Under the pieces are notes generated by a model. That model saw only the letters and a program-made list of their open reading frames with translations, searched no databases and was not told the origin of the DNA. Shown one piece after another: positions 1-40,000 of a stretch of 40,000 nucleotides of DNA. The translations under genes and the position numbers were made by a program. How positions within the stretch are numbered: the stretch's first letter is position 1; each line of letters opens with the position of its first letter. Origin of the DNA: Streptococcus thalassemiae (GTDB taxonomy: Bacteria; Bacillota; Bacilli; Lactobacillales; Streptococcaceae); the NCBI RefSeq assembly GCF_903645285.1, contig NZ_CAHJXN010000001.1, positions 1-40,000 on the forward strand, in the 5' to 3' direction.

Positions 1-43
1 CACAAAACGGACACTGCACGTCTACTTTTACTAATTCAGTCAT
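1..43 (-). CDS. Hypothetical early protein, N-terminal fragment running off the left edge
   Basis: ATG at 43 reading leftward gives MTELVKVDVQCPFC (CxxC). Same orientation as ssb. Only 14 codons visible. Confidence 0.3.
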   Translation of the reverse strand, partial: MTELVKVDVQCPFC

Positions 44-64
44 ATTTTTCCAATCTATCAAACA

Positions 65-589
65 TTAAAATGGCAAATCACCATCACTGATATCCAATGG
101 TTTTTTTGTATTCCCCTCAAAGAAACTCCCTTGTTGCCCGTAACTATTTCCATTTTGGAAATTGTCCCCTATGTTATTTCCATTTTGGAAAGAACTGCCC
201 TGGTTGCTGTACCCCTGTTGCTGATAACCGCCATGATGATCTTGATGGCCTTGATTATTTTGCTGACTGTTACGACTTTCTAGTAATTGGAAGTTACTAG
301 CAACAACCTCTGTAACATAAATACGTTGACCTTGCTGATTATCATAGGTACGTGTTTGAATTACTCCTGTGATACCAATCAATGAGCCTTTTTTAGCCCA
401 ATTAGCAAGATTTTCAGCTGACTGTCTCCAGATAACACAATTGATAAAATCAGCATCACGCTCTCCAGCCTCGTTCTTAAATGGACGATTTACAGCAAGA
501 GTAAACGTAGCAACCGCAATATTAGATTGCGTATATTTTAGATTGGCATCTCTTGTAAGCCGCCCTACTAAAACAACGTTATTTATCAT
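65..589 (-). CDS. ssb: Single-stranded DNA-binding protein
   Basis: OB-fold N-terminus ([14 protein letters not shown]...FINCVIWR...), Gly/Gln/Asn-rich linker, and the acidic tail DISDGDLPF typical of bacterial and phage SSB. Confidence 0.95.
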
Positions 590-755
590 TTTGCACCTCC
601 TCTACTTCTGATACCTTGATTTCATTTGAACCAAAATTTAATAAGTCGGTGTATCGTTTCACAAACTTAATAGCGGCCATAAATGAATTTTCTGCATTGA
701 TTTCTGACCCCAAATCAAGATCTGCAATTTTACCACTGACATAAAAACATCTCAT
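579..755 (-). CDS. Hypothetical small protein (58 aa)
   Basis: My own translation, below the track cutoff. ATG at 755 preceded by GGAGTCAGAAC. The stop overlaps the ssb start, suggesting translational coupling. Confidence 0.4.
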
Positions 756-816
756 AGTTCTGACTCCTTTCTGTTGACCAACCTTTTACATTTTCAATCA
801 GTTCATTAAACTTCAT
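730..816 (-). CDS. Hypothetical very small ORF (28 aa)
   Basis: ATG at 816 sits in an ATGA overlap with the upstream ORF stop; AGGAGG lies 8 nt upstream. Overlaps the next ORF by 26 nt, so it may be a frameshifted fragment. Confidence 0.25.
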   Translation of the reverse strand: MKFNELIENVKGWSTERSQNYEMFLCQW

Positions 817-974
817 TGTGCATACCTCCTGTTGCAATATTCACGTTCTAAGCTATCTAGCACCACTTTTAAATACTCGATAGAGTAAATGGCAAGGCTT
901 TTCTTTTCAATTTGTGTGAGAGGCCTGTTAGCCTCCTCAAACTCTAAAATAAGTTGATACTTTCTAAATCCCAC
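813..974 (-). CDS. Hypothetical small protein (53 aa, GTG start)
   Basis: GTG immediately after the stop of the 975-1964 gene, with GGAGGG just upstream. Open to 813. Confidence 0.35.
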   Translation of the reverse strand: MGFRKYQLILEFEEANRPLTQIEKKSLAIYSIEYLKVVLDSLEREYCNRRYAQ

Positions 975-1964
975 CTAACCCTCCAAAGTTTCAAAGCTGA
1001 TAAAGTTATCCTCAAGCCATTCTTTCAACTGATCAAACTGAGATTTCCCACCATGCAATGTCAAATGCAAGTCAATTGTTAAAGGCTCGCTAGGTTCAAA
1101 TTTTGCCACCTCTCGCGCATTGTTTTGAGGTTCTGGTGTAATTGTACCCTGCTCCAAAATCTCGCCTGTTTCAGCATCGTAAGCCTTGATATGCGCATTT
1201 GCATTTTCTTTGGCCAATTGTTCAATCTCTGCAAGTCGTTCAGCTTCTGCTTTTTCTTGAGCCTCTTTCTGCTCTTTGCGTGCAATCTCAGCATCACGAT
1301 CAGTTTTCATCATCTTGAAAACATCAACAAGGCTCTTACCATCTTCAAGATGTCTGATATAGCTATCAGCTGGCAAATCGTACTCTTGAGCTTGCTCTTG
1401 GATAGCTTGCTTGTTGGCCTTATATTCTTCCAGGGCATCAAATTCTGAAAGCACCAAGGCATCCATTTCATCAAGTGTTGTATTTTTCAGCTCATACTTG
1501 CCTGTTTTAAAATATTTCTTGAGGCTGTACTCATCGTATTTGTCAGCGAATGTTGATTTTTCAATCCCTGCGAACATACACCTATCCTCAAAGGTAGTCC
1601 GGATAACATCCACGCGCATCAATCGTTCATGTTCATCAATCGCATTAAGTCCTGCTGTGATGTTTGAGATAACATTATCCAATGGCTCAACTGTTTTCTT
1701 ATACCACTTCTCAAATTCCTTGTATGGATTATTGATGTTATTTTTGATTTCCTTACGCCGAGTTTCCAACGCCTCTTTTAATTTATTAAGGCGTGTACGC
1801 TCATCATAATCAATCTTATAAGTGGATGCCGTCACCTCATAATCCGTGTACTGTGCAACGATTGCTGCAAGTTGTTTCTCAACGCTATCATAATCAACAT
1901 TGATTACTGCTGGTTGGAAATCTACCTTAATTTCTGTCAAGCTATTAGTTACATCTTTTACCAT
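975..1964 (-). CDS. Phage early protein, DUF1351-like, associated with the recombination module
   Basis: 329-aa ORF with a long charged coiled-coil C-terminal region. Its position next to the ERF and SSB genes resembles DUF1351 proteins of streptococcal and lactococcal phages. Family recalled, not searched. Confidence 0.55.
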   Translation of the reverse strand: MVKDVTNSLTEIKVDFQPAVINVDYDSVEKQLAAIVAQYTDYEVTASTYKIDYDERTRLNKLKEALETRRKEIKNNINNPYKEFEKWYKKTVEPLDNVISNITAGLNAIDEHERLMRVDVIRTTFEDRCMFAGIEKSTFADKYDEYSLKKYFKTGKYELKNTTLDEMDALVLSEFDALEEYKANKQAIQEQAQEYDLPADSYIRHLEDGKSLVDVFKMMKTDRDAEIARKEQKEAQEKAEAERLAEIEQLAKENANAHIKAYDAETGEILEQGTITPEPQNNAREVAKFEPSEPLTIDLHLTLHGGKSQFDQLKEWLEDNFISFETLEG

Positions 1965-1976
1965 GCCTTTGTTCTC

Positions 1977-2216
1977 CTAGTCTGTGAAAATTTTGATTTT
2001 ACTACCTGATGATGAATGTCCAAAACATAAATTGCCATTATCACAAATTAAGGCAAGTTCTGTTTTTGATAAATTAGGGGTATTCTTGTAAATCTCATAT
2101 AGTGAATTCCCGTAACCACCACCAACTCGACCATATACAACATCAACGGTTTCTTGATCTTGTTCATTCATTTTGTCGTAATTCCATTTGTCCTTGATGA
2201 TATATTTCTCTTTCAA
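1977..2216 (-). CDS. Hypothetical protein (79 aa, TTG start)
   Basis: Track ORF in the early operon orientation. No recognisable motif. Confidence 0.5.
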   Translation of the reverse strand: MKEKYIIKDKWNYDKMNEQDQETVDVVYGRVGGGYGNSLYEIYKNTPNLSKTELALICDNGNLCFGHSSSGSKIKIFTD

Positions 2217-2273
2217 CTCTTTTAGAGCTGAAAGATTAGATTTCTGTTTTTGGCTTTCGTTTTCTGTGAAAGC

Positions 2274-2999
2274 TCATGGCGAATAAATTTTATTTTCAGT
2301 CATGTCTTGTACTCCTTGTTTTTCGTATGCTTTTTGAATTTGTTTAGTGAGATATTCCATCACTATGTTATAGCCATCAACTGGCACTTTGTGGAAATCA
2401 TCTATTTGGTACTTGCTCAATACAAAATTTGCAACTGTATCAACTGGCGCTCCCTTAATCGTCGCAATTTCTTCAACGTTCTTGATAATTTCTTGATACT
2501 GAATGTTGTCAATGTACCTTACTTGATTTTGTTCTCGGGCTTGCTGGTTGTTTGGTTTCTGTTGCTGATTATTCTGCCCTTGCTCTTGGCTTTCTTCTAC
2601 TGGATACTCATCAATATCTTTTTCACCAATCGCAAACAACCCCTGCAAAGCATATTTTCGAGCGTATGAGCTGACTGCACCTGTCCATTGCGGATCTTGC
2701 ATTTGTTTAATCTGCCCTTTTTGGGTATTAAATACTGGAACTGGACTCATTTCAGCGTATGCTGTTGATTGGTACCTCTCGTCTCTCTCATCATTAAAAG
2801 CTACGGCTGTTGCTTTTACAAAGATTTTTCCAACAAGCTCAATGAGTTCATCAGTTACGATTACAGACCAATCGCTTTTTAGCTCTTTGAAAGTTGTATA
2901 GATGTCCTCGGCATTTCTAAATGCGTACTTTACATCTTTGGATTTCTTTTTTTCTAATTGCATTTTTTGTTGCAACTCTGGGAAAGTTAAACTTGCCAT
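2274..2999 (-). CDS. erf: ERF-family single-strand annealing protein (recombinase)
   Basis: The motif GAVSSYARKYALQGLFAIGEKDID resembles the ERF signature. AAGGAGG RBS. Neighbours SSB. Confidence 0.8.
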   Translation of the reverse strand: MASLTFPELQQKMQLEKKKSKDVKYAFRNAEDIYTTFKELKSDWSVIVTDELIELVGKIFVKATAVAFNDERDERYQSTAYAEMSPVPVFNTQKGQIKQMQDPQWTGAVSSYARKYALQGLFAIGEKDIDEYPVEESQEQGQNNQQQKPNNQQAREQNQVRYIDNIQYQEIIKNVEEIATIKGAPVDTVANFVLSKYQIDDFHKVPVDGYNIVMEYLTKQIQKAYEKQGVQDMTENKIYSP

Positions 3000-3031
3000 T
3001 TTCTTCCTCCTTTAAAAACTCTGTAATTCCC

Positions 3032-3118
3032 TTATTTTAGCCCAAGGTCCAGCAATTCGTTTTTTTCTTCATGATTGGCCAAAAGCCATACACGGTTTTC
3101 AAGTTCAATTCTAGTCAT
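3032..3118 (-). CDS. Hypothetical very small ORF (28 aa)
   Basis: ATG at 3118 preceded by AAAGGAGACGCTG. Fills the gap upstream of erf. Confidence 0.3.
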   Translation of the reverse strand: MTRIELENRVWLLANHEEKNELLDLGLK

Positions 3119-3134
3119 CAGCGTCTCCTTTGCT

Positions 3135-3482
3135 CTACCCCAAATGCTTTGCATAGCGTGATCTTCGTGGTTCTGGTAAGGATAATGGCTCAGGACGCAA
3201 TCCTACAGGCGGTTCATTGTCGTATGTGAAGCCCTTGAACTCCCGACGGACATTCTTGCGGATTTCTTGACGCTGTGCCTCTCTACCACGTTCGTATGCT
3301 TGGTTGTACCCTTGGATAATCATAGACGCAAATTCTTGCTCTTCTCGTCTCTCTTCTTCCTTCTGGCGGATTCTCTCCTCTTCCTGCTTATCCAACTGAT
3401 GAGCTATAAACCCTGCGATGATAAATCCTAAAATCACTGCGCCAGTTCCTAAAAGCTGGCTAACTAATGGTGGTTCAAACAT
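3135..3482 (-). CDS. Hypothetical membrane-anchored protein (115 aa)
   Basis: Start moved to the internal ATG at 3482 (RBS TAGGAGAGAGAAA). N-terminal TM helix (LLGTGAVILGFIIAGFIA) followed by a highly charged E/R-rich region. Confidence 0.6.
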   Translation of the reverse strand: MFEPPLVSQLLGTGAVILGFIIAGFIAHQLDKQEEERIRQKEEERREEQEFASMIIQGYNQAYERGREAQRQEIRKNVRREFKGFTYDNEPPVGLRPEPLSLPEPRRSRYAKHLG

Positions 3483-3492
3483 TTTCTCTCTC

Positions 3493-3804
3493 CTATACTC
3501 CGAATTGTTTTTCTTTCTTGATATTCTCAAGCATTTCTGATAAAGTTTCTTTCTTCGCACGATAGCGATTGCGACTTTTCCATTTGACGAACATGCGAAA
3601 TCCTTCGTAATCGATAAATACAATCTTATGAGTTGGGTTATCGATGAACTGCTTAAAATCAGGATGTTCTCGCATTTCACCCGCCCAGACTTTTGCAGTC
3701 CCTGGAGTCAACCCTTCCCACCTCTGACAAAGATGTTTGTAATCGCCATGCGTAGCTTTTTCGTCCACATCAACTGGCTTATAAGTAATTTCTGTTTTCG
3801 GCAT
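3493..3804 (-). CDS. Hypothetical early protein (103 aa), possibly a DUF771 or excisionase-like DNA-binding protein
   Basis: Start at 3804 (GGGAGG RBS), inside the longer track ORF. The family call is a weak recollection. Confidence 0.45.
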   Translation of the reverse strand: MPKTEITYKPVDVDEKATHGDYKHLCQRWEGLTPGTAKVWAGEMREHPDFKQFIDNPTHKIVFIDYEGFRMFVKWKSRNRYRAKKETLSEMLENIKKEKQFGV

Positions 3805-3881
3805 GCAATTTCCTCCCTTTCGTGTTATAATCATGTTGAATATTTAAGTATGCGCCTGATTGCCGTCAGGTGCTTTTATTT

Positions 3882-4100
3882 TTAGATTCTATAGACGCTT
3901 CCATTTGTTGCATAGTACGTCAGCTCGTTCATCTTTCTTGTAAACTGGTAGTCGCTTGTAATCAGCAACCGCTCTTTCAGCAAGCTAGATAGTCCGTAGT
4001 GATTAGCTTCAAACTGTTCAATAATTTTCTGACGTTCTTCAGTAGTCACTTGCTGACAAGGTGCGTCTAGACTCTGTGTCATTGCTAAATTTGAACGCAT
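3882..4100 (-). CDS. Hypothetical protein (72 aa; start uncertain, 4100 or 4082)
   Basis: Track ORF overlapping the 3' end of the loader gene. No strong SD for either ATG. Confidence 0.45.
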   Translation of the reverse strand: MRSNLAMTQSLDAPCQQVTTEERQKIIEQFEANHYGLSSLLKERLLITSDYQFTRKMNELTYYATNGSVYRI

Positions 4101-4893
4101 TGGTCTTCATGTTTCCTTTCGTTATTCTATCTACTAGGCTTTTCTCGTAAAGTTGCTCCAAGTGATTGCCTCCATAATTCGTAGTTATAATCGTATTCGT
4201 CCTGTTTTCAAGTATCTGATACAGGACTTTTTGCATCCAGTTGTTCCCCTGTTTGATTTCATCTCCTACACTTGACTCTTTGCCAAGGTCATCCAAAATC
4301 AAGTAGTCTACTTTCTGCAAGAACTGGATAGTCCGTCTTTCTTCCCACTTGGAATCCTTGTATCTAAAAGCGTCTTTCATCCGTGAGAATAGTTCCATGG
4401 AGGGAATATAGACCACCGAGCGCTTCAACTGGAACTTCTGAAAACTCTCGTTCAGCGTCTTGGCAATTCCAACTGCTAGATGGCTCTTACCAACTCCAGG
4501 CGGACCGCTGATAATCGTATTCCCCTCATATCGCTCCTTCACATAGTCAACCGTCACACGCTTAGCGAAATTGACTGCTTCAGCATCTTGGTCTGTGTGA
4601 ATCTCAAAGTTGCCGATAGTGGCATTTTGTAAATCAGGTGGAATGATGCTCTCCTTAGAAAATAAAGAGTAAGACCGTGTATTTCTGATTTGAGCCTCAG
4701 CTTGAGCAAGTTGTTCGCCTGCTTGACTGTTGATTTTATCCTGCCAACATTCAGGACAATAAGTCATCACATTCTGTGTGCAAGGGTTGACTGAACGCCA
4801 CATATACACACCTTCATGCTTGGGACATTGAGTATTCAAAGTTTCAATCTGTAAAAATCTACCCTGCAATTCATCTCTTGATACTGCTCGCAT
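4039..4893 (-). CDS. DnaC/IstB-like AAA+ helicase loader
   Basis: Walker A ISGPPGVGKSH and Walker B LILDDLGKE. N-terminal Cys-rich segment (CPKH...CPECW). Directly downstream of the initiator gene. Confidence 0.9.
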   Translation of the reverse strand: MRAVSRDELQGRFLQIETLNTQCPKHEGVYMWRSVNPCTQNVMTYCPECWQDKINSQAGEQLAQAEAQIRNTRSYSLFSKESIIPPDLQNATIGNFEIHTDQDAEAVNFAKRVTVDYVKERYEGNTIISGPPGVGKSHLAVGIAKTLNESFQKFQLKRSVVYIPSMELFSRMKDAFRYKDSKWEERRTIQFLQKVDYLILDDLGKESSVGDEIKQGNNWMQKVLYQILENRTNTIITTNYGGNHLEQLYEKSLVDRITKGNMKTNAFKFSNDTESRRTLSASDY

Positions 4894-4902
4894 AGCACCC
4901 TC

Positions 4903-5754
4903 CTAGAATCCCAGTCGTGGGTTGTAACCATCGTCTGACAATCTCAACTCACTGCTCGACTTCCCACTTGACCGCTTCGGTTTCTGTCTATTCTCTACCA
5001 ACTTAACAGTAGTTAAACCTTTCTGTTTCCAGTCTCTTAAGATACTCTCCAGATATTTGAAGTAAGGTTTACCATTTCCCACACATTCCTTGATTGCTAA
5101 CTTGATAACCTCTTTACTATGATCTTGTAAGAAGTATTTCAAGTCCTCAATCTCAAATGGTGTTGGGTATCTTCCAAACTCTGAAAAAATCCAATCGTGA
5201 ACAATTCCCAAATCATTTTCTGCGGGTGCGTCCTCCATACTATATAGATTATTAGCACCAGCACCATCTGGTTCAGTAAGGTTGGTTATATCAGGTTGGT
5301 TATTATTAGGTTGGTTAGCCTTAACATTTTTAAGTTCTTGAACTAAAGTTTCTTTAGTTCCCCCCTTAACATTTTTAAGTTCTTGAACTAAAGTTTCTTT
5401 AGTTCTGATTTTCTGAGGATATAGTAAATTCGCCAATCTAACGCCCTGCCTTTTTTCTTTCAAAAGGCCATGTTCTATCAGTTGTCCTTTTAATTTAATT
5501 ACTACTGGTTCGCTTTTTTTAATCCAACTACATATTTCAGGATTTGTAGCTATAACGTACAAATGCCCTTCCTTGTCAGTAAAGTGTTGCTTGTTTTTTC
5601 GAGATAATGAAACACGGTCAATCAGAATACCATAAATCATAACAGCTAGTGGATCTAATCCTGAGAAATAATCATCTTCTATTAGCCGATACGGAATTTT
5701 AAAGTATCTCTCATGATTATCCATATCTACCTCTGTAAAGTATTGGTCATTCAT
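4903..5754 (-). CDS. Replication initiator with a C-terminal DnaD/DnaB_2-like domain
   Basis: The C-terminal ...YFKYLESILRDWKQKGLTT... is DnaD-domain-like. The N-terminal half resembles a phage replisome organiser. The gene contains in-frame DNA repeats. Confidence 0.8.
   Translation of the reverse strand: MNDQYFTEVDMDNHERYFKIPYRLIEDDYFSGLDPLAVMIYGILIDRVSLSRKNKQHFTDKEGHLYVIATNPEICSWIKKSEPVVIKLKGQLIEHGLLKEKRQGVRLANLLYPQKIRTKETLVQELKNVKGGTKETLVQELKNVKANQPNNNQPDITNLTEPDGAGANNLYSMEDAPAENDLGIVHDWIFSEFGRYPTPFEIEDLKYFLQDHSKEVIKLAIKECVGNGKPYFKYLESILRDWKQKGLTTVKLVENRQKPKRSSGKSSSELRLSDDGYNPRLGF
5279..5317. repeat. Three 10-bp iterons AGGTTGGTTA (starts 5279, 5293, 5308)
   Basis: Exact decamer seen three times at 14-15 bp spacing inside the initiator gene. 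Confidence 0.8.
5319..5408. repeat. 45-bp tandem direct repeat, two copies (42/45 identical)
   Basis: CCTTAACATTTTTAAGTTCTTGAACTAAAGTTTCTTTAGTTC occurs at 5319 and 5364. It is in frame and encodes the duplicated TKETLVQELKNVK. Confidence 0.9.
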
Positions 5755-5978
5755 ATCTCTCCTAAACTATGATTTAATTCGTATTTTTTTCCTAAAAAAA
5801 TAAAATCTTTTTTAACATTGTATAACCGAGCTAGCTTATCTAATAAATCAACTGGAATTTTAGAACTGTCATGCTCATATTTCAACAACGTTTGTTGATG
5901 AATTTGTAGTTTATCAGCAACTTCTTTTGCAGATAAATTGTAATTTGTTCTTATTGCTCGTAGCGTCATCTTTTGCAC
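5751..5978 (-). CDS. XRE-family helix-turn-helix protein (Cro-like or early regulator)
   Basis: The HTH pattern LSAKEVADKLQIHQQTLLKYE. ATGA overlap with the initiator gene. Confidence 0.8.
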   Translation of the reverse strand: MQKMTLRAIRTNYNLSAKEVADKLQIHQQTLLKYEHDSSKIPVDLLDKLARLYNVKKDFIFLGKKYELNHSLGEI

Positions 5979-5982
5979 GCAC

Positions 5983-6129
5983 TCACCCCCTTGTTTTACA
6001 TTCCGGCGCCCTGAGTTCTATCTCATAGCTGGCTTGTCTAAATAGCCTCTCACACGCTATCTTTGCTTCTCTGTACGTTTCATGCGAGCCAATGAATTGA
6101 TCTGCAAGTTCTATGACTTTTTCTGTCAT
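5983..6129 (-). CDS. Hypothetical small protein (48 aa)
   Basis: Start at ATG 6129 with an AAAGGAGG RBS, inside the longer track ORF 5983-6168. Confidence 0.45.
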   Translation of the reverse strand: MTEKVIELADQFIGSHETYREAKIACERLFRQASYEIELRAPECKTRG

Positions 6130-6200
6130 TCTATCGCCTCCTTTTTTATTTTGCTCTTGGAGCAACAACCTGCCAAAGATTCGAACCTTGGTGATACCAA

Positions 6201-6476
6201 TCAGGCTACATTCATTTTGTCAAGCATTCCTTCAAATGCTGCATCAAAACGAATGTCATCGATTTCATCTTGAGTGAAACCAGAATCAATAAGGTAACGT
6301 TCTTGACGTTCGATCTCTTCTGCTAACTCTGTCCATCCGAAAGCGAATTGACGGCAGTTAGTGCAGAATGCTTCAAGTTGGCTATAGAGGAAGTTTTCCT
6401 CGCAAGTGCCTTGAATTAAAGTTTCCTTTGCTACTGCTTTGAAGATGTTGATTGCTTTCTCGTTTAATGTGTTCAT
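6201..6476 (-). CDS. Hypothetical acidic protein (91 aa), first gene of the rightward-early operon
   Basis: GGAGGG RBS 7 nt upstream. About 18 D/E against 8 K/R by my count. No HTH pattern seen. Confidence 0.6.
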   Translation of the reverse strand: MNTLNEKAINIFKAVAKETLIQGTCEENFLYSQLEAFCTNCRQFAFGWTELAEEIERQERYLIDSGFTQDEIDDIRFDAAFEGMLDKMNVA

Positions 6477-6525
6477 GATGTTTCCCTCCGATTTGTTTTT
6501 TTGTTATTTCCTTAAGCTTGATTTA

Positions 6526-6554
6526 ATTATACTACGAATTAAATCGTATGTCAA
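6526..6554 (-). promoter_or_regulatory. Early promoter (PR-like): TTGACA, 17 nt, TATAAT
   Basis: Minus strand reads TTGACAtacgatttaattcgtagTATAAT. Both hexamers match consensus with a 17-nt spacer. Confidence 0.75.
6533..6548. promoter_or_regulatory. Operator palindrome TACGAATTAAATCGTA inside the early promoter spacer
   Basis: Inverted repeat TACGA/TCGTA. Related half-sites lie at 6572-6577 (TTCGTA), 6583-6588 (TTCGAA) and 6604-6609 (TACGAA). An 11-bp inverted pair TTTTCGTATTT sits at 6570-6580 and 6601-6611. Confidence 0.6.
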
Positions 6555-6595
6555 TACTTTTTTAGAATTTTTTCGTATTTTTTTCGAATTTTTTA

Positions 6596-6624
6596 TTTAC
6601 AAATACGAAAATAAGCGTTATTAT
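6596..6624 (+). promoter_or_regulatory. Repressor promoter (PRM-like): TTTACA, 17 nt, TATTAT
   Basis: Near-consensus hexamers 28 nt upstream of the cI start. A TACGAA half-site lies in the spacer. Confidence 0.5.
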
Positions 6625-6651
6625 ATAGTAAAAGACAAAAGGAGAAAAATA

Positions 6652-7455
6652 ATGGCCAGAGGACGAGGAAAGTTAACTCCTCAAGACAAAGAGGATATGA
6701 AAATCTTTTCCGCAAACCTTAATACGATTTTGTCGGATAGGAATTGTAAGCAAGTTGAATTGTCCAGAGCGACAGGTATACCTGCTAGCACTTTAACGGG
6801 TTATGTGAAAGGAACTTCTTTGCCTATACCCGGAAATGTACAAAAGATAGCTGATTATTTTGGAGTATTAAAATCGACTTTAGACCCAAGGTTTGTAAGT
6901 GAAGATTCTGCTATCAAAGTCAGCCCTGCACCACCACCTGCCACTTCCCCCATCCAATCCATCTACAACGAACTTGAACCGCCTGGACAAAGAAAAGTTA
7001 TCACATACGCTGAAAAATTACGAGATGAACAAGAGAAGCGAAGAAAAACGAAGATAAACGAAGTATCGGAGAAAGTTGTTCAACTCTATGGTTACGACTA
7101 CTATGACCACGCTGCTTCTGCTGGTACTGGGCAGTATTTGAATGATGTACGAGTTGAACAGATAGAGTTGCCAATAGATGTAGATGCTGACTTTGTTATC
7201 CCGATTAAAGGTGACTCCATGGAGCCTGATTATCATGATGGCGACCTAGTGTTTATCCAGACAAGTGTTGATTTGAATGATGGTGTTATCGGAGTGTTTA
7301 ACTACAACGGAGAGGCATATATCAAGCAACTGGTTATTGATACAGAACAATCCTACCTACATAGCTTGAACCCTGATTACAAAGATATGCCAATCACACC
7401 AGAAACAGACTTCCGAATCATTGGGGAAGTCGTAAATTTGTATAGAGAAAAATAG
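6652..7455 (+). CDS. cI-like repressor: N-terminal XRE HTH plus C-terminal S24 (LexA-like) autopeptidase
   Basis: Start at ATG 6652 (AAAGGAGAAAAATA RBS), not the track start at 6439. HTH CKQVELSRATGIPASTLTGYVKG. S24 motifs GDSMEPDY and AYIKQL. Confidence 0.9.
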   Translation: MARGRGKLTPQDKEDMKIFSANLNTILSDRNCKQVELSRATGIPASTLTGYVKGTSLPIPGNVQKIADYFGVLKSTLDPRFVSEDSAIKVSPAPPPATSPIQSIYNELEPPGQRKVITYAEKLRDEQEKRRKTKINEVSEKVVQLYGYDYYDHAASAGTGQYLNDVRVEQIELPIDVDADFVIPIKGDSMEPDYHDGDLVFIQTSVDLNDGVIGVFNYNGEAYIKQLVIDTEQSYLHSLNPDYKDMPITPETDFRIIGEVVNLYREK

Positions 7456-7468
7456 ACGGAGAATAACA

Positions 7469-7900
7469 ATGGTTGAATTAAATGAAGAATTTTCTTCAAT
7501 TTCCTTTAATGAAAAAATATCGAACATTCGTTTTGTACACTTAGAAAATGAAAAACTTTTGACAACTGCTTCTTCTTTGGATGAATTTCCTGCTTCTTTT
7601 TCGCTTGGAGTAGACATTGATTTGTTCAATATTAAAGCTAATTACAAATACCAAATCCATGTTTTCTTTCAAGGAGATGGACAACTCCATGAGCAACTCA
7701 TACACGTTTCAAACGTATACATCCATGAAGAAGAATTTATCTTCTCCAAAAATAATTACGGTATAACTACAGGAAGTTTTATCTTTGGATTGACCCCTAA
7801 AAAACAAGGTGATTATAGAATTACTCTCAAACTTGTTGACGCGGAATATCAAAAGGTTCTCGATGAATTTCATCAATATATCTATCTTTACAAGAGGTAA
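7469..7900 (+). CDS. Hypothetical soluble protein (143 aa) immediately downstream of cI
   Basis: GGAG RBS, 13 nt after the cI stop, with no terminator seen between. No recognisable motif. Confidence 0.7.
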   Translation: MVELNEEFSSISFNEKISNIRFVHLENEKLLTTASSLDEFPASFSLGVDIDLFNIKANYKYQIHVFFQGDGQLHEQLIHVSNVYIHEEEFIFSKNNYGITTGSFIFGLTPKKQGDYRITLKLVDAEYQKVLDEFHQYIYLYKR

Positions 7901-7905
7901 CAGGC

Positions 7906-8316
7906 ATGAGTGGTACAAGCGAGTTTAAAACAAAAACTACAGACAAAGTCACAGAATTGCGTTCCCAAAATTATGCTAATGGTGATATAATGAAAGCAAA
8001 GATTCAGGAGGAACAAAGTATGGAACGTGAAATGTATACTAAAACAGAAATTGATTTAAAACTTGATAAAATCAATTCTGATGTCAAACATGGTTTTGAA
8101 AAAGTTGATTTAAAATTCGACCAAGTCAGAACTGAAATGCGTGATGGTTTTGAAAATATGGGACTTCGAATGGAAAAAATGTTCTCTGATTTCAAACTGG
8201 AGCAACAAAAAGAGAAAGAAGAAAACAAAAAATGGTTAATCGCATTAACCGTCGGATCTCTTCTTTCAATTATCGGGATTGTCGTTTCAATTATCGCCAT
8301 CCTAGCCCAAAAATAA
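7906..8316 (+). CDS. Hypothetical tail-anchored coiled-coil membrane protein (136 aa), XhlA-like architecture
   Basis: Internal repeat DVKHGFEKVDLKFDQV / EMRDGFENMGLRMEKM, followed by KKW and a C-terminal TM helix LIALTVGSLLSIIGIVVSIIAIL. Confidence 0.65.
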   Translation: MSGTSEFKTKTTDKVTELRSQNYANGDIMKAKIQEEQSMEREMYTKTEIDLKLDKINSDVKHGFEKVDLKFDQVRTEMRDGFENMGLRMEKMFSDFKLEQQKEKEENKKWLIALTVGSLLSIIGIVVSIIAILAQK

Positions 8317-8455
8317 AAACCACACTCTCTTTGAACATTACATATCGTTGGAATCGATTTAATTTTATGGTGTAGATAAAATTAATAGTAAAAATCAACT
8401 GTTTCCTTTTTGGAAATAGTTGGCATATAAAAAACGGAAATAAAGGAGAATACCA

Positions 8456-8902
8456 ATGAAAAAACTACTAACAACATCAGCAATCTTGCTTAGTGCTACA
8501 GTTCTAGTAGCATGTTCAAACAACCAATCGACTACCAAAGATAGCGCAGAACAACCAAAAACAAAGCAAACTAAAGCAAATGACAAACCTGCTTCTAAAA
8601 AGGCTACTAGCTTAGACGATTTTAAAAAAGCACTAGAAAGCAATGGCTTCACTATCAAAGAAGAAATCTCAAAAGAAGCTAGTCTTATTCAAGCCGAATC
8701 AGGGAAAGGGTTCATTTTAGAAGATGATACTGCTGTAGAAGTTTACGAATACTACGAGAAAAACCCAATGTTTAAAGAAGCTAAAAAAGAAAAAGAGTTA
8801 ATCGGACACCCTGCTTATATCTACGGAAATTATGTTGTTTTAGTGCTTAATGCTACAGACTCAAAAGATAAGATTTTAGAGAGTTTCAAAGGATTTGAGT
8901 AG
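8456..8902 (+). CDS. Lipoprotein (148 aa)
   Basis: Signal peptide with the lipobox LVAC (MKKLLTTSAILLSATVLVACSNN). AAAGGAG RBS. Confidence 0.85.
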   Translation: MKKLLTTSAILLSATVLVACSNNQSTTKDSAEQPKTKQTKANDKPASKKATSLDDFKKALESNGFTIKEEISKEASLIQAESGKGFILEDDTAVEVYEYYEKNPMFKEAKKEKELIGHPAYIYGNYVVLVLNATDSKDKILESFKGFE

Positions 8903-8906
8903 ATCG

Positions 8907-8935
8907 TTGACAGTATTTATAAATTGAACTATAAT
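8907..8935 (+). promoter_or_regulatory. Consensus sigma-70-type promoter: TTGACA, 17 nt, TATAAT
   Basis: TTGACAgtatttataaattgaacTATAAT starts 5 nt after the lipoprotein stop. It faces the int leader. Confidence 0.6.
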
Positions 8936-8990
8936 TAAGTTACTTAGAGGTTTACCCTCATAATTTTAGACTTTGCACCTTAGCGTGCCA

Positions 8991-9022
8991 GGGGAAGTAA
9001 CTTAACTGTTGCTTCCCTTTTT
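8991..9022 (+). terminator. Intrinsic terminator (GGGGAAG ... CTTCCC followed by TTTTT)
   Basis: 6-7 bp GC-rich stem, 14-nt loop, T-run. Lies about 50-80 nt downstream of the promoter at 8907-8935. Confidence 0.6.
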
Positions 9023-9149
9023 AAAAACTAAAAAATCCCCACGCTCGCAAAGTTTGGCGACTCTGAGCGTGAGGATATCCTGTATAGTAAAAGGCATTAA
9101 AAAGCCTGTTTTACTATGCCTATTTTATCAAGAAATGAGGTGAAAATCA

Positions 9150-10295
9150 ATGTGGATGGAAGAACTTTCCAACGGAAAATATAAATTCTTTGAACGATAC
9201 AGAGACCCGTATACCGAGAAATGGAAAAGGGTATCTGTCACTCTTGATTCGGGTTCAGCAAGAGCTAAGAAAGAAGCTCAGAAACAACTGGACGAAAAGA
9301 TAGAATCCTTACTGCAAAAATTGACTACTGCTTCTGCTCTCTTTCACACAGTCTTTGACGAATGGTGGGAATTTCACCAGAAGCAAATTAAATTGAGTAC
9401 GTATAAGACTATGTTAGCTACCTACAACCGAATATCCGATAAAGTTGAACTAGGTACTAAATTGGAAAATATGGATGTACGGCTGGTTCAAAGATTGATT
9501 GATACTGAAGAATGGACATATACCCAAAAATATCGTGTCAAATCAATTCTAAACGTCTTCTTTGATTATGCTATCGACCAAGGTTTTATTGAGAATAATC
9601 CTGCTAGGAAAGCCAAACTTCCGAGAAAAAAACAAAGCTTGGAGCAGATTAAAAATGCAAAGGATAAATATCTAGAACCAAAAGAATACAAGGCTATTTT
9701 AAAAGAACTCTATCGAAAAGATATTACATTACGATACGCCTTGGCATGTGAGTTTATGATCCTGAACGGTTGTCGTGTCGGTGAGTTAGCTGGTCTTACA
9801 CTAGACAAATATCACAAAGATAGTAAGACATTAGATATTCATACTACATTTAATCGATACATTCCAGACGATGATGGAACTAAGACTTTTGCCAGCTTCA
9901 GGACGACACACCTCACAAAAAGAGAGATTGAAATACTTGATAAAATGATTGAATTAAATCGTCTAAGCGAAACAACCGATAAGAATTGGCATAAAAGCGA
10001 CCGCATCTTTGTTACAAATACGGGAAAGCCCGTTCATAGCTCTATCCTAAGCAAGTCTCTCCAGCGAGCAAATGAACGCCTAAAGAAACCAATTCCCAAA
10101 CATCTATCCCCTCACATCTTCAGACATACAACTATTAGCATTTTAGCTGAGAATAAAATTCCGCTAAAAACAATCATGGATAGGGTTGGACATTCTGATT
10201 CTGATGTTACTAATTCCATCTATACTCACGTCACGAAGAACATGAAAGATGAAGCAATCAATGTACTGGATAAAGTTATGAAAAAGATTTTTTAA
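9150..10295 (+). CDS. int: Tyrosine recombinase (phage integrase)
   Basis: C-terminal catalytic motifs ...NGCRVGEL..., HIFRHTTISILAE, GHSDSDVTNSIYTHV (R..HxxR..Y). N-terminal arm-binding-like MEELSNGKYKFFERYRD. Confidence 0.95.
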   Translation: MWMEELSNGKYKFFERYRDPYTEKWKRVSVTLDSGSARAKKEAQKQLDEKIESLLQKLTTASALFHTVFDEWWEFHQKQIKLSTYKTMLATYNRISDKVELGTKLENMDVRLVQRLIDTEEWTYTQKYRVKSILNVFFDYAIDQGFIENNPARKAKLPRKKQSLEQIKNAKDKYLEPKEYKAILKELYRKDITLRYALACEFMILNGCRVGELAGLTLDKYHKDSKTLDIHTTFNRYIPDDDGTKTFASFRTTHLTKREIEILDKMIELNRLSETTDKNWHKSDRIFVTNTGKPVHSSILSKSLQRANERLKKPIPKHLSPHIFRHTTISILAENKIPLKTIMDRVGHSDSDVTNSIYTHVTKNMKDEAINVLDKVMKKIF

Positions 10296-10303
10296 AAAGT
10301 TTT

Positions 10304-10321
10304 GCCCCTTTTTTGCCCCCT
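10304..10321. repeat. 18-bp direct repeat GCCCCTTTTTTGCCCCCT, copy 1
   Basis: Exact second copy at 10540-10557. Both copies are preceded by AAAAGTTT. Confidence 0.9.
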
Positions 10322-10332
10322 AAATACAAAAA

Positions 10333-10359
10333 TAGCCCTTCGGATAAAATCCGAGGGGC
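10333..10359. terminator. Hairpin terminator (AGCCCTTCGGA taaaa TCCGAGGGGCT), T-run on the minus-strand side
   Basis: 11-bp stem. The minus-strand RNA continues TATTTTTGTATTT. It could also stop int transcripts. Confidence 0.55.
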
Positions 10360-10539
10360 TAGAAACGTTGTTAAATCAACGATTATTTTTTCAAGTTGTA
10401 GAATGATTTCAATCCACGGTATTCTATTTTAGAGCTTTTATATAAAACTACATGAGTGCAAACCCTTGTAAAATAAGGGTTTATACGTCATAAACTACAT
10501 ATATTTTTTACCGTAAAAATACAAAAGTTTACACCTTAT

Positions 10540-10557
10540 GCCCCTTTTTTGCCCCCT
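10540..10557. repeat. 18-bp direct repeat GCCCCTTTTTTGCCCCCT, copy 2
   Basis: Identical to 10304-10321; the copies are 236 bp apart. Confidence 0.9.
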
Positions 10558-10844
10558 GTTTTTATTATTGACAAAACACCGTTTTTGACAATAATACACC
10601 ACGATTTTCTATTCCTATTCTTCAAGAAAACGCTTTTTTGAACAATAGGATTGTAATTTTGCTTTCTAATCGTTCAAAATGCGCGTTTTTGCAAAATAGA
10701 AATACAAACTCTAATTTTGTTAACGTCAACAAAATTGGCAACCAAGCACTTTATAATACTATTTGTTGATGTCAACAAGTCAATTTCAGAGCAAACAAAA
10801 AAACGCAAGCCTGAGCCTGCGGTGGGGATAATCTTTTTTGAAAT

Positions 10845-10880
10845 TTTAAATAAAAAAAGGAGCATTTAAGCCCCTCCTTT
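10845..10880 (-). terminator. Intrinsic terminator ending the lysis and moron transcript
   Basis: Minus strand reads AAAGGAG gggcttaaatg CTCCTTT followed by TTTTTATTT. Confidence 0.55.
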
Positions 10881-10991
10881 GAAATAACGGACACTTGGCT
10901 GGTCGGTGTACCCAGCATCTCAGATACCTTTTCCAAGGTGCGGCAGGAACCTTTCTGCCCTCAAATGTCTTTCGTTAATGTTATTCTAGCA

Positions 10992-11372
10992 CTATCTGCT
11001 TTTTTTGTCAAGTTTTCTCAATCTACCAGACTTAATACGATTTTGTAATTTGAAATCTTGTAAGCGATACATGGTCGGAACATAAAAGAAATCGCCACTT
11101 TTATGTAACTTGATGGCAACGAGAACATTATCATCAAATCTTTTTACATATTCAAAACTAGCGTCTTTCTCTCGCGGATTGACTCCAACAAAATCTGGAT
11201 TTCTTAGTATGAGTTCCAAGTCTTCAATATGATGGATCACATCATTATGATGGCGTTTCAACATATGGCTTCTCAAGCCTTCTTTGTTGACCTTGATTTC
11301 ACTTGCTTCAAGAACAATATTAAAAATTTCTTTTACTTCATCGGTAACCTGACCGATTTTTTCGTGATTCAT
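10992..11372 (-). CDS. Moron-position protein (126 aa), putative BECR-fold (PBECR-like) RNase or toxin-like protein
   Basis: His/Lys cluster SHMLKRHHNDVIHHIEDLELILRNPDFVG, then a beta-rich core and basic tail. This pattern resembles phage Barnase-EndoU-ColicinE5/D-RelE-like domains as I recall them. It is the last gene before attP and has its own promoter. Confidence 0.35.
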   Translation of the reverse strand: MNHEKIGQVTDEVKEIFNIVLEASEIKVNKEGLRSHMLKRHHNDVIHHIEDLELILRNPDFVGVNPREKDASFEYVKRFDDNVLVAIKLHKSGDFFYVPTMYRLQDFKLQNRIKSGRLRKLDKKSR

Positions 11373-11396
11373 AAATTCCTCCGTTATTTCATAACC

Positions 11397-11405
11397 ATTA
11401 TATCA
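11397..11405 (-). promoter_or_regulatory. Extended -10 promoter TGaTATAAT for the moron gene
   Basis: Minus strand reads aaaTGTGATATAATgg, just downstream of the lysin stop codon on the transcribed strand and 25 nt upstream of the 11372 start. Confidence 0.5.
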
Positions 11406-11409
11406 CATT

Positions 11410-12366
11410 TTATTTAGTCGTAATCAAGCCGTCTGGCTCGACTGCGAACTCTGGTTTATCTGCCAATGTTCCGTTTGGTTTGAGGTAGTACCAGCCTGTT
11501 CCGTCTGCGGACTGGACGAAGGCGTTTGATACCATGGCACCTTCTTTACCGTCAAGATAATACCAAGTCTCCTTGTACTTGACCCATCCTGTCTTCATAG
11601 CGCCCTCTACGTCGAAATAATACCACTTCTCAGCGATTTTCTTCCAGCCTGTAGCCATTTCACCTGACTGGTCAAACCAGTACCAATTACCGTCAGTGTG
11701 CTGCTTCCAGCGGTCCGCAAGCATGTAGCCTGAGCCGTCGAAGTAATACCAGGTTCCGTTGACCTTCTCAAACTTATCTTTTGGATAAGAGCCGTCTGAG
11801 TGTACGTACCAGTAGCCTGTATCGTTCTTCTGCCAGCCTGCTTCAATTGTCAAGCCGTTTTCAATATCCTGCTTGAACTGTTCGCGGCTAATGCCCCATT
11901 TGGCTAGATATGGATAAGGGTCAATGTGGTCTGAATGGTTGTCGGGCTGGTTATTAGTACAGTATTCATGCGTTTTAATACCCGCCAAGTCGTCTGTATC
12001 AAGTGTTTTCGGCAAGCCTGCTTCATCTGCTAGGTTTCGTAGCAATTCAATATAAAGGCGATAGTCTGTCATGAACTCTTCTTTAGTTGAATGACTTTCA
12101 ATCAGCTCAACTGCTGCATAGCTTTCTGCATTCCAACCACCACCAACGTCCCAAAATCCGTTATTTACAGGTCCGACCTGCATGACACGTCCGTTTCCGA
12201 CCACATGAGAAAAGAACCCAAGTTCAGGGTCCTTTCTATAGTGGTAGTCTGCCTCATTCTGAGCTGTTGAGTTGCGGTTGCCTGTTGAGTGAGCATGTAC
12301 TTGTCGATAAGGCTGCACCCCAACCTGGGGCAAGCCTGTACGTAGTCTGCTTGTATCGATATCCAT
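11410..12366 (-). CDS. LytA-type endolysin: N-acetylmuramoyl-L-alanine amidase with choline-binding repeats
   Basis: From ATG 12366 the protein ([30 protein letters not shown]...) runs nearly colinear with pneumococcal LytA as I recall it. The C-terminus carries GWxK..xWYYF choline-binding repeats and ends PDGLITTK. Confidence 0.95.
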
Positions 12367-12701
12367 TACTCTTGTCCTTTCCAAGCGTCATTCATCTGTT
12401 TCACTGCTGACTCTACGAAGGTGTCCAAGTCCTTGTCGGTCATACTGATATTATATTTGGTCAGCTCAGCTCTAACTTTATCACGAGCTTGCTCTAGCTT
12501 CTCATCACCTTTAAAACCAGTCTCTTTAGCTACCTGCTCAACGGCATTAACTGCGTTCTTGGCTAGTATTTCAGCGATAATCACCGCTTTCTCTCCGCCT
12601 TTTCGCAAAAGATAATCTTTTACTGCTTTTACAATACCGCCTACTGCTACTGCTAAAAAGCCTGTCGCAAAAGCGATAATAAATTCATTAAATTGTGTCA
12701 T
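12366..12701 (-). CDS. Holin (LL-H / holin superfamily 6-like)
   Basis: N-terminal TM helix ([18 protein letters not shown]) and a long charged helical tail. TAATG overlap with the lysin start. Confidence 0.75.
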
Positions 12702-12705
12702 GTGT

Positions 12706-13470
12706 TTATCCTCCTATTGTTGGTAATGTTGTAGGCCACTCATCTTCTGTTAAATAAGAGAATGGGTTGACGTGATTTTCTGCTACACCTAATGTACTAG
12801 TTACAATTTGTAATTTCAATCTAGTTTTATCATGACGGTAATATTCATACTGAATAATCACAGCCCCTGTTCCTTGCGCACCTTCTGAATTTTCCGCACT
12901 AGCAGTATTAGAATAAATATCGCTAGAAGTACCATATATAGTCTGAACTACATCATCAACAGGTTTAAAACCATCAATAGATAAATTATCATCTGACTCA
13001 TAACCGCCAAGATCTAATATTAAATTAGCGCTAGGACTAATAGTGCTTTTGTTAATTTTAGGTTCAAATTTCACATGTACAACATCATTTATACGTCTGA
13101 AATACATTCGGTTTATGACATCTTTATTCGTATCATCCTGCCAACCTAACACCCAACCAGTGTCACCTTCAACAACTTTCCAGCCTTGATTTCCACCATC
13201 AGTAGTCTTAATCCATTTTAAAGCGCCGTTAGTTTTGGCTGTGTCGATGTAAGTCGCTCCTATTTCTGCACTTATACGCCCTTCTGGCGAGCCAGTGCCA
13301 CGGATTTCTTGACCTACATTGTCTGGTAATGGTAGGGTGACATGATTGCCCCCAACAATTCCAAGAGTAATTCCTGTCAGTGTCAGCATTGGCTCAGGCT
13401 TTTGGTTCAGCGCCTTGACGTCACGCCCAACTGTTTGGGCAAATTCCTCTAAATTACTCATAGCACTCAC
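12706..13470 (-). CDS. Tail fibre or receptor-binding-like protein (254 aa)
   Basis: Position in the distal tail cluster. The motif ATYIDTAKTNGALKWIKTTDGGNQGWKV resembles fibre tip domains. Confidence 0.5.
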   Translation of the reverse strand: MSAMSNLEEFAQTVGRDVKALNQKPEPMLTLTGITLGIVGGNHVTLPLPDNVGQEIRGTGSPEGRISAEIGATYIDTAKTNGALKWIKTTDGGNQGWKVVEGDTGWVLGWQDDTNKDVINRMYFRRINDVVHVKFEPKINKSTISPSANLILDLGGYESDDNLSIDGFKPVDDVVQTIYGTSSDIYSNTASAENSEGAQGTGAVIIQYEYYRHDKTRLKLQIVTSTLGVAENHVNPFSYLTEDEWPTTLPTIGG

Positions 13471-13799
13471 GCTTTCGCTGCGTTATAGGTTGCGACCAAG
13501 TCAACATTGGCAATCTGGTCTACACGTCCGCTGACTTCAGTTACTTTGCCAAGAAGTGCGCTATTTTCATCTTGTCCCATGCTCGTGATTTTTTCCGCGA
13601 TTTCTTTCAAGGTATCAAGGTTCTCAGGCGTTCCTTCACCCAAGATTTCAGCCTTAACTTCGGATTTAGCTTGAGTAACTGCCTGTGAAATAGCTTGCGT
13701 CATTGCTGAAGTTTCTACTTTAGTGCTGACACTTTGCTTCACTTCCTTGATATCTGCTCCGACCGCTTGTGCGAATGCTGTTAATTTTGTAGTATCCAT
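13467..13799 (-). CDS. Tail-fibre-associated coiled-coil protein (110 aa)
   Basis: Ala/Gln-rich helical protein with the LDTLKEIAEKI motif common in phage fibre proteins. ATGA-type overlap with the next gene. Confidence 0.45.
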   Translation of the reverse strand: MDTTKLTAFAQAVGADIKEVKQSVSTKVETSAMTQAISQAVTQAKSEVKAEILGEGTPENLDTLKEIAEKITSMGQDENSALLGKVTEVSGRVDQIANVDLVATYNAAKA

Positions 13800-13803
13800 T
13801 GTT

Positions 13804-14289
13804 TTACACCTTTCCTAAATTGTAGTAAAAAAGCAAGTCAGGGATTTCCTGACATGCTCCACCTTCACTTGCAGGTCTTTCTGCAAGTTGTTTTTTTACT
13901 TCTTCTGCTATATCTAATTCCTTTAATTTATAGATATCTTCAGTAACCAATTCCTTGTCTGAGTCTTCAATTTCAATATAAGTATCTCTATCGCTTGGGA
14001 AGATATATCCTCCGACCGAAATTTCTACTCGGTATTTTCCGCTTGGTAGAATACTGTCTAAATTGAAATTGACAGAATGGCTAGTGACGGGAGCAGTTGT
14101 CTTCCACCTACGTGGTCCCTTTGTTAGAGTAACAACCGCATCTTGACCCTCAAATAAGGTCATAACACGGTAATTTTCATCTAACAATTCGAATCCAAAA
14201 GTAGAAGACAAATCTCCTTGCTTAACAAGGTCGCCACCATCAATTCGAGCCAAATTGGTTGTATTCACTCTGTGGTTTTTACAACCCAT
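13804..14289 (-). CDS. Hypothetical structural protein (161 aa)
   Basis: AAGAGG RBS. Beta-rich. Lies in the distal tail cluster. Confidence 0.5.
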   Translation of the reverse strand: MGCKNHRVNTTNLARIDGGDLVKQGDLSSTFGFELLDENYRVMTLFEGQDAVVTLTKGPRRWKTTAPVTSHSVNFNLDSILPSGKYRVEISVGGYIFPSDRDTYIEIEDSDKELVTEDIYKLKELDIAEEVKKQLAERPASEGGACQEIPDLLFYYNLGKV

Positions 14290-14306
14290 TCTGAACCTCT
14301 TTCTAT

Positions 14307-14750
14307 CTAATCATCTATTAAGATGCCTTCTTTGATATCCAATTTTTCAAAATCGCTAAATAAACGATCTATGTAGCCATTACCTCCTAGAGTTTTGTAG
14401 CTTTTATGCATACTTTCTACTAGGGAGAATTCATCTCTAGAAGTATATCCTCTGTTAATAGCCTGTCGCATATCACGGCCGAGGCGCAACTTCATAGTAT
14501 TTAGATGCGCCTCGTCGTGCACTTTTAGCTTTTCCTGTACTTCATCGATTTTGGAATTGCTATCTTTAGCGGTAGTCTGGACATCTTCAATCTGTTTCTT
14601 GACATCGGTTAGTTCCGAGACAATTTTATCTGTTTCTTCCTTGGCTTTTTTCGGCAACCGATAGCTTATCCAAGCAATGATTGTTGGAGTTAGCACTGGC
14701 ATTACGTTAGTGAAAAAGTGTTCTATTTTCTCAAAGACATCCATAAACAC
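14307..14750 (-). CDS. Hypothetical N-terminally membrane-anchored coiled-coil protein (147 aa)
   Basis: TM helix VMPVLTPTIIAWISY followed by a charged coiled coil. Function unknown. Confidence 0.5.
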   Translation of the reverse strand: MFMDVFEKIEHFFTNVMPVLTPTIIAWISYRLPKKAKEETDKIVSELTDVKKQIEDVQTTAKDSNSKIDEVQEKLKVHDEAHLNTMKLRLGRDMRQAINRGYTSRDEFSLVESMHKSYKTLGGNGYIDRLFSDFEKLDIKEGILIDD

Positions 14751-14754
14751 CTCT

Positions 14755-14907
14755 CTAGTTCGCCAAATGGCTCAACCCAAGGCGTTCCAATTCTTTACGC
14801 ACACGGTCTCGGAAGCGTTTGTTGACAAATGAAAAGTCAATCGCTCCACGTTTCAGCAGGTTAATGTACATGTCAATTTTAGCTTGGTCTAATGTAATTT
14901 TACTCAT
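14755..14907 (-). CDS. Small protein (50 aa) in the XkdX position
   Basis: Start moved to ATG 14907 (GGAGG RBS). The family call rests on size and position only. Confidence 0.4.
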   Translation of the reverse strand: MSKITLDQAKIDMYINLLKRGAIDFSFVNKRFRDRVRKELERLGLSHLAN

Positions 14908-15550
14908 TGTTGCTACCTCCATTGTCTTCACTAGTGCTCGCTTCGCTTGTCGGTGTAGGAATTTCATGTTCTGTCTCGCTTTCTGTTGGTTGTTCTACTG
15001 CTGGTGCAGGTTGGATAGGCGCTTCTGCCACTGGTTGCGCTGGAGCTGGTGCTGGTTCAGATACGACCACGTTCGGTACTCCGTTTGTGGCTACTTCTGT
15101 GGCTGGTTGGGGTTCTGGTTGAACCGGTGGAGTTACTGGAGCCGGTTCAGTAGGGTGTGTTTCTGCCTCAGAAACGTGAGGCCCCTCTGCTTCGTCCTCA
15201 TGCTCGTGTTCAATGCCATTGTGTTTTTCAAGCACTTCCAAGCGTGCAAAGATTTCCTCGATATCGTCAGTATTGTGTAAGCTGACCTTCTGCATGCCAT
15301 CCATGAGTTGGTTGGCTCTCTCCAGCGCTTCCGTCGTCTTAGCCAGTTGTTCTTGGTTTTTGACGATTGCGCTTGTAGGGTCAAGTTCGGTACGTAGAAT
15401 CTCTTTGACTGCTTCAATGAGCGTTTCGTCCGTGTCACCCAAACGGTCACCCTCTAACTCACGAGTGAAAAAAGTAAACGGCTTGTCACATTGAATAGAG
15501 ACTTCCGTCTTGCCAACTCTAAAAAATTTATTTACTAATACAAATTCCAT
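14900..15550 (-). CDS. Hypothetical tail-cluster protein with a Pro/Ala/Glu-rich C-terminal low-complexity region
   Basis: 216 aa. C-terminal PTEPAPVTPPVQPEPQPA...EPAPAPAQPVAEAPIQPAPAVEQP. Confidence 0.55.
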   Translation of the reverse strand: MEFVLVNKFFRVGKTEVSIQCDKPFTFFTRELEGDRLGDTDETLIEAVKEILRTELDPTSAIVKNQEQLAKTTEALERANQLMDGMQKVSLHNTDDIEEIFARLEVLEKHNGIEHEHEDEAEGPHVSEAETHPTEPAPVTPPVQPEPQPATEVATNGVPNVVVSEPAPAPAQPVAEAPIQPAPAVEQPTESETEHEIPTPTSEASTSEDNGGSNNE

Positions 15551-15556
15551 GTTTAA

Positions 15557-15943
15557 TTACCTCTTGCTTTTATAAAATGATGTCGAACCCGACACAGAAA
15601 GAAAATTATATTTATCGCCGGGATTTGCGAAATAAATTATAATTCGCCCCTCTGTTTGATTGAATTGCCCAGTACGGGCTTCTATATTCACGGATACATT
15701 CTTAAATCTACGCCCATTTCTTTCTACAACAATCGCTGAGCGGTATGCTTCGTATTCTGCTAATCTATAGATTCCATTTAAGTTTTCTAGGCTATACTCA
15801 ACACTATTGGCATTTGATGACGTAAAACGATAGGAAAGCGATCCAATAAATATAAGTTTATTCTTCTCCCACACCAACCTATTACCAACGTATCTTTGGA
15901 CAATTTCATGTCCTCTAACATAAATTCCTTCTCTTGTAGCCAT
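15557..15943 (-). CDS. Hypothetical tail-cluster protein (128 aa)
   Basis: Track ORF, tightly packed between fibre genes. Confidence 0.5.
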   Translation of the reverse strand: MATREGIYVRGHEIVQRYVGNRLVWEKNKLIFIGSLSYRFTSSNANSVEYSLENLNGIYRLAEYEAYRSAIVVERNGRRFKNVSVNIEARTGQFNQTEGRIIIYFANPGDKYNFLSVSGSTSFYKSKR

Positions 15944-15951
15944 AGTATCAC

Positions 15952-16440
15952 CTACTCATATACATCATAGATTGTGTTGGGATCTTTCGTGCTAATTGAA
16001 TTATATTGATATTTAGATCCATACCAATACTTCATTTGCTGGTTTCCGTTCTGGTTAATCAGCTTATTAGCGACTATTTCGGACGGTGTACTTGGAATCC
16101 CAAGCGCTGACCTGTTTACTCGCAAAACACCCGAATTATCGACTGTAATCGTTGAGTTGTCAGGTCGCACCACACCAGCCTGCCCACTAGTTGCAGTCTT
16201 TGCTTTCAGCACACCATTTGAAACCTCTGTCGTCTGATTATCCGGTCTGACGATACCGTTTGAGTTTGATGTTGCTACTGATATAGCCGATTGTGGTGTT
16301 GTAAATGTTCGTTTCAAAGTGGATACAGGTACTTTTTTCAATCCTGCTCCACTATGAACTAGCACCACATCTCCGTCTGATACGTTGGATAACGTTGGCA
16401 AATCAGTAGCTTTTCTAACTTGGTTACTCATAATTACCAT
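15952..16440 (-). CDS. Tail fibre protein with an internal repeat
   Basis: Repeated G(I/V)VRPDNxTxxVxNGVL motif: NGIVRPDNQTTEVSNGVL and AGVVRPDNSTITVDNSGVL. Confidence 0.6.
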   Translation of the reverse strand: MVIMSNQVRKATDLPTLSNVSDGDVVLVHSGAGLKKVPVSTLKRTFTTPQSAISVATSNSNGIVRPDNQTTEVSNGVLKAKTATSGQAGVVRPDNSTITVDNSGVLRVNRSALGIPSTPSEIVANKLINQNGNQQMKYWYGSKYQYNSISTKDPNTIYDVYE

Positions 16441-16444
16441 TCAT

Positions 16445-16894
16445 CTATTCCTCCCTTTCTACTATTTGGTATTTCCAATCAGCTACGACTAGATTATTGT
16501 TTTCGTCCCCTAGCAATACATCATCATTATCTTCAGCCTTGATTGGTATATAGAACGCATTCTGTAGTACCATTTCTTCTAGCAATGACAATCGTTGTTC
16601 TTGCTCGGCGACTTCTCTTTTTGTAGCTTCATGGTCTGTATAACTGGCTTGCCTTACGTTGTCCACGTTACCTAGACCCACTTGTTGTTTAGTGACACCG
16701 TGTGGGTTGTTTCGGTTGTTGATGTGACCAGTTAAGTCAACCTTCTCAGCCTTACTTCTAGTGAACTCGTCAATCTTTTCAGACAGACCGTCGATGTCTC
16801 CAACCTTGTGCCTGTGATTTAAGTCGGCTTTGTTTTCCCATCGTTGCGCATCTTCAGCGCCAATGATGTCTCTTGACCGCCAAATTTTAGCCAT
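16445..16894 (-). CDS. Tail fibre protein
   Basis: Classic fibre motif NPHGVTKQQVGLGNVDN. Confidence 0.65.
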   Translation of the reverse strand: MAKIWRSRDIIGAEDAQRWENKADLNHRHKVGDIDGLSEKIDEFTRSKAEKVDLTGHINNRNNPHGVTKQQVGLGNVDNVRQASYTDHEATKREVAEQEQRLSLLEEMVLQNAFYIPIKAEDNDDVLLGDENNNLVVADWKYQIVEREE

Positions 16895-17162
16895 CTGTTA
16901 GCACCTCCAGTCTATATTTGAATCGTGTCGTTGTTTCAATCGGAACGTACACATCAATGACAGACTGAGGTACGTTTGAACTGTCTAGCAACTCAATCTT
17001 GTTAATTTCTCTGATTGAGTCTGGTACCAAGAAATCAATCAAAACAAAACGCTGCTCTCGTTGTTTCTGTATCGTCACAATTTGATTATCGTTCAACCTT
17101 GCTTTGTTGATTTTAGCTAGTACGGTTTCTGTAACTGTATTTAGTAACGTTTCTTTAATCAT
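16887..17162 (-). CDS. Hypothetical baseplate or fibre-associated protein (91 aa)
   Basis: Start moved to ATG 17162 (AGGAGG RBS). Confidence 0.5.
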   Translation of the reverse strand: MIKETLLNTVTETVLAKINKARLNDNQIVTIQKQREQRFVLIDFLVPDSIREINKIELLDSSNVPQSVIDVYVPIETTTRFKYRLEVLTDG

Positions 17163-17748
17163 TGAATAAAACCTCCTCTTGCGGTCCTTCGTATTCAAAA
17201 GGTGTCACACCTACAACTGCATAACCTGCTCTAGCGAAATCTACCGAAGTCTTGAACAACCGTTCTTTCAGCTTGACTCTTTCTGTTACTGTCGGGATAT
17301 GAGTATACCCCATATTTGCTGGCTTGATTGCATTGACAAAGATAACTGACTCTCTAAAAAGTCCACTCGTTTCTGCTCCAGACTCAATCAGTAAAACCTG
17401 ATTAGCGAAATCTACTGAAGCCTTGTACTTTCCTTTCCCGAAAAGGTCGTCTAATTTGCGAATTAAAAACCACCATGAAAATGGTGGCCTCATATTGATC
17501 CGCAGTAAAACACGCTCTCTTCTCCACTCCAACGTATCGTCGGCGTGAGCAACAATACCGTAGACTTCTTCAAATTTCGTTAAGGTAGGGACATCACAGA
17601 GCATAATAAACTGGTTCTTGATGAACTGATCTAACGAGATAGTACCGTCTTTAAACAGAGCATTTTCAACCCGAATCAGTTCTTTCATATCCTTGACGCC
17701 CTCGTAGTAATCTGGAACGTATTCAGATAAGTTTACTTCTTTTACCAT
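17155..17748 (-). CDS. XkdU/DUF2313-like baseplate protein
   Basis: N-terminus YVPDYYEGVKDMKELIRVENALF, located directly after the Baseplate_J gene as in PBSX. Confidence 0.65.
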   Translation of the reverse strand: MVKEVNLSEYVPDYYEGVKDMKELIRVENALFKDGTISLDQFIKNQFIMLCDVPTLTKFEEVYGIVAHADDTLEWRRERVLLRINMRPPFSWWFLIRKLDDLFGKGKYKASVDFANQVLLIESGAETSGLFRESVIFVNAIKPANMGYTHIPTVTERVKLKERLFKTSVDFARAGYAVVGVTPFEYEGPQEEVLFND

Positions 17749-18875
17749 TAAACCGTCCTCACTGTTCCTTTATACGGCAATTGTTGTAATTGTCCTGTAA
17801 AAACAAGCGACAAATCAGCTTCACGGTTGTTCAATTTCATCTTATCTACGTTTGCGATACCTGTAATGGTCAGTAGCTTAGCCATTAACTGCGAGCGATA
17901 GATTTTCATGCTGTAGGTATTGACATCTGAGTATTGCGCCCAGTTCTTTCTCAAGTCCAAGAAATACTGGTCTAGAGCCTTGTCTACCAGTCCTTTTACT
18001 TGATTTAGCTGATATCCTGTCATCAACTCAAGTTTAAACTCAATATCAATCGGGAAGCGTGTCGCGGTCGTAACCGTCACACGATGATTGATAGGAGCAA
18101 GTCCAACTCCTTTTCCAGTATATTCTAGTGGATCCAGAACATTTTGCACCTTCTTAATTGTCTCGGTAGATGCCAAGTTTAAGTCGTTGTCTAAAACAAC
18201 CACTTTAACCGTTCCTGAGCCATTCCAAACTGGATAAACCTGAACTGCGCCAACACCATCAATTTCCCGGACACGCTGAACGTACTCAATGAAGTTACCG
18301 CCAAAAGGCTTCTCATTGACGTAAATCAAGAAACGCTTCCGCAATTCATCGTCAGTTTCTTCATCTTGCCCAGATGTAACAATTTCTCCTAAGACCGCAG
18401 TGGCAAGGCTTCTGTAGTTCTCCAAGGGTAAGATATTGCCGTAGTAGCGATTCCCAACAACACCAGTCGTCTCACACTCTACTTCATACTTACCTACTAC
18501 ATCTGTTGCACGAACAACCTTGTAGATGAGTGCAGCATCGTCAATTGTCGCAAAACGAGAACCCAAAGCGATTTGTACGCCTTCTTTTCTCTCATTTTTA
18601 AACTCCGCAAAGCGTACTGCTTTTTTTGACGGATAACGGTGGAGTCCGAACTCTTCAACCTTGTAGTCTAGGTATTGACCAATAGCGGTCTGTGGAAATG
18701 TATCTAGCAGTAGATTTTTCAACTGCAAATAAAAACCAGCTAACTCGTAACAAGCAGGCGCTAATGCGTCATAGATGATAGAACCTTCCCGTGTATCAAT
18801 ATTTTCATTGACACGAGAAAGAGCGTCATTCATCAGATAATCAAACGTGTATTTTTCTAAGAAATCACCTATCAT
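17748..18875 (-). CDS. Baseplate J-like protein (XkdT-like)
   Basis: 375 aa. N-terminus ...DTREGSIIYDALAPACYELAGFY typical of the Baseplate_J family. Confidence 0.8.
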   Translation of the reverse strand: MIGDFLEKYTFDYLMNDALSRVNENIDTREGSIIYDALAPACYELAGFYLQLKNLLLDTFPQTAIGQYLDYKVEEFGLHRYPSKKAVRFAEFKNERKEGVQIALGSRFATIDDAALIYKVVRATDVVGKYEVECETTGVVGNRYYGNILPLENYRSLATAVLGEIVTSGQDEETDDELRKRFLIYVNEKPFGGNFIEYVQRVREIDGVGAVQVYPVWNGSGTVKVVVLDNDLNLASTETIKKVQNVLDPLEYTGKGVGLAPINHRVTVTTATRFPIDIEFKLELMTGYQLNQVKGLVDKALDQYFLDLRKNWAQYSDVNTYSMKIYRSQLMAKLLTITGIANVDKMKLNNREADLSLVFTGQLQQLPYKGTVRTV

Positions 18876-19263
18876 TAATCAGCGTCACCTCCTTTTCAAC
18901 TTTAAATAAACCGGATATGGTATGGACTTCAAAGACACAAAGCAAGCTGTCCTTGGTTTGTTGCTCGATAAAGAAATTCTGAACACTTTTAATTCTTGTA
19001 TCAACTAACAAAGCTTGAGAAATTGTTCTCTCAAGGTCAGCTTTTACAAAATCATAAGGCTTTCCAATCAAGCGCTCCAATTCTACTCCGTAGTTCGAAG
19101 AGTAGATTACCCACTCAAACCGTTCTGTAAGCAGAATCTTTTCAACTGCTTGCCTCATGGCTTCTAAGCCGTCAATATATCCGTGTATTCTGCCATTTTT
19201 CACTTGATAAGTGTAGGATGGCAAAACAACTTCTTCAATGTTTCGTATATCTACCATCTTCAC
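18865..19263 (-). CDS. XkdS/DUF2634-like baseplate wedge protein (gp25-like)
   Basis: Size and synteny between the DUF2577-like and Baseplate_J genes. Confidence 0.6.
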   Translation of the reverse strand: MKMVDIRNIEEVVLPSYTYQVKNGRIHGYIDGLEAMRQAVEKILLTERFEWVIYSSNYGVELERLIGKPYDFVKADLERTISQALLVDTRIKSVQNFFIEQQTKDSLLCVFEVHTISGLFKVEKEVTLINDR

Positions 19264-19562
19264 TCCATCCTTTGTAAAACGTAGTATAATTGCCCGTTCT
19301 GGGCTTTAATCATTAAGACTTTGTCTCCTGCTTCAAGATCACGAAAAACAATCCACCTCTTATTGTCCCCTTCAGTATCTCCAGTACGTAGTTCTTTAAC
19401 CATCGGACTTAGAACTAAAAAGGACTCAGGGATTTCAAGTTTATTATTAACCTTGATTGTCAGAGGAGAAACAGATGTGACAGAACCAAAAACAATGTCT
19501 GTTCTGTCTGTTCCATCATCTACTCCTTGCGCCAAAAGTCGTGCTAATAACTCTCCTGCCAT
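19260..19562 (-). CDS. XkdR/DUF2577-like protein (baseplate spike or plug)
   Basis: 100 aa. The motif GSVTSVSPLTIKVNNKLEIP resembles DUF2577. Confidence 0.6.
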   Translation of the reverse strand: MAGELLARLLAQGVDDGTDRTDIVFGSVTSVSPLTIKVNNKLEIPESFLVLSPMVKELRTGDTEGDNKRWIVFRDLEAGDKVLMIKAQNGQLYYVLQRME

Positions 19563-20530
19563 TATTCCAGCGTCCTCAATTCTAAATCCATTGTATGCAC
19601 CTTATCCCACTTATGGGTACATTTAGAGATGATGCCAAGACTGTTCTTCTTAATCCCTTCGGACTCTAAATCAGCAAAATCCAGTACCACACTGTTGCCT
19701 GCACTGATTCCAAGATGTCCTAAACAAGGAACTTTAAAAGTCTTTTTAGGATGATTCTTAGCTTTCAATAAGAGTTCAGCCTTTTGTTGAATCTGACTCT
19801 CATTCATCTTTTCATCCACTTTTTCGTGGTACTGCAACTTACCCCAAAGAGCAACATTTTTAGAATCTTTCACGACGTAAACTTCACGCTTCTTACTCTC
19901 TTTGTTGTCTTTAGTCAATTTTACATAGTTGAAACTATCATCGATAGAGCCTTCATAGTCAAAGTCTGTAGCTACGCTATCATCCCCAATCACTAAATCA
20001 GTAATCAGCGAATTTAAGGCTATATGCTCGACTGTACCAAAGTTATCTCTGATGATGTACCACATGCCACCATGAATCAACGTTAAGTCCAAAGCGTTCT
20101 GGATCATCGCAAAATAAGTTTTTTTATCTTCGATTTTCTCAGGACACGTCCAGTTACCTTCATCAACAACTTTGTACTCAAGTTCTGAGATTTCGCAAAT
20201 CTTACTAAATATTTCATGACTTTTAGAGGCTTCAAACACGATTGTGTCAGTGTTTTTCAGGTACCTCATTCTGTCATAAGCAGTAACCGACCATTTCTTG
20301 GCTGATTTCCGCTTTTTCTTGAAAACTTTACCGTAAAAAATGCCCTTATCATCTACCTTAAAGCGAATGACATCCCCAAAGTTACAAGCAACCTGCGAGT
20401 CTATAATCATATCAAACTCAAGTTTTCCCGGCTGAAAATCAATGCTGGTTTCCCATTTGACACCTCCGACCAACTCAGTGATATCAAAGACTTTACCGTC
20501 ATTCACATCTTGAATCAGAAATTCCATCAT
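19562..20530 (-). CDS. XkdQ/late-control-D-like baseplate hub protein
   Basis: 322 aa. N-terminus EFLIQDVNDGKVFDITELVGGVKWETS. Synteny after the tape measure and XkdP-position genes. Confidence 0.65.
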   Translation of the reverse strand: MMEFLIQDVNDGKVFDITELVGGVKWETSIDFQPGKLEFDMIIDSQVACNFGDVIRFKVDDKGIFYGKVFKKKRKSAKKWSVTAYDRMRYLKNTDTIVFEASKSHEIFSKICEISELEYKVVDEGNWTCPEKIEDKKTYFAMIQNALDLTLIHGGMWYIIRDNFGTVEHIALNSLITDLVIGDDSVATDFDYEGSIDDSFNYVKLTKDNKESKKREVYVVKDSKNVALWGKLQYHEKVDEKMNESQIQQKAELLLKAKNHPKKTFKVPCLGHLGISAGNSVVLDFADLESEGIKKNSLGIISKCTHKWDKVHTMDLELRTLE

Positions 20531-21219
20531 AGGACTTGCACCGAATCAGCAGTAACCCAACCACGCCAACCGCCATCAAGCATAGTAACGTGATAAGGAT
20601 GCGACCCTTTCATATTGATATAATTGACAAGTCTAGTTGCGTTTGACTCAGTTTGACCAGGCCCTTCTCCGTAGCTATCTCTATGAAGTTGCCCATTAAC
20701 GAGCACCTTTGCACCGATAGTCACTTCTTTCTTAGTCGAAGGGGCTTGTTCTTTCTGAGGTTGACTAGCTTTCTTCTCCTCTGATACCTTCTTTTCGATT
20801 TTTACAAACCGAGCCTTGGCCATCTTGTACTCTTTGAAAGTGATGTCGTAGTAAACATCCTCATGAATACCAGCTTTTCTTTGTTGCTCAAAACTCTCAA
20901 CTGTCGCAAGTATATTGATACCCACGCCAGAGATAATCAAGCGACAAGGTTCTTTCCCATCCATGATTTTCTTTAAGAGTCGGACATAGGTTTCAGGCGT
21001 TCCTGATTTATTCAGGACATAAGAGCGGAAAGTGTCTCTAGGGAAGAATGAAGTGAAAGTAACCTCAGAGAGTTTAGGAAAACTCATCTGGGTTATTTCT
21101 CCTAGCGCAATACTCGTTGTTGACTCGTTATTTGCGCTATTCTTTGTTTTTAGCTCCTCTGGATTGACAGGAAGTTGTGTGACTTGACCTTTGTACTCTA
21201 CAAAAATACCAATCGCCAT
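20527..21219 (-). CDS. Tail protein in the XkdP position
   Basis: 230 aa immediately downstream of the tape measure gene. The C-terminal domain is not an obvious LysM. Confidence 0.5.
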   Translation of the reverse strand: MAIGIFVEYKGQVTQLPVNPEELKTKNSANNESTTSIALGEITQMSFPKLSEVTFTSFFPRDTFRSYVLNKSGTPETYVRLLKKIMDGKEPCRLIISGVGINILATVESFEQQRKAGIHEDVYYDITFKEYKMAKARFVKIEKKVSEEKKASQPQKEQAPSTKKEVTIGAKVLVNGQLHRDSYGEGPGQTESNATRLVNYINMKGSHPYHVTMLDGGWRGWVTADSVQVL

Positions 21220-21232
21220 TTCTTTCTACCTC

Positions 21233-23482
21233 CTACGCAATTCCTAGGTCGCTATCGACCAGTCCGATAATCTTTTCTTCAATCTTGCCAACTAGATCAT
21301 TGATATCTTGTTCAGTAGCGCTATTTTTAGACTCGTAATTGACACTAACTTGAGGTGTTAGAACTTGGTAATCAATGATGTACTTACGTTCTGCAACATC
21401 ACGCATCATCTTGATATCTTCGTCTTTCAGCTTGACTTCATCTTCAATCTTACCGACGTTACCAATGTTCTTGCCTTTACCTAACTTGTCTCCAAGTCCT
21501 TTGCCACCGCCACCTTCCGGAGCACCTGCTCCTGCAGGCGTTTGGTTCATTTGGTCAAATTTAGAAGCAAGTTCGTCTTGACCTTTCATCTTATCAGCGA
21601 AGCCTTGCATAGCATCACCAACACCTTGACCAAAAGCCTTAGTACCACTAAAAGCATTACCAGCAGTTGAGAAAGGATTTTTCATCCCATCCCACAAACC
21701 ACCTGGAGTCATCATGTTAGCACGCATGCCGTCAAAAGATTCATAATCATCAGGAGCCTCTCCTGGATTAAACATCTCTCCCATCGCACGAATACCATTG
21801 GCAAAACTACCGTCATTGGACATGTAGCCCATTTCGCCAACTTTTCCTAGATTCACTCCTGGTATTTTATTTAAAGCGTCAATGATCCAGTTGATAGCTT
21901 TAATAGCCATGTTTGCGCCAGCTATAAAAGCATTACCGATAGATTGCGCTACATTGACTACCCCATCAACAAACGAAGCAAAATAATCTAATACAGTTCG
22001 AATAAGATTATAAAATAACTTTCTGATGGAATAAATCGGGTGCTTAAAGACATTTCTCAAAAACTCTGCAATAGCTATACCAATGTTATAAATGGCTACG
22101 AAGAGATTCACAATCGGTGCAATCATATACATGACAAGATTGACAACAAACATAATAATGTCATAAACTACCGTTCCAACAAAGACAAAGGCTGCAACGA
22201 TAGCCGCTGCAACGTCTAAGAATGAAATCCCCATAGCATTTAGAACTGTAGCTATTAAGAGCGCAACAGCAATAATGCCAATCATAACTAAATAGACTAA
22301 CGCCCATGGAGCCTGTGCAATCATACCTGCTATAAATATAGCAATACCTACTATGGTAGCTACAGTTGCGACCATTATTAAAGCAGTGATTACAAAATCT
22401 ATGTTCTCAGTAACCCAGTTCCAACCTGCAACAAAGAGATTAAAGAGCCACAGAGCTATCTGGCCAATCGCAAACATAGCGGTTTCTAAACCTGCCATGA
22501 AGTTTTGTCCAGCGGTACTATTAATAAACTCTTGCCATGCTTGAATCAAAGGCTGAAATGCGTATGAAGCTACGTTGCCAATCTGAGTCATCATATCAGC
22601 AAAAGTCATCGGCATTTTCGCAAATTCAGCGTTTGTTTCAACTGCTGAACCAAGCAGAGCGTTCTTAAGAGTATCTCCGGTTAATTGTCCATCTTTAGCC
22701 ATTGCCCGTAGTTGCCCAACGCTAACGCCAAGGTGTCTAGCTAGTTTTTGGGCAACAAGCGGAGCATTCTCCATCATAGAATTAAACTCATCACCACGAA
22801 GAACTCCCGAAGCAAGCGCCTGTGTGATTTGAAGCGTTCCTGCTTTTTGTTGCTCTAAGCTTGCACCACCGATTTTATAAAGTTTATTCAACTGTTCAGC
22901 AAATGCAATAGCTTCATCATTGCTTTTAAAGGCTTCTCCAGCTTGTAAGCGTATTTTAGCCACTGAGTCTGCCATGATACCGAAGCCAGTCCTTGAGCGT
23001 TGTGCTGCTGCCATGATACTATCTTGTAGTTCTTGGCCTGTCTTAGATCCGTCTTCTATCGTCTTAAGCCTTGCCATGGTCTGGATATACTCATCGCCTG
23101 ACTTAATCAGACCACTCATTAAATTAGCCATTTGCCTCAAGGCTTGAATAGCAACCATGAAATTCAAAGCACGAGAAATAGAAGTCATTCGACCAAGCAT
23201 GGACGTAGCAACGCCAAGGCCACCAACAAGAGGGCCGGTTGAAGGAAGTTTAGGGGTGACAGGCGACGCCATTTTAGGCGCTACAGGGCTAGAAGCTTTA
23301 GGTGCAGTTAAATTCTTAGGCATATCTGCTTTGACTTTAATCGTTGCAGTTTGCGTCATCTTCTTGACGCGTCTATCCAACTCGCCGAACTTAGCAATAG
23401 TCCTGTTAATCGTACTGTTAATTCGGTTTAAAGGGCTTGAGAAATTATCTCTAAGCGCCAGTGTTTGCATTAATGTAGTCAT
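21233..23482 (-). CDS. Tail tape measure protein
   Basis: 749 aa. Helical N-terminus, central multi-TM hydrophobic block, Gly-rich C-terminus. Follows the chaperone frameshift pair. Confidence 0.9.
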   Translation of the reverse strand: MTTLMQTLALRDNFSSPLNRINSTINRTIAKFGELDRRVKKMTQTATIKVKADMPKNLTAPKASSPVAPKMASPVTPKLPSTGPLVGGLGVATSMLGRMTSISRALNFMVAIQALRQMANLMSGLIKSGDEYIQTMARLKTIEDGSKTGQELQDSIMAAAQRSRTGFGIMADSVAKIRLQAGEAFKSNDEAIAFAEQLNKLYKIGGASLEQQKAGTLQITQALASGVLRGDEFNSMMENAPLVAQKLARHLGVSVGQLRAMAKDGQLTGDTLKNALLGSAVETNAEFAKMPMTFADMMTQIGNVASYAFQPLIQAWQEFINSTAGQNFMAGLETAMFAIGQIALWLFNLFVAGWNWVTENIDFVITALIMVATVATIVGIAIFIAGMIAQAPWALVYLVMIGIIAVALLIATVLNAMGISFLDVAAAIVAAFVFVGTVVYDIIMFVVNLVMYMIAPIVNLFVAIYNIGIAIAEFLRNVFKHPIYSIRKLFYNLIRTVLDYFASFVDGVVNVAQSIGNAFIAGANMAIKAINWIIDALNKIPGVNLGKVGEMGYMSNDGSFANGIRAMGEMFNPGEAPDDYESFDGMRANMMTPGGLWDGMKNPFSTAGNAFSGTKAFGQGVGDAMQGFADKMKGQDELASKFDQMNQTPAGAGAPEGGGGKGLGDKLGKGKNIGNVGKIEDEVKLKDEDIKMMRDVAERKYIIDYQVLTPQVSVNYESKNSATEQDINDLVGKIEEKIIGLVDSDLGIA

Positions 23483-23485
23483 CTT

Positions 23486-24081
23486 CTACCGTCTCCTCCT
23501 TCCTCTGCTTTTCCTTTCCATTTCTTTGTGTTCCTTTTCTTCTGCCTCTACTCGGATATCGATAAAGGCAAAAACCAAGGCTTTCTCACGTTTAGATAAG
23601 CTATCCAAAAAGGACGGAGTCCAGTTAAATTGATGCAAACAGTAGTAAGCATAACTCAACTCTGCGTCCCCGTCCTCTAGTCGTTTTTTGCTTCTTCAAC
23701 AAGATCATTGATATCTTCATCAAATCCGTTAAGCGACTGGATTTCTTGCATTAAGGTAGCATATTCCCCAATCTTCAACATAGCTTTCAAGGTTGCTGCT
23801 TCATCCCCAACCGTACGATAAGATTCTTGTAGTTGAGCATCTTTTAAGTCTGGCGTAACAACGCAGGCAGACATTAAAGAGTCGATGTACTTATCGTTGT
23901 TGAACTCAGGGATAGCAACACCTTGACGGTTTTTCTTCTTGATTGTCGCACGTTTCTTCAACGTATCATTTAGGCTTTCGTCAATACTGCGAATGACAAA
24001 AGGAGATTTGAAACGTTTAAGGTGTACCTCTTTTGTTTCTTCCTGCTGAACGTTTTCTAGTAAAAAGTCTGAAATTGCCAT
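23486..24081 (-). CDS. Tail assembly chaperone, -1 frameshift-extended product
   Basis: The -1 frame is open from the slippery heptamer to a TAG at 23488-23486. It adds ...KKRLEDGDAELSYAYYCLHQFNWTPSFLDSLSKREKALVFAFIDIRVEAEEKEHKEMERKSRGRRRR. Confidence 0.6.
23677..24081 (-). CDS. Tail assembly chaperone (XkdN-like), frame-0 product
   Basis: 134 aa between the tube and tape measure genes. Carries a slippery site at its 3' end. Confidence 0.75.
   Translation of the reverse strand: MAISDFLLENVQQEETKEVHLKRFKSPFVIRSIDESLNDTLKKRATIKKKNRQGVAIPEFNNDKYIDSLMSACVVTPDLKDAQLQESYRTVGDEAATLKAMLKIGEYATLMQEIQSLNGFDEDINDLVEEAKND
23683..23689 (-). promoter_or_regulatory. Slippery heptamer A AAA AAC (programmed -1 frameshift site)
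   Basis: Frame 0 reads GCA AAA AAC GAC TAG, so the X XXY YYZ pattern sits 2 codons before the stop. Confidence 0.6.
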
Positions 24082-24096
24082 TTATCTACCCTCTTT

Positions 24097-24561
24097 CTAA
24101 CCTAATTTAGGCGCATTAAATTTTTCCAAGATATCCACATCTTCAAAAGTAAAGTTAACTTCTTCTTCCAAGAAATCTTCCTCAACTTTTAATTGACCCA
24201 TCACAACTTCATCAAGGTTACATTCACGCAAGATAGTTGTTTGACGACCGATTGAACTTGTCGCATCGTCGTTGGTCACTTGGATATCAAAGAATGTATC
24301 ACGACCATTCTTCATGTAGTCCAACATCATTTCCTTGAATGTTGAAGTGACACCGTAGATGGTCATCTTACCTTCACCCTTGAAACCAGTCGCTTTTACT
24401 TGCGTACCACGTTTGTTAAGGGTGCGGACTTCTTCTTTGTTTTTCTTAACTGTTGCTTCAAGTTCCTTGATATAGAACATGAACTCATTTTTTCCGTCGA
24501 TTTGAATAAAAGCGGTACCTTCCTGACCGCTAATTACGTCACGACCTTTTAAAAAAGCCAT
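24097..24561 (-). CDS. Tail tube protein (XkdM-like)
   Basis: 154 aa directly after the sheath gene. N-terminus MAFLKGRDVISGQEGTAFI. Confidence 0.8.
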   Translation of the reverse strand: MAFLKGRDVISGQEGTAFIQIDGKNEFMFYIKELEATVKKNKEEVRTLNKRGTQVKATGFKGEGKMTIYGVTSTFKEMMLDYMKNGRDTFFDIQVTNDDATSSIGRQTTILRECNLDEVVMGQLKVEEDFLEEEVNFTFEDVDILEKFNAPKLG

Positions 24562-24574
24562 ACTATCTCCTTTC

Positions 24575-25888
24575 CTACTCTACTGTAACTGTCATGTACA
24601 GTTTTTCCATACTGTCTACTGGTTTCACTTTAACGTTAACCACTACAGACTCTTTTAACTCACCACGTAGTACCTCGATGTCTTCAACTTTGAAGTCTTC
24701 GATAGCACCACGAGCCTCAAGGTCTTTGAAGTAGCGAATACGGTTCGCTTTGAACGCTTGACGTCCATCTTCGTTGTTGCTTACCTTTCCAAGGAAATAC
24801 TCAGAGAAAGCATAACGAGTATCGTTCACGATATCGTCCAAAGTACGCAAGATACGGTTCTTACGGAAGTCTTGGTTCTTCTCAATCGTGAAGCTGACGT
24901 GTGAGTTGATATCTTGTTCAACTACTGCACGACCACGACGAGCAGTAAAGACAAATTGCCCTTTCAAGAGCGCATCTTCTGTCTCTGTATGGCTCAAACG
25001 ACCCACAACATCAACAGAATCTTCGTACTTCTCATAAGTCAATGATTTCTCAACGCCAGCATTTGCGCTGGCTGCTGCAACCCAGACAGTCGCTTTAGTC
25101 TTATCAATAACTGTCTTATCAGACAAGATAACACCGTTTTTAACGTTGATTACCGCTTCGCTGTCAGCGTCAGAGTCTGCAACAACCAATTGAGCACCAA
25201 GTCCTTCGTCTTCACGCATACGTTTGATGAAGTTGATAGCCGCCTTTTTGATAGAAGCGTCTTCTACTGGCAAGGCCATATAGTTAAACTCAACTGTTTC
25301 AAGCGCCTTGAAGTATTCTGTGTAGTCTTGAGTTGATACTGTTCCATCAGTACCACCAGTCAATTTAGCACCAGCCACCGCTTGCAGTTCGCCAGTTCCT
25401 GAAAATTCAACGAGATCATTGTTTTTCAAATCAGCCAAGACTTTTACAGTTTGCGAGTCCATAACAACAGTATCAAGGAATGTGACAACATCAAATGAAC
25501 TTGGGTCGTCTACGTTTGTTTTGACCGTTACTGTAATGTCATTCCCACGGACACCGCTATATTTAGCTTGAGCCGTTACGTTGTCTGAAAGGCTTACGTT
25601 TGCCTTTTCGCCCGTATTCAGACGATAAAGCAAGACTTCACTCACACGTTTGAATGCTTCATTCAGCAACAAAAGCTGTGGGCTTTCTTGCTCATAACCT
25701 AGCTTCTTAAATAGGTCTTCACCACGTCGAATTTTCATCAATTTCTTTGATTGACCGAAGCTGAGTGCTAGCGGTACTGTTACGACACCATCACCACCAA
25801 GTCGAGTCATTGCAATGTCTTTTGATTTGACGTTGATGTAAGCACCTGGTCTTACTTTATTTTGGCGTTTCCAAATTCCACCTGCCAT
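24575..25888 (-). CDS. Contractile tail sheath protein
   Basis: 437 aa. N-terminus MAGGIWKRQNKVRPGAYINV. LTGGTDG motif. Followed by the tube gene. Confidence 0.9.
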   Translation of the reverse strand: MAGGIWKRQNKVRPGAYINVKSKDIAMTRLGGDGVVTVPLALSFGQSKKLMKIRRGEDLFKKLGYEQESPQLLLLNEAFKRVSEVLLYRLNTGEKANVSLSDNVTAQAKYSGVRGNDITVTVKTNVDDPSSFDVVTFLDTVVMDSQTVKVLADLKNNDLVEFSGTGELQAVAGAKLTGGTDGTVSTQDYTEYFKALETVEFNYMALPVEDASIKKAAINFIKRMREDEGLGAQLVVADSDADSEAVINVKNGVILSDKTVIDKTKATVWVAAASANAGVEKSLTYEKYEDSVDVVGRLSHTETEDALLKGQFVFTARRGRAVVEQDINSHVSFTIEKNQDFRKNRILRTLDDIVNDTRYAFSEYFLGKVSNNEDGRQAFKANRIRYFKDLEARGAIEDFKVEDIEVLRGELKESVVVNVKVKPVDSMEKLYMTVTVE

Positions 25889-26058
25889 TACTTAATCTTC
25901 CTTCCTAGTTCGTATTCTAGTTTTGCTCTTGCTTCTTCCAAACTATAAGACTCTTCTGGATCTAAAATAGCCCCCAAGATGTCTTTTTCTCCGTTGGTAA
26001 AAGCGCTACTTTCCAAAATGTCCGCAGTAGGGAACACAATTCCGTCTACATTATCCAT
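25888..26058 (-). CDS. Hypothetical small protein (56 aa)
   Basis: My own translation. ATG 26058 with an AAGAGG RBS. The stop overlaps the sheath ATG. Confidence 0.45.
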   Translation of the reverse strand: MDNVDGIVFPTADILESSAFTNGEKDILGAILDPEESYSLEEARAKLEYELGRKIK

Positions 26059-26467
26059 CTTTTACCTCTTCTTTCACTTTCAATTCACGTTGTTTGATAT
26101 CTTCCTCTTCTAACTTCAAGCGTGTGCTTGCGTTAAAAATACAATGCAGAACGTTGTCAAACACTTCATACTGACGGTCAAATAAATGAATCGTCGGCAA
26201 GTGTAAGAGTTTATAACTCAATTCTTCCTGCATTGCTAAACACTCGCTACGCTTTTTCTTAGGAGGAAAATAAGACAAATCCACTTTAGAACGTACTTTC
26301 ACATACTTATTGGCCTCTGGAGTGTACTTAGTATCAACCACATGGATAAAAAAACAAGGCTCTTTAAAACCTTGCTCTACTTCATCCAGATAAATCCTGA
26401 TGTCAGGATATAACCCCTTGATGTGACTAACTAACTCCTCGACTAACCGAAAGCCTTTATTTGCCAT
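26051..26467 (-). CDS. Tail completion or terminator-position protein (138 aa)
   Basis: Assigned by synteny between the HK97 gp10-like and sheath genes. Confidence 0.5.
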   Translation of the reverse strand: MANKGFRLVEELVSHIKGLYPDIRIYLDEVEQGFKEPCFFIHVVDTKYTPEANKYVKVRSKVDLSYFPPKKKRSECLAMQEELSYKLLHLPTIHLFDRQYEVFDNVLHCIFNASTRLKLEEEDIKQRELKVKEEVKDG

Positions 26468-26948
26468 TTCCTAACACTACCTTTCTCATAAAGCCATCAT
26501 ACTTATCACGGACACGATTTTCCATATCGCTTTTAGTATCTTCAACCGTTTTATGAAGGAAAAACTGCCCTGGAACAAAGCCACCATTGACTGTCTTATG
26601 CCCGTACTCAACGTGTGGGGCATAGTAGACCTTGTTATAAACTTTCTGCTTATAAGTCCGTCCAGATACTTCAATACGGCTTTTAGACCAACCTTTTTGC
26701 AAAGTTCCGCCTTGTTTACCATGAGCGCTTGCCCAAAATTTGACGTGTTTGCCATCTTTGGTTGTGAACTCCACCCAATGATCCGTATAAACACCGACAG
26801 GTGTTCTCTCTTTTACTTTGGAATTTAGTTCTGTACCTTCATAATTCAAGGTCTGTCTCATAAATCGGTCTACTCTCGCATGATTCGCATTCCTGTTGAA
26901 GTTGTTAGCAAATTTAGCGAAACTACGATAATCAAAACTGCCACTCAT
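26457..26948 (-). CDS. HK97 gp10-family neck or tail-completion protein
   Basis: The motif VYYAPHVEYGH is characteristic of the gp10 family. Confidence 0.7.
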   Translation of the reverse strand: MSGSFDYRSFAKFANNFNRNANHARVDRFMRQTLNYEGTELNSKVKERTPVGVYTDHWVEFTTKDGKHVKFWASAHGKQGGTLQKGWSKSRIEVSGRTYKQKVYNKVYYAPHVEYGHKTVNGGFVPGQFFLHKTVEDTKSDMENRVRDKYDGFMRKVVLGNGK

Positions 26949-27301
26949 GACTTGCCCTCTAGCTTTATAGCAATTTCTTGATGTGACCAGTACTGACCAA
27001 TAGGCACATTAGAACGTGTAAACACTTTAACGTGCCCATTTCTATCAGTCACCTCAATCTTGCAACCTGCAGGGATATCATAGACAACTGAGCAAAAGAG
27101 TTTCATATCATATCCATTAGCTTGATAGTCGCTCCCATTCGTTGAACTATTGCTCATTTGCGAAATCCTGCAAGGAATGTCCTCTAATAGCACGCTTTCT
27201 GACATACTGGTCAAACCGTCTATCTCTTGCTCAGTATAAACTTTAACCGTCATTTTACAGTCATACAAGCAATCAAAGACTGTCTTAGCATATTCGGTCA
27301 T
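26945..27301 (-). CDS. Head closure or head-tail adaptor protein (118 aa)
   Basis: Assigned by synteny and size only. Confidence 0.5.
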   Translation of the reverse strand: MTEYAKTVFDCLYDCKMTVKVYTEQEIDGLTSMSESVLLEDIPCRISQMSNSSTNGSDYQANGYDMKLFCSVVYDIPAGCKIEVTDRNGHVKVFTRSNVPIGQYWSHQEIAIKLEGKS

Positions 27302-27693
27302 AGTAGCTTCCTAAAACGATTCAACTGACGCTTGTAGCGCTCAAGTGATGACGGCACTTGTTTCATTCGTTGAATCATTTCATAAGGACTAACCTTTTCG
27401 ATTGTCGTATCACCCATTTTGATACTCTTAACCGAAAAGTCGTCTGCGTCAGCTTTTTTAGCAAGAACGCTTTGCTCCTTGACCTTGTCTAGTAAGTCGT
27501 TGGTCATGTCTATCCATACGTTCTCTAAACGTCCAGGCACACTGTCTTGGTGAATATAATTCAAAATCTCATTTTCTGCTTGAGTTAAAGCGTAATGGAG
27601 AACTTCCATATCGTTGAAATAATTATCCTGACGCATTTTCCGAACGCATGAGATCAAGTACATTGTGTTGTCTTGTTTCAATTCTTGAATCAT
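27298..27693 (-). CDS. Head-tail connector protein (gp6-like)
   Basis: Assigned by synteny, immediately after the major capsid gene. Confidence 0.5.
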   Translation of the reverse strand: MIQELKQDNTMYLISCVRKMRQDNYFNDMEVLHYALTQAENEILNYIHQDSVPGRLENVWIDMTNDLLDKVKEQSVLAKKADADDFSVKSIKMGDTTIEKVSPYEMIQRMKQVPSSLERYKRQLNRFRKLL

Positions 27694-27708
27694 ATTCTGT
27701 CACCCAAT

Positions 27709-28701
27709 CTATTTGCCGATTTTGTGTTTCAAAGCGATAATACCGATGTTCTTAGGCTCGTAAACACGTTGCCAGTTCTTGAATTTAGCCAAGTCAGCGT
27801 TTGATGGAGTGATGTTTCCTTCAGCAACTTCTGCGCCAGTCCATTTCACACCGTAAGGGTGCATAACAAGGGCACGACGAGTGTAAATCATGTCGTTGCC
27901 TTTAGCTGCTTCACGAGAAGTTTCAAACGTAGTCAATCCTGATGGATTTCCTGTATTGAGACCGATTGAACCAGTACGGAAAAGGTATGATGTATAAACA
28001 TCTCCTGTTGGCGCAATACCATCATCGATAATGACACGGTAACCAAGGTAGGTAGGGATGTTGATAGTCGCAGTTGTTGGCTGGATGTATTGAATCAAGT
28101 TATCTTTTTGTAGTTTTGTATAAACCGCTGAGTGCATAGCAATCGCAGTAACTTGATCAGCAGAATCCCCAAGCAATTGTTTAGCGTCAAGTACCATAGC
28201 TGCACTAATTCCTTCAGCTACTTTCGTTTGGTCTGATACGTGGGTTTCTTCCAGCGCACCTTTCTCACCACCGGTACCAGTAGCAAAGATACCATTCAAG
28301 GTAGCAATCAAGGCTTTTTGGTCTTCACGCAACCAATAAGCACCGATACGGTTCAAGATAGCACGCACTGGGTCAGACCCAGCTACAATACCAGTCAATT
28401 CGTTGGCAGCCCAACCACGTCCACGATAAAGAACGCAGGCAATGTCTGCTCCAGCAGTAATTTTACCAGTTTCTAGGGCTTTGTCGCCATTCCCGAGAAC
28501 CTCAGAATCACCAGTAAGGTCGTTCCAGAAAGGCATGTTGACCAACAGACCGCCGGATGTAATGTTTTTAGAGACACGTTCGTCTGATACTGCGATACCA
28601 CTTTGAACGAAAGCAGATTTAGCAGCAGTGTACTGTTGCATGTAGGCATTGTACTGTTGAGGTGTAATCGTGTCTAGAATTTTTGTAAGTTCATTAGCCA
28701 T
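27709..28701 (-). CDS. Major capsid protein
   Basis: 330 aa directly after the GP20-type scaffold gene, with an ATGA-type overlap. Confidence 0.8.
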   Translation of the reverse strand: MANELTKILDTITPQQYNAYMQQYTAAKSAFVQSGIAVSDERVSKNITSGGLLVNMPFWNDLTGDSEVLGNGDKALETGKITAGADIACVLYRGRGWAANELTGIVAGSDPVRAILNRIGAYWLREDQKALIATLNGIFATGTGGEKGALEETHVSDQTKVAEGISAAMVLDAKQLLGDSADQVTAIAMHSAVYTKLQKDNLIQYIQPTTATINIPTYLGYRVIIDDGIAPTGDVYTSYLFRTGSIGLNTGNPSGLTTFETSREAAKGNDMIYTRRALVMHPYGVKWTGAEVAEGNITPSNADLAKFKNWQRVYEPKNIGIIALKHKIGK

Positions 28702-29282
28702 TAGTTATTTTCTCCTTGTTGTTCTAAAAATTGAGTTAGGTTAAAGTTAGGATTGCTCATAGCAGTTTCCCAATTCCCTAAATTAGCACCTTGCCCATCG
28801 CCCTGATTTGGCGTATATTGGGCTTGTTTCTCCCCGTTAAAGAGATATGGACTCTTAGCACGCTGAGCTTCGATTTGCTCAGTCAAACCAATCAATTTGC
28901 CATCTTTTACAGAGATTTCGTCTTTGTTTAAGATTTTCTCAAAAATTTCTGCGTCTCGAACGCCAGCTTTTGCCAATTCAGCATCGATTAAGCGAGATTT
29001 ATTCTCATCTGCTAGTTTCATCTCAAGCGCTTCTGTATCTTGTTTGTACTTAGCTTGTAAGCCCTCTAGCTTTTGCTGAATATCTTCAACATCTGCGCCT
29101 TTTTTCTTCAAATCATTCAAGTCTTTATCACGTTGTGTCAGCTGTCCACGAACGCTCTCTAATTCGCTTTCTTTACTTGCTACATCATCTTTGAATTTTT
29201 GGACAGAAGCACCATACAAAGCGAAGACTTGAGAAATTTGGTCTTCAGTTAAGCCGATGTTTGCCAGTTGTTCTTTTTTCAT
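28701..29282 (-). CDS. Scaffolding protein (Phage_GP20-like)
   Basis: MKKEQLANIGLTEDQISQVFALYG... followed by a long coiled coil, as in GP20 scaffold proteins. Confidence 0.8.
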   Translation of the reverse strand: MKKEQLANIGLTEDQISQVFALYGASVQKFKDDVASKESELESVRGQLTQRDKDLNDLKKKGADVEDIQQKLEGLQAKYKQDTEALEMKLADENKSRLIDAELAKAGVRDAEIFEKILNKDEISVKDGKLIGLTEQIEAQRAKSPYLFNGEKQAQYTPNQGDGQGANLGNWETAMSNPNFNLTQFLEQQGENN

Positions 29283-29402
29283 TTTGAAAATCCTTTCCTC
29301 TACGCTAGGCTTTTTAGGTGTTCTCCATCACCAGTCGCTCCGCTTTTGTTAGGACTACGGACTTGTCCAATATTTGAACCTTTTAACGCCATGCTCAGGG
29401 CA

Positions 29403-29432
29403 TAAGAAAACCGCCTCGATTTCGATGCGGTT
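29403..29432 (-). terminator. Intrinsic terminator after the antirepressor gene
   Basis: Minus strand reads AACCGCATCGAaatCGAGGCGGTT followed by TTCTTAT. Confidence 0.6.
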
Positions 29433-29441
29433 AGAACATAA

Positions 29442-30197
29442 TTAGATAAATAGTAGTCTAAAGGTTTCACGACCTTTAGGTGTGATGAGAGTCTGTGTGC
29501 CAGACCATTGTGTTTTTTCGTTGAGTGTTTCCTTGACCTCAAACAAACCATCATTTTTATTGGCTGTTGGTTGGAGCTTGCCTTTCTTATCTCGATAAAT
29601 GTATTTTTTCTCCATCAAGAAGTCAATAAACTTACGTTCTTTGATTTTTAATTGTTTTGCTGTTTCTCTGAAGCTGGTCAGTAAGTTTCTATCTACTAGT
29701 TCATCGAAATAGTCTGCTTTCGGCTTCATTATAGTATTTTCAACGGAAAGTACAGCTTTTTCAGCTTCCAAGTTTTTAATGACTGCTTCTTTTTCTTTCA
29801 GTTGATTACCAGCCATAAGGAGCAAGTCTGCTAAGGCTTGTTTGTTGTGTGTGATATTATAGGCCACTTGGTCGGTCATATAAGCGCCATGCTTACGAAT
29901 AGAGGGCAGCACTTCGCTAGTGACCCAATCAGCAAATTTCTCTGCTTCTGGTTTGCGAGATTGAAAAACAAGTTTATAGAAATTCGCTTCGTTGATGAAG
30001 TTGGCTTGTTGGACTCCTCCATTTGTAAGGATGTCACTACTAGTTACACCCTTTGGATTAAGTCTTTCTAATGTTTTTCGTGGGTTACTTAAATCCAGAA
30101 TTTGGCAACAATCATTCAAATTAAAGAATGGCTCGCCTTTAATTTCTATTGTTCTTACTTCTCCGAATTGTTCATTTTTAAAAATTTGTAGTTCCAT
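29442..30197 (-). CDS. Antirepressor (BRO-N domain plus KilAC/ANT-like C-terminus)
   Basis: N-terminus MELQIFKNEQFGEVRTIEIKGEPFFNLNDCCQILDL...ANFINEANFYKLVFQSRKPEAEKFADWVTSEVLPSIRKHGAY is a textbook BRO-N sequence. Confidence 0.85.
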   Translation of the reverse strand: MELQIFKNEQFGEVRTIEIKGEPFFNLNDCCQILDLSNPRKTLERLNPKGVTSSDILTNGGVQQANFINEANFYKLVFQSRKPEAEKFADWVTSEVLPSIRKHGAYMTDQVAYNITHNKQALADLLLMAGNQLKEKEAVIKNLEAEKAVLSVENTIMKPKADYFDELVDRNLLTSFRETAKQLKIKERKFIDFLMEKKYIYRDKKGKLQPTANKNDGLFEVKETLNEKTQWSGTQTLITPKGRETFRLLFI

Positions 30198-30207
30198 TTT
30201 TATGCTC

Positions 30208-30483
30208 CTAGTTAAAAATTTTACTTCCTAAGATTTCTGCTTTATCTGTTGAGTTCATCAAAATAAAAGCAATTTCATCTAGTGTTGAATGAAGTAAACC
30301 GAATTGTTCATTAAAAGTATCAAAGAACTTTTTAGACAGCTCTTTAAAAGCTGTATCGTCCTTAAGTTGAACCCAAGACAAGGTTTCTGTCATATTGGTT
30401 GCCATTTCAACCGTTCTTCGAATATCTGAAAGCTCGTAGCCTAGATGAGTCAATTGTTCTTCTGTTAATTCAATTTTTGCCAT
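30208..30483 (-). CDS. Hypothetical helical protein (91 aa)
   Basis: Start at ATG 30483 (AAAGGAG RBS). Lies between the RHH and antirepressor genes. Confidence 0.55.
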   Translation of the reverse strand: MAKIELTEEQLTHLGYELSDIRRTVEMATNMTETLSWVQLKDDTAFKELSKKFFDTFNEQFGLLHSTLDEIAFILMNSTDKAEILGSKIFN

Positions 30484-30598
30484 TATAAAAACTCCTTTGC
30501 GGTATGACAAAGAAGCTCTTTTCTGATATAATGATTTCAGAAAGAGTTTCTTTCGTGCGATAGCTTAGAACCAACTGTTTGGCGATAGGGGTTCTAGG

Positions 30599-30778
30599 CT
30601 ATTTTTGTTTATTTAATTCTTGATATAACTTGTCAATACCTTTTCGGATAACACTAGATTTCGTGCTATCCGTTTTTTTTGCAATTTCTTCAAGTTTATC
30701 AACCGTTTCGTCGTCAACTCGAACTCGCAACATGGTATTTTTAGGCTTATCTTTGAATTGTTCTTTTCGTGCAAGCAA
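30599..30778 (-). CDS. Ribbon-helix-helix (Arc/Mnt/CopG-like) repressor
   Basis: NTMLRVRVDDETVDKLEEIAKKTDSTKSSVIRKGIDKLY fits beta-strand, helix, helix. The TTG at 30778 is 8 nt after GGAGG. The track start, GTG at 30787, overlaps the SD. Confidence 0.7.
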   Translation of the reverse strand: MLARKEQFKDKPKNTMLRVRVDDETVDKLEEIAKKTDSTKSSVIRKGIDKLYQELNKQK

Positions 30779-30794
30779 TTTGCTCACCTCCTTT

Positions 30795-30839
30795 TTGTTG
30801 CTACAATGTCATTATATAACTTTGTAGCAACAAAGTCAA
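30795..30839 (-). promoter_or_regulatory. Promoter TTGACT, 17 nt, TATAAT, flanked by a perfect 12-bp inverted-repeat operator
   Basis: -35 at 30834-30839 and -10 at 30811-30816. TTGTTGCTACAA at 30795-30806 and its complement TTGTAGCAACAA at 30822-30833 bracket the -10. Confidence 0.7.
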
Positions 30840-30860
30840 GAGGTTTTTTGAAAAAAATTA

Positions 30861-30900
30861 AAAATAAGAAAAGCACTTAGATTTCTCTAGGTGCTTTTTT
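30861..30900. terminator. Bidirectional-looking intrinsic terminator after the CPCC gene
   Basis: 10-bp stem AAGCACTTAG/CTAGGTGCTT, with an A-run on one side and a T-run on the other. Confidence 0.65.
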
Positions 30901-31105
30901 ATCTAATTGGTAAGCCTTTTGCGTATGCTTCTTTAGCCTCCGCAAGTGTCATTTTATTTGGACCGCCATCGATATTAAATGCTCCCGTATTTTGCCAATG
31001 ACAAACATCACAAATATCATAAGTTTCTACTAAATTTCCACATACGGGGCAATGCACATGTTCCCATCCGTCAATCATTATTATATTCTTTTTTATAGTC
31101 GTCAT
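30899..31105 (-). CDS. Cys-rich CPCC-family small protein (68 aa)
   Basis: HCPVCGNLVETYDICDVCHWQNTG...DGGPNKMTLAEAKEAY matches my recollection of the CPCC family. Start chosen at ATG 31105 (GGAGAGG RBS), overlapping the gp7 3' end. Confidence 0.6.
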   Translation of the reverse strand: MTTIKKNIIMIDGWEHVHCPVCGNLVETYDICDVCHWQNTGAFNIDGGPNKMTLAEAKEAYAKGLPIR

Positions 31106-32624
31106 GGTAATATTCCTCTCCATCATCTGGCTTAAACATAGTTGTTATTCTCGCTTTTCCTGAGGCATTTCTTTTTCCAATCGCAATTGTCCCCGTTTCT
31201 CGATTAAATCGAACTCTTCTTTCTCCAGTATCATAACCTATAATATTTTTAGAGACAACAGAAGATAATAAATTTCTAGCCAATTGTTGATATTCTTCAG
31301 GGTTTTCCGCTCCGAACTCTTTCCCATGACTTTTGAAATGTCCATTTAAAGATTTCTCAGTAGGAAACTTGGACTTTGCCCATCTGATGCGGTCTTTTAG
31401 TTCCTTGTATCCCTCAACATCATTATACTTCAAATCATAGAAGCCTGCAAATGTTTTGGGCATATTTTGAGAGCCTAAAACCTGCCTATAAGCTATGAAC
31501 TGCTCCTTGGTTCTGCGTACTCTGTCCTTTTCCAATCGTTCAGCTTGTAGCTTGTCTTTGATAGCAGTCTGGCCATACTTATCAAGTTGCTGCTTTCGCC
31601 AGTCCTTGAAGGTCTGACCACTTTCAACCTCATAGCCTTTCCCTGTTTCAATATCTCTTGCATAGCGTTTCCCACCTTTTTCTAAGGCAGGAACCGTCGT
31701 ACATCGACAGTGAGGGTGCATAGTAGGGTAATTTACACCTTTCTCTGCATCTTTAACAAGAAATACCTTACCATCCAACTCACCACAAATAGGGCATGTG
31801 TGAACCTCTAAGGTCGCCAGATACCTGTACTTCTTGATATTGTCGTCTTGGTATTCATCTAACGTTGCCTGAGCCTGAATTCCGTTCGTTTCCGTCTGCA
31901 AAACAGTAACCGCACGATTACGAGCACGTTCGAACTCAATTGCTAGAAGTTTACTGGACTGGTCTACGGGATAACCTCGGTTTAAATCATTGGTTACAAG
32001 CGATTCTACTCTACTAACCAATTCGTCCATGTTGCTACCCCAAACACGCTCAGAGAATCGCTTACCTTTGAAGTTTTCGTTGATCGCCTTTTGAAGATAC
32101 TCTTCTTCTAGACGCTCAGGCTTGAAATTCGGTTCCCTTTTGGTCTGCTTATGGTAGTTGTAAGCACGATTTAAGTAAGTTTCTTGGTAGGTTTGTTTGA
32201 GATGTGTTTCTATTCGCTTGTTGATTTTACCAGTCATTTCAGCGATATCCATCTCAACACCAGCAAACAAGGCATCTGCATTTGTTTTGACCTTTATTGA
32301 CCTTGACCACTCTGTTAAATCAGGATGTTTCTTAACAAAACCAGCAATCTCTTGCTTGGTTTTTAATTGGTCAGTCTTAGTCAAGGATAACAGATAAAAT
32401 GGCAATGAGTCACTGCGATTTTTAGATACCCTCTCAAACGCCTCTAAACGCCCTGTAATGCGTTTTAGTGTTCTGCGGTATAAATTATCGATGTAGTCTA
32501 TTATCTCGCTGAGGTCGTCAATCTGAGCCAACTCATATAGCAATCTGTCCTTCTCTTCTCGGCTGAGGTCGTCAAGAGATTCGATGAAAGCAATTTTCTC
32601 TTCTTTATTCAGCTTCCGACTCAT
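31071..32624 (-). CDS. Minor head / head morphogenesis protein (SPP1 gp7 / Mu F-like) with a C-terminal extension
   Basis: gp7 signature HTCPICGELDGKVF...HPHCRCTTVP. About 120 extra C-terminal residues carry GHFKSHGKEFGAENPEEYQQLA. Confidence 0.8.
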   Translation of the reverse strand: MSRKLNKEEKIAFIESLDDLSREEKDRLLYELAQIDDLSEIIDYIDNLYRRTLKRITGRLEAFERVSKNRSDSLPFYLLSLTKTDQLKTKQEIAGFVKKHPDLTEWSRSIKVKTNADALFAGVEMDIAEMTGKINKRIETHLKQTYQETYLNRAYNYHKQTKREPNFKPERLEEEYLQKAINENFKGKRFSERVWGSNMDELVSRVESLVTNDLNRGYPVDQSSKLLAIEFERARNRAVTVLQTETNGIQAQATLDEYQDDNIKKYRYLATLEVHTCPICGELDGKVFLVKDAEKGVNYPTMHPHCRCTTVPALEKGGKRYARDIETGKGYEVESGQTFKDWRKQQLDKYGQTAIKDKLQAERLEKDRVRRTKEQFIAYRQVLGSQNMPKTFAGFYDLKYNDVEGYKELKDRIRWAKSKFPTEKSLNGHFKSHGKEFGAENPEEYQQLARNLLSSVVSKNIIGYDTGERRVRFNRETGTIAIGKRNASGKARITTMFKPDDGEEYYHDDYKKEYNND

Positions 32625-34020
32625 GCTCTAACTCTTCCATATCGTAGGCTTTTTCAGGGCGTTCCTCTTGTTCAGCTTTCTGCAAGCGCAGTTCATCCTG
32701 CCAATCTTCTACAATTGGATTCGATTTAGCTACGTTCTCTCTTGATGTGATAGTTGCAAGAGTAGAAACTACTTGAGCCATTTCTGTATCGTTATTGATT
32801 GAGTTCCGTGTCCATGTTTGCTTGATTTTGAGTTTGTCGGAAAATCCTAGATGTTTCAAGATCATCTTGACAAGCGTGGCATATCCACTTCTGAACTGAG
32901 TCTCCATATTACCAGCTTTTAACTCTAAAAGAGAGTATAGGAACTTCAGAGCAACGCCTGAACTGTTCCCCAGTTTATCTGTTTCAGGATTAACCCCTTG
33001 GCCACTAATAAAGATTTGTTTCTTAGTCCTCTCTAAAATCAGATTTCTGGCTTCGGTTGGAATGTCAATAGCAATGGTTGTAACTCCTGATTGGTCTCCC
33101 ATGCCGTCGTTGTCCATCTTAATCATCTTGTAGCGTTTCAAATCTTCTAGAAACTCTTGCTTGTCCTGTCCACCGTAGTTAGTAAGGACAAAGATAACCT
33201 CTTGAACATCGTCTGTATCATTTACAAACCCACTAAAAACCTTGTCGTAAACATCAACCAGGTCTTTGATTGGCTTCAAGTCGTTGGTCTCGATTTCATT
33301 GTTTTTAAACGGAATAAAAGGAACAAGACCAAAATCATGTTTGAAACTATTGTCGCTTGAGCGGTCGCCATTCATGGTATCAACCAAAGAGATTGCTTGG
33401 AATGTCTCTAATTCTTCCAGTGGTTTATTTTCTTCATGGCGATAGAAAGAACACTCTTTGTCGTTCCAGTATTCGTAAACAGTATAATTCTTACCATCTG
33501 TTTCATCTATGCTAGAGTAAACTCGCAGTACCCCAATTAACTTCTTATCCAAAGACTTTGAGTAGATTGGTATTACTTCTTTTGAGTCCACACAAGCATA
33601 TCTAAACGAGTTATCATTAGCGTCTTTCCAAACGTGAAGCCAAGCGATGCCAGCATTTCCTGCATTCACACAAAGTTGCTTGCTGATACGTTCATAATCG
33701 TCTCCTAAGACGTCTACAATCTTATCATTAACGCTTTTATCGTCCACATCAAATGTAGGCGGATAGGTCAACGCATAAGCCTTTTTCTGATCAAGCAATA
33801 ACTGATGCCAGTTGTGACTAATACGGTTGTCAGCATTACGAAAAGGATTATCTTCTGCTTTTGCTTCATTCTCTGCGCCTTTCTTGTCGGCAGGCTTACT
33901 CTTCCGTTTAATATCATTCTCGTTACGATAGTATTTCTCAGCATCAGCTGCTTGTGAGACAAACTCTCTGTGCTTAACCATCTGCGACGAGATTATTTTT
34001 TTAATTACTTCTATTTCCAA
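32605..34020 (-). CDS. Portal protein (SPP1 gp6-like)
   Basis: Follows terL. Start proposed at TTG 34020 (AGGAGG 9 nt upstream); the alternative is ATG 33981. The track start at 34176 lies deep inside terL. Confidence 0.8.
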   Translation of the reverse strand: MEIEVIKKIISSQMVKHREFVSQAADAEKYYRNENDIKRKSKPADKKGAENEAKAEDNPFRNADNRISHNWHQLLLDQKKAYALTYPPTFDVDDKSVNDKIVDVLGDDYERISKQLCVNAGNAGIAWLHVWKDANDNSFRYACVDSKEVIPIYSKSLDKKLIGVLRVYSSIDETDGKNYTVYEYWNDKECSFYRHEENKPLEELETFQAISLVDTMNGDRSSDNSFKHDFGLVPFIPFKNNEIETNDLKPIKDLVDVYDKVFSGFVNDTDDVQEVIFVLTNYGGQDKQEFLEDLKRYKMIKMDNDGMGDQSGVTTIAIDIPTEARNLILERTKKQIFISGQGVNPETDKLGNSSGVALKFLYSLLELKAGNMETQFRSGYATLVKMILKHLGFSDKLKIKQTWTRNSINNDTEMAQVVSTLATITSRENVAKSNPIVEDWQDELRLQKAEQEERPEKAYDMEELEHESEAE

Positions 34021-35291
34021 ACAGTCATACCTCCTGACTTGAATAATACTGTATAGCAGAAATAACGCAGGGCGTCCATTGCGTGGTCGAATTGCTTGAT
34101 AGGCTTGTCCTCGCCGTTTGCTGAAGCTTTCTCGTCCCAAACATAAGCATGGAACTCTTTCAGCGTATTCACACAACTCTCATGCACTGCTATTTTCTCT
34201 TGGCCCAGCATAGAACCAACAAAACGAATGCCTTCAAGGACATTATTTCTAGCTTTTTTGATTTTATATCCTCGCTTCTTCAATTCAGCAATGAATGAAG
34301 CAGCAGACGGGTCAATAATGATTCGTTCGATGTTCGTATCTCCTAGCCAAGCAGTTAGATCATCAGCATACTCAGCATTGGTTTTCTGCACGTTCTCGTC
34401 ACGACCTGAATAGTAGTATTCCCTTGTTAAGTAATACTTGCCATTGATATCTTTTTCCCACAAAAGAAAAACGGTCGCATTCTGCGTACCGTAGTCGACC
34501 GAGACATATTTGCCCAGTTTGCTCATTTCTGGCAAGGTTGATACAACATGCTTATCTTTACTGAACATATCGTAGACAATACCTTCTGCAACCGTCCAAA
34601 GACCTTGAATATATCGCTGATAGAAAACACCTTGATATTGACTTCTGTAACGCTTCTTGATGTTCTCTGAAAGAGAAAGGTTGTCGTCCATATCAAAATG
34701 CAGATAAAGCATATTCTTTGTTTCTGCTTTGTCTATCCAGTTAACTTTAAACCAATGATAAGGCCCGTCTGGGTTGCAGTTAAACCACCACTTGGAACCT
34801 GCCACAGAGCACCGCCCTGTGCCCTGGTTAACAAAGGACTCAGGCATAAGCGCTACTTCATCGAAAAAGATACCTGCCAGCGTTAAACCTTGAATAAGAT
34901 CCTGTGAGCTCTCGTCCTTACCACCAAAGATATAAAAATCATTCGACACGTCGCCTTTTGTGATTTCTATCAAGTTATCCGTCCGATGATAGACATAGCT
35001 AAAACCTCTTGACTGTATCATAACCAACAACAGTTTCAAAACGTTACGATTAAAAGAGCCAATTGTCTTACCACACATCGCAAAGTTCTGATGGTTGAAT
35101 GATGTCATCGCCCAGATGACAAACGCTAGACTCATAGAGACAGTCTTACCCGAACGGATAGCACCATCAGCAATAACACCTTCCGATTCATGGACCGGAG
35201 AGTTCCAAAGCCACCAAGTTAACACTTTCTTCTGCTTTTTGCTAAAAGGTTGAAATTTGAATGTATTGGTTTGCATTCTTAATCTAGCCAA
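34011..35291 (-). CDS. terL: Terminase large subunit (PBSX-type)
   Basis: N-terminal FQPFSKKQKKVLTWW and Walker A GAIRSGKT. C-terminal nuclease region with DHAMDALRY. Confidence 0.9.
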   Translation of the reverse strand: MARLRMQTNTFKFQPFSKKQKKVLTWWLWNSPVHESEGVIADGAIRSGKTVSMSLAFVIWAMTSFNHQNFAMCGKTIGSFNRNVLKLLLVMIQSRGFSYVYHRTDNLIEITKGDVSNDFYIFGGKDESSQDLIQGLTLAGIFFDEVALMPESFVNQGTGRCSVAGSKWWFNCNPDGPYHWFKVNWIDKAETKNMLYLHFDMDDNLSLSENIKKRYRSQYQGVFYQRYIQGLWTVAEGIVYDMFSKDKHVVSTLPEMSKLGKYVSVDYGTQNATVFLLWEKDINGKYYLTREYYYSGRDENVQKTNAEYADDLTAWLGDTNIERIIIDPSAASFIAELKKRGYKIKKARNNVLEGIRFVGSMLGQEKIAVHESCVNTLKEFHAYVWDEKASANGEDKPIKQFDHAMDALRYFCYTVLFKSGGMTVWK

Positions 35292-35989
35292 GTTTCTTCA
35301 ACCACCCCTTCTAGAGATTTAATAAAACCATCATCATGTATGTTTTCAGGTTCATTGTCAGGCAGTTTAGATTTCAGAATCTCAATTCTCAATCTCTGCT
35401 CCTCTGTAGCAAGGCTTGAGCGAGTCAATTCATCATATGTTTTAATCATATTTCTAAGTTCTGACTGTATTCTTGCAATTGCAGCTAAGGCCTTACCCTG
35501 CTTATCCCAAGCAGTGTGAACTTCATAGCTTTCTCCGCCTTTTGCTGTGCTTGCAACAAGCATAGTGGTTGTATCATCAACGTCCTGAACATACAGAATG
35601 CGCTGGGCATGTAAAAGATTAGCATAGGTTAGCTGAATGTTCTCCCAAAGAATATCAATTGGTTGCTTATCTGCCAGTTGCTCGTATATCTCATGCACTC
35701 CTTGCGGTAGATACTTAGCGAACAGACCATGTTTAAGGGCGTTTTGATTACCTATACTTCCGCCTTTGCTGTTCTTATTGCCTTTCGGCGCTCCCCGTTT
35801 CCTTTTTGTAGTACTACATTCATCTTTTGAAGTACTACAATCACTCCATTTATCTCTTAACTTCCAAACTGAGATAGTTTTTTCAGGCACACCCAACATG
35901 TCACCAATCTTGCGGTTAGTGATGTTTCCGTTATTCTGCTTATAAATTTCAAAAGCTTTATCTCGGTTTGGGTCTCGTGCTCTGCCCAA
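35279..35989 (-). CDS. terS: Terminase small subunit (HTH-containing)
   Basis: Start proposed at TTG 35989 (GGAGG 7 nt upstream), giving MGRARDPNRDKAFEIYKQNNGNITNRKIGDMLGVPEKTISVWK and GAPKGNKNSKGG...NALKHG. The track GTG at 36034 lies inside the terminator hairpin. Confidence 0.8.
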   Translation of the reverse strand: MGRARDPNRDKAFEIYKQNNGNITNRKIGDMLGVPEKTISVWKLRDKWSDCSTSKDECSTTKRKRGAPKGNKNSKGGSIGNQNALKHGLFAKYLPQGVHEIYEQLADKQPIDILWENIQLTYANLLHAQRILYVQDVDDTTTMLVASTAKGGESYEVHTAWDKQGKALAAIARIQSELRNMIKTYDELTRSSLATEEQRLRIEILKSKLPDNEPENIHDDGFIKSLEGVVEETWLD

Positions 35990-36022
35990 CCTATTACCTC
36001 CTATTTGTCCGTTTTGTAAATC

Positions 36023-36046
36023 AAAAAAAGCCACACGATGTGTGAC
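36023..36046 (-). terminator. Strong intrinsic terminator 34 nt upstream of the terS start
   Basis: Minus strand reads GTCACAC atc GTGTGGC followed by TTTTTTT. Confidence 0.7.
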
Positions 36047-36122
36047 CTTCTTGCAAGGCGACTACTACCTTGCGTGTTAATTAGAAATAAATTTTCTGAT
36101 TTATTTTTTTGTAGTCATTTAA

Positions 36123-36196
36123 AACCTCTGAGGGAATCAAACCCTCTAGCTTATAACTTATCCGGAATATAATTAGCTACGCAACCATGCAAGGTT
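36123..36196 (-). ncRNA. tRNA-like element C (non-canonical 12-nt anticodon loop)
   Basis: T-arm GAGGG-TTTGATT-CCCTC. Acceptor AACCTTG/AGAGGTT (6 of 7 bp). 3-bp D stem. Anticodon stem TTATA/TATAA enclosing TTCCGGATAAGT. 4-nt variable loop. Confidence 0.4.
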
Positions 36197-36287
36197 CGGT
36201 CGCTACTGCAACTATTTTTAAGTTAATGAGTGATATATGAATGCTAAGCCTACTGCCTACCCCATTTTTGGGACACAAACACTCAAA

Positions 36288-36387
36288 TGACAGCAGCTGG
36301 AATCGAACCAACTGGTCTAGCAGTAAAACGCACGTTTGGTAAAAAATTAAGGAGACCCAAACAACCTGCTAACCTGTCCTTACTGTC
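36288..36387 (-). ncRNA. tRNA-like element B (100 nt, 17-nt loop on the anticodon stem)
   Basis: T-arm GTTGG-TTCGATT-CCAGC. 7-bp acceptor GACAGTA/TGCTGTC. Stem GTTTGG/CCAAAC with loop GTCTCCTTAATTTTTTA. 21-nt variable region. Confidence 0.4.
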
Positions 36388-36445
36388 TAAGAGACCGAAG
36401 TCTCGGAAATAAAATGAAAAATATAAAGGAGACGTCAATGAACGA

Positions 36446-36528
36446 AATAGAGGGAGGGGCTCGAACCCTCAATGTCTTTACGACACCCTGATTTCAGGTA
36501 ACCATCTACCAAATTCTGAGACCTCTCT
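36446..36528 (-). ncRNA. tRNA-like element A (class II-like, aberrant anticodon loop)
   Basis: T-arm GAGGG-TTCGAGC-CCCTC. Acceptor AGAGAGG/CCTCTAT (6 of 7 bp). U8. Leu-like D loop GAATTTGGTAGA. Variable-arm hairpin TGTC-GTAAA-GACA. The anticodon loop GAAATCA lacks U33 and can close as CCTG-AAAT-CAGG. Confidence 0.45.
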
Positions 36529-36548
36529 TTTCAATTCTTGACACTACC

Positions 36549-36557
36549 ATTCTAACA
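36549..36557 (-). promoter_or_regulatory. Candidate late promoter with an extended -10 (TGtTAGAAT)
   Basis: Lies about 27 nt downstream of the late-activator stop. The -35 is poor, as expected for an activator-dependent promoter. Confidence 0.35.
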
Positions 36558-36583
36558 GATTTTAGACTTCATGCGCACTCACT

Positions 36584-37003
36584 TTAGCTCACTTTGTCTA
36601 TGATAGTCTCCTCTAATTCAGACTCAGCCTGTTTGCGTAATCTGTAATAAGTTGCCTTACTAATTCTCAAATTGTCGCAAATATCCTCAATGTAAGTCTT
36701 AGTAATGTAAGTCATTCTAAGGACGGACCTACTTTTTGGATTTTTAAGCCTGTTGATCATTCTACCTAATTCAAGTTTTCTGTTAATAACCTCTTTAGTA
36801 TCCTGCTCTATAGCCTCTTTCATCACTACCAACTGAGTATAGACATCATCAACTTTTCTAGTCTGTCCACCTTTGACTTTGACACCTGACCACTTAGGAC
36901 TTGAGAGCAAACCTGCCTCAAGCTCATTGATTTCATCTATACGGCTTTGGATGTCCATGTCCAGATCCTGCAACTCTTTCAAGAGTTCTTTAGCCTTGTT
37001 CAC
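36584..37003 (-). CDS. RinA/ArpU-like late transcriptional activator
   Basis: The C-terminal ...KSRSVLRMTYITKTYIEDICDNLRISKATYYRLRKQAESEL parallels the sigma-r4-like HTH of staphylococcal RinA as I recall it. It is the last gene before the packaging module. GTG start with a GGAG RBS. Confidence 0.65.
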   Translation of the reverse strand: MNKAKELLKELQDLDMDIQSRIDEINELEAGLLSSPKWSGVKVKGGQTRKVDDVYTQLVVMKEAIEQDTKEVINRKLELGRMINRLKNPKSRSVLRMTYITKTYIEDICDNLRISKATYYRLRKQAESELEETIIDKVS

Positions 37004-37080
37004 TCTCTATCTCCTTTGTGATATAATAGTCTTTGCGAGAACTATTAGCTGAGACAGAGGGTGTCTTGGCTTTTTTTATT

Positions 37081-37944
37081 CTATTCTTTATTCGTAATCA
37101 CACTACCTGCACCGTTAACAGTGACCCAGCCATGCTTCTCTCTGGCTTCTGCTTCTTTCATCCGGATAAGATTATCTGTGATTGAGTCTGACTTAGCTTT
37201 ATTGGCTTTGGCTTCACCTTCTGCTTTGATGATACCTGCATCTGCTTCTGCTTGAGCTTGAACTTTCTTGGTATCGGCTTCAACCTTAGCTTTTTCCTGT
37301 TCCTGTTTAGCTGTATCTATTTCCTTTTGTTTTACAGATTCATTTTTGATTGCTGCTTCAATTTCATCACCTGCGTCTTGGTCTGTGATGGTAAAGGATA
37401 CAAACTCCAAATCGTAAGACTCAAATTTTTCTTTAAGAGCCTTATCAATTGCCTCATAGACCTCAGTACGCTTGTCACCCAGTACATCATAAATATCATA
37501 ATTACCTGTTACCGATTCTATAGCACGTTGAACTGCTGGAGATACTACACTATCATTTACATTTTCTAACGTTGTGTAGTTAGAAAAAACAGTCATAGCC
37601 TTTTCTTTATTAACACGATATTTCACATCGATATTAGTATTCAACCATTGACCGTCTTTTGTCTGAGTCGTGATTTTCTCCATTGTTTTTGTTTGAACAG
37701 ACGTAGATAAGGTGTAGACTTTGTCAATAAATGGCATGTTTAGATGATATCCTGTTTGCAGGGTGTTTTCTTGAACACCTCCAATTGCGCTAACCTTAAC
37801 TCCAACTGTATTAGCTGGGATACGTTTCACAGCCGTAAGACGAAAAATTCCAAGTGAAGCAACAGCTGCAACTGTAATGATACCGCCCTTAGCAAGTTTT
37901 GTAAGTGTCGTTTTTCCTGTTTCATGATTGTATTGTGTAAACAT
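37081..37944 (-). CDS. SPFH/Band-7 (prohibitin/HflK-like) membrane protein
   Basis: N-terminal TM helix (GGIITVAAVASLGIF). SPFH core IPANTVGVKVSAIGGVQENTLQTGYHLNMPFIDKV...TKDGQWLNTNIDVKYRV. C-terminal Ala/Glu/Lys coiled coil. Confidence 0.8.
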   Translation of the reverse strand: MFTQYNHETGKTTLTKLAKGGIITVAAVASLGIFRLTAVKRIPANTVGVKVSAIGGVQENTLQTGYHLNMPFIDKVYTLSTSVQTKTMEKITTQTKDGQWLNTNIDVKYRVNKEKAMTVFSNYTTLENVNDSVVSPAVQRAIESVTGNYDIYDVLGDKRTEVYEAIDKALKEKFESYDLEFVSFTITDQDAGDEIEAAIKNESVKQKEIDTAKQEQEKAKVEADTKKVQAQAEADAGIIKAEGEAKANKAKSDSITDNLIRMKEAEAREKHGWVTVNGAGSVITNKE

Positions 37945-37960
37945 TATTTTTACTCCTTTT

Positions 37961-38125
37961 TTAAATTATTTTCCCATCGAAAACTAGTGTTATTGTACCT
38001 GTACCATCTTTGTGTTTAGATACTAAAGCACGACAATCTGAGCCCAATTCAATACCCTCAACTGTGATACTGCGCTTTATCCTGTCAACATTGATGATTG
38101 TTCCCATTGATGTTTTAATTCTCAT
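37961..38125 (-). CDS. Hypothetical small beta-rich protein (54 aa)
   Basis: My own translation. ATG 38125 with a GAGGAG RBS. Overlaps the DUF3310 stop and ends 17 nt before the SPFH start. Confidence 0.45.
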   Translation of the reverse strand: MRIKTSMGTIINVDRIKRSITVEGIELGSDCRALVSKHKDGTGTITLVFDGKII

Positions 38126-38339
38126 GCTCCATCTCCTCAATCAACCAATCAAGGTTCTTACGTGCTTTCTTCAGGTCTTCCAGACCGTTTTTCTTTTGGA
38201 ATCGCAGTTGATACTTCAAGGCATTTCCAAGATAAAAGCCTTTCAGCTGTTCTGGTGTCATGAAATTTCTTAGAGCATCGATAGATTCCATGCCAAATCT
38301 ACCTTGGTAGTGATTTGGTTTGTTTATGTTGTCTGTCAT
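38115..38339 (-). CDS. DUF3310-family phage protein
   Basis: NHYQGRFGMESIDALRNF...GFYLGNALKYQLRFQKKNGLEDLKKARKNLDWLIE matches the DUF3310 pattern. Confidence 0.8.
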   Translation of the reverse strand: MTDNINKPNHYQGRFGMESIDALRNFMTPEQLKGFYLGNALKYQLRFQKKNGLEDLKKARKNLDWLIEEMEHEN

Positions 38340-38340
38340 G

Positions 38341-38865
38341 TTAAGTCCTCCTCATAAAAATCATATCATTCAAATTCCTCCAAGCGAAATTGTTACTTTG
38401 ATTTCTAAACTCTCGCTTTTTGTAAGGAATATGATGTTTATTCAAGTAGTAATATACCTGATTGTAATGTAGTCCTAATTTTTGTGCGATATCTTTTACA
38501 GCTATACCTTGATTGGCTAGCGAAACTACATCTTTGTGAAATATAGTCAAGTCTAAAATTTTTCGTTTCCCTAATTTTCGGATACGGTCTCGAATGGCTT
38601 TCTCACTACGTCCTAAGATACGAGCCAAGGTCTTGTACGAAAAGCGTTGGTAGTATTTCAGGATATAGCTATCATCTGCGTCTGACCATTTGGGCTGAAA
38701 TTGCAAGTTAGGATTGTATTTCTGGAGTTTGGCTAATTTTGACCGAACTGCTTGGTAACTTCTATCCAAAAACTTGCAAGCCTGTGTTAAATCATGCTCT
38801 TCTCTGGACAAGACGTACCACTCCAGATAATCAACCTCGTCTTCCGTCCATCTACGTCCTGCCAT
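38341..38865 (-). CDS. DNA-binding protein with repeated Myb/SANT-like and HTH motifs
   Basis: Start at ATG 38865. RRWTEDEVDYLEWY and KWSDADDSYILKYY repeats, plus the C-terminal HTH VKDIAQKLGLHYNQVYYYL. Confidence 0.55.
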   Translation of the reverse strand: MAGRRWTEDEVDYLEWYVLSREEHDLTQACKFLDRSYQAVRSKLAKLQKYNPNLQFQPKWSDADDSYILKYYQRFSYKTLARILGRSEKAIRDRIRKLGKRKILDLTIFHKDVVSLANQGIAVKDIAQKLGLHYNQVYYYLNKHHIPYKKREFRNQSNNFAWRNLNDMIFMRRT

Positions 38866-39031
38866 AATGTTTATACGCTCCATGTAAATAATAAGTGCCA
38901 TCTTTACGCTTGTTTACGTAATACGTATATTGCCCATCTGGACTAGCGTAGGAAATCTGCTTCTCTCCTGCCCAGATACCATTGTCACGCATCATATGGC
39001 AACTCTCCATAATCCATTCTACGTCAGGCAT
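38852..39031 (-). CDS. Hypothetical small protein (59 aa)
   Basis: My own translation. The ATG at 39031 overlaps the YopX stop. The 3' end overlaps the next gene's start. Confidence 0.4.
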   Translation of the reverse strand: MPDVEWIMESCHMMRDNGIWAGEKQISYASPDGQYTYYVNKRKDGTYYLHGAYKHYGRT

Positions 39032-39401
39032 CTAGTAACTCCTTGTTTTCGTAGATGTTGCCTACAACCTCACAATCAGTATGGCGTAACCACAATTCAC
39101 ATCCGTGTTGTTTTGATTCAAGACGATAGGCTCCGCCATAATGCCTTGCAACTTCGTAATAAGTTAGCTCAGAATAGACATCCTTAGACATTTTGACTAC
39201 ATCCCCCTCAAAAATCTCTTTTCCGTTCTTATCTTTGAGTCCTGTTGATTGCATGAGGTGAATATCATTATTCACAATCCATTCACCAGCAGCAGAATCC
39301 TCATCAATAATCCAGATATCACCATTTCCAGCCATCACTTCGTCTGGTTGATACATGCGACTTAATGAGCCACTATCATACGCTCTAAATTTTGGTATCA
39401 T
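39024..39401 (-). CDS. YopX-family protein
   Basis: MIPKFRAYD...GLKDKNGKEIFEGDVV...CEVVGNIYENKELL is the YopX signature. Confidence 0.85.
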   Translation of the reverse strand: MIPKFRAYDSGSLSRMYQPDEVMAGNGDIWIIDEDSAAGEWIVNNDIHLMQSTGLKDKNGKEIFEGDVVKMSKDVYSELTYYEVARHYGGAYRLESKQHGCELWLRHTDCEVVGNIYENKELLDA

Positions 39402-39658
39402 AACATCACCCCATCCCCTACTTTCACTTTATCGTACACGTCCTTCGTAACAACGAACACACCGTAATCACGAATAGTCACTATATATAGCTTCCCATGC
39501 CGTCCTTTCTCGACGACTTTACCAAATATCTCAGCGCCTTGATTATCCGCTTTATAGATAACCATCGGCTTCTTCTCTTCCAAATCTCGAATCCTGTCCA
39601 TCTGCCAGAGGTTCAATCCAGCAGACAATAAAATCCAGATAGCTATGAATCGTTTCAA
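39398..39658 (-). CDS. Hypothetical protein with an N-terminal TM or signal helix (86 aa, TTG start)
   Basis: AGGAGG 7 nt upstream of the TTG. FIAIWILLSAGLNLW. Confidence 0.5.
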   Translation of the reverse strand: MKRFIAIWILLSAGLNLWQMDRIRDLEEKKPMVIYKADNQGAEIFGKVVEKGRHGKLYIVTIRDYGVFVVTKDVYDKVKVGDGVML

Positions 39659-39670
39659 TCTGTTACCTCC

Positions 39671-39811
39671 TTACTCTTCTTCATCCATAATTTCATTAAA
39701 CTGCTCTTCGTCAATAAGTCCACGGTCAATCATTGTTTGGAGCGTCAATTCAATTTTTATCAATCTGTTCAATTCTTTGTTAGGCAACGTAGCCATAATA
39801 ACTTCTTCCAT
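39671..39811 (-). CDS. Hypothetical small acidic protein (46 aa)
   Basis: My own translation. The ATG at 39811 overlaps the rusA stop (TGATG). AAGGAGG RBS. Confidence 0.4.
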   Translation of the reverse strand: MEEVIMATLPNKELNRLIKIELTLQTMIDRGLIDEEQFNEIMDEEE

Positions 39812-40000
39812 CACTCCACCTCCTTTATTTCCTCAATTTCTACTTCAATCCTCGGATTCAGGCTGTAAAACTTGCCTACATCGTGCATAGCTATCTGCCC
39901 ATCATCCTTAAACACTATCCCTGACATGCTGTCATATAGCGCTTTTTCATAATTATCAATATCAGGCTTCTTGTCTACTGGAATAACTTCATCCAGTAGC
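39811..40000 (-). CDS. rusA: RusA-family Holliday junction resolvase, C-terminal fragment entering from the right edge
   Basis: ...KPDIDNYEKALYDSMSGIVFKDDGQIAMHDVGKFYSLNPRIEVEIEEI matches the RusA catalytic Asp region. Confidence 0.75.
   Translation of the reverse strand, partial: LLDEVIPVDKKPDIDNYEKALYDSMSGIVFKDDGQIAMHDVGKFYSLNPRIEVEIEEIKEVE

Follow-up and report, generated by a model that had tools for sequence, protein, structure and literature searches.

The 0.6-kb gap upstream of the terminase genes in this streptococcal prophage is a small-RNA gene island. Within the window, the whole 40,000-nucleotide stretch of DNA that was analysed, positions 35990-36583 of the minus strand are non-coding and hold three tRNA-like modules (A, B and C), an extended −10 box, small hairpins and a terminator. 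None of the modules is a decoding tRNA, and all three represent tRNA-like families outside Rfam 15. The region is not a private leader but a widespread mosaic tRNA/ncRNA island, present as a cassette array in the same slot of about 200 Streptococcus prophages from the mitis group to S. suis. We put at about an even chance a reading, drawn from comparative sequence analysis, in which this island heads the late operon and A, B and C are tRNA-scaffolded RNAs that would be freed by RNase P/Z and act in trans.

Anatomy of the island

Direct reading of the sequence reproduced nearly all of the minus-strand coordinates given in the initial annotation, and its core reading, a structured RNA region with three tRNA-like modules bearing abnormal anticodon arms, was borne out. 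The features, in the direction of transcription, are as follows.

36557-36549, minus: extended −10 box TGTTAGAAT, putative promoter; direct reading
36529-36548, minus: conserved stretch 3′ of the −10 box, GGTAGTGTCAAGAATTGAAA, kept together with that box
36528-36446, minus: module A, class-II tRNA-like RNA with acceptor helix, 3-bp D stem and D loop GAAUUUGGUAGA
within 36528-36446, minus: lower arms of A, a 4-bp CCUG/CAGG hairpin with loop AAAU and a 5-bp variable hairpin with a GUAAA loop
within 36528-36446, minus: T arm of A, loop UUCGAGC
36405-36445, minus: A-B spacer, with GUCUCCUUU at 36433-36425 followed by an AU-rich tract
36404-36391, minus: UUCG-tetraloop hairpin GAGAC-UUCG-GUCUC; direct reading
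36387-36288, minus: module B, tRNA-like three-way junction with 7-bp acceptor stem; scanner and folding
within 36387-36288, minus: long arm of B, with a terminal 6-bp GUUUGG/CCAAAC stem
36356-36340, minus: 17-nt loop of B, GUCUCCUUAAUUUUUUA; direct reading and folding
within 36387-36288, minus: T arm of B, loop UUCGAUU
36197-36287, minus: structured spacer accompanying C, a multi-hairpin closed by GAGUG...CACUC, with AUUAACUUA and a GUUGC-AGUA-GCGAC hairpin; folding
36196-36123, minus: module C, tRNA-like RNA with 6-bp acceptor stem, 3-bp mini D hairpin and no variable region
within 36196-36123, minus: lower and T arms of C, a 5+4-bp ‘anticodon’ arm with a 12-nt loop, and an invariant T loop UUUGAUU
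36166-36161, minus: palindrome UCCGGA in the centre of the 12-nt loop of C, candidate kissing-loop dimerization site
36116-36053, minus: post-C element, comprising GACUAC (36116-36111), an A-rich tract and a hairpin
36073-36053, minus: GCAAGG/CCUUGC hairpin of this element, its loop holding GUAGUC (36065-36060), complementary to GACUAC
36046-36023, minus: intrinsic terminator GUCACAC-AUC-GUGUGGC followed by 7 U; direct reading and folding
36002-35997, minus: terS ribosome-binding site AGGAGG; direct reading
35989-35987, minus: terS start codon TTG, by direct reading; the protein from this start matches NF040601 (218 bits)

The flanking genes are those named in the initial annotation. Upstream of the array lies a DUF1492 gene (160 bits) with weak similarity to ArpU, RinA and ECF-sigma proteins; downstream are terS, whose protein from the TTG start also matches phrog_509, and then terL. 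The earlier statement that no ORF exceeds about six codons holds roughly and for ATG starts only, the longest ATG ORF having 14 codons. ORFs with TTG or GTG starts on the minus strand (25-51 aa) and ORFs on the plus strand (25-44 aa) overlap the modules. We rejected these as genes: in relatives, the U-run of the B loop varies in length by 1 nt, which breaks their frames, and whole-module (cassette) insertions and deletions disrupt them, so the small TTG/GTG ORFs are not credible.

We scanned the 594 nt for a T-loop consensus on a 5-bp T stem combined with six or more of the seven acceptor pairs; A, B and C matched and nothing else did. Dinucleotide shuffles of the whole 40-kb window gave 4.3 matches per 80 kb (both strands), or about 0.03 expected in the region against the three found, which upholds the earlier judgement that three T-arm modules are unlikely to arise by chance. 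Folded singly, the modules have z-scores that do not stand out (−0.7 to −1.9); the predicted folds draw their support from comparison with relatives, not from folding energy.

The array is bounded by conserved putative transcription signals. A 55-nt piece around the −10 box was present in all 82 loci first fetched, and where the activator is of another type, variant −10 boxes followed by GGTAGTRTCAAG-like sequence stand upstream of the array, which invariably lies downstream of the late-activator gene and its −10 box. The stretch GGTAGTGTCAAGAATTGAAA is likely to contain the transcription start, whose position we infer, and a short 5′ leader of module A. At the other end, the 123-nt 3′ segment with the terminator has a folding z-score of −3.7. 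The terminator ends 34 nt before the terS start, an interval too short to hold a promoter. Of 131 relatives, 109 have a leader hairpin with a T-run that resembles a terminator, its median distance to the first late ORF being 34 nt. A generic promoter scan did not detect the extended −10 box; a generic terminator scan pointed to the A and B T arms instead of the real terminator and was not relied on.

The modules are not decoding tRNAs

The initial annotation had allowed that A, B and C might prove to be ordinary phage tRNA genes folded wrongly by hand; the tRNA-finder and Rfam searches called no such tRNA. ARAGORN at default settings found neither a tRNA gene nor a tmRNA in the window, and Rfam at the gathering threshold found no tRNA and no known family in the region. 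At E ≤ 10, the Rfam tRNA model (RF00005) matched module A with 14.8 bits (E = 6; threshold 29), accompanied by two chance snoRNA matches; B and C had no match at this cutoff, and Y RNA/YrlA, tmRNA and other catalogued tRNA-like families had none in 35900-36700. With lowered thresholds, ARAGORN reported A at 90%, B at 85% and C at 80% of default, with nonsensical anticodons.

What the three modules share is the tRNA top half: an acceptor stem stacked on a T arm whose 5-bp stem includes a G53-C61 pair and whose loop has 7 nt (UUCRANN). Covariation is seen in the T stem of A and in that of C, and the T loop of C has an invariant U at position 56 in place of C. A canonical anticodon arm (5-bp stem, 7-nt loop, U33, purine 37) is absent from all three. 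A D arm with a GG D loop that aligns to the tRNA consensus is present in A; B has no D arm, and C has only a mini hairpin of 3 bp with a 4-nt loop. CCA is encoded after none of the modules, and the trailers are U-rich.

Module A is derived from a tRNA, as indicated by its class-II layout, the alignment of its D loop (presumably Leu-like, as the initial annotation labelled it) and the presence of a real tRNA-Ser in the A slot of relatives. Its anticodon arm is abnormal, as first described, but the 5-bp stem and 7-nt loop then proposed fit less well than a 4-bp CCUG/CAGG stem with a 4- or 6-nt loop, directly followed by the variable hairpin of 5 bp. The longer anticodon stem would give A33 and C37, and 10 of 29 variants disrupt it.

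Selection on stems and loops

The homologues compared are close relatives (mean column identity 89%) that recombine freely, and their covariation therefore comes from few independent events. For module C, with 53 distinct homologues, 99.6% of cells are paired and seven pairs change on both sides. When the pairing partners are slid by 1-3 columns, only 26-52% of cells pair, and none of 500 shuffles equalled the real alignment in percentage of paired cells, in counts of double changes or in covariation score. RNAalifold independently predicted the same fold, including the 12-nt loop recognized in the initial annotation, and S. suis copies show compensatory changes in the acceptor and the arm. 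A covariance model of C (79 sources) found no divergent members; the family is narrow.

In module A, 96% of cells are paired among 29 distinct full-length homologues, and both the T stem and the variable arm include pairs changed on both sides. Its acceptor end is less well kept, pair 1-72 being mismatched in 7 of the 29 and pair 2-71 in 15, and the D arm is precisely deleted in 12 of 41 variants that leave all other helices intact; the mismatched ends and D-arm loss look partly like erosion. The 5′ leader and 3′ trailer of A are able to lengthen the acceptor helix, and this extension could be an obstacle to tRNA-type processing. Where third codon positions of the neighbouring gene are 69% identical, C is 94.7% and A about 85% identical. 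The alignments thus indicate purifying selection on A and C with compensatory stem changes, the signal that the initial annotation had proposed to seek in related phages.

Module B is rare (6 of 117 loci). Its 13 distinct variants show pair-preserving single changes and changes in the length of the loop U-run, and no double changes. The 17-nt loop with an anti-Shine-Dalgarno-like motif was confirmed, and GUCUCCUU is invariant across the 13 variants. CUCC forms a conserved island within variable sequence in B, in the scaffold families D7, D7b and E11 and in one further family; in the D7 family, a structural cause, GG...CC pairing, may account for part of this conservation. In relatives, the combination of CUCCUU and AU-rich sequence seen in the A-B spacer also lies ahead of B, D7 and other scaffold families. 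The stem of the UUCG hairpin appears in relatives as GAGGC/GCCUC, GAGGU/GCCUC or GAGGC/GUCUC and is always paired, and this covarying hairpin is an RNA-level feature.

The centre of the C loop carries a self-complementary hexamer. In 100 distinct contexts it reads UCCGGA, CCUAGG, CCCGGG or GUCGAC, the sole exception being CCUAGA in two contexts. Covariation is seen at each of the three symmetric pairs, with 98.7% of cells complementary, and comprises four sequence types only. This pattern suggests that the loop palindrome forms a kissing-loop homodimer. RNAcofold pairs the palindromes between two molecules and puts the dimer 11.9 kcal/mol lower than two monomers, as expected of any palindrome and hence not evidence for the dimer. 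Searches for more palindrome types (purine-first or RY-centre; non-C second position in metagenomes) found nothing beyond GUCGAC; two metagenome palindrome matches were unrelated chance matches.

The sequences around C are also structured. Its upstream spacer almost always accompanies it (51 loci, against 57 of 117 with C), and in relatives the closing stems become GGGUG/CACCC and the last hairpin GUCG/CGAC. The post-C element occurs in 66 of 117 loci, with or without C, and its hairpin stem covaries (GCAAGU/ACUUGC, GCAAGU/GCUUGC). GACUAC and GUAGUC make a thin candidate for a pseudoknot: relatives show one compensatory pair, GGCUAC/GUAGCC, and two cases with single mismatches.

A mosaic island in related prophages

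Searches for homologous pieces matched 110 records of Streptococcus phages as well as IMG/VR loci and genomes ranging from S. mitis to S. suis. In relatives, A, B and C are combined with other tRNA-like families and with genuine tRNAs, namely Ser(GCU), Lys(UUU), Phe, Trp, Asp, Tyr and Arg, all in the same slot; the tRNA-Lys(UUU) genes differ at the first anticodon-loop position. The large RNA GOLLD (RF02032) is found in 15 of 117 loci, scoring 259-275 bits within the same leader in the relatives L014, L007 and L245, and in L014 it is apparently bracketed by a tRNA-like acceptor helix and T arm. The conserved 3′ domain model of GOLLD has no match in the window. Module A is present in 44 and C in 57 of the 117 loci, and 22 carry none of the elements; any function of these elements is therefore dispensable.

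No description of the modules was found in the literature searched, which does record a tRNA-Ser in the middle of some pneumococcal prophage genomes. The initial annotation had missed the mosaic island with GOLLD, the covarying C palindrome, the recurrence of CUCC in other scaffolds and the structured spacers.

A proposed route from leader to free RNAs

From the anatomy, conservation, covariation, mosaic distribution and genomic context observed here, we infer transcription, processing, dimerization and action in trans. Transcription would begin at the conserved extended −10 promoter, directly after the gene for the DUF1492 sigma-like activator, and run for about 520 nt to the intrinsic terminator, so that the late genes would be reached only by read-through. 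The transcript would be a string of independent cassettes, here all three of them non-decoding tRNA-derived RNAs. Each keeps the acceptor helix stacked on the T arm, lacks an encoded CCA and is followed by a U-rich trailer. Because the top half thus retained is the part recognized by RNase P, RNase Z and the CCA-adding enzyme, processing would release the modules as stable RNAs about 75-100 nt long.

The bottom half of each module would have been remade to present a different effector surface. Through the 6-nt self-complementary sequence in its 12-nt loop, C probably pairs with a second copy of itself as a kissing-loop homodimer, B would expose CUCCUU, which resembles the 16S anti-Shine-Dalgarno sequence, in its 17-nt loop, and A would present a short hairpin and a GNRA-like variable hairpin. 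These loops appear to be selected, as the palindrome keeps its symmetry through four sequences and CUCC is kept amid variable sequence. The RNAs would then act in trans as accessory, often swapped small RNAs, like the tRNAs and GOLLD that fill the same slots in relatives.

We also raise, tentatively and as the less probable way for matters to stand, a broader version. Here the tRNA top half may be a general-purpose processing scaffold by which swappable effector RNAs are produced from the late-operon leader: the palindrome variants of C would each define a pairing specificity that excludes the others, B and the D7-type modules would be anti-Shine-Dalgarno RNAs in a tRNA frame, and GOLLD would be delivered likewise.

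Alternative explanations

An alternative that we consider unlikely, although it has several points in its favour, is that the modules are decoys or sponges for host factors that recognize the tRNA top half or class-II tRNAs, such as tRNA-targeting defence nucleases or transferases, and protect the host or phage tRNA pool late in infection. The acceptor and T arm are the parts kept in all three modules, cassette turnover is fast, as is typical of arms-race loci, and genuine phage tRNAs occupy the same slot, among them Lys(UUU), which is classically targeted by nucleases. Counter-defence against tRNA-targeting immunity, including PrrC, PARIS, retron PtuAB and Schlafen systems, is an established role of phage tRNAs (PMC10264068, PMC11555353, PMC13056530), and a defence that cuts tRNA 3′ tails is also known (PMC12851939). 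Like A, B and C, those counter-defence tRNAs are accessory, fast-changing genes, and relatives of this phage carry tRNA-Lys(UUU); however, they are decoding tRNAs with nuclease-resistant anticodon loops, whereas A, B and C have no usable anticodon loop. The idea of an anticodon-nuclease decoy, raised in the initial annotation, is weakened because the loop that such enzymes read is missing. An enzyme directed at the tail would target the acceptor end, which in A is the worst-kept helix, and a pure top-half decoy would need neither the covarying palindrome nor the conserved CUCC loop.

We regard as quite unlikely the possibility that the region acts only in cis, as a late-operon leader providing RNase P/Z ‘punctuation’, protective 5′ structures or put- or 6S-like control of read-through, with no role for free RNAs. 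Its appeal lies in the layout of promoter, structured RNA, terminator and terS seen in those 109 of 131 relatives, in the constant position of the array after the late-activator gene and its −10 box, and in the lack of space for a promoter between terminator and terS. tRNA-like processing signals do occur in mRNAs, as in the t-elements of plant mitochondria. The lambda-like order of promoter, short RNA and terminator put forward in the initial annotation is thus real and conserved, but its proposed function as an essential cis antitermination element is unlikely because every module is dispensable across relatives. With all modules optional and 22 of 117 relatives having none, none is required for late transcription; the promoter box is the sole universal piece of the array, and no cis read-through element is common to all members. 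The same slots are filled by trans-acting genes, the genuine tRNAs and GOLLD, no Rfam cis-regulatory family matches the region, and a processing signal leaves unexplained both the selection on the palindrome and loops that are identical from S. mitis to S. suis.

Passive decay, in which the modules would be relics of phage tRNA genes in a recombination hot spot, is very unlikely. A does combine a tRNA-consensus D loop and class-II layout with a truncated anticodon loop, acceptor mismatches and frequent D-arm loss, all three modules fall below tRNA-finder thresholds, and all are dispensable. Yet A and C are under purifying selection with compensatory changes that keep their stems, and we therefore rejected them as decaying pseudogenes; C in particular is about 95% identical against 69% at neutral sites of the neighbouring gene. 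Features foreign to tRNAs are conserved (U56 in the T loop of C, the palindrome symmetry and CUCC), and the D-arm deletion in A is precise. The earlier suggestion of degenerate former tRNA genes is right about their descent from tRNAs and wrong about degeneration, as selection appears to maintain them.

A DNA-level pac/cos or protein-binding site, with terminase or another dimeric DNA-binding protein bound to the C palindrome or to the GAGAC repeated four times on the plus strand, would suit the typical position immediately upstream of terS and the 6-bp palindromic form expected of such a site, but is extremely improbable: C and each palindrome type lie upstream of at least four unrelated first-late-gene families, all of which also occur without C, such that C is not co-inherited with terS families and the pac region of the initial annotation was rejected, and the palindrome, placed in the apical loop of a covarying RNA fold, varies at all six positions and keeps only its symmetry, which denotes base pairing and not sequence-specific protein recognition. 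Elsewhere in the window TCCGGA is neither enriched nor avoided (4 observed, 5.6 expected), which counts against a protein site and also led us to reject restriction-site avoidance or bait.

Relation to known systems

To our knowledge, no function has been established for phage tRNA islands and the giant RNAs that neighbour them, GOLLD and ROOL. Within prophages, both RNAs lie close to tRNA islands, and GOLLD sometimes contains tRNAs itself (PMC12286853). The present locus resembles such islands in Lactobacillales prophages and Mycobacterium tRNA arrays as a non-coding cluster of tRNAs and structured RNA within a prophage, and relatives of this phage hold GOLLD and canonical tRNAs in exactly this slot; it differs in that the window has neither GOLLD nor a canonical tRNA and carries three tRNA-like families outside Rfam 15.

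The T4 tRNA cluster encodes stable ‘species 1 and 2’ RNAs of unknown function, co-transcribed with tRNAs and freed by the tRNA-processing machinery. The likeness, small RNAs alongside phage tRNAs, may be drawn by arrangement and not by sequence, and T4 is a virulent coliphage, whereas the phage here is streptococcal and temperate, and the array stands at the head of its late operon and ends at a terminator before terS. Late leaders are known from lambda (PR′-6S RNA-tR′) and HK022 (put). As in lambda, a promoter beside the gene for a late regulator precedes a short non-coding transcript and an intrinsic terminator immediately before the late genes; in contrast to both systems, the RNA content is modular, tRNA-derived and dispensable, and a sigma-like protein with DUF1492 is the regulator. 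Neither equivalents of Q or qut nor put-like paired stem-loops were identified at the locus.

For the loops, the closest parallels are RNAs that pair with other RNAs. Subtypes of the HIV-1 dimerization initiation site carry GCGCGC or GUGCAC and so keep self-complementarity, and phi29 pRNA uses intermolecular loops. C likewise has a 6-nt self-complementary sequence in an apical loop, with variants that keep this property; it differs from the HIV-1 site in a loop of 12 nt instead of 9 and a tRNA-like scaffold, and the putative dimer is optional and unrelated to the packaging genes. Firmicutes have small RNAs with C-rich, anti-Shine-Dalgarno loops, including the UCCC-motif sRNAs of S. aureus and the streptococcal csRNAs. 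B resembles them in showing CUCCUU in a large apical loop, a motif kept in other scaffolds of the B slot, and differs in that the motif is only 4-6 nt and its conservation perhaps partly structural.

The locus offers small, tractable members of such islands: three families, 75-100 nt long, carried by hundreds of prophages in the S. mitis/S. pneumoniae group. Their testable features are the C palindrome (dimerization), the CUCC loop (Shine-Dalgarno-like binding) and the preserved half-substrate for RNase P/Z. In engineered tRNA scaffolds, the tRNA frame confers processing and stability on an inserted RNA; were the scaffold idea true, the island would set a precedent in nature for delivering RNA on a tRNA scaffold and open an experimental way into the role of prophage ncRNA islands in lytic growth in important human commensals and pathogens. 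It would also explain why ‘tRNA-OTHER’ calls cluster before terminase genes; in the records of related phiARI phages, module A itself is annotated in this way.

Organization of the leader

A 594-nt non-coding gap on the - strand separates the stop codon of a gene encoding 139 aa (36584-37003) from the TTG start of terS (35989-35987), and we propose that this leader is a tRNA/ncRNA island. The flanking genes are those named in the initial annotation, a late activator and terS: the upstream protein matches DUF1492 (160 bits), with weak similarity to ArpU, RinA and ECF-sigma, and the downstream proteins are terS (NF040601, 218 bits) and then terL. The same annotation saw no ORF longer than about 6 codons, which holds roughly and for ATG starts only, the longest of these having 14 codons; starts at TTG or GTG give - strand ORFs of 25-51 aa, which length changes disrupt in relatives (homologous prophage loci fetched for comparison).

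Features of the leader, read from sequence
36557-36549, - strand, extended -10 box TGTTAGAAT
36528-36446, - strand, tRNA-like module A
36433-36425, - strand, GUCUCCUUU in the spacer between A and the UUCG hairpin
36404-36391, - strand, GAGAC-UUCG-GUCUC hairpin
36387-36288, - strand, tRNA-like module B
36287-36197, - strand, structured spacer of 91 nt between B and C
36196-36123, - strand, tRNA-like module C
36116-36053, - strand, post-C element: GACUAC, A-rich tract and GCAAGG/CCUUGC hairpin
36046-36023, - strand, intrinsic terminator, followed by the terS ribosome-binding site

On the + strand at 36414-36491, AAAGGAGAC (the complement of spacer GUCUCCUUU) stands 5 nt ahead of an ATG from which an ORF of 17 codons runs antisense to module A, sharing the frame of a surrounding 25-aa ORF; this arrangement is a probable side effect of the CUCC motif.

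Modules with a tRNA top half

When a 5-bp T stem, the T-loop consensus and at least six of seven acceptor pairs are required, a scan of the leader recovers A, B and C and nothing else, whereas dinucleotide shuffles of the 40-kb window yield 4.3 matches per 80 kb, or about 0.03 expected in the leader, so that three T-arm modules are indeed unlikely by chance. Nor do tRNA finders report ordinary decoding tRNAs, the outcome named beforehand as counting against the annotation: ARAGORN at default settings calls no tRNA among the three, and Rfam at the gathering threshold matches no family in the region. At E <= 10 the Rfam tRNA model is touched by A only (14.8 bits against a threshold of 29), and lowering the ARAGORN threshold to 90, 85 and 80% makes A, B and C appear in turn, with meaningless anticodons. 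Single-sequence folding energies of the modules are unexceptional.

RNase P, RNase Z and the CCA-adding enzyme recognise a tRNA by its acceptor helix and T arm. All families, A, B and C as well as those found in relatives, share this top half; CCA is not encoded, the trailer is U-rich, and the bottom half is rebuilt differently in each family. Because the top half is retained and the bottom halves are rebuilt, we propose tRNA-scaffolded small RNAs. The island would be transcribed from a conserved promoter and ended by the terminator, host tRNA-processing enzymes would release the small RNAs, and these may act in trans, module C possibly as a dimer.

A mosaic cassette array

Pieces of the leader match 110 Streptococcus phage records by blastn, some of which label module A 'tRNA-OTHER'. 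Comparison loci fetched via the activator protein (80 from IMG/VR and 67 from representative genomes) span S. mitis, oralis, pseudopneumoniae, infantis, cristatus, suis, varani and others. The promoter piece occurs in 82/82 of the loci first fetched, with a shuffled set of cassettes downstream.

Cassettes among the 117 loci with enough downstream sequence
Module A, 44/117
Module B, 6/117
Module C, 57/117
Post-C element, 66/117
Other tRNA-like families, 5/117, 5/117 and 26/117
Canonical tRNA (ARAGORN), 44/117
GOLLD RNA, 15/117
None of these elements, 22/117

The slot of module A is occupied in relatives by tRNA-Ser(GCU); other genuine tRNAs in these arrays are Lys(UUU), Phe, Trp, Asp, Tyr and Arg, and GOLLD (RF02032) scores 259-275 bits in three relatives. 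Module C invariably lies downstream of a late-activator gene and -10 box, other activator families included, and in 109/131 relatives the array ends at a terminator-like hairpin with a T-run, a median of 34 nt ahead of the first late ORF.

This kind of locus, a prophage tRNA island including GOLLD, is already known: GOLLD and ROOL, of unknown function, adjoin tRNA islands in prophages (PMC12286853), and the pneumococcal phage literature records tRNA-Ser mid-genome in some prophages, with nothing further noted (PMC8637289). Rfam 15 contains neither the three module families nor the covarying palindromic loop or the recurring CUCC loop, and no description of them was found in the literature searched. 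The variant seen here is real, widespread and open to direct test, within a narrow phylogenetic range and with a putative role.

GOLLD lies in the leader of L014 (3366-4034), L007 (3569-3963) and L245 (3438-3827). Since the two strands of a tRNA-like acceptor helix apparently flank the L014 copy (5' UUGGAAUAGG near 3366, 3' CAGGUUCGAAUCCUGUCGUUCCAA at 4011-4034), GOLLD may sit within a tRNA scaffold. An odd tRNA-Lys-related gene of 79-81 nt follows module C in 26/117 loci (for example, L002 2024-2104, L006 3403-3483 and L203 3426-3506); ARAGORN reports it as 'tRNA-???' with a 2-base anticodon or as Phe(aaa), and the Rfam tRNA model gives 40-42 bits. Because the 3' half of this gene is the same as the sequence that flanks L014 GOLLD on the 3' side, it may be the 'empty' scaffold. 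Canonical tRNA-Lys(UUU) copies of relatives vary at the first anticodon-loop base (GGUAGA-U/C/G-UUUUAAUCUAU), a kind of variation proposed as evasion of anticodon nucleases (PMC10264068).

Selection on modules C and A

Across 53 distinct sequences of module C, 99.6% of pair cells are standard pairs and seven pairs show changes on both sides; the observed percentage paired, double-change counts and covariation score were reached by 0/500 shuffles, and with the 3' partners shifted by 1-3 columns only 26-52% stay paired. RNAalifold, run independently, gives the same fold with an extra 4-bp inner stem, leaving the 12-nt loop initially described. The S. suis copy carries compensatory changes in the acceptor stem and long arm.

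The 29 distinct full-length sequences of module A keep 96% of cells paired, and their T stem and variable arm show double changes. A canonical 5-bp anticodon stem fits them less well than does a 4-bp CCUG/CAGG hairpin combined with a 5-bp variable hairpin. The D arm is precisely deleted (21 nt, UCUCAGAAUUUGGUAGAUGGU) in 12/41 distinct variants, with all remaining helices intact (carriers include L004, L005, L008, L017, L208 and L223). Module B, with 13 distinct variants, shows single pair-preserving changes only.

As a rate check, at loci whose neighbouring activator gene shows 69% identity with the window at third codon positions, C keeps 94.7% identity and A 85%; this is supportive rather than proof because recombination could uncouple a module from its neighbouring gene. 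Taken together, these results place C and A under purifying selection, and neither is a plain pseudogene. Module A does show signs of erosion: acceptor pair 1-72 is mismatched in 7/29 variants and 2-71 in 15/29, and the D-arm deletion adds to these.

A palindromic loop and a CUCC motif

The centre of the module C loop, UCCGGA (36166-36161, - strand), is a 6-nt palindrome in each lineage. Its types are UCCGGA, CCUAGG, CCCGGG and GUCGAC, with one exception, CCUAGA, in 2/100 distinct contexts; directed scans of IMG/VR and metagenomes found no further type. All six positions vary, with covariation at all three symmetric pairs, and symmetry alone is retained. Because the two bases at the centre are immediate neighbours, unable to pair with each other inside one hairpin, intermolecular self-pairing is the simplest reading, and the palindrome would form a kissing-loop homodimer, a reading drawn from few independent events.

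All variants of module B carry the loop motif GUCUCCUU unchanged. Amid otherwise variable surroundings, a CUCC island, similar to the 16S anti-Shine-Dalgarno sequence, is also kept in the spacer on the 5' side of B, in the unrelated scaffolds D7 and D7b that substitute for B in other phages, in the tRNA-like E11 family and in one more such family; in D7 its conservation may be partly structural. The UUCG hairpin covaries in relatives, and the 91-nt element upstream of C co-travels with C. After C comes GACUAC, whose complement GUAGUC lies in the loop of the hairpin that follows; among relatives, one variant is compensatory (GGCUAC/GUAGCC) and two carry a single mismatch.

Further tRNA-like families occupy the B slot of relatives (L081, L021, L005, L125, L100 and others). 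D7/D7b follow the pattern GGCGGUGACAGG...CUCC...UUCGGUUCGAUUCCGG..CGCC, E11 is 86 nt long, and L096 holds one additional family; D7/D7b and the L096 family are preceded by a CUCCUU spacer and small hairpin, and an internal CUCC is present in every one of these families.

Alternative roles

Counter-defence by phage tRNAs is well documented (PMC10264068, PMC11555353, PMC13056530), and a decoy for enzymes that recognise the tRNA top half is possible; as decoys of anticodon nucleases, the modules lack the anticodon loops that such enzymes read, and selected loops would be unnecessary. The promoter/RNA/terminator layout does resemble lambda PR'-6S-tR', as the antitermination proposal had it, but each module is optional among the 117 relatives, which argues against an essential cis element. 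A pac or cos packaging site is not supported, since C and each palindrome type precede at least four unrelated first-late-gene families, each of which also occurs without C, and TCCGGA is neither enriched nor avoided in the window.

Other elements in the window

Directly upstream of the late-activator gene lies an SPFH/Band 7 family protein (95 bits; 37081-37944, - strand), unusual prophage cargo at that position. Two catalogued phage-associated structured RNAs also occur on the - strand, skipping-rope (RF02924, 70.8 bits) at 10890-10969 and GP20-b (RF03003, 52.8 bits) at 29306-29368.
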